Assembly: GCA_034439715.1 (NCBI GenBank)
Contig: JAWXAY010000026.1
Location: 1-24,344 of the forward strand
Source of the DNA: Pseudomonadota bacterium
GTDB lineage: Bacteria > Bdellovibrionota > Bdellovibrionia > Bdellovibrionales > SG-bin7
Reading direction: 5' to 3'
DNA length: 24,344 bases
Notes under the pieces: generated by a model
Told to the model about the DNA's origin: nothing
The model's input: the letters and a program-made list of their open reading frames with translations, nothing else
Database searches by the model: none
Program-made: the position numbers and the translations under genes
Shown: positions 1 to 24,344 of the stretch, one piece after another
Position numbering within the stretch: position 1 is the first letter of the stretch
Layout of the letters: every line of letters starts with the position of its first letter

Positions 1-411
1 CACGCTACCTATAACCTGAGAAAACTTATCGCACCAACCTGAATAATAAACAAAAGCATCAATGGCATCGTCAACTGCGGTATTAGCGTCAGAATTATTC
101 GCACCCAAGGTTGACATTAAAATCTCTACAATCTCAAGACGCTTACCTTCCGCCATCTCCGCCATACGGTACAATACTTGGCTGCGGTTAAAGGCACTTT
201 TGGATTCCCAACCTTTCAGCGCGTCTTTAGCCGCTGTGACAGCATTTCTAAAATCTTTTCTCGAGGCGAGACAAAGATTTGCGTAAATTTTCTGGGACCC
301 AAAATAATTAACAGGAAAGCTTCGGCCTGACTCAGTCCTTGGGAGTTCTCCTCCTATAAAAAGTTTTATCGTCTTTGGCACTTTAACAATATTGGATGAA
401 AGGCCTGACAT
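1..411 (-). CDS. Aldehyde dehydrogenase family protein, second ALDH of the deoC operon (3' end outside window)
   Basis: Not in the ORF track; translated by hand from ATG at 411: MSGLSSNIVKVPKTIKLFIGGELPRTESGRSF...ASRKDFRNAVTAA...FNRSQVLYRMAEMAEG...YYSGWCDKFSQVIGSV. The ATG overlaps the upstream TAA (TAATG). Confidence 0.88.
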   Translation of the reverse strand, partial: MSGLSSNIVKVPKTIKLFIGGELPRTESGRSFPVNYFGSQKIYANLCLASRKDFRNAVTAAKDALKGWESKSAFNRSQVLYRMAEMAEGKRLEIVEILMSTLGANNSDANTAVDDAIDAFVYYSGWCDKFSQVIGSV

Positions 412-1898
412 TAGCGCACCTCCAAGTAAGAAAACAACCCATGGCGTCCGCCCTCTCGGCCAAAACCACTCTCGAAATAGCCACCAAAAGGCGAAGTGGG
501 GTCAAATTTATTGTAGGTGTTGGCCCAAATCACTCCCGCTTTTAATTGGGAAGCCACTTGATGAATTTTTGAACCCTTTTCGCTCCAAATACCCGCCGCC
601 AATCCATATTGAGTGTCGTTCGCTTTCAAGATCGCCTCTTGAGGAGTCCTAAAGGTAGAAATTGAAAGTACTGGGCCAAATATTTCTAAGCGGCAAACCG
701 AATTGCTTGAGGCCACATTGTTAAAAAAACACGGCCTATGAAAATATCCTTTTTTCGGAAGAGTTATATTTTCAGGGGTAAAAAACTCAAGGCCCTGTTT
801 CTTTCCGTCTTCAACCAGAGCTTCAATTGTACTCAGCTGCTCCAAAGAGTTGATCGCCCCAATATCCGTATTCTTGTCGAGGGGATCACCGACACGAAGC
901 GAACCCATTCGATACTTTAATTTTTCAACAAATGTTTTAGCGATTGATTCTTCGACCAATAATCTGGAGCCGGCACAACACACATGTCCTTGATTAAAAA
1001 ATATTCCATTGATGACTCCTTCAACTGCCTGATCAATAGCTGCGTCTTCAAACACAATGTGAGCGCTCTTTCCACCTAACTCCAAAGTAAGTTTTTTATG
1101 AGTGCTCGCCAAATTTAAAGCAATTTTTTTACCGATATCGGTTGAGCCCGTAAAAGCGACTTTGTTAACATCGGGATGACTAACAAGTGCGGCACCGGTT
1201 TCTCCCGCACCAGTAACGATATTCACGACTCCTGGCGGCAGTCCGGCTTCTTCAAAAATCTCAGCCAAGAGAAGGGCCGAAAGAGACGTTTGTTCAGCAG
1301 GTTTTAATACGACCGTATTGCCACAGGCGAGCGCCGGAGCAATCTTCCAGGCCGCCATCATGAGCGGAAAGTTCCACGGAATAACTTGTCCTGCCACACC
1401 AAGAGAAGTCACCGACTTGCCCGGGAATGCATATTCCAATTTATCGGCCCAGCCCGCATGATAAAAAAAGTGGGCGGCCGCCAAAGGAATATCAACGTCA
1501 CGCGATTCTTTTATTGGTTTGCCGTTATCCATGGTCTCCAGCACCGCCAACTCGCGCGCCCGTTCCTGCATGATGCGAGCAATTCTAAAAAGGTAACGAC
1601 CACGCTCCTTACCACTGAATTTTGACCAAGTTTTAGAGTAGGCCTCTCGAGCAGCCCGCACCGCGTGATCGACATCCTGTGCCGATGCTTCGGCGATTTC
1701 GGCCAGTGGCTCGCCCGTTGCCGGGTTGATGGATTTAAAGAATTTATTAGATTCAGGCTCGACAAACTTTCCATTAATATATAGGTGATTTTTTTTCTTG
1801 ATATTTACGATCTTAGTAGACTCAATTGAGGGGGCATAATCAAATTCCGTTTTCTTGGCATCCACACTAAGTTGACCCGAATCATTTTTATCTAACAT
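411..1898 (-). CDS. NAD-dependent aldehyde dehydrogenase (probably oxidises acetaldehyde made by DeoC)
   Basis: 495 aa; motifs IPWNFP, LKPAEQT, FTGSTDIG, LELGGKS (catalytic Glu), NQGHVCCAGSR (catalytic Cys), EIFGPV. Confidence 0.96.
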   Translation of the reverse strand: MLDKNDSGQLSVDAKKTEFDYAPSIESTKIVNIKKKNHLYINGKFVEPESNKFFKSINPATGEPLAEIAEASAQDVDHAVRAAREAYSKTWSKFSGKERGRYLFRIARIMQERARELAVLETMDNGKPIKESRDVDIPLAAAHFFYHAGWADKLEYAFPGKSVTSLGVAGQVIPWNFPLMMAAWKIAPALACGNTVVLKPAEQTSLSALLLAEIFEEAGLPPGVVNIVTGAGETGAALVSHPDVNKVAFTGSTDIGKKIALNLASTHKKLTLELGGKSAHIVFEDAAIDQAVEGVINGIFFNQGHVCCAGSRLLVEESIAKTFVEKLKYRMGSLRVGDPLDKNTDIGAINSLEQLSTIEALVEDGKKQGLEFFTPENITLPKKGYFHRPCFFNNVASSNSVCRLEIFGPVLSISTFRTPQEAILKANDTQYGLAAGIWSEKGSKIHQVASQLKAGVIWANTYNKFDPTSPFGGYFESGFGREGGRHGLFSYLEVR

Positions 1899-1907
1899 TT
1901 TTACCCC

Positions 1908-2837
1908 TCAATCTAGCGAGAAGACTTTGTCGTAAAAATAACGACCCGTCATTTCTTTGTAGATTTGCTTTAATAGATCATTTAGTAACACGCTGGCGCC
2001 AAATCTGAACATAAGGGGGCTCATCCAATCCCTACCCAGAGTCTCTGAAACCATACACAAATAGTGTACAGCCTGTTTGGCTGTGCGAATACCACCCGCC
2101 GGCTTCATGCCTATCTTCTTACCTGTTTTTTGGTAGTAATCCCTAATCGCCTGTAGCATCACGAGGGTCACCGGCATTGTGGCTGCGGGCTGAATTTTAC
2201 CGGTTGAGGTTTTTATAAAATCAGCTCCTGCAAGTAGGGCAATATCTGAGGCCAGACGCACATTCTCGAGAGTGCCCAATTCGCCGGTTTCTAAGATGAC
2301 CTTAAGGTGAGCGGGGCCACAAATTTCTTTGATCAATGAGATTTCATCAGAGACCTGATTGTAGTTTCCACTTAAAAAAGCACCGCGGTTTATGACCATG
2401 TCAATTTCTGTCGCCCCCTCACTCACCGCATATTTCACATCATCAGTTTTGGCATTCAAAGGAACTTGGCCTGACGGAAATGAAGTAGCCACACTAGCAA
2501 TTTGAATGTTTGTGCCCTTTAAACTTTTAACAGCGGTCGGCACCATTGCGGGATATACGCACACTGCGGCAACCTGAGGGATTGGCCTGAATCGGGGAAA
2601 CTTTGCCAATTCTTGAAAAACCATTCGCGGCACCGGCTCCATGGCCTTTTGGCAAAGTTGTTTCACTTTATTTTCAGTGTCGGCCCCTTCAAGTGTGGTT
2701 AAATCCACCATCGAAATGGCTAAGTAGAGCGCCTCTAATTTCGAATCCGCCTTAATGCTTCTTTTCGTAAATGAATTCGCGCGCTCGTTAATCCCGACTT
2801 CGTCAACGGGAACTCTAATTACTGAATCCCTATCCAT
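1908..2837 (-). CDS. deoC: Deoxyribose-phosphate aldolase (long form)
   Basis: 309 aa; DLTTLEGAD, EIDMVI, HLKVILETGEL, FIKTSTGK (Schiff-base Lys), GMKPAGGIR, RFGAS. GAGGA RBS upstream. Confidence 0.96.
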   Translation of the reverse strand: MDRDSVIRVPVDEVGINERANSFTKRSIKADSKLEALYLAISMVDLTTLEGADTENKVKQLCQKAMEPVPRMVFQELAKFPRFRPIPQVAAVCVYPAMVPTAVKSLKGTNIQIASVATSFPSGQVPLNAKTDDVKYAVSEGATEIDMVINRGAFLSGNYNQVSDEISLIKEICGPAHLKVILETGELGTLENVRLASDIALLAGADFIKTSTGKIQPAATMPVTLVMLQAIRDYYQKTGKKIGMKPAGGIRTAKQAVHYLCMVSETLGRDWMSPLMFRFGASVLLNDLLKQIYKEMTGRYFYDKVFSLD

Positions 2838-3086
2838 TTTACAGTCCTCTTACCTCTTACTCTTCCTTTTACACTTCTTTATCATGTATTCTCTTAAGGT
2901 GCCAGCCCCTAAACAAGTATCTCGCTGGGGTATTTGGAGAGCAACGAAAGGACATAAAGTCTTTAAATTTATCAGTTTTTCGAGGCGTTAGATCGAAGCC
3001 ATACCATTAAAGGGTACCAGTTTATCAAACGTAAGTCTGGACGGAGCTGGTCTTTACTTTTTTGCCCTAATTGGCTCTAATTAGGA

Positions 3087-4016
3087 ATGGATTTTAAACG
3101 CATCACTAGCCTTTTGGTTGTAGTGAATTTCACACTGTTAGCGTGCGTTAAGGGCCCGCCACAGAAAAATACTTCAAAGAAACCAACTAAATCTTTTAGC
3201 AGCTCCTTAACCAGCGAAAAAGTAGAAACAATTGAAGTCGTAAAAACACTTAAACTCGCCGCACCCGCTTTTAAAGAAGTCTTACCAAACCCCCCAAGAG
3301 CGGAGGCAAAAATCATGAGCCTCAAACAAATTTATGCGCGACCCAACTCACCCAAAGAAACCAACGTTTGGTTTTCGATAAATGAATTTCAACGTCCCGT
3401 ATGCATCATTACAGAGACGCAAAATGAATGTAGTCCCAAAATACCCAAAGAGTACCAGGGACTCGCTTTGGTAAATGCCATCCATTTTGCAAAGGGATAT
3501 TTTTTAGTCTACGGAAACAAAGCGGACGAAGGCCACCTGGTTCTAATGACCGATGAAGAAATTAAAAAGGCTGACTACGCTATTGATTTTTCAAGCTATT
3601 TAAATTCGCCTGATTTTTTACCGCCAAAAGATTTATCTATTAGCATGGGAATCAACTATTTAAAGCTTGAAGATGATATTTTGTACGTAAGCTATGGCCA
3701 CAAAACTTTTTCGAAACATACCAAAGGTAATAACTCGTTTTTAACGGCGCTAAAACTTCCTGAAGGCAAACCCCTTTGGCACTCCAAAACCCTGGTGGCT
3801 AACTCGGTCAATTTTATTACTTTGGGAGATTATTTAGTCGCAGGATACGGCTACACCAGCGAACCTGATTTTCTGTATCTTTTAAATAAGCGGACAGGAG
3901 CGGTCCATCAACAAATTGCCTTAAAAACTGGGCCCGAGTATATTGTCCATCGCGCAAATGAGGTCTATGTTCGTACTTACAACACCAACTATATTTTCGA
4001 AATTGAGCGGCAGTAA
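3087..4016 (+). CDS. Hypothetical lipoprotein, C-terminal half possibly beta-propeller-like
   Basis: 309 aa; signal peptide with lipobox-like LLAC; beta-rich repeats such as LTALKLPEGKPLWHS and LYLLNKRTGAV. Confidence 0.7.
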   Translation: MDFKRITSLLVVVNFTLLACVKGPPQKNTSKKPTKSFSSSLTSEKVETIEVVKTLKLAAPAFKEVLPNPPRAEAKIMSLKQIYARPNSPKETNVWFSINEFQRPVCIITETQNECSPKIPKEYQGLALVNAIHFAKGYFLVYGNKADEGHLVLMTDEEIKKADYAIDFSSYLNSPDFLPPKDLSISMGINYLKLEDDILYVSYGHKTFSKHTKGNNSFLTALKLPEGKPLWHSKTLVANSVNFITLGDYLVAGYGYTSEPDFLYLLNKRTGAVHQQIALKTGPEYIVHRANEVYVRTYNTNYIFEIERQ

Positions 4017-4111
4017 TAGGATCAAAGTCTAGTTTTAAGTCCTACCATACATTTGCTCCTAATATTTTTTGTAATTACTCCGATGAAAAAATAAAGGTTA
4101 GGAGCTTACAT

Positions 4112-4555
4112 ATGAAAAATATTATAAAGTTTTTAGGATTGTCTGTTTTACTGGTCGCCTTCAGTATCGCCTGTTCGTCAGAGGAAGAAGATATGGCTAG
4201 CAACCCGGAGTCTATGGATTCGGAAACTGTGGAGCTGAGCTCACACACGCCAGAAACCACAGATAAAGTGGATGTACCGGCCGAGGTCAGCAAAGCCGTA
4301 CATGACACCAAGGAGTCGTTCAAAAAGTCCAAAAAAATGGCGGCTGTAGATATGACTGATGGGAATTTCTTTTACCACGAAGTTAAAAGAGGCGAATGGC
4401 TAGGTAAAATTCTTCGTGAAAAAGATTTGAAGCCAATCTGGGGAGCAGGGAATTATGCTGAAACTATTGTAAAGTTAAATCCAGATGCCTTTGATAAAGA
4501 TGGCAATCTCAATCACGGCGCCAAAATTAAAATTCCGGCCCATTTAAGTAAATAA
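4112..4555 (+). CDS. LysM-domain lipoprotein
   Basis: SIAC lipobox, acidic linker, C-terminal HEVKRGEWLGKI...LNP...LNHGAKIKIP; AGGAG RBS. Confidence 0.8.
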   Translation: MKNIIKFLGLSVLLVAFSIACSSEEEDMASNPESMDSETVELSSHTPETTDKVDVPAEVSKAVHDTKESFKKSKKMAAVDMTDGNFFYHEVKRGEWLGKILREKDLKPIWGAGNYAETIVKLNPDAFDKDGNLNHGAKIKIPAHLSK

Positions 4556-4578
4556 ATTAAATATTTCCTAATTGATTC

Positions 4579-4610
4579 AAGGCACTCTCTAATTAGAGTG
4601 CCTTTTTTTT
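4579..4610 (+). terminator. Rho-independent terminator of the LysM gene
   Basis: AAGGCACTCT-ctaatt-AGAGTGCCTT perfect 10-bp stem running into a T tract. Confidence 0.88.
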
Positions 4611-4688
4611 GGGGCGACAAAGCGCCCCACTCTCACCGTCCAATTTGACCCATTTTTTCGTTAAAGATATTCCAAAGGGATTAACGAC

Positions 4689-4704
4689 TGGCCCAGATCT
4701 TGCC
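4689..4704 (+). promoter_or_regulatory. Candidate sigma-54 (-24/-12) promoter for the DksA/TraR gene
   Basis: TGGCCCAGATCTTGCC, GG-N10-GC spacing exact, about 30 bp before the ATG at 4736. Confidence 0.65.
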
Positions 4705-4735
4705 TTAGTGTCATCTAATTAAAGGAGCCAACACC

Positions 4736-5146
4736 ATGGGACACAAGAAGCCATATTATTCCACTACCGAGATTGCCGAAACCAGACTCAAATTAGAATC
4801 ACGCAAACAAGTCTTGATTCAAACGCAAGCGGACTACCAAGTCGAAGCTAAAACCGAGCCGCGTAAAGATATTCCTGATCTAGCCAATGAAGAAGTTAAG
4901 TTCAGTTTAGCCGCAAGCTTAGTTGGGTTTGAACAACAGCAGATTAAAGAGGTAGAGGGTGCCTTAAACCGCCTTAATAACGGCACTTACGGTTTTTGTG
5001 GGTCCTGTGATGAAGCTATCAACTCCAAACGCCTAAAGGCAATGCCAGAAGCACGGCTATGCATTATGTGTTCTCGGGCCCAAGAAGAGAGCCACGAAAA
5101 GGTGGGGAGAACTTCCAATATCTCTCGCAATATGAGCTGGGCCTAG
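4736..5146 (+). CDS. DksA/TraR family C4 zinc-finger transcription factor
   Basis: Coiled coil with DxxDxA tip (DIPDLA); GTYGFCGSC...RLKAMPEARLCIMC zinc finger; AAGGAG RBS. Confidence 0.92.
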   Translation: MGHKKPYYSTTEIAETRLKLESRKQVLIQTQADYQVEAKTEPRKDIPDLANEEVKFSLAASLVGFEQQQIKEVEGALNRLNNGTYGFCGSCDEAINSKRLKAMPEARLCIMCSRAQEESHEKVGRTSNISRNMSWA

Positions 5147-6050
5147 ATCCTATTATTTCAGAATAATTTAATGATTTATCTAAAAAATATTTTTCGCTGA
5201 GATATAGATCCTTGAATTGCGAGCCGTATAACTGAATTAAATTCGCTATTTCTTTGAGATCTTCATCTCTTGCAACAGTTACTTGAGAAACCAGATCAAG
5301 CGGTAAATCAAGCATTTTGTCGCTCTTTCGCTCCTTGATGGAGTTTGATACTAAAGCCAAGGCCAAACGCCAACGAGAAATTGATCCCGTCGTCTGTGAT
5401 TTCGTCATTTCAAAATTTATGAGACTACATATATACCCAGGAATAATTTTGAGAAATAAATGCCATGGGTGGTTTTGGAAGCCCAGTGAGAAAAATCGGG
5501 CGCCTAAAGCTCCGTCAATTAAAGCATACGGTCTGTCCTCATAGAATAAAACCCTGTCCCAAAGATTTCTCTCGTGGCAAAGCTCTAGGCCAGCGGCAAA
5601 AACCAATCTGTGATCGATATGTCCGCCAATTCCTAATGGAAGCAAAATCTCCTTTGGATTTTTATGTTCAATAACTTCCCACATCCGTCTTTTAATTTCT
5701 TCTCGAGTCGCCCCATCTTTCTGTTCAAAGCGCGTCACAATACCCAGCCAGTCCCGATAGACCAAACTTCGAAAAGGGGCATCCAAAAGTTGCCAATGGC
5801 TCACTTCGGCGCCAAGTTGATTGAGCGCTTTCCTGTCTTCACTGCGTCTGTCTTGATAACTGAATTTAGACCAACGGGATTTATTGTCGCTGGTCTTTTC
5901 TGTGGTCTTTTCTGTGGTCTTTTCTGTGGCTTCAGTAAAAACCGAGTCGACTCTTAAGGTCTTCCCCTCCCGCTTTTCTTTCAACATTTTTGCCACACAA
6001 GAAAGGACCGCATCATCTAAATGTGGTGAAAAATATAGTATTAGATCCAT
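5064..6050 (-). CDS. PIG-L/LmbE family deacetylase
   Basis: FSPHLDDAVLSC, RRSED, PLGIGGHIDH, FYEDRPYA, YGSQ, C-terminal ERYW. Confidence 0.9.
   Translation of the reverse strand: MDLILYFSPHLDDAVLSCVAKMLKEKREGKTLRVDSVFTEATEKTTEKTTEKTSDNKSRWSKFSYQDRRSEDRKALNQLGAEVSHWQLLDAPFRSLVYRDWLGIVTRFEQKDGATREEIKRRMWEVIEHKNPKEILLPLGIGGHIDHRLVFAAGLELCHERNLWDRVLFYEDRPYALIDGALGARFFSLGFQNHPWHLFLKIIPGYICSLINFEMTKSQTTGSISRWRLALALVSNSIKERKSDKMLDLPLDLVSQVTVARDEDLKEIANLIQLYGSQFKDLYLSEKYFLDKSLNYSEIIGSRPSSYCERYWKFSPPFRGSLLGPENT
5891..5929. repeat. In-frame 12-bp tandem repeat (TGGTCTTTTCTG x3.25) encoding (TEKT)3
   Basis: Three perfect units read directly from the sequence. Confidence 0.9.
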
Positions 6051-6133
6051 CCAATTAATTTTATACCGAATCCTTTTTATTCAAAGTAATTATTTCCTAA
6101 GTCTTTTAGTGCTTGATATATTAGCAATTTATT

Positions 6134-6149
6134 AGGTACAGAGTTTGCA
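6134..6149 (+). promoter_or_regulatory. Candidate sigma-54 promoter for the transglutaminase-like operon
   Basis: AGGTACAGAGTTTGCA, GG-N10-GC, close to the TGGCAC-N5-TTGCA consensus. Confidence 0.6.
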
Positions 6150-6180
6150 CCACCATATTTTGTTAGAATGATTTCTCGGT

Positions 6181-6191
6181 GGGGGGGGGGG
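6181..6191 (+). repeat. G11 homopolymer at the RBS position
   Basis: 11 G residues ending 4 nt before the ATG at 6196. Confidence 0.9.
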
Positions 6192-6195
6192 AACA

Positions 6196-7701
6196 ATGAC
6201 TCAACTATTCATCACGCTCTTACTAAGCTTTTCTGGACTTTTTTCTGGCACCTCATTAGCGGCCGGCCCTTTTTCAGACAAAGAGCTGCAAGATGAGCTC
6301 AACCAGTTTCGGAGCAACCCCAAACTTTTTTATAGCTCACTCCCTCCAAAAAAGGGCGCCCAATCTCAGTTAGTAGATAGCGGGCTTAAAGGCCGCAGAG
6401 TAAAACAAAACCAACGCGCTCAAATTATTTTGGCCTCAGATCCTTGGTTACGCCTTTCAAACCCTAATGGTAATGACCTTGCCCAAAATCTACTTGAAGA
6501 TGGCGCATTTATTTCTAATATTCAAAAGTTAGCAGACAGTGAACTTTTAAGCGGTGAAATAGATATCAAGCCCTGGTCAGACGACTATTGGCCATTTTAT
6601 AAGGGTGGACTGGCCTCACGCTACTCCGATGGTGCCTTTCCTCGCTCTCAAGACTGGCAAGAAAATTTTGACTACTATATGGCCCATCCCTTTTTTCCGA
6701 TTTTTGAAAGTGGTAGTGCACCAAGTATAAATTCACTCTCTCCTGCCGAGAAATATGACCTCGTCATTGGCGCCAAAGGCGGGGCGTTGACTTCTAAAAT
6801 GTGGAAAGAGGGCGCGGCCTATTATGCGGCGACTGGTAAAGTAGAATTTTGGATGGGAATTTGTCACGGCTGGGCTCCGGCAGCCTATATGCAAAAACGC
6901 CCACAAAAATCTGTTGAGGTCTTGGCATTTGACGGAAAAACCAAAATTAAATTTTACCCAGCTGATATTAAAGGTCTGACTTCGCTACTTTGGGCTAATG
7001 CTGCCACTCCCGTGAGATTTGTAGGGGGTCGTTGTAACGACGAAGACCCTAAGGTTGACAGTATGGGCCGTCCAACGAGTCCCGATTGTCTCGATACCAA
7101 TCCTGCGACCTGGCATCTTGCCATTACCAACCGAGTGGGAGTATCTAAGAAAAGTTTTATAATAGATGCCACTTATGACTATCAGGTTTGGAACCAACCT
7201 GTTACCTCTTACACTTACACCTACTTTAATCCTCAGACTTTGAATCTAACTTCGTCATTGGATAAAGCCATGATTCCTATTACTGATTTTTCCGAAGATA
7301 AATTCAAAAGCTATCGATCACAAGGAGTCAAATTTGTTGTTGGTATAAAAATGCAAACAACCTATCTCATTGAAAATAACCCCGAACAGCACGACGTCGA
7401 AGATCCCAACACCGATACTCATGCGACTGCGTCCTATACCTATGATTTAGAACTTGATGAAACGGGCAAAATCATAGGTGGAGAGTGGTACCGAAACCCC
7501 CACCCCGATTTTTTGTGGACGCCTACTAAAGACGCGCGCGCCATGGCTAAAAATGACTATTACCTTCTGGGTGAGCCCTTATGGGACGGTAAACAAGCTC
7601 TACCAAAAACCTGGCAAGACCACGGCAGAGAAAGTGCAACTAACGGACAACCGCTTTTAAAAATTATTGATAGTTTAATAACTTTAAGTTTAGAAAATTA
7701 A
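6196..7701 (+). CDS. Secreted transglutaminase-elicitor (Phytophthora GP42-like) family protein
   Basis: Signal peptide; PWSDDYWP, LSPAEKYD, WMGICHGW (catalytic Cys), DTNPATWH, VWNQPV, YDLELD...IIGGEW, HPDFLW. Confidence 0.85.
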   Translation: MTQLFITLLLSFSGLFSGTSLAAGPFSDKELQDELNQFRSNPKLFYSSLPPKKGAQSQLVDSGLKGRRVKQNQRAQIILASDPWLRLSNPNGNDLAQNLLEDGAFISNIQKLADSELLSGEIDIKPWSDDYWPFYKGGLASRYSDGAFPRSQDWQENFDYYMAHPFFPIFESGSAPSINSLSPAEKYDLVIGAKGGALTSKMWKEGAAYYAATGKVEFWMGICHGWAPAAYMQKRPQKSVEVLAFDGKTKIKFYPADIKGLTSLLWANAATPVRFVGGRCNDEDPKVDSMGRPTSPDCLDTNPATWHLAITNRVGVSKKSFIIDATYDYQVWNQPVTSYTYTYFNPQTLNLTSSLDKAMIPITDFSEDKFKSYRSQGVKFVVGIKMQTTYLIENNPEQHDVEDPNTDTHATASYTYDLELDETGKIIGGEWYRNPHPDFLWTPTKDARAMAKNDYYLLGEPLWDGKQALPKTWQDHGRESATNGQPLLKIIDSLITLSLEN

Positions 7702-7714
7702 AAGGAGAATTAAA

Positions 7715-8497
7715 ATGAATGTCATATTAGTTATGTCTGTATTTCTTTTTGGATTTCTGTCTGAATCGATCTATGCCGACAATGTCGGAAATAAAATAGA
7801 AGTCAGTATAGAAAAGGTCTATGTCTCCCCCACTGGTTATGATGACAATGATAACGTACAGCTTATCATCGATGGCATGTTTCCAAATCAGTGTTACCAA
7901 ATCGCCAATACTAACTTTAGTATAGATGAAGATAAAAAATCCATTTCCATTAGGCAGCTTGCCAGGCTCAAGGGAACCACTGACTGTCAAATGAACCCGC
8001 TGCCCGAGTACCTCAGCTACGCCACAAGATTTAGTTCAGAAATTAATTTAGGGTACTTGATGGCCGGTGAGTATACTGTGAATTATAAATCGCCGAGTGC
8101 GCAGAAAATGGAACGCAAGTTTAAAGTGGAGGCGGCAAAGTCAGACAGTACTGATGAAGCCATCTATGCTCCCGTCAGTGACGCCTTTATACCAGAGATG
8201 ATTTACGAAACTGCTAATGCTGAAATCATCCTCACAGGAGTATTGGAATCTTTGTGCCTGCAATGGAAACAAGTCGATATAGAAAGATTTGATGACATCA
8301 TTGTGGTCATGCCGAAAATGCAATTAATATCCACCCCTGCTCAGTGTCGTCAAAATCCAGAACCGTTAGAAAAAATCGTATCTTTGGGTGCAGTTAAAGA
8401 AGGACGATTTTTATTACACGTGCGATCTATGTCTGGCAAAGGCATCAATCGCATGTTCTCGGTGGTAAAAAAACCAGGCGATATGAGCGGCAAGTAA
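7715..8497 (+). CDS. Secreted hypothetical protein with two similar Cys-containing beta domains
   Basis: Signal peptide; IIDGMFPNQC...GEYTV and IILTGVLESLC...GRFLLHV; AAGGAG RBS; follows the upstream gene by 13 bp. Confidence 0.75.
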   Translation: MNVILVMSVFLFGFLSESIYADNVGNKIEVSIEKVYVSPTGYDDNDNVQLIIDGMFPNQCYQIANTNFSIDEDKKSISIRQLARLKGTTDCQMNPLPEYLSYATRFSSEINLGYLMAGEYTVNYKSPSAQKMERKFKVEAAKSDSTDEAIYAPVSDAFIPEMIYETANAEIILTGVLESLCLQWKQVDIERFDDIIVVMPKMQLISTPAQCRQNPEPLEKIVSLGAVKEGRFLLHVRSMSGKGINRMFSVVKKPGDMSGK

Positions 8498-8513
8498 AAT
8501 AAAAGACAGGGAC

Positions 8514-9698
8514 TTATTGCCGAGCCATGTCCTTTAGCTTTACTAATTGGGCTCTGACATCCGGGGGAATGCGCGTTCCGGCACTCCCCGTATAACCAAG
8601 ATAAATACTCTGCTCGAGACGATTATAGCATCTATCTGCAATTTCAGAATGAGGGCGCTCTTGAATACAGCGCGTGTAGTAGTCCTCATGAAGCGTCCAA
8701 TAGCCCAAGTCTTGAAGCGATTCATAACACATACCCATATTAAATAGCATCTCGGGGAATACTTGATCCTTTTTAATGCGAGTAAAATATTCGTGTCCCA
8801 ATGCCGTAGCTCGTAAATAATTTACCAGCGGACTGTCGAACTCAATATTACTCTCACGTCTTTGAGCATCTGCAATTAATCGGTCCATCGTCTTCTTATA
8901 AGCGCCCCTCATGACTAGCTTTCTTGAACCGTCCCTTGATAAATTGTCTAAATCTTTGGCCCAAACTTTGGCTTGACGTTTTAGAAAATGGGGAAGATCC
9001 GGAAGCGCCAAAAAATCGGCTATAAATTTTTTGGCATTGTCAGGATCATTTAAAACCCGAATATAAATTGCCAGAGCTTTTTTTAGTGCACGCTCTACCT
9101 CAAAGGGATACTGAACAACGAACTCTTTTTCTTTTAGTAAAGCTCGATACTCATCGATGGCTTTAGTAAATTGTCGGGTGGCCGCATATATTTCAGCTCT
9201 GACAAAGGGGTTTAATTTCACATAATCAAAATTAAGGTTCAACGTCTTAGACTGTGGTCCGGCTCCACTGCGAGAGTGGCAATTGATACAGTGATTGGTG
9301 GCCACTGCCAGCACTTGCCGAGAATATTCACGATGCCCCGTATGAAGTGCGTCGTAAGCTTTGGCGATTTCTGCATCAAATCCTTTCGCTAGAAACTGAA
9401 CTGCGGGATCAGCATCGGGAGATTCCTTAATCGATTTGGCATTCACGTTGTGGGCAAGTTCCGAAAGTTTTTTTACGTTCTTCTCTATTTCAGAAAAGTT
9501 TTTTTCGTTTTGAAATTCTTCTTTAGACAAAATAAATGGAAACAACTCTGAAATGACCTGAGAGAGTTCTTGCATCTTTTCACTCCACTCACTCTGCCCC
9601 ACTATTTCGTTTTTTTTACTAGTGCTGCAATGCACAGCAAAAAGCATTGATGCGAGCGCTAATGTCAGTTTCACGCCTTTATTGATGCTAGTTCTCAT
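8514..9698 (-). CDS. Lipoprotein with one c-type heme motif and TPR-like helical region
   Basis: Lipobox-like AVHC; CINCH at the end of a helical domain (cytochrome c'-like placement); TPR-like segments RAEIYAATRQFTKAIDEY and MLFNMGMCYESL. Confidence 0.75.
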   Translation of the reverse strand: MRTSINKGVKLTLALASMLFAVHCSTSKKNEIVGQSEWSEKMQELSQVISELFPFILSKEEFQNEKNFSEIEKNVKKLSELAHNVNAKSIKESPDADPAVQFLAKGFDAEIAKAYDALHTGHREYSRQVLAVATNHCINCHSRSGAGPQSKTLNLNFDYVKLNPFVRAEIYAATRQFTKAIDEYRALLKEKEFVVQYPFEVERALKKALAIYIRVLNDPDNAKKFIADFLALPDLPHFLKRQAKVWAKDLDNLSRDGSRKLVMRGAYKKTMDRLIADAQRRESNIEFDSPLVNYLRATALGHEYFTRIKKDQVFPEMLFNMGMCYESLQDLGYWTLHEDYYTRCIQERPHSEIADRCYNRLEQSIYLGYTGSAGTRIPPDVRAQLVKLKDMARQ

Positions 9699-9739
9699 AA
9701 GAGCCCCCTAAATCTTATTGTCAGGCTCAACTCAGTTAT

Positions 9740-9755
9740 TGGCAAAGTAATTGCA
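9740..9755 (+). promoter_or_regulatory. Candidate sigma-54 promoter for the CBS-USP-HPF operon
   Basis: TGGCAAAGTAATTGCA, GG-N10-GC; flanked by inverted repeat TCAGTTA (9732-9738) / TAACTGA (9757-9763). Confidence 0.7.
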
Positions 9756-9800
9756 GTAACTGAATGTAGATAAAATGTGGATTTGACATGGGGGGTAAAA

Positions 9801-10256
9801 ATGAAGGCTCAAAATGTTGGCGAGACCATGACAAAACATCCCTACATTGCAAGTCGGAAAATGCTCGTGACGGACGCCGAACAGTTCATGAGAGAATGCA
9901 AAATCAGGCACCTACCGGTTATTGAAAGTGATAAAATTGTAGGTCTAGCTAGTGACCGCGACTTAAAAAAGGCTCTTGGCTTTAGGGGCCCTGGCACTTT
10001 GTTGGTTGAAGACGTAATGACGGCTAATCCTTATTGCATAAAAAAAGGGACAGCTTTGAGCGAAGTCGCAAGGGTAATGGCCGAGAAAAGAATCGGCTCG
10101 GCAATTATCGTTGATGAAAAAGGAGCTTCTCTCGGTATTTTTACTACAACTGATGGCATGAGAATCTTAAGTCAAATTCTTTCTAAAGGCACTTTGACTA
10201 AAAATGAGCTTCACGAAATTTGTTACGATGATTTTCCGGAATACATGAGCTGGTGA
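9801..10256 (+). CDS. CBS-domain (Bateman module) protein
   Basis: MTKHP...IRHLPV...SDRD...VMTANP...IGSAIIVD...GIFTTTD. Start moved to ATG 9801, which follows a G-rich RBS. Confidence 0.92.
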   Translation: MKAQNVGETMTKHPYIASRKMLVTDAEQFMRECKIRHLPVIESDKIVGLASDRDLKKALGFRGPGTLLVEDVMTANPYCIKKGTALSEVARVMAEKRIGSAIIVDEKGASLGIFTTTDGMRILSQILSKGTLTKNELHEICYDDFPEYMSW

Positions 10257-10263
10257 AAAATTT

Positions 10264-11196
10264 ATGAATAAAAAAACTATCATTTGGGCCATTAATCCCT
10301 ACGAAAAAAATAAAACTGTTCAACTTCATTCGGCACTTTTTTTACAGCGACTGGCAAAAGAGTTTGGCGCCTCAATCACCCCCACTTACGTTCTAAGCCC
10401 TCCCACTTTATTTTTACCAACAGATTATTTTATACCTCCAAATTTAGCGGACTTTGTTGGGAGCTCTAAAATAAAACTTCATAATATTCTCAAGAAACTG
10501 AAATTAAAATCGTTAGAGCCCATAACAGTGATTACCGATGAGAAGTCTAGTCTAAGAGAAAACGCTAAAACACTTATCAGGTTTGCAAAAAAACAGAATG
10601 CACTTTTTATTTTTGCACCCACTCATGCGAGGTCGGGATTACCTCGCTTCTGGTTAGGTAGTTTCGTCGAAAACTTGCTACTGTATTCCGATATTCCCGT
10701 ATTTACCATTAACCCCAAAATCAAGCTAAACGTTAGCATCTCGAGCGTAATTTACCCCACAGATTTAACATCAGCCTCAAAGGCAGCCTTCAAGACGTTT
10801 CTGCCACTAGCAAAAAAGTTGCGCGCTAAGGTTATTCTTTATCATCAACTTAGAAATTTTAGCGCAATCGAAGTGAATCCCGAGGGCCTTACCGCCGGTT
10901 CATGGGAATTTTATAAAGAAGAATTAGAAAATATAAGAGTTAAAAAGATGCAAGAGATTCAAATCTGGAAAGATCTCGCGCAGGGTGCTCATGTTGACTG
11001 TGATTTTGAACTCATACAATCTCGAAAATCGGTCGTTGATAGCATTCTCGACACGGTTAAGAAAAGAAAAATAAAATTAATTGCACTTAACACCTCGTCA
11101 GGCCCGGTTGAAAGTCTATTTGCTGGGGGAATTGCCCGCCAGCTCGTGAGATATTCGGCAGCGCCGGTTTGGGTGGTCCACAAGGAGGAACAATGA
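10264..11196 (+). CDS. Universal stress protein (tandem USP domains)
   Basis: THARSGLPRFWLGSFVENLLLYSDIPV; YPTDLTSAS; GGIARQLVRYSAAPVWVV. Confidence 0.92.
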   Translation: MNKKTIIWAINPYEKNKTVQLHSALFLQRLAKEFGASITPTYVLSPPTLFLPTDYFIPPNLADFVGSSKIKLHNILKKLKLKSLEPITVITDEKSSLRENAKTLIRFAKKQNALFIFAPTHARSGLPRFWLGSFVENLLLYSDIPVFTINPKIKLNVSISSVIYPTDLTSASKAAFKTFLPLAKKLRAKVILYHQLRNFSAIEVNPEGLTAGSWEFYKEELENIRVKKMQEIQIWKDLAQGAHVDCDFELIQSRKSVVDSILDTVKKRKIKLIALNTSSGPVESLFAGGIARQLVRYSAAPVWVVHKEEQ

Positions 11197-11561
11197 TTCC
11201 AGTAAAAGTAACTTACACCGATTTTGAGCCTTCTGAAGCACTAACGGCAAATATTGAAGACCGGTCTCAAAAATTGGAACTTTTTTTTGATAATATCCAG
11301 AAATGCAGTGTGGTGGTTTCACGCCCCCATAAACACAAAAAGCAAAAGTTTTATCACATTGAAGTCATACTTAAAGTGCCCGGAAAGACTTTAGTGGTAA
11401 ACCGCGAACCAGAGAAAAACGACGCCCATCATGACCCCTATATTTGCGTGAGAGATGCCTTTGAGGCTATGACTCGAATGCTCGAAGACTATGCCGCTAA
11501 AAAACGCGGTAACGTCAAGAAACACGAAACTCACGAGAGTCACGAGCCTAAAAGTGAATAG
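11193..11561 (+). CDS. HPF/RaiA family ribosome hibernation factor
   Basis: MIPVKVTYTDFEPSEAL...IQKCSVVV...HIEVILKVPG...DPYICVRDAF. ATG 11193 has an AAGGAGG RBS and an ATGA overlap with the USP stop. Confidence 0.88.
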   Translation: MIPVKVTYTDFEPSEALTANIEDRSQKLELFFDNIQKCSVVVSRPHKHKKQKFYHIEVILKVPGKTLVVNREPEKNDAHHDPYICVRDAFEAMTRMLEDYAAKKRGNVKKHETHESHEPKSE

Positions 11562-11568
11562 GCTGTGA

Positions 11569-11982
11569 TTAGGCTTCGCCGCGAATGACTTCGACTAAGG
11601 CGTTAAGTGCATCTGTGGCCGTAAATATTCCTACGATGCTTCCGGCCTCATCTTGTACCAGAGCGCTACCAATCTTATTTTCCGACATATAATAGGCGAC
11701 TTCGTCGATATTAGTCTCGGGGCTTACTGTATAAGGATTTGTCGACATCACATCTTCAGCAATAAAGGTCGACCACGATGGAAACTTTCCTAACACTTTA
11801 AGATCTCGATCACTAATAATTCCAACTGGCACGTTGCCTGAAATAACAGGTACATGTCGAATACCATGGTCTTTCATGACCCGACTGACTTCTTCCATTG
11901 AAGTATTCGCACTAACAGTAAATGGAGTTGGTGTTGTGAACTCATCAACGGGAATTCGGCGTATTTTCGATATTAATTCCAT
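11569..11982 (-). CDS. CBS-domain protein
   Basis: GIRHVPV, GIISDRD, VMSTNP, KIGSALV, GIFTATD. Confidence 0.92.
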   Translation of the reverse strand: MELISKIRRIPVDEFTTPTPFTVSANTSMEEVSRVMKDHGIRHVPVISGNVPVGIISDRDLKVLGKFPSWSTFIAEDVMSTNPYTVSPETNIDEVAYYMSENKIGSALVQDEAGSIVGIFTATDALNALVEVIRGEA

Positions 11983-12006
11983 TTTTTTATCCTCATTTTT
12001 GCAAGT

Positions 12007-12444
12007 TTAGATCATATACTCAGGAAAACGTGACCAGTTAATCTCATCGAGTTTCAACTTGGCATATTCAGAATCTTTTAACAAGCGGCTTAGAAGAAAA
12101 AGCGCATCGGTCGTAGTAAAAATACCTGCTACTTCACCCTTGTCATTTTCAATAATAGCGCAACCATATTTTTTTTCAGCCATTCTTTGTGCCACTTCGG
12201 CCAATAGCTGCCCGCGTACCACTTTGAAGGGATTTGCCACCATTACGTCTTCTACGCTGAGGTCGCTCTTACCTTTAATATCGCGCTCGCTGACTACCCC
12301 AATAACTTTATTTTTTTCGACAACGGGCAAATGCCTAATTCTGTATTTTTTCATCACTGAAGCGGCATTTTCAACTAATGTATTCTTAAAAACTACTTCT
12401 GGACAATAAGTCATGCTCTCGCCGACACTAATTTTATTAGACAT
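12007..12444 (-). CDS. CBS-domain protein
   Basis: RIRHLPVV, VVSERD, VMVANP, KYGCAII, GIFTTTD; GGAGGGAG RBS. Confidence 0.92.
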   Translation of the reverse strand: MSNKISVGESMTYCPEVVFKNTLVENAASVMKKYRIRHLPVVEKNKVIGVVSERDIKGKSDLSVEDVMVANPFKVVRGQLLAEVAQRMAEKKYGCAIIENDKGEVAGIFTTTDALFLLSRLLKDSEYAKLKLDEINWSRFPEYMI

Positions 12445-12533
12445 AAACTCCCTCCTTTTTTTTAATAATAGAAGATCAAAGATAAAAAATCAAAAATAAA
12501 CTAACTCAGCTAAAAAAAACCATGGTAAGGGAA

Positions 12534-12559
12534 ATTTTGTCCCTCTATAGGGACAAAAT
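12534..12559. promoter_or_regulatory. Perfect 11-bp inverted repeat (terminator of the kinase gene or a regulator site)
   Basis: ATTTTGTCCCT-ctat-AGGGACAAAAT, between the kinase stop and the CBS gene start. Confidence 0.5.
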
Positions 12560-12570
12560 GCCCCGATTCG

Positions 12571-13791
12571 TTAAGCTGATTTATTTAGTTTGGATCCTTG
12601 AAACTTCGGTAGCCTTAAGACAAAGCGCGTATGGGGGCTCTCGGCGTCAACAAATATTTTTCCGTGATGACTGCGCACAATACCTCGCGCAATACTGAGT
12701 CCCAGTCCTGTGCCTTTGCCCACTGGCTTAGTCGTAAAAAATGGAGTCATTATTTTGTCGATAAGTTCGCTTCTAATTCCCTTTCCGCTATCGGTTATTG
12801 CAATTTCTATTTCGCCTGGGTAGCTACTCACGGCAATGGCAATAAAGCGAGTTTCTAGTCCTTCCACAGCATCACAGGAATTACCTATTAGATTAGAAAC
12901 AACTTGAATGAGCCCAGCTTCGCGACCTTCAATGGTGATTTCAGAATCGGGACCAGAGTCAAGACCAATGACTTTGAGGTCAATTCCCAGCTCAGTAATT
13001 TTTTTGTGGCAGTAAGCAATCGACTCATCAATCAGATTTCTGATACTGACCTTTTCAAGGGGATCCTGTGAGCCGTCATGTGCAAATATTTTTAGCCCCT
13101 GCACGATTTTCGAAATTCGCCGAACTGTTAGGTTTATATTACTTGCTAAGTGTTCGACAACTTCATGATTTGCTTCTGGAGCCCTAATTTGCTTTAGCAA
13201 AAGCTCTACGCTTCCTTGAATAATAGCCAAAGGATTATTAATTTCATGTGCTACACCGCCAGCAACTTCTCCCAATTCGGCCATTTTTATGGCCTGAATC
13301 TCTCGGGCTTTGGCCTCTTCTGCATGCCGCTGCATTTTCTTTTCATCAGAAATATCTCGGATGATTACGAGCACCTCATGTTCATCGAGCTTAATAATTC
13401 TCCCTTCAAAATCATACTGAAACATTTCGTCATTACGTGAAAATTCGAATTTGAAGGTTTTGCCATTTTCAATTAAACGAGGAATAACTGATTTTAGTCT
13501 TCCATTTTTTAGCATAAAAATATTATCGATGTCGGTCGAAATGGTTTGTGCTCCTACAGAAAAACGAATTAGATTATTTGAAACCAAGGTTTCTTTGAGT
13601 AATCCGGTGTCGCTAAAAATATAAATGGCATCAGGAATACCCCTAATTATTGCCGACTGCCTTGTTTCGTTTTTTCGAATAACAAGATTTAGTTTTTTTA
13701 CTCGAGAAATAAGTTTTTTAAGCCAATATAAAAGCATTCCAACCACTAGGCCAAAACTCACGAGCAGAAATAAGATATAAAGGTTTTTCAT
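12571..13791 (-). CDS. Membrane-anchored sensor histidine kinase (PAS-like, HisKA, HATPase)
   Basis: N-terminal TM helix; H-box GVAHEINNPL, N-box NLIGNSCDA, DSGKGI, PFFTTKPVGKGTGLGL. Start placed at ATG 13791. Confidence 0.94.
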   Translation of the reverse strand: MKNLYILFLLVSFGLVVGMLLYWLKKLISRVKKLNLVIRKNETRQSAIIRGIPDAIYIFSDTGLLKETLVSNNLIRFSVGAQTISTDIDNIFMLKNGRLKSVIPRLIENGKTFKFEFSRNDEMFQYDFEGRIIKLDEHEVLVIIRDISDEKKMQRHAEEAKAREIQAIKMAELGEVAGGVAHEINNPLAIIQGSVELLLKQIRAPEANHEVVEHLASNINLTVRRISKIVQGLKIFAHDGSQDPLEKVSIRNLIDESIAYCHKKITELGIDLKVIGLDSGPDSEITIEGREAGLIQVVSNLIGNSCDAVEGLETRFIAIAVSSYPGEIEIAITDSGKGIRSELIDKIMTPFFTTKPVGKGTGLGLSIARGIVRSHHGKIFVDAESPHTRFVLRLPKFQGSKLNKSA

Positions 13792-13839
13792 GCGCAAAAC
13801 ACCTTTCAATTTTTCGGATTTTGCGCCTGATTTCGTGAG

Positions 13840-14637
13840 CTATTTTAGAATGGAATTAAGAATACCCGCCAGCCGCAGGCCTGCCTGACTTAATCTTTGC
13901 TTTAGCCTGCCTATGTTCTCGCTATAGTACTTACCATCTAGACTAAGAGCGGGTCCTCCTGACACACAGTAGGAGGTCTTAGGCCCAGTACCCTTATTAT
14001 CCGGGTAAATTTCTTCGCGCATTTCTTGGGATTCACTTGCCCAGGCAATGTAATCGGAATGCACACTTGGAGCTTCGCCTTTTGAATTATCAATTTGTAA
14101 AGCCAACTGGTAGTATTTATTACCCAACTGCTGCAACATTTTAGAGTCCCATAAGGCATGAAGATTAGTCTCGCGACCCATAAAGATGACGCGACATTCA
14201 TTTCCACCTCGATCGTCCTCTCGCCCAATGTGAAAGGGTTGATGAATATCCCCTAAGAAATGGATTAGAAACTTTAGTGCCACGGCTTTTTGAGGAGAAT
14301 TATTTGGCACCAGTAATTCTTTTTCAGATTTAAGCAGAGCCTGTACGACATCTCCGGTTTTACTCTTTTGGCTGGATTCATAGGATTGCCCATTGGGCAC
14401 CGTTGCCCAATGCCAGGTATTGGTGTAGGAATATTCTTTTCGACTTCTCACTTCATCAGCCCAATTAGCCGCATCAGCTAGGGATTGATTTCCTAGAATT
14501 TCTTTGATGTGGCGACGTGCTTGAGAAGACAAATGGCTTTCAGCAATCTGTCCAACCACGCTGTGTCCGAGAGGACCCCAGCCAAAGGCGTTTCCTGTCA
14601 TTAAACTTATTAGCAAGAGAACTAATCGTTGGGGCAT
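13840..14637 (-). CDS. S1/P1 nuclease, secreted
   Basis: Signal peptide then WGPLGH, WADEVR, WHW, HFLGDIHQPFH, NLHALWD zinc-ligand motifs. Confidence 0.94.
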   Translation of the reverse strand: MPQRLVLLLISLMTGNAFGWGPLGHSVVGQIAESHLSSQARRHIKEILGNQSLADAANWADEVRSRKEYSYTNTWHWATVPNGQSYESSQKSKTGDVVQALLKSEKELLVPNNSPQKAVALKFLIHFLGDIHQPFHIGREDDRGGNECRVIFMGRETNLHALWDSKMLQQLGNKYYQLALQIDNSKGEAPSVHSDYIAWASESQEMREEIYPDNKGTGPKTSYCVSGGPALSLDGKYYSENIGRLKQRLSQAGLRLAGILNSILK

Positions 14638-14649
14638 ACGACCTTCCTT

Positions 14650-15417
14650 CTAAAATTTAAATGTAAGACCTAAACAATATTTCGACAGATAGTTATATAG
14701 AAATTCAATACTGAGACTTCGCCAATAGGTCAACGCCACACCTGAATAAAAATGGGTCTCAGCTTCATTATCTTTATCAACTATTTTATAGCCCAGAAGC
14801 AATTCCCCAACGTTTCCGGCGATATGTAGTCCGCCCGCATAAGAGACCTTGGTGTCTGACCTGTAGTGCAAAGCATCCAATGAAAAATTAACATTTGGAG
14901 CTAAATCAAAGCTAAATCCACCCCCTATATCGTAGGTGCCTTGATCGTCAGAATCTACAATCACACCAAAAGTAAAACTACTTCGACCACCAAACAAAAA
15001 ACCCCACTTGGTATGGGTTTCAGAATTCGGCCCAGCCGAAGTGTTACCATTAATGCCAATCGCAAAACCAATGCTGCTAAAATTACCGCCCAAACCCCAC
15101 AAATAATCGGTATCCGAATCCGTAACACCCGTCCCGGCGGAGCCTACGCCAGCTACGCCGGCACCTAAACTTCCGTTCCCAAAAAACAAGCCCCCCGAAT
15201 ACTCCACAGGATTATAGTTATTTTCGCTTGAGTACCCCAATAATTGCAATTTAAGCGAACTTAAATTTGCGTGGCCCGCGGGATTCTCATAGCCATGAAG
15301 AAGTGTCGTTACACTCGGGCTCGCAATGCCAAACCCATTAGGTAACACCCGTCCCATTTCTGCCGAAAAAGATTCTTGAGAGAAAAATAGACTCAACGAA
15401 AAAATAAACAAAATCAT
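14650..15417 (-). CDS. Probable outer-membrane beta-barrel protein
   Basis: Signal peptide, NPA motif, Gly/aromatic alternating strands, C-terminal LGLTFKF. Confidence 0.65.
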   Translation of the reverse strand: MILFIFSLSLFFSQESFSAEMGRVLPNGFGIASPSVTTLLHGYENPAGHANLSSLKLQLLGYSSENNYNPVEYSGGLFFGNGSLGAGVAGVGSAGTGVTDSDTDYLWGLGGNFSSIGFAIGINGNTSAGPNSETHTKWGFLFGGRSSFTFGVIVDSDDQGTYDIGGGFSFDLAPNVNFSLDALHYRSDTKVSYAGGLHIAGNVGELLLGYKIVDKDNEAETHFYSGVALTYWRSLSIEFLYNYLSKYCLGLTFKF

Positions 15418-15425
15418 ATTCTCCC

Positions 15426-16244
15426 CTAAGACTTGTCTGACGAAGGCCAGTAGGCTTTCTGTTTTTTGAACGGTAATAAAATTAAACTTTCAAAGGAATT
15501 GTCAACGGGAGCGCTGTACCCTGGAACGCCGATCTCAATTAGCTGACTCCGAGTCTTTGCGACAAAGGTGCGATGCCAGCGATCCCAAAACGAAAATACG
15601 ACCGAGAAATTAGAATTAGTCTCAGCACGTAAAACTGAATGATGAATGCCATGCATGCGAGGAGTCACAATAATCCAATTGAGCATCTGATCGAGTTTAG
15701 CTGGTAAACGCAAATTGCTATGATGAAAAAACGTCATTATTTGAAAAACGTATTCGTACATCACGTAAAGGTCTAACGGAACGCCAATGATTAAAACCTG
15801 AAGAAAACGAAAAAACATCGAGTACGCAACTTCTACGAAATGAAAGCGAAAAGAAGTCGACACATCCAAATCAGGATCAATGTGATGTACGACATGAAAC
15901 CGCCAAAACCAGCCCACTTTGTGGTTGAGCAAATGCCAATAATAAAAGCTGAGATCCATTAATAAAAAACCCACGAGATACCTAATACCTGGGGTCAGAT
16001 TATTCCACTCATTAAATAAATTGAGTAGGCCAATGTTACTCTCGCTAGTGATGACGATGCCTAATTGACTTAAAGGTTTAACCGTCAATAGGGCCGTTGA
16101 ATAGAGTAATATACTCATTAAAAAATTGATTGTCAGTCGCGGCAAGTATTTATGCTTTGGTATTCTTAACGGAAATATTTTTTCTAGAATAATCAGAAGT
16201 AAGGTAGCGACGGCTAACCAAAACAGATGTTGAATGTTATTCAA
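15426..16244 (-). CDS. Sterol desaturase / fatty acid hydroxylase family membrane protein
   Basis: His boxes YYWHLLNH, FHVVHH, FFHHSN, HGIHHS; TTG start overlapping the upstream TGA. Confidence 0.92.
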   Translation of the reverse strand: MNNIQHLFWLAVATLLLIILEKIFPLRIPKHKYLPRLTINFLMSILLYSTALLTVKPLSQLGIVITSESNIGLLNLFNEWNNLTPGIRYLVGFLLMDLSFYYWHLLNHKVGWFWRFHVVHHIDPDLDVSTSFRFHFVEVAYSMFFRFLQVLIIGVPLDLYVMYEYVFQIMTFFHHSNLRLPAKLDQMLNWIIVTPRMHGIHHSVLRAETNSNFSVVFSFWDRWHRTFVAKTRSQLIEIGVPGYSAPVDNSFESLILLPFKKQKAYWPSSDKS

Positions 16245-16705
16245 CGTGGGCCTGAATGGCTAAAATCAACAGGACCGGAAGCTGTCAATATAGTTAGAGT
16301 GTCCCCTTTGACCGACGCCGGGTAACTATCCGCTGGAAAGTTAATACCACATTCAAGAACTCCCGCCTGAATTGCACCGGTAATCCCATCAATAAAAATA
16401 AGTTTTCCAACTTCTACATTTGAGCGCGATACTGACTTGATTGAGGTTTGAAGGTCCTTGGCAAAACAGTCTGTAGATATTTGTGTCGTGCCCTCAGCAA
16501 TGACCAACTGTAGATCAAAACTAAAAGTTTTGCCTTCGAATCGGTGGTTCCACGTTCCATATAATGATTTAATTTTGTTGTTTTCGATTTCAATTTTAGG
16601 TGCTGGATTTGGTGTTGTATTAAATCGAGGAGCACACGCAGGAGTCAAAAACGAGACGAGAACTAAAGCCAATAAAAAAGACTGAGATATATAAAAAAAT
16701 TTCAT
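16241..16705 (-). CDS. Hypothetical lipoprotein
   Basis: Hydrophobic leader ending TPAC; 4-bp overlaps with both neighbours. Confidence 0.7.
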   Translation of the reverse strand: MKFFYISQSFLLALVLVSFLTPACAPRFNTTPNPAPKIEIENNKIKSLYGTWNHRFEGKTFSFDLQLVIAEGTTQISTDCFAKDLQTSIKSVSRSNVEVGKLIFIDGITGAIQAGVLECGINFPADSYPASVKGDTLTILTASGPVDFSHSGPR

Positions 16706-17304
16706 TTGAGGCCTCCCATTATAGTGTTGGTAATTCCTACCCGAATCATCATGACAGCAATGGCGGCCAAAAACAGACTCGCTACTTTGCCGAAAGCTCT
16801 TGTTCCACCTTTACCCATGACCCTAACGATGTACTTTGAATTGCTAAAAATAAGCCAAGTAAGCAGCAAATTTATCACAAGTGACAACAGTGTAATTACT
16901 AAACCATGTCGATCTACCGACATAATTATCGTTGTCAGTGCCGCCGGACCAATAATGAGGGGAATGCCAATCGGGACCACTCCCATTTCATTACTGGAAC
17001 TTCGCCCCTGTCCCTCACTTGAGAATAATAGATTCAGTATGGCAATGAGGAGCAACACAAGGCCACCGCCAATTCGAAAATCATCAGCCGTAATGCCAAA
17101 CGAGCGAAACAAGAGTTTACCCGTCAGTAGGAAAACTACCGATACAATAAATGCCGCAAAAATCGCGTCGCGTAGAATTTTTTTAATATCGGCGTTTCTG
17201 GAGTCGCTGGTAATTGACAAAAACAATGGCAGAATTCCCAATGCATCGATTGCAAAAAAAAGAGGCATGAAGGCTAAAAAAAACTCTTTACCAATGCTTT
17301 CCAT
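16702..17304 (-). CDS. MarC family membrane protein
   Basis: LFFAIDALGILPLF, FRIGGGLVLLLIA, GVVPIGIPLIIGPAALT, FLAAIAVMMI. Start moved to MESIGK (ATG 17304), giving a typical 200 aa. Confidence 0.92.
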   Translation of the reverse strand: MESIGKEFFLAFMPLFFAIDALGILPLFLSITSDSRNADIKKILRDAIFAAFIVSVVFLLTGKLLFRSFGITADDFRIGGGLVLLLIAILNLLFSSEGQGRSSSNEMGVVPIGIPLIIGPAALTTIIMSVDRHGLVITLLSLVINLLLTWLIFSNSKYIVRVMGKGGTRAFGKVASLFLAAIAVMMIRVGITNTIMGGLK

Positions 17305-17323
17305 TAACTGACAATATAGGCCT

Positions 17324-18130
17324 ATGTTTTTAAATTTCCTACTAGTTTTATTCATCACGGCGCCCACATGGGCAAAATCAAAAGATGAGCTCACTATTGT
17401 TTTTCCGACAAAAAAACAGTCGTATTCACTTGCGACACTTAAAGGCAAATTGAAAACCTTTGAGGTCACAACTAATGACCCTGTCTATAAAGGGCAAAAA
17501 ACATTTAAAGGGTTTTTATTAAAAGATGTTTTTGCTCTTCTAGGGCCTCTGCCTGAAAGTGCGGATGAGATTAGCTTTGTGGCAAAAGATGGATATGCTC
17601 CTTCGGTTTCTGTTACAGACGGGCTGACTGCTGAAAGTTATGTGACTTTTGCTGATAACGTAAAAAAGACGGGCTTTGAAATTATCAATCAAGGTGGTAA
17701 AAATTTGGATCTCGGCCCCTACTATTTGGTGTGGAAAGACGAATCAAAAATTCCTGATTATTATCCGCGGCCGTATCAATTAGTGCGAATTGAAATTATT
17801 GATTTTAAAACACTGTACCGCGGTCTTTATCCTGAAGTCTTAAAACAAAAAGAAAATGAAAAAAAGGGTTTTTTAGTTTTTAAAAACCACTGCGTAAAAT
17901 GTCATTCCATAAATGGTGCCGGCGGTAGTGTGGGACCGGAACTTAATTTTCCTAAGAATGTGACTGAATATTGGAATGTTGCAGAACTTAGAAACTATAT
18001 TAGAAATCCAGCGGAGTTTAGATTGCGCGCCACCATGCCCAGTTTTGAAAAGTTAGATGCCACCAATATGGATAATTTGATTTCCTATTTGACACTGATG
18101 AAAGGGTACAAGGAAAAACCCAATCCATGA
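17324..18130 (+). CDS. Exported c-type cytochrome with N-terminal molybdopterin-oxidoreductase-like domain
   Basis: Signal peptide; AKDGYAP, GPYYLVW, PYQLVRI; CVKCH heme motif, VGPELN, axial Met in ATMPSF. Confidence 0.82.
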   Translation: MFLNFLLVLFITAPTWAKSKDELTIVFPTKKQSYSLATLKGKLKTFEVTTNDPVYKGQKTFKGFLLKDVFALLGPLPESADEISFVAKDGYAPSVSVTDGLTAESYVTFADNVKKTGFEIINQGGKNLDLGPYYLVWKDESKIPDYYPRPYQLVRIEIIDFKTLYRGLYPEVLKQKENEKKGFLVFKNHCVKCHSINGAGGSVGPELNFPKNVTEYWNVAELRNYIRNPAEFRLRATMPSFEKLDATNMDNLISYLTLMKGYKEKPNP

Positions 18131-18963
18131 GGGCGCTATTTTTTTTACTCACCGTGATTACGACCGGCTGTAATCACCTTTTTTATTATCCACAAAAAGA
18201 GTTATTTTTTCCGCCAGAAAAAATGGGATTGACCTACCGGGCAGAGAAACTTAAGACCCAAGATAATGTAAATATTGTGGCCTGGGTGTTTCCGACAAAC
18301 CAAAAGAAAGTAAAGGGCACAGTTCTACAATTTCATGGCAACGCTGAGAACATGAGCTCCCACTACCTCTCAGTCATGTGGTTGATTAAGCAGGGTTACA
18401 ATCTCGTCACCTTTGACTATCGTGGATACGGCAGTTCTGAAGGCAAGCCGTCGCCTAAGGGTACCTATTTCGACGGGCTAAGCGCCTTAGAACTAGCGTG
18501 GAACACACACAAAAATTCATTGAACAAAAATCCTCAGGCAAAATTTGTCGTAATCGGTATGAGTCTCGGCGGCACCATTGCCATGAGAAGTCTAATGGAC
18601 TTTAAACATATCGGCGATGTTTCTATGTTGGTATTCGATTCCTCGTTTTATTCCTACCGAAGAGTGGCAAATTCAGTAGTGCGGAAGACACTTATTGGTA
18701 CAATCATTAGCCCCCTCACCTGGGTCTTGATTTCTGATGAATATAGTGGCAAAAATTTTCTAAAAACCACGACTTTGCCCGTTCTTGTAGTTCATGACCA
18801 AAGCGACCCCGTGGTACCTTTAGAAAACGGTTTGCAAACCTACAGTTTAATAAAATCAAAAAAGGAAATCTGGCAGCCCAATCTTGGGCGCCACACAGGC
18901 ACATTTGCCGACGATCAGAGCGAATGGAGAAAAAAGCTTCTTAGCCATATTGAATCTTTGTAA
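18127..18963 (+). CDS. Alpha/beta hydrolase lipoprotein
   Basis: TGCNHLFYYP lipobox; FHGNAEN, FDYRGYG, GMSLGG nucleophile, DPVVP, GRH. Confidence 0.92.
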   Translation: MRALFFLLTVITTGCNHLFYYPQKELFFPPEKMGLTYRAEKLKTQDNVNIVAWVFPTNQKKVKGTVLQFHGNAENMSSHYLSVMWLIKQGYNLVTFDYRGYGSSEGKPSPKGTYFDGLSALELAWNTHKNSLNKNPQAKFVVIGMSLGGTIAMRSLMDFKHIGDVSMLVFDSSFYSYRRVANSVVRKTLIGTIISPLTWVLISDEYSGKNFLKTTTLPVLVVHDQSDPVVPLENGLQTYSLIKSKKEIWQPNLGRHTGTFADDQSEWRKKLLSHIESL

Positions 18964-18990
18964 TTTATGCTTTACCTTAAATTCCTCAGT

Positions 18991-19082
18991 GCCCGGGTGG
19001 CGAAATTGGTAGACGCACAGGACTTAAAATCCTGAGGTTCCAGTAATGGGCCGTGTCAGTTCAAGTCTGACTCCGGGCACCA
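18991..19082 (+). tRNA. tRNA-Leu (anticodon TAA)
   Basis: Acceptor GCCCGGG/TCCGGGC plus A-CCA; D-arm GGCGAAATTGGTAGACGC; anticodon arm CAGGA-CTTAAAA-TCCTG; long variable arm; T-arm GTCAG-TTCAAGT-CTGAC. Confidence 0.97.
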
Positions 19083-19540
19083 CTTGTTACAGTACACGAA
19101 CCCACACGCCTTAAATTTGAAGAATCAGTCGGGGCATAGACCCCGAGCCTGATTTTAGTGGGATAAAGCTCTGCAAACTTAATTAGATTAGAAAAAATAG
19201 GCCGTCTGGTTTCTACAGAGACCTTTTCTAAGTTGTTTATGGCCCTTCTAACCCTAAAAAGTAATTCGTTCTGATCGATTGCACCTGATAAGGCACTTCT
19301 CGTTGGTAAAACAGATTTATTTTCTCCCATTATTTCATAAAGTCCTAATTCTGGTCCGTGAAAATACATGAATCTGTCATAACTCTTTTTAATTTGTGAA
19401 AGTTCAGAAATTTGGCAGAGCGATGGCAGGGCGACCCTGTAATCCGCACCCCTCCTTATTGTTAATTCTGGAGACTGTGCCAAAACAGGTAAAGCACTAA
19501 AACTAAATAAGAAGTAGACGCTCAAGCCAAATGTTTTCAT
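19061..19540 (-). CDS. Hypothetical, probably chimeric ORF: signal-peptide N-terminus fused to a serine-recombinase-like C-terminal remnant
   Basis: Starts MKTFGLSVYFLFSFSALPVLAQ; ends LEKVSVETRRPIFSNLIKFAELYPTKIRLGVY...GSCTVTSGARSQT, crossing the att core and stopping in the tRNA T-loop. Confidence 0.5.
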   Translation of the reverse strand: MKTFGLSVYFLFSFSALPVLAQSPELTIRRGADYRVALPSLCQISELSQIKKSYDRFMYFHGPELGLYEIMGENKSVLPTRSALSGAIDQNELLFRVRRAINNLEKVSVETRRPIFSNLIKFAELYPTKIRLGVYAPTDSSNLRRVGSCTVTSGARSQT

Positions 19541-19889
19541 TTAAAGTTCACGCTGCAACTAGCACCATTTCCACGAATCATAGTATTTAAAACGCCAAGT
19601 CCAATATTTTCAAAAAGGTTCGCAACTTCAGTTTTCTTAGCAGATGGGAATTATGCGACTTCCGACGAAAACGACTCTTTAAAGTCAAAAGCCCTGCATT
19701 ACTAGAAAGACCTCAATTTAGGTACCTGGCTGAATAATCATTCCCAGCGCTAAAACAGCTTAATTTGGCCAAGGAAGGATTCCTTTTTTGGTCACTTTAA
19801 AAGCATTGGCCCTCTCTATTAAGGTTTAAATTGAATTGAATTAACATTTTTATTGCTCATAAAAGTGTTCCATAAAGGAGTAAATATTT

Positions 19890-20342
19890 ATGATCAGGTC
19901 GAATTCTCTATTTCTATTAGTGATTGCATTCAGCTCCAACACATTTGCTGATATTATTTATGCGGAGATACTTTGCGCTCAATCCAAAGCGAAAAGCACA
20001 ATAGTAATCAATGAACGTATAAAGGAATTTACAAGTAGGCCCTTGAAGCACGGAGAAGTTGCCCATGTGTCTGCGCCTGGCATGTCAAACTGGAATTCAG
20101 AAAATCGGATATGTGTAACTTCATCAGTTCGTACTTCTACGGTAAATATTTCTAATGGACTTGGAGACTCAATAGTTCTCTGCGCCGCCGACAAGGCACG
20201 TAGTGAGGTTAGTATAAATCAGCAAATAGCAACTACAATTTCGAAATCACAGAGTAGTGGGTTTCCCATACTTGAAATTTCTCAACCGGCTCAGTCTAAT
20301 TGGAATTCGGAAAACCGAATCTGTGTGACACTTAGTTACTAA
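19890..20342 (+). CDS. Secreted hypothetical protein with an internally duplicated domain
   Basis: AAGGAG RBS, signal peptide, two copies of LCA...IN...SNWNSENRICVT that differ only synonymously in the 12-aa motif. Confidence 0.85.
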   Translation: MIRSNSLFLLVIAFSSNTFADIIYAEILCAQSKAKSTIVINERIKEFTSRPLKHGEVAHVSAPGMSNWNSENRICVTSSVRTSTVNISNGLGDSIVLCAADKARSEVSINQQIATTISKSQSSGFPILEISQPAQSNWNSENRICVTLSY

Positions 20343-20507
20343 ACTCATCGGTTTAAATTACCTAGTCAGATGGTCGATGGTCTCTTTAAAGCCATTGGCT
20401 GCCTTTAGGACAAACTACTAAAAAACTTTGATCTAGAACACATAGTTATCAAAATTTATTCGCTTCTTCCGGAATTACTGTGATACGCCTTAAATTATAA
20501 ATCCAAA

Positions 20508-20963
20508 TTATGGAAAAGATCTAATAAGAAATTTCGACTTACTAGGAAAGGCAGTAAAAGCGCGCGACATAGCCAAAGCTATATCATCTGTGTCTAACGT
20601 CAAAATCTCAACGGGGTCAAAATCAAGCGAGACGCCGCCCATATAAAAATCTGCGAAGTCATATTCGTTTTTATGAGTCGATTCACAGTAGCGTTCATAG
20701 AAAGCCCTCTCTCTTTTCTCATCAGTAGCATAAAGCTCAATGTGGAGATTACTTAAGTTCCTGCGGATATCTTTGGGCGAAATAGTTTTTCGGGTCTTAT
20801 AGAACAATTCGACCAAACAGGGCGTAACGATGTGTCTCGATGCATGAGGAAATTGATCGGCGTATTGAAACGCTTGCTCGGCTATTTTTTCTTCGGTTTT
20901 ATTTTTGTTAAAAAAGGCCACCAAAATGGAGGTATCAAAGAATAAGGCCTTTGGGTTACTCAA
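20508..20963 (-). CDS. PIN-domain (VapC-like) ribonuclease toxin
   Basis: FFDTSILVAFF, CLVEL, DFADFY, ILTLDTDD: the conserved PIN acidic residues. Confidence 0.85.
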   Translation of the reverse strand: MSNPKALFFDTSILVAFFNKNKTEEKIAEQAFQYADQFPHASRHIVTPCLVELFYKTRKTISPKDIRRNLSNLHIELYATDEKRERAFYERYCESTHKNEYDFADFYMGGVSLDFDPVEILTLDTDDIALAMSRAFTAFPSKSKFLIRSFP

Positions 20964-21253
20964 AAAAGAGAGTCCTTCACTTTTTTCCCCGCGTTCTCGC
21001 CGAGATCGACCTTTACCAATTTAGATGTGTCGGTGCCGCCCTCAGATAAAATGCCAAGACGCGAACGAATAACCGATTCTTTTGCATCGGGCGATAGGTG
21101 TGGAAGGTCGGTTTCGACTCGCTTACGAATGTCTTTTCCCATCTGTTCAATCTTCTTTCGATAGTCGGGAGCGCTAGCATTCAATCGGTTCTTCTCAAGC
21201 TCTGACATCTGGTCCACCTTATGAGACTGTCTACTTACCTTAATTTCGGACAC
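20960..21253 (-). CDS. Putative antitoxin, family not recognised
   Basis: 97 aa, charged, directly upstream of the PIN gene with a 4-bp start/stop overlap; GTG start uncertain. Confidence 0.6.
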   Translation of the reverse strand: MSEIKVSRQSHKVDQMSELEKNRLNASAPDYRKKIEQMGKDIRKRVETDLPHLSPDAKESVIRSRLGILSEGGTDTSKLVKVDLGENAGKKVKDSLF

Positions 21254-21288
21254 TTTTCGACAGCTAAATCGTTCAAATTCAATATAAT

Positions 21289-21311
21289 GGGTCTAATAAC
21301 AAATTAGACCC
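21289..21311. promoter_or_regulatory. Palindromic operator candidate upstream of the TA operon
   Basis: GGGTCTAAT-aacaa-ATTAGACCC, perfect 9-bp arms. Confidence 0.55.
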
Positions 21312-21340
21312 TTATAGTTAATATATGCAAACTATAGACC

Positions 21341-21470
21341 TATTGGGGACCATTCTTAATCCGACGTCGTTTTGCCAGCTCCGCGAGATTAAATCTTGGT
21401 CCCCGCCACTGAATTGGGTATTCTTCAACCCATGTCAGTAGTTCTTCCACCATAGGGCCACGGGCACCAC
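21341..21470 (+). repeat. 130-bp direct repeat copy 1 (P-arm plus core of the attP-like junction)
   Basis: 121/130 identical and ungapped against 23796-23925; ends in the tRNA 3'-end sequence CGGGCACCAC. Confidence 0.95.
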
Positions 21471-21509
21471 TTCATTGAGTAGACGAACTAGTAAGTTTAA
21501 AATTTTGGC

Positions 21510-23675
21510 CTACTGTTTTCTATAATATTGCGCCGAAAACTTTTTTAATTCTTCCTGCGCGCTGTCCAAAAATTTTTTTGCTGATTCAGCACTCTCGGTG
21601 GCCCACGGGGGCACTGCCCCCTCAAACCAGTGAGGATCTCTTACTTTCCCTATTAATTCAGTAGTAGTCAGTCCCTCAAACTCCCCCCCTTTCCTGATGA
21701 TCTTTTCGGTAGCACCCAACTCGTGGGTTGTAACAAAATATGAAAATTCAAAAGCGGAGCGCTGATCGTTGGGTAATCGGTCACGATACACTAGATAGTT
21801 TTTTCGTAATTCTACCCTCTGCGCTTTTGAAATATTAGAGTAATCATTAAAGAATCTTTCGTTACGAGCATGTACGTGATCGTGACGGTCGAAGTGATCA
21901 GGCCACATATCACGTCCATCGAACATTCCATTTTTACTAATTTTCCCTATGACATAACTGTCGGATCCATAAATTGAGTTAACCGCTGCTATCCCCATGT
22001 CTCCGTTAATTACCGGAATTTTCACTTGCATAGGAAAATCATCCGCGAATCTTAGAATTGGAGAAAAATAAGATGGATCCTGGTTTTTTGCTTTTCGAAA
22101 AAGCTCGTCGGTGCGCCAAGCGTCGGTGTCCATCACTCGGCGAACAAAGGCATCGTCAAGGTCACCTGCAATGCTTGTCCTTTTGCTCGCCGGGGTCATA
22201 AGAACGGATAGTCGATAGTTATATTCATTAAACCACTCATAACTTACTTTTTTATCTTTCACCCTGGCTGCAGCCTCCGCCGCAAATTCATCAAGAATCT
22301 TAAGTCGCCCCGCCACCTCAATATCTTGGCTTTCAATACTCTTCCTCGCAAAATTTAATGTGGGCTCGATTTTTTTTTCGAACTCAGGTATATGAGTCAT
22401 TATTGGATCAATCTTTCGAGCTCGCAGCAGCTTGGCAAGTTCTACTACTTCTTTGGCATCATCGCTTCCTACCATTAGGCGCTCCAGTATAACAGTGTCC
22501 TTTGTAACTTTTGGTCCCTTTGGCTTAAGTCCCTTCTCGGCTTGGGCAACTCGTTCAATGGCTACGGCAACTTCACCTTTTGAAACTGAATCGGTTATCT
22601 TCTTAACTTTACTTATTTTTCCGACTGCACCAATGGGAACGAACCCCGTTCCTATTTCAGCCAAGATACGACAGATGACCTTCACTTTCGCTTCGGTCTT
22701 ATAACAAATAAATTCTTTATACTGATTTTCCACAAAGGAAACGAAAGCACTTGATTTGTCTTTTTCAGTGGCAAAAAAAGTACCCAGAGCCGCAGAGGCT
22801 TGGAGAGCATGATACACAGTAGGAACGATTGGTCCCGCAACACTGTAGGCCAATTTCATGTATACCGAGTCTGTATTTATAGTAAAAGCATCAAGCATCG
22901 AACGCAAAGTATCCTTACCAGCGCCACCACATTCGCGACCTACAGATTCCCACGATATAAAAGTTTTTCGTTCCTCTGGTGTTGCTAGTTTTTCTGCAGG
23001 GATTTTGTCGGAACTGCATTGGGGGTCGTCATTTTGTGACGCTGTGCTTGGCGAAACCGTAGCTCCGCTTGGTTTCGTTTCGTTCGCAGAGGCAATAGAG
23101 ATTAAGTCTTTAAACAAAAATTCTAGATTATTTATATTGGCGGATTTGGTTCCAGATTCAAACGCCGGACTTAGCACACTTCTAAGTATACTTTCTAAAT
23201 CTATAAAAGTTTTGGCATTATCATTAGATACAGAAATCAAACTTACAAGATGTCTCTGCCGCTCAAAATGAAACTCAACAACTTTTGCGTTATGTTTTTT
23301 AACTGTGTACAAAATTTTTGAAATAAAGATGGGTGTTTTACCAATCTGCATTTCAATCATGGTCTCACTACGATGAAAGCCATCATTTTGGTCCGCGACG
23401 AAATCGCGAATTCTAAAAGCCGCAGCCTGCAAATCACTTTTATTGAGGTTTTTACTTATTGGTTCCGAAGTAATATAAAGAGCTCCCGTTTTCCCAAAGA
23501 CGGAAAACAAGGACCTTTGCATCGTCGGCTGGAGCTGGAGGCCAAGCTTTTTCGCGGATATTTCAATTTTGTTTATAAAGGTGCTTTGATCGGCATCAGA
23601 TAAAGTCGGGGAAAAACAAACTGAGATTACCATTAGTAAAAAAAGTTTTGGCATCTTAGAAAAACATAAGGGCAC
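21510..23675 (-). CDS. Large secreted hypothetical protein, multi-domain, with C-terminal His-rich motifs
   Basis: 721 aa; GGAGG RBS before GTG; signal-like N-terminus; Cys-containing middle; FDRHDHVH and FVTTHE near the C-terminus. Confidence 0.8.
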   Translation of the reverse strand: MPLCFSKMPKLFLLMVISVCFSPTLSDADQSTFINKIEISAKKLGLQLQPTMQRSLFSVFGKTGALYITSEPISKNLNKSDLQAAAFRIRDFVADQNDGFHRSETMIEMQIGKTPIFISKILYTVKKHNAKVVEFHFERQRHLVSLISVSNDNAKTFIDLESILRSVLSPAFESGTKSANINNLEFLFKDLISIASANETKPSGATVSPSTASQNDDPQCSSDKIPAEKLATPEERKTFISWESVGRECGGAGKDTLRSMLDAFTINTDSVYMKLAYSVAGPIVPTVYHALQASAALGTFFATEKDKSSAFVSFVENQYKEFICYKTEAKVKVICRILAEIGTGFVPIGAVGKISKVKKITDSVSKGEVAVAIERVAQAEKGLKPKGPKVTKDTVILERLMVGSDDAKEVVELAKLLRARKIDPIMTHIPEFEKKIEPTLNFARKSIESQDIEVAGRLKILDEFAAEAAARVKDKKVSYEWFNEYNYRLSVLMTPASKRTSIAGDLDDAFVRRVMDTDAWRTDELFRKAKNQDPSYFSPILRFADDFPMQVKIPVINGDMGIAAVNSIYGSDSYVIGKISKNGMFDGRDMWPDHFDRHDHVHARNERFFNDYSNISKAQRVELRKNYLVYRDRLPNDQRSAFEFSYFVTTHELGATEKIIRKGGEFEGLTTTELIGKVRDPHWFEGAVPPWATESAESAKKFLDSAQEELKKFSAQYYRKQ

Positions 23676-23795
23676 AGTTCCTCCTGGTTCCCTATATTTT
23701 TTTCGGCATAAGCAGAATGGATTAGCACAAGACTTTTGTCTGAATCTATAGTTAATCCCTTGGAAAGGACTGCCTTTGGACCTGACTGACTGATT

Positions 23796-23925
23796 TATTA
23801 GGGACCTTTCTCAACCCGACGTCGTTTTGCCAGCTCCGCAAGATTAATCCTTGGTTCCCGCCACTGAATTGGGTATGCTTCAACCCATGTCAGTAGTTCT
23901 TCCACCATAGGGCCACGGGCACCAC
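23796..23925 (+). repeat. 130-bp direct repeat copy 2 (attR-like junction)
   Basis: Matches 21341-21470; the sequence after the core is unrelated to that after the other two cores. Confidence 0.95.
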
Positions 23926-23928
23926 ACA

Positions 23929-23954
23929 ATATCTGATTTCGAGATATCGGATAT
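23929..23954 (+). terminator. Hairpin directly after the last core, possibly the original tRNA 3' trailer
   Basis: ATATCTGAT-ttcgagat-ATCGGATAT, 9-bp stem with one G-U pair; only a short T run follows. Confidence 0.4.
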
Positions 23955-23975
23955 CAACTTTAAATAAGGAGACTT

Positions 23976-24344
23976 ATGAAAAACATTATTGCACTTTTCA
24001 TCCTTGGCTTTTCTCTCAATTCCCTTGCCGACTGTATGGAGAATTCTAATTACCCTACCGTTAGCAAAACCGATCTACAAAAAATCGCCGAAAACAAATC
24101 TGCATTTATCATCGATGTAAATTCTGATGACAGTTACAAAAAATCTCATGTCCCCGGCGCCGTTCATTTTGATGCGATCGAAAAAACTTTCGCAACAAGT
24201 CTTCCTGCTGACAAAAATGCCGAGATCATCACGTACTGTGGATCTACAATGTGCTCGGCGTGGCAGAAAGCCGCACGCAAAGCATGTAAGCTTGGCTACA
24301 AAAATATTAAACACTTCAAAGAAGGTATCGCGGGCTGGAATAAG
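23976..24344 (+). CDS. Exported rhodanese-like domain protein (3' end outside window)
   Basis: Translated by hand: MKNIIALFILGFSLNSLA...FIIDVNS...SHVPGAVH...IITYCGSTMCSAW...LGYKNIKHFKEGIAGW; TAAGGAG RBS. Confidence 0.9.
   Translation, partial: MKNIIALFILGFSLNSLADCMENSNYPTVSKTDLQKIAENKSAFIIDVNSDDSYKKSHVPGAVHFDAIEKTFATSLPADKNAEIITYCGSTMCSAWQKAARKACKLGYKNIKHFKEGIAGWNK

Follow-up and report, generated by a model that had tools for sequence, protein, structure and literature searches.

Decayed integrative elements at a tRNA-Leu gene and a serine recombinase gene family that reads through its own attachment site

The window analysed here, the first 24,344 nucleotides of contig JAWXAY010000026.1 from a Bdellovibrionales genome (GCA_034439715.1), almost certainly holds a decayed tandem array of small integrative mobilizable elements at tRNA-Leu(TAA), from a family in which the large serine recombinase (LSR) gene has no stop codon of its own before attP. 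By itself the window is only a relic, and it is the evidence from the family, not from the window, that places read-through of the core beyond chance. The attP-spanning layout is already known (Mx8, SSV1, dsiB); new here is a complementarity, with element-specific covariation, between the tail beyond the core and the leader of the LSR gene. According to a 2015 database paper, serine recombinases were not known to target tRNA genes (PMC4383910), to which the small-family phiRSM was an earlier exception (PMC3816273).

Results

A decayed tandem array in the window

All that survives in the window is att arms, the terminator of the tRNA, an LSR stump and cargo (Table 1). Core 1 is the 3' end of the tRNA gene, a point absent from the preliminary description. 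Arms 21341-21470 and 23796-23925 are 93% identical and, as had been described, the GAR frame stays open from the core in each, for 42 codons in the first (stop 21340-21342) and 41 in the second (stop 23798-23800). Nine codons differ between them, of which two are silent, six change the residue and one creates a stop, and the earlier caveat that these tails lack purifying selection was upheld (pN 6/91.7 equals pS 2/31.3). An open arm alone is weak evidence, as shuffling leaves any given frame open in 11% of arms. Both arms stop just past the pairing segment described below, before helix 2 of the HTH domain found in relatives. Core 2 is a full attP-like junction because a P' half-site (GTTC at -19) is present.

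Table 1 Features of the array, numbered from the first nucleotide of the window
Feature	Position	Strand	Remarks
tRNA-Leu(TAA)	18991..19082	+	Integration target; tRNA 3' end is the tRNA half of the att site
Chimeric 159-aa ORF	19061..19540	-	Signal-peptide-like N-terminal 80 aa plus LSR remnant
Core 1, shared block CGGGCACCAC	19074..19083	.	Crossover probably at GC of TGGTGC, minus-strand reading
LSR gene 3' remnant, 75 codons	19076..19300	-	L017/P0007 subfamily; 77% identity
P' half-site of element	19083..19101	-	GTTC at -19 from core, zinc-domain-type motif
Terminator-like hairpin for tRNA	19129..19146	+	Within LSR coding remnant
Unit 1 cargo, 150-aa secreted-looking protein	19890..20342	+	Internal repeat, no family
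Unit 1 cargo, 97-aa ORF and 151-aa PIN-like ORF	20508..21253	-	PIN E=0.006, below Pfam cut-off
Arm 1 with core 2	21340..21470	-	P half-site, GAAC at +25; 42-codon tail ending before HTH
Arm 1 segment +60 to +105	21364..21409	-	Counterpart complementary to LSR leader in intact relatives
P' half-site of unit 2	21470..21488	-	GTTC at -19
Unit 2 cargo, 721-aa secreted-looking protein	21510..23675	-	No family; stops before core 2
Arm 2 with core 3	23796..23925	-	41-codon tail ending before HTH; no P' motif beyond core 3
Rhodanese gene opening unit 3	23976..24344	+	Unit continues on contig C16

The array extends beyond the window to a fourth core (G000:C16:2401); the region C16:2310-2486, at first taken for a stray attP, is the fourth junction of the same array. 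On C16 the third unit carries an ftsK-like gene, a more worn arm and core 4. The 97-aa and PIN-like ORFs of unit 1 are probably a toxin-antitoxin pair. A promoter scan of the array gave 10 sites against 11.2 expected. No circle of the window units was found in the contigs examined, and the sole backward joint compatible with an excised unit 1 (21472 to 19094, in 4/4 runs) was rejected because its letters match the chromosomal copy at C16.

ORF 19540-19061 on the minus strand passes through core 1 as described earlier, ending GSCTVTS-GAR-SQT* inside the antisense 3' end of tRNA-Leu(TAA). Its last 75 residues (81-155) share 77% identity with the C-terminal end of an intact LSR whose gene continues into tRNA-Leu, and over 52 codons compared with L017 the remnant has 23 silent and 5 replacement differences. 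Together with the intact relatives, whose gene is in frame with the distal arm, this bears out the earlier proposal that the ancestral recombinase gene spanned attP. The ORF itself is no LSR: it lacks the catalytic and DNA-binding domains and retains a remnant only. No Pfam or NCBIfam family matched it, only residues 81-155 aligned, and the N-terminal 81 aa had no match in 150 other genomes of the order. As the ORF joins a signal-peptide-like N-terminus to an LSR stump, excising unit 1 would yield no recombinase. The stump falls in one LSR subfamily whereas the arms cluster with elements of a second, and the two may therefore never have been cognate partners in this particular fusion. With the leader of the subfamily to which the stump belongs, the window arm forms a poor duplex (-34.6 vs -63.0 kcal/mol). 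A hairpin similar to that at 19129..19146 is carried by L017-L020.

Intact relatives read through the core

The gene order in relatives is small gene, LSR, core, and the LSR gene shows a serine-type attP-spanning layout, with no stop before the core and a conserved in-frame continuation. It was in frame with the distal tail across the att core in 12/14 complete elements (the frame rule is broken by L103 and L042) and in 7/7 new intact elements at tRNA-Leu, -Arg, -Ala and tmRNA genes; a further 18/18 homologues reached the core dipeptide. Recombinase genes stopping before the core, with frameshifted arms in intact elements, would have pointed the other way; this pattern was looked for and did not hold for the family. 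Cores were located by anchoring on the tails, an automatic longest-repeat search having given false cores because the true ones are 6-11 bp.

One LSR is recorded with both C-termini: P0007 and P0009 share 563 identical residues, followed by antisense tRNA-Leu in P0007 and by the tail in P0009. A different element has a tail 92% like that of P0009 but an LSR that resembles the P0009 enzyme at only 37%, and P0009 may therefore represent a tandem junction in the chromosome instead of a circle. Natural fused LSR-tail proteins are P0003, P0006, P0009, P0093 and L066. Resolvase, Recombinase and zinc-ribbon domains (PF00239, PF07508, PF13408) were above cut-off in L017, P0007 and P0009, and the integrated form P0007 thus retains all three and loses only the tail. 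P0009 scored 157 bits against CcrB (cut-off 900) and 135 against XisF (cut-off 375), and so, by the NCBIfam equivalog cut-offs, belongs neither to the SCCmec CcrA/B/C recombinases nor to XisF. A single-sequence fold of P0009 was set aside for low confidence (pLDDT 36).

The elements span 3.5-15 kb, and the backbone clusters of the 14 complete elements are a membrane ORF, a relaxase, a small ORF and the LSR. The L056 relaxase matched PF13814 (Replic_Relax, MOB_C-type) at 27 bits (cut-off 25.3); homologues of this type occur in 7/14 elements and are absent from the window. Judged by clustering and length, no long ATPase-like ORF is shared among the listed ORFs of the 14 elements. Of 49 candidate viral contigs, none was confirmed, and phage and plasmid collections returned only distant LSRs, with the tail uncovered among the 10 matches listed in each.

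The att sites have LSR-type geometry, with a motif shifted by 5 bp between attP and attB: GAAC lies at +20 in 18/18 tRNA sides and at +25 in 53/61 arms, and GTTC at -19 in 13/18 LSR sides. By analogy with the sites treated in the parts of PMC3783163 available, GAAC/GTTC may mark the zinc-domain site. The conserved arm, about 110 bp, reaches well past the 25-bp half-site.

The tail is a putative start-less HTH domain

Tails began at the core in 50/61 cases, and 48/61 were open for at least 60 codons (1 and 0 in the other two frames), although detection by protein similarity favours open, conserved frames. pN/pS was 0.34 and 0.26, the latter for the HTH codons, against 1.1-1.6 in the other frames. 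Sequence comparison therefore suggests a start-less HTH domain under purifying selection. The earlier picture of a long tail in the circle and a short end when integrated stands as far as the gene spans attP; the tail of most relatives, though, is 67-100 aa and HTH-bearing, and the 41-42 aa tails of the window are deleted forms that end before the HTH.

Gene callers list the tail as a free protein of 60-200 aa, and some tails, including those of the window, have ATG or GTG at codon 6-7. A start-type codon is absent from codons 1-28 in 21/47 long tails, conservation starts exactly at the core with upstream identity at background, and the N-termini that the callers assign seldom resemble one another (3 similar pairs among 41 prefixes).

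The tail was modelled as a three-helix HTH (helices 28-37, 42-49 and 53-65; pLDDT 78). Its fold matched mostly HTH proteins, none at E 0.001; Sigma70_r4_2 (Pfam) was above cut-off in 1/8 long tails scanned, a PDB sequence search with the tail profile gave a best E of 0.15, and an atlas search gave HTH clusters at 0.86-0.89, as leads only. The codons CTG GCA are fixed in 26 and 25 of 29 divergent tails, even where the leader lacks the octamer described below, and GAG CTG GCA lie within the arm 1 segment 21364..21409. Mimicry of the D arm of tRNA-Leu by this motif was considered, but we gave up the idea because the motif is unchanged in tails at tRNA-Arg, tRNA-Ala and tmRNA. Eight arms lack the HTH, which requires at least three losses, and all eight keep the pairing segment.

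The tail is complementary to the leader of its own LSR gene

The sequence complementary to tail positions +60..+105 lies in the 3' part of the small gene, immediately upstream of the element's own LSR start. The cognate tail-leader duplex was preferred in 22/23 elements and best of its row in 11, 15/23 having been chosen for carrying a shared octamer. None of 100,000 permutations was as low as the cognate pairing, a significance that is overstated because the elements are kin. The leader outscored all other windows of its own element in only 14/23, and L082A, L155 and the genome's own C52 element showed little or no cognate preference. Cognate complementarity was kept in L091 and L120, elements with full-length sister LSRs but no HTH, and in L068, which has no relaxase-cluster gene.

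The bulged match runs to 35-45 nt and takes in one arm of a hairpin covering the LSR ribosome site. When leaders are folded individually, the partner segment of the tail falls on this closing arm; a consensus leader hairpin was only modestly supported on a rough alignment. Mismatches had no G-U bias to the LSR strand (33 vs 28). In models the unpaired probability of the LSR ribosome site was 0.31 alone and 0.50 with the tail, compared with 0.33 with the HTH part and 0.32 with shuffled tails, and it rose with the tail in 11/13. A sliding-block control on the leader folds was weak, as it covered only blocks farther from the ribosome site. Pairing would bridge about 1.8 kb of translated message.

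The small upstream gene encodes a protein of 60-70 aa, a candidate directionality factor (RDF). Modelled in complex with the LSR it scored 0.72 (best control 0.00), and runs shared at least 40% of contacts, with partner pLDDT of at least 47; the mark applied was reached by 116/157 solved pairs and 2/215 mismatched pairs. These models suggest that the small protein docks on the LSR where RDFs bind.

Discussion

The directionality or stability role suggested earlier is conjectural, and the evidence favours an RNA-level switch no less than it does a protein tail. Whether live elements work by an RNA switch built on excision, with the HTH as an accessory, we regard as evenly balanced. In integrated copies the LSR gene almost certainly ends in a few residues read off the antisense tRNA, and the rest of the gene, the tail, lies without a start codon at the far end. 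Under the RNA-switch scheme a leader stretch is predicted to fold back over the LSR ribosome site, so that LSR would be made only through coupling to translation of the RDF gene and would be scarce and accompanied by RDF, favouring excision. On the circle, the transcript would carry the tail, which in models displaces the leader stretch, pairing into the RDF reading frame and freeing the LSR ribosome site, so that LSR would exceed RDF and integration would follow. The HTH added at fusion could be an accessory DNA-binding or autoregulatory domain lost by some lineages. Our tentative proposal, held at somewhat less than even confidence, is that site-specific recombination itself builds the switch: the tail pairs some 1.8 kb back, uncoupling integrase from RDF, and the element may thereby read its own state, integrated or circular, in translation. 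The stripped window units would then retain an arm of precisely the length required for both this and attP.

A protein-only switch of the Mx8 type is possible but rather doubtful. The long LSR-HTH form would be the efficient integrase or an autorepressor, and the tail and leader sequences, as DNA operators or arm-type sites for the HTH, would co-vary because one HTH protein reads both. The selection on the HTH codons, the three-helix model, the single Sigma70_r4_2 hit, the fixed CTG GCA codons and the absence of strand bias in the wobbles all fit such a scheme, but L091 and L120 keep their cognate complementarity with no HTH to read it, and a bulged match of this length that takes in an arm of the ribosome-site hairpin suits base pairing over an operator. 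The complementarity could also act in the single-stranded DNA of relaxase-driven transfer, folding the incoming strand and bringing the attP arm to the integrase leader with no role in translation. This is unlikely: the PF13814 relaxase and the unbiased wobbles are in keeping with it, but the partner segment is the very arm over the LSR ribosome site, and L068 keeps its match without a relaxase-cluster gene. That the tail is a built-in RDF, the fused form favouring excision and keeping the element circular, is highly unlikely; although engineered integrases with an RDF fused to the C-terminus recombine attL x attR and are less active on attP x attB (PMC5737554, in the parts available), an incoming element has only the long form at its disposal in the new host and yet has to integrate, the LSR already has a modelled partner in a separate small protein, and the tail resembles a DNA-binding HTH. 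Hardly credible is a separate small HTH regulator with its own start, sharing the LSR frame by coincidence, since the free proteins listed by gene callers and the occasional ATG or GTG at codon 6-7 are set against the lack of a conserved start, conservation from the core, unrelated prefixes and natural fusions.

Among the closest described systems are the Dehalococcoides ssrA islands. In the parts of McMurdie et al. 2011 (PMC3146451) available, DsiB is a CcrB-like LSR of about 540 aa; its gene overlaps attL in every case and has no stop within the island. Islands form tandem arrays, many have no integration module, and the authors suggest that DsiB attains full function only when its gene is on the circle or follows a neighbouring island. 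Those parts describe no HTH tail, selection test or RNA pairing. The tmRNA target is common to L172 and L183 here, whereas most elements here use tRNA 3' ends. The backbone of our 14 elements also differs from the six-gene ssrA-GI module (DsiA, ParB, Mom; ssrA target): that module has a second small recombinase, DsiA, with ParB and Mom, and ours a membrane ORF, a Replic_Relax relaxase and the 60-70 aa RDF candidate.

In the Mx8/Mx9 integrase, as far as the available text of PMC6070905 goes, attP lies inside the coding sequence and integration gives a new 3' end that alters activity, a molecular switch; that enzyme is a phage tyrosine recombinase, whereas ours belongs to the serine family and to a mobilizable element, has a core of 6-11 bp and is accompanied by a distinct RDF candidate. 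The archaeal 'suicidal' integrases of SSV1, pTN3 and pT26-2 have a gene split by its own att site, with chimeric genes from half-exchange between elements (available parts of PMC8371274). They are of the tyrosine family and their catalytic part is severed from its start, unlike the present integrated gene, which is of the serine family and keeps its resolvase, recombinase and zinc-ribbon domains; it is therefore not of the SSV type. Phage large serine integrases share the three-domain architecture, and in LI/A118, phiC31, Bxb1 and SPbeta the zinc-domain motif likewise lies 5 bp nearer the centre in attB; the available parts of PMC3783163 and PMC11722253 describe no genes crossing attP, and those of the latter model a small partner as touching the zinc domain and the segments at the coiled-coil base, as here. 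IME_Class_8 (available parts of Coluzzi et al. 2017, PMC5357655) shares a compact module of serine integrase and PF13814/MobC relaxase but encodes a VirD4 coupling protein, of which none was seen among the ORFs listed for our 14 elements by clustering and length.

The tail profile matches 143/390 genomes of the class, weak matches included uninspected, so the family may be a common route of gene gain at tRNA ends there. When genomes are mined for recombinase tools, an integrated copy of this family supplies the short form of the LSR, whose end derives from the tRNA. An integrase is needed without RDF on entry and with it when integrated, which is usually credited to phage-style transcription control; elements of 3.5-15 kb have scant room for such control, and a switch built by the crossover itself would, if true, be the answer.

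A relic array at tRNA-Leu(TAA)

The preliminary description had proposed that a reading frame crosses the att core, and ORF 19540-19061 does enter the tRNA-Leu(TAA) gene from the opposite strand across core 1, ending in GAR-SQT*. The CGGGCACCAC block at the 3' end of this tRNA is repeated at 21461 and 23916, each repeat being the terminus of a 130-bp arm, and the two arms are 93% alike. As described, both are open in the GAR frame from the core, for 42 and 41 codons (stops at 21340-21342 and 23798-23800), and seven of the nine codons that differ between them are non-silent; pN equals pS. Because 11% of shuffled arms stay open for 42 codons by chance, the window alone is little proof of a coding tail.

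Residues 81-155 of the ORF were 77% identical to the C-terminus of the L017 large serine recombinase (LSR), a 526-aa protein of a Bdellovibrionales genome that has the three LSR domains and runs into tRNA-Leu(GAG). Across 52 aligned codons, this LSR stump and its relative differ by 23 silent differences and five residue changes. A search of 150 further genomes of the order gave no counterpart of the first 81 residues, and the ORF is a chimera without a catalytic domain. The stump contains a terminator-like hairpin for the tRNA, a likely reason for its retention. In the same genome (95.7% complete), LSRs of full length occur at tRNA-Arg, -Ala and -Asn, and a further LSR is broken; none of these is at tRNA-Leu(TAA). 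The window's end is linked to contig C16 by L116 and L117, two metagenome contigs almost identical to the window; on C16, the rhodanese and ftsK-like genes are followed by another arm, further decayed, by a fourth core and by 86 bp that duplicate the left end of unit 1. The original observation is real, and the window is a relic.

Relative to the core, flanking motifs were regularly spaced: GAAC at +20 in the tRNA-side flank (18/18) and at +25 in the arms (53/61), and GTTC at -19 on the LSR side (13/18). This spacing centres the crossover on the GC of TGGTGC, and between attP and attB it gives the same 5-bp displacement of the zinc-domain motif as described in PMC3783163. Of the window's cores, core 2 has the two motifs and forms a full attP-like junction; at core 3 the motif on the LSR side is missing.

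Cargo and neighbouring genes

A copy of the rhodanese unit (95%) stands immediately behind tRNA-Arg(TCG) (G000:C79:1-494, C55:8430-12530); after it come an arm fragment and, 4 kb further, one more attP-like junction. Since tRNA-Arg(TCG) has the same TGGTGC core, units seem to move between tRNAs. Unit 3 contains an ftsK-like gene of 609 aa (G000:C16:406-2235), with a second copy, 41% identical, on contig C11. In the 721-aa protein, the N-terminal part gave weak PsbP/DcrB-like structure matches, and the full-length protein pointed weakly to a TNT domain (score 0.77; 35% of the cluster in question). The 9-bp hairpin lies 30 nt past the tail 1 stop, between tail 1 and the toxin-antitoxin-like pair.

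Features of the window
Feature	Position	Strand	Remarks
Aldolase-like (DeoC-type) and aldehyde dehydrogenase-like genes	411-2837	-	adjacent; presumed assignments
Three CBS-pair-like genes	9777-12444		presumed assignments; flank universal-stress-like and ribosome-hibernation-like genes; inverted DNA repeats among the CBS-pair-like genes
tRNA-Leu(TAA)	18991-19082		sole tRNA gene in the window
150-aa secreted-looking protein	19890-20342	+	twice-repeated cysteine-containing motif; no family
Small ORF and PIN-like ORF	20508-21253	-	probable toxin-antitoxin pair; PIN score under cut-off
9-bp hairpin	21289-21311	both	scored terminator-like
721-aa secreted-looking protein	21510-23675	-	no family
Rhodanese unit	23916-24344		

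The LSR gene spans attP in relatives

Sixteen LSR-tail rows were compared, of which four were excluded (two cut by contig ends, one small resolvase, one frameshifted LSR). Eight of the remaining 12 were flagged as open and in frame, and three more could be followed by eye in the same frame to tRNA fragments; the exception, L103, stops early. Together with an element on contig C52 of the same genome (in frame) and L042 (one base out), the total in frame was 12/14. Forty regions fetched later yielded 14 LSR matches. Eight were intact LSRs adjoining a tRNA or tmRNA, one repeating L091, and all were open and in frame (7/7 new); the other six comprised three that reach a contig end, two whose upstream part is broken and whose 3' part is in frame, and one interrupted by what looks like an IS3-like insertion. 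Recombinase genes stopping before the core and arms frameshifted in intact elements, the pattern set out beforehand as contrary, are therefore not the rule among the relatives.

Further homologues of the P0009 C-terminal part all reached the core dipeptide (18/18). P0007, of the subfamily of the window's stump, and P0009 share 563 identical residues, after which P0007 continues as antisense tRNA-Leu and P0009 as tail. Additional natural LSR-tail fusions are P0003, P0006, P0093 and L066; such fusions may be chromosomal tandem junctions instead of circles, as those of L066 and P0006 are. P0009 may be one too, as its tail resembles (92%) the tail of an element with a much less similar LSR (only 37%). 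At the level of sequence, these comparisons establish a gene fusion at attP.

The C52 element (G000:C52:34720-41332) is intact, at tRNA-Arg(CCT), with a full LSR, a small upstream gene and, in frame at the core, a 70-aa helix-turn-helix (HTH) tail that matches the leader weakly. Elements of this family at L172 and L183 are inserted at tmRNA, the target of Dehalococcoides islands.

The tail is coding and can lose its HTH

Tails were collected by protein similarity, giving 77 matches in 66 loci; nine with indels, stops or drifting anchor residues were left out, and the unique tails retained numbered 61. The tail begins at the core in 50/61, with upstream identity at background. At least 60 codons were open in 48/61 tails, against 1 and 0 in the other two frames, and pN/pS over 184 non-independent pairs was 0.34 (codons 4-38) and 0.26 (codons 39-64) vs 1.1-1.6 in other frames. 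Codons 1-28 contain no ATG, GTG or TTG in 21/47 long tails. Judged by its codons, the tail is coding, without a start of its own. A profile search gave 169 representatives (E 1e-10 or better), most of them short calls starting at the same glycine with unrelated N-termini before it, and matches in 143/390 genomes of the class. The long tail was modelled as an HTH and one further helix (pLDDT 78); among eight long tails scanned, one passed a Pfam HTH cut-off, and fold matches were mostly to HTH proteins, none significant.

The window's arms end at about +111 to +113, ahead of the HTH. In a phylogeny of 61 arms (108 columns; many unresolved forks), the eight HTH-less arms required three changes, and a single origin was rejected (p-AU 0.0006). 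Both window arms fall within a group of six (support 93/81) that includes L091 and L120, whose LSRs are full-length sisters, so loss of the HTH is possible. The LSRs of L091 and L120 are of another subfamily than the window's stump. Tail codons 29-33 were nearly fixed at silent sites (32 tails <80% alike), with CTG and GCA kept in 26/29 and 25/29 more divergent tails. Shorter arms are known (the second copies at L086 and L121, and the C55 fragment) and one search pattern spanned codons 29-33, so the clustering of end-points, and with it where the window arms end, is suggestive only. In several elements (L087, L089, L091, L056), next after the tail is a conserved ORF of 60 aa; in the first three, HTH deletions fuse the tail stump to this ORF, at differing junctions.

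The tail is complementary to the LSR leader

Common to the intact elements are a membrane ORF, a Replic_Relax relaxase, the LSR and, overlapping the LSR start, a small ORF of 57-71 aa. Inside this small ORF, ~60-100 nt ahead of the LSR start, is the reverse complement of the fixed tail motif, within 35-45 nt of complementarity (gapped alignment) that carries element-specific changes on both sides. The cognate duplex beat expectation in 22/23 elements and was top of its row in 11/23, and 0 of 100,000 permutations were as good. Fifteen of these elements had been selected for a shared octamer; in the eight without it, the cognate pair was favoured in 7/8 and ranked first in 5/8. The leader outscored every other segment of its own element in 14/23. 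No leader is left within the window itself, and its arm 1 pairs with L066-type leaders (-63.0 kcal/mol) and poorly with the L017 leader (-34.6 kcal/mol).

In leaders folded alone, the 3' part of the segment pairs with bases just ahead of the LSR start, with very different loop lengths. Predicted opening of the ribosome site rose with the tail from a mean of 0.31 to 0.50 (up in 11/13); with the HTH-coding part it was 0.33, and with shuffled tails 0.32. Wobbles had no strand bias (33 vs 28), so they do not separate RNA, single-stranded DNA and twin protein sites. That the tail acts as protein only we regard as rather unlikely.

The small protein and a possible switch

The complex model of the small protein with LSR residues 130-515 of L061 scored 0.72 (runs 0.72, 0.72, 0.38; best of three controls 0.00), the runs sharing at least 40% of contacts and the partner pLDDT being at least 47. 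The score mark is reached by 116/157 solved and 2/215 mismatched pairs, counts that are only rough for the present alignments, and the model may have passed because it resembles solved integrase-RDF complexes (RDF, directionality factor). On the LSR, the modelled contacts fall in residues 345-388 and 452-511, at the zinc-domain end and in the segments surrounding the coiled coil, the region bound by the SPbeta RDF (PMC11722253). The model supports the small protein as an RDF candidate.

Known recombinases have the same attP-in-gene layout: Mx8/Mx9 (PMC6070905), SSV-type integrases (PMC8371274) and the serine recombinase DsiB, proposed by its authors to function only on the circle (PMC3146451). 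Passages from PMC12884075, 10.1101/2021.11.05.467528, PMC13626063 and PMC12286644 had no bearing on it. The layout is thus already known; the HTH tail and the covarying tail-leader match distinguish the present variant.

In the integrated state, the leader hairpin would be closed and the LSR translated via coupling to the RDF gene, giving an LSR with a short C-terminus and making excision possible. In the circle, the tail would be part of the message, opening the hairpin and occupying the RDF frame, so that LSR in excess and carrying the HTH would favour integration. With pairing, RDF role and direction modelled or inferred, we give this overall mechanism an even chance of being how these elements may set their direction.

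Follow-up and report, generated by a model that had tools for sequence, protein, structure and literature searches.

A tandem cassette array behind tRNA-Leu(TAA) and a probable family of large serine recombinases with attP inside the recombinase gene

Results

A cassette array behind tRNA-Leu(TAA)

The window analyzed here is the whole 24,344-nucleotide stretch of contig JAWXAY010000026.1 (assembly GCA_034439715.1), from a member of the Bdellovibrionales. Its right-hand part carries a tRNA-Leu(TAA) gene (18991..19082, plus strand), whose T-arm GTTC (19059-19062) would be the zinc-ribbon motif of an attB half-site and whose GC (19077-19078) would be the crossover. The tRNA-terminal core is repeated at 21462 and at 23917, each copy preceded by a 130-base arm. 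The cores delimit cassette 1 (19078..21464, 2387 bp) and cassette 2 (21465..23919, 2455 bp), and a survey of open reading frames (ORFs) found no large serine recombinase (LSR), nor any other recombinase, in either.

At the tRNA itself, an attL-type junction (19059..19101) joins the tRNA half-site to a P' arm with GAAC at 19098-19101, and this arm scores second among the 103,282 CCA sites of the genome. The arm (19083..19157, plus strand) is a relic of an LSR 3' end, read on the minus strand, and is 96% identical to the arm of a fourth junction on contig C16. It also provides the tRNA with a terminator-like hairpin downstream (19124-19160, stem 19129-19146, z -2.7), which overlaps the former variable linker of the LSR. 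Promoter-like sequences (10, vs 11.2 in shuffles) and terminator-like sequences (8, vs 5.6) show little or no excess.

Cassette 1 begins with a 159-aa ORF (19061..19540, minus strand) that has a hydrophobic N-terminus and falls in no Pfam family; toward its end it passes through the P' arm in the former LSR frame, and its stop codon lies within the tRNA. A 150-aa ORF (19890..20342, plus strand) follows, with a hydrophobic N-terminus, an internal repeat and no family above the cut-off, and then a 97-aa ORF and a 151-aa PIN-like ORF (20508..21253, minus strand; Pfam E 0.006, below the cut-off), probably a toxin-antitoxin pair. The cassette ends in the first P arm copy (21340..21468, minus strand), which encodes 42 codons of an LSR tail in its short form and keeps the LSR frame across the crossover. 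Cassette 2 is largely filled by a 721-aa ORF (21510..23675, minus strand) with a hydrophobic N-terminus, for which no Pfam or PADLOC family was found and which, among 8000 candidates scored, matched only itself. The second P arm copy (23798..23923, minus strand) has 41 tail codons and is 93% identical to the first over 130 nt.

The third junction (23896..23943) has an intact P arm, with GTTC at 23896 and GC at 23919-23920, and a right arm lacking GAAC. Beyond it, a third segment begins with a rhodanese gene at the contig end that is repeated in the genome (23920..24344, plus strand). Six loci (L120-L125), drawn from two metagenome contigs with 99.98% identity to the window, connect it to contig C16, where after another 2739 bp there is a third P arm, joined to a right arm nearly identical to the first; the third segment, 2739 bp in all, thus extends past the window. 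On C16 (304-2235) it includes an FtsK-family gene that shares 41% identity with another copy, on contig C11. The third junction had been a candidate attR, a reading that we rejected on the continuation of the array in L120-L125. That junction therefore lies within the array, and no chromosomal B' arm is present in the window. The three P arms of the array are identical over the 36 bases adjoining the core, while the cargo differs. The third junction has lost GAAC, and there is a 2-base insertion in the C16 arm.

The middle junction

Attention had been drawn to the middle junction (21439..21490) by the initial annotation, which read it as an attP of LSR geometry. Upon re-reading the sequence, we found its coordinates exact: the two arms (21439-21450 and 21479-21490) show pairing at 10 of 12 positions and span 52 bp, centered between 21464 and 21465, within the central GC; GTTC at 21441 starts 23 bases left of that GC, whereas the tRNA GTTC at 19059 starts 18 left of the GC at 19077; and GAAC occupies 21485-21488. 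Its caveat that the inner arms show little symmetry is correct for this junction and for the whole family described below. Inverted repeats that span 44-60 bp and pair at 10/12 positions or better number 46 in the window, distributed over 26 centers, and the chance that a given 9-nt core holds such a repeat is about 0.01. Since such repeats are common here, this one is weak evidence by itself, and its weight comes from relatives. When arms are scored with matrices built from loci outside this genome, in two cases with near-identical P arms, the summed P and P' score ranks the middle junction first among the 103,282 CCA sites, although its P' arm scored alone ranks only 123rd. The reading of the middle junction as a P|P' site left between two tandem integrase-less cassettes behind tRNA-Leu(TAA) largely holds.

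Elements with a linked serine recombinase in relatives

The 130-base window arm was matched in six of 60 related genomes. In locus L037, a 7-kb element runs from tRNA-Leu(TAG) to a copy of this arm at its far end and carries an LSR gene on the opposite strand together with a Replic_Relax gene. The linked enzyme, found in relatives, is an LSR with Resolvase, Recombinase and zinc-ribbon domains. A profile of the arm-encoded protein has matches in 119 of the 401 genomes of the phylum. We collected 49 regions, comprising 40 around higher-scoring profile matches, six earlier loci and three stretches of the window's own genome, and 34 of them show a tRNA or tmRNA with the arm downstream. A full LSR gene lies at the tRNA in 16 of these 34 loci; some piece of an LSR lies inside in 19, and none in 15. 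Locus L160 has a full LSR element at tRNA-Leu(TAA), the target in L088 too, and this element ends in the same short tail as the window's arms.

Consistent association with a tyrosine integrase was looked for by two routes: a profile built from 13 of the window genome's own such genes found none inside the 34 elements, and Pfam found none among 144 element ORFs of at least 110 aa. The same Pfam search placed Replic_Relax in eight loci, small resolvases in two and ParB family members in none. Element cargo includes restriction-modification, toxin-antitoxin, SIR2-HerA and metal-resistance genes. In several genomes, cassettes without an LSR (L074, L076, L077, L078 and L079) share a pair of unknown proteins with hydrophobic starts, one of about 235 aa with an HExxH motif and one of about 160 aa, 26-76% identical between loci. 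Viral contigs gave no match to a 22-base P-arm pattern and no relative of a family LSR, and therefore no pointer to phage.

The main set was chosen by its tail, and a check was therefore made from the opposite side, starting with the LSR. This second set of 32 loci consists of 12 short and 20 long ones, the latter taken roughly by rank once short contigs and previously used loci had been omitted. A called tRNA stands beside the gene in 19 of the 32, with the same phase in all 19 and GAAC at +16 in 17. A tail with a six-base core was found within the fetched DNA in only seven of the 20 long loci; the other 13 may be longer than 19 kb, cut by a contig end, or equipped with a different tail.

Geometry of the attachment sites

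Site geometry was compared over 33 loci, one of the 34 being left out because its junction does not end in CCA, with positions counted from the last tRNA base. GTTC stands at -29 in 31/33 P arms and at -24 in 32/33 tRNAs, and GAAC at +16 in 25/33 right arms. With the center placed between -6 and -5, these motifs occupy half-site positions 21-24 in attP and 16-19 in attB, and the outer motif bases of the element site, an inverted GTTC/GAAC pair, span 48 bp. Half-site positions 21-25 pair in all 16 rebuilt attP sites, and outer symmetry there is 0.76 at the predicted center, compared with 0.15-0.34 at 12 other registers. The outermost right arms behave otherwise: none of 33 (four of them P' arms rather than true B') matches GAAC at three of four bases at +11, and rebuilt attB sites show no symmetry peak. 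The attB would therefore be one-armed.

The tRNA and the far end of the element are identical at -6 to -1 in 33/33 loci, a count partly built in because the register chosen was the one with the longest match to the end of the tRNA, followed by a filter for CCA, at the cost of two of 42 junctions; two farther tRNAs of L109 were set aside. At -7, identity falls to 23/33. The shared core extends leftwards to between six and 16 bases, is exactly six in ten loci and is never shorter. The central dinucleotide likewise matches at both ends in 33/33, with the register partly chosen by that match, and is GC in 21 loci, CC in six, GT in two, TC in two, AC in one and TG in one. The symmetry scan, and the fixed phase of the LSR gene described below, are independent of core length. 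With such a short shared tRNA end, one family can reach many tRNA types as well as tmRNA: targets comprise Leu, Arg, Asp, Ala, Phe, Gly, Gln, Glu, Met, Val and Pro tRNAs and tmRNA, at least 12 types, in loci related by descent rather than independent. One type of P arm is found at tmRNA, tRNA-Ala and tRNA-Phe (L084, L097 and L098), which are alike only in their last six bases. Within the motifs, synonymous positions do not vary either. The motif codon is GAA in all 39 arms that could be read, whereas the rest of the tails has 87 GAA and 106 GAG, and GGT encodes 14/14 motif glycines, against 121/506 glycines in LSR genes.

These comparisons bear out the LSR attP geometry proposed for the middle junction: the distal inverted repeat proved to be conserved once homologous arms were aligned, and the use of the tRNA T-arm as attB half-site by an LSR is supported by motif positions and by the LSR linked to the same arms in relatives, the window itself having no cognate LSR. 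The proposed 5-bp shift stands on the tRNA side (-24 vs -29) and fails on the B' side. What had been called a weak B' match in the window was no B' arm at all. The initial annotation also overlooked that the P arm codes for the tail of the recombinase.

An LSR gene that runs across attP

The LSR gene runs across attP. Its catalytic, Recombinase and zinc-ribbon Pfam domains all stay in the integrated gene, which ends 5-47 codons into the antisense strand of the tRNA (five codons in 8/16). Rebuilding attP extends the LSR in frame by 66-92 residues in all 16 full elements. One natural in-frame fusion exists, at a tandem junction in L070, as a 636-aa protein recorded as a recombinase, and in L072 an LSR remnant is fused to a tail.

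The tail consists of a conserved strand-like motif followed by three helices that give weak helix-turn-helix matches. Purifying selection acts on it (pN < pS in 64/64 pairs, compared at 55% identity or more), and intact tails are also present in elements without an LSR. It has no conserved start: 18 of 40 tails lack ATG, GTG or TTG in their first 16 codons, and several carry in-frame stops 1-3 codons past the crossover. Database records call most tails as stand-alone proteins of 60-190 aa that begin at scattered places. A search with one tail among longer proteins gave no match, and the tail profile found among them only the L070 fusion, one cargo read-through and three proteins of 181-194 aa. 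The read-through (L071:8165-9385) is a cargo gene of beta-lactamase/serine hydrolase fold that continues through the junction into a tail; this fusion, recorded as a protein of 374 aa, arose by chance. By sequence, the tail matches no solved structure. A predicted model is a three-helix bundle with a disordered start (pLDDT 69) that matches LuxR/GerE-type domains by fold, with no hit reaching E 0.001; an atlas search with the tail gave only leads at 0.84 or below and, with the small gene downstream, nothing. A single-sequence model of the fused protein (pLDDT 39) was unusable.

That small gene, of 38-72 codons as called, lies directly behind the tail in 24 of 67 tail hits (for example L034:10184-10351 and L035:5638-5823, both plus strand, and in L037 and L160). 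It mostly has a hydrophobic start and falls into four groups by BLAST. It would be read together with the LSR on a circle, and its size resembles that of many directionality factors, but its product may be a membrane protein. Four DNA sequencing runs, all in the form of contigs, which lose rare forms, showed no circle. They contained two joints whose inserted letters are the known C16 and C55 continuations, and one further joint, in a single run only, with unknown letters between.

The window's P arms, with 41-42 codons, stop after the first helix and lack the recognition helices. We considered mere decay and rejected it: in L034, L035 and L160 the tail ends at nearly the same point, with the small gene still directly behind, and the short tail is therefore an inherited variant. 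The window tails have ATG-GTG at codons 6-7, and close copies of them show pN about equal to pS (5/63 vs 2/21 sites), with few changes. The small gene is gone in the window and broken on C16. The two window cassettes appear to have lost LSR and relaxase alike, and are most likely stranded derivatives that would be mobile only with an LSR supplied in trans.

Other loci in the same genome

The assembly has nothing close to the LSR of the nearest relatives; the best match to the L088 enzyme, at 43%, is on contig C52 in a full family element at tRNA-Arg. It is one of four further LSR genes that end at or inside opposite-strand tRNAs, the others being on C49 (tRNA-Asn), C102 (tRNA-Ala) and C15 (tRNA-Ser), the last frameshifted. 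On C83 (about 2791-4700), an LSR gene ends shortly after an attP-like site, and at that site another ORF, encoding a Recombinase domain and a helix-turn-helix-like part, begins in a different frame; this appears to be a second kind of split design, on a contig with no called tRNA. Contig C79 (1-440) has a 95% identical rhodanese segment behind tRNA-Arg(TCG), which shares its last six bases with tRNA-Leu(TAA), and C55 has a cut P arm and a further attP-like junction (8394-8458, 12373-12530); together they probably represent a second array. On C29, a longer 3' duplicate of tRNA-Met lies 3.5 kb behind the tRNA (200579 and 204133) and is followed by a family P' arm, perhaps where a different integrase pushed an LSR element outwards.

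Discussion

The observations are best explained, and we consider this likely as a whole, by an LSR family that integrates at tRNA and tmRNA 3' ends and has its attP inside the LSR gene. The family, as it appears in Bdellovibrio-like bacteria, consists of small integrative, mobilizable elements with an LSR, often a Replic_Relax relaxase, and cargo. The LSR very likely reads the T-loop GTTC as a shifted attB motif and cuts at the -6/-5 dinucleotide; the right arm of the inserting element would then restore the last four tRNA bases. Arrays very probably grow by repeated insertion at the same tRNA, which would leave P|P' junctions between neighboring elements. There is good reason to regard the tail as a working part of the enzyme that would be made only from attP, on circles or at tandem junctions.

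The role of the tail is a more tentative matter. The circle-encoded enzyme may be the integrating form, with a tail that favors integration at a one-armed attB; this has somewhat less than an even chance of being right. The tail would supply the contact that the motif-less B' arm cannot, and integration would switch the enzyme off for further integration. Autorepression and protein stability are alternative roles. More doubtful is an extended scheme in which the tail-bearing form would integrate into almost any tRNA and the tail-less form could not, tail and small gene would be a circle-only module, and cassettes would be shuffled in trans as an integron-like store. In that scheme the cutting of its own gene would set the direction of the integrase, and for the tail-bearing form a T-loop GTTC, a matching dinucleotide and NCCA would suffice, whatever the downstream DNA.

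Other explanations are possible for parts of this picture. The tail might be a small gene in its own right, started independently and encoding a regulator or directionality factor, and joined in frame to the LSR only incidentally. An ATG at codon 6 in the window arms, L034, L035, L085 and L089, the selection on tails in LSR-less arrays such as L071 and L077, and the stand-alone calls in databases all point that way; however, the scattered called starts, the 18 of 40 tails without a start, the stops just beyond the crossover and a phase to the LSR that is fixed in 16/16 and 19/19 loci make it improbable. Somewhat easier to entertain, and still unlikely, is the idea that LSR-less cassettes, rather than being decayed islands, are a working integron-like system of short cargo units that retain intact ends and are shuffled by an LSR in trans. 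It would account for the identical core-adjoining P arms with different cargo, for the rhodanese segment standing both behind the array and behind tRNA-Arg(TCG) on C79, and for the 15 of 34 loci with no LSR piece inside, but the lost GAAC, the insertion in the C16 arm, the missing or broken small gene and the lack of a close cognate LSR in the assembly speak against it.

The sites themselves could have been produced otherwise. Typical targets of tyrosine integrases are tRNA 3' ends, and the genome has 14 such genes, so that the repeats might be theirs and the inverted repeat incidental; yet the core is only 6-16 bases, the T arm is not duplicated, no tyrosine integrase lies inside the 34 elements and LSR genes cross the site in fixed phase, and we give this reading almost no credence. 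Hardly more probable is conservation of GTTC and GAAC purely through the protein coding of both arms, with symmetry as a by-product: both arms are indeed coding on the minus strand, but the motif bases are invariant at synonymous positions and the symmetry occurs at a single register.

The partial precedent for an attP inside an LSR gene, as far as its description goes, is the set of tandem ssrA islands of Dehalococcoides, in which a CcrB-like LSR gene (dsiB) overlaps attL on the reverse strand, has no stop of its own, and was suggested to be fully functional perhaps only on a circle or beside an adjacent island; 15 such islands have no integration module (McMurdie et al. 2011, PMC3146451). 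Our family is similarly tandem at the 3' end of a stable RNA, with an LSR overlapping attL and module-less members. The Dehalococcoides islands are described with a single ssrA target, a 20-bp repeat and a six-gene module (dsiA, RecF-like, ParB-like, mom), in contrast to the core down to six bases, the many tRNAs plus tmRNA and the LSR mostly with Replic_Relax found here. The Pfam results given above show Replic_Relax and no ParB family. The missing 3' piece, a crossover map and motifs are absent from the available text of PMC3146451; new here are the attP inside an LSR gene and the in-frame tail.

The site design agrees with the model of the LI/A118 integrase, where the zinc-ribbon motif lies at half-site positions 16-24 in attP and 11-19 in attB (Rutherford et al. 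2013, PMC3783163), in its two-base crossover, its three-domain enzyme and motifs at the outer ends of the model positions; it differs, as far as the model is presented there, in having a motif in one attB arm only, a varying central dinucleotide and attP within the integrase gene. An attachment site inside the integrase gene also characterizes the suicidal (SSV1-type) integrases of archaea, whose split is viewed as built-in direction control, a design called exclusive to archaea in the part of a 2021 review available to us (PMC8371274). There, a tyrosine recombinase is cut into two inactive halves, while here a serine enzyme loses only its tail. In mycobacteriophage BPs, a protein encoded across attP has its C-terminus exchanged upon integration, as outlined for integration-dependent immunity (PMC4557955). 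The split gene of BPs encodes a repressor, and that of the present family an integrase. In Mx8 it is the integrase that spans attP, and its C-terminus is reportedly swapped by integration. Both BPs and Mx8 use tyrosine integrases.

Small cargo elements also pile up behind tRNA genes as Prochlorococcus tycheposons, the new pushing the old outwards, but 910 of 937 are reported there with tyrosine recombinases and about 40 nt of tRNA is duplicated (10.1101/2020.12.28.424599), neither of which holds here. Integron arrays need an IntI-type tyrosine integrase alongside, and none occurs in the window or the 34 elements. Serine integration into tRNA genes was called rare, with cases listed, in the portion of a 2011 survey available to us (PMC3218068); tRNA is not mentioned in the main text of a preprint on LSR mining (10.1101/2021.11.05.467528), according to a word search, and the accessible part of PMC12884075 has nothing on a layout with attP in the LSR gene. 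For SprA, the title of a paper in the reference list of PMC11795197 proposes that the extreme C-terminus helps set direction. A literature search, mostly outside subscription journals and covering articles rather than supplements, found no paper on the family, the one-armed attB or the tail.

Serine integrases are core genome-editing tools whose choice of direction is still debated, and here one gene yields two natural forms of the enzyme, open to direct comparison. Annotated genome copies are the shortened form, and cloning screens may therefore test the wrong protein. The short core likewise means that island finders seeking duplicated pieces of tRNA tend to miss these elements, prone to be overlooked despite tail-profile matches in more than a quarter of the genomes of the phylum (119/401). 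The window itself is probably a modest, stranded example of the family. A family needing only the universal tRNA end could provide landing sites in many bacteria without engineering.
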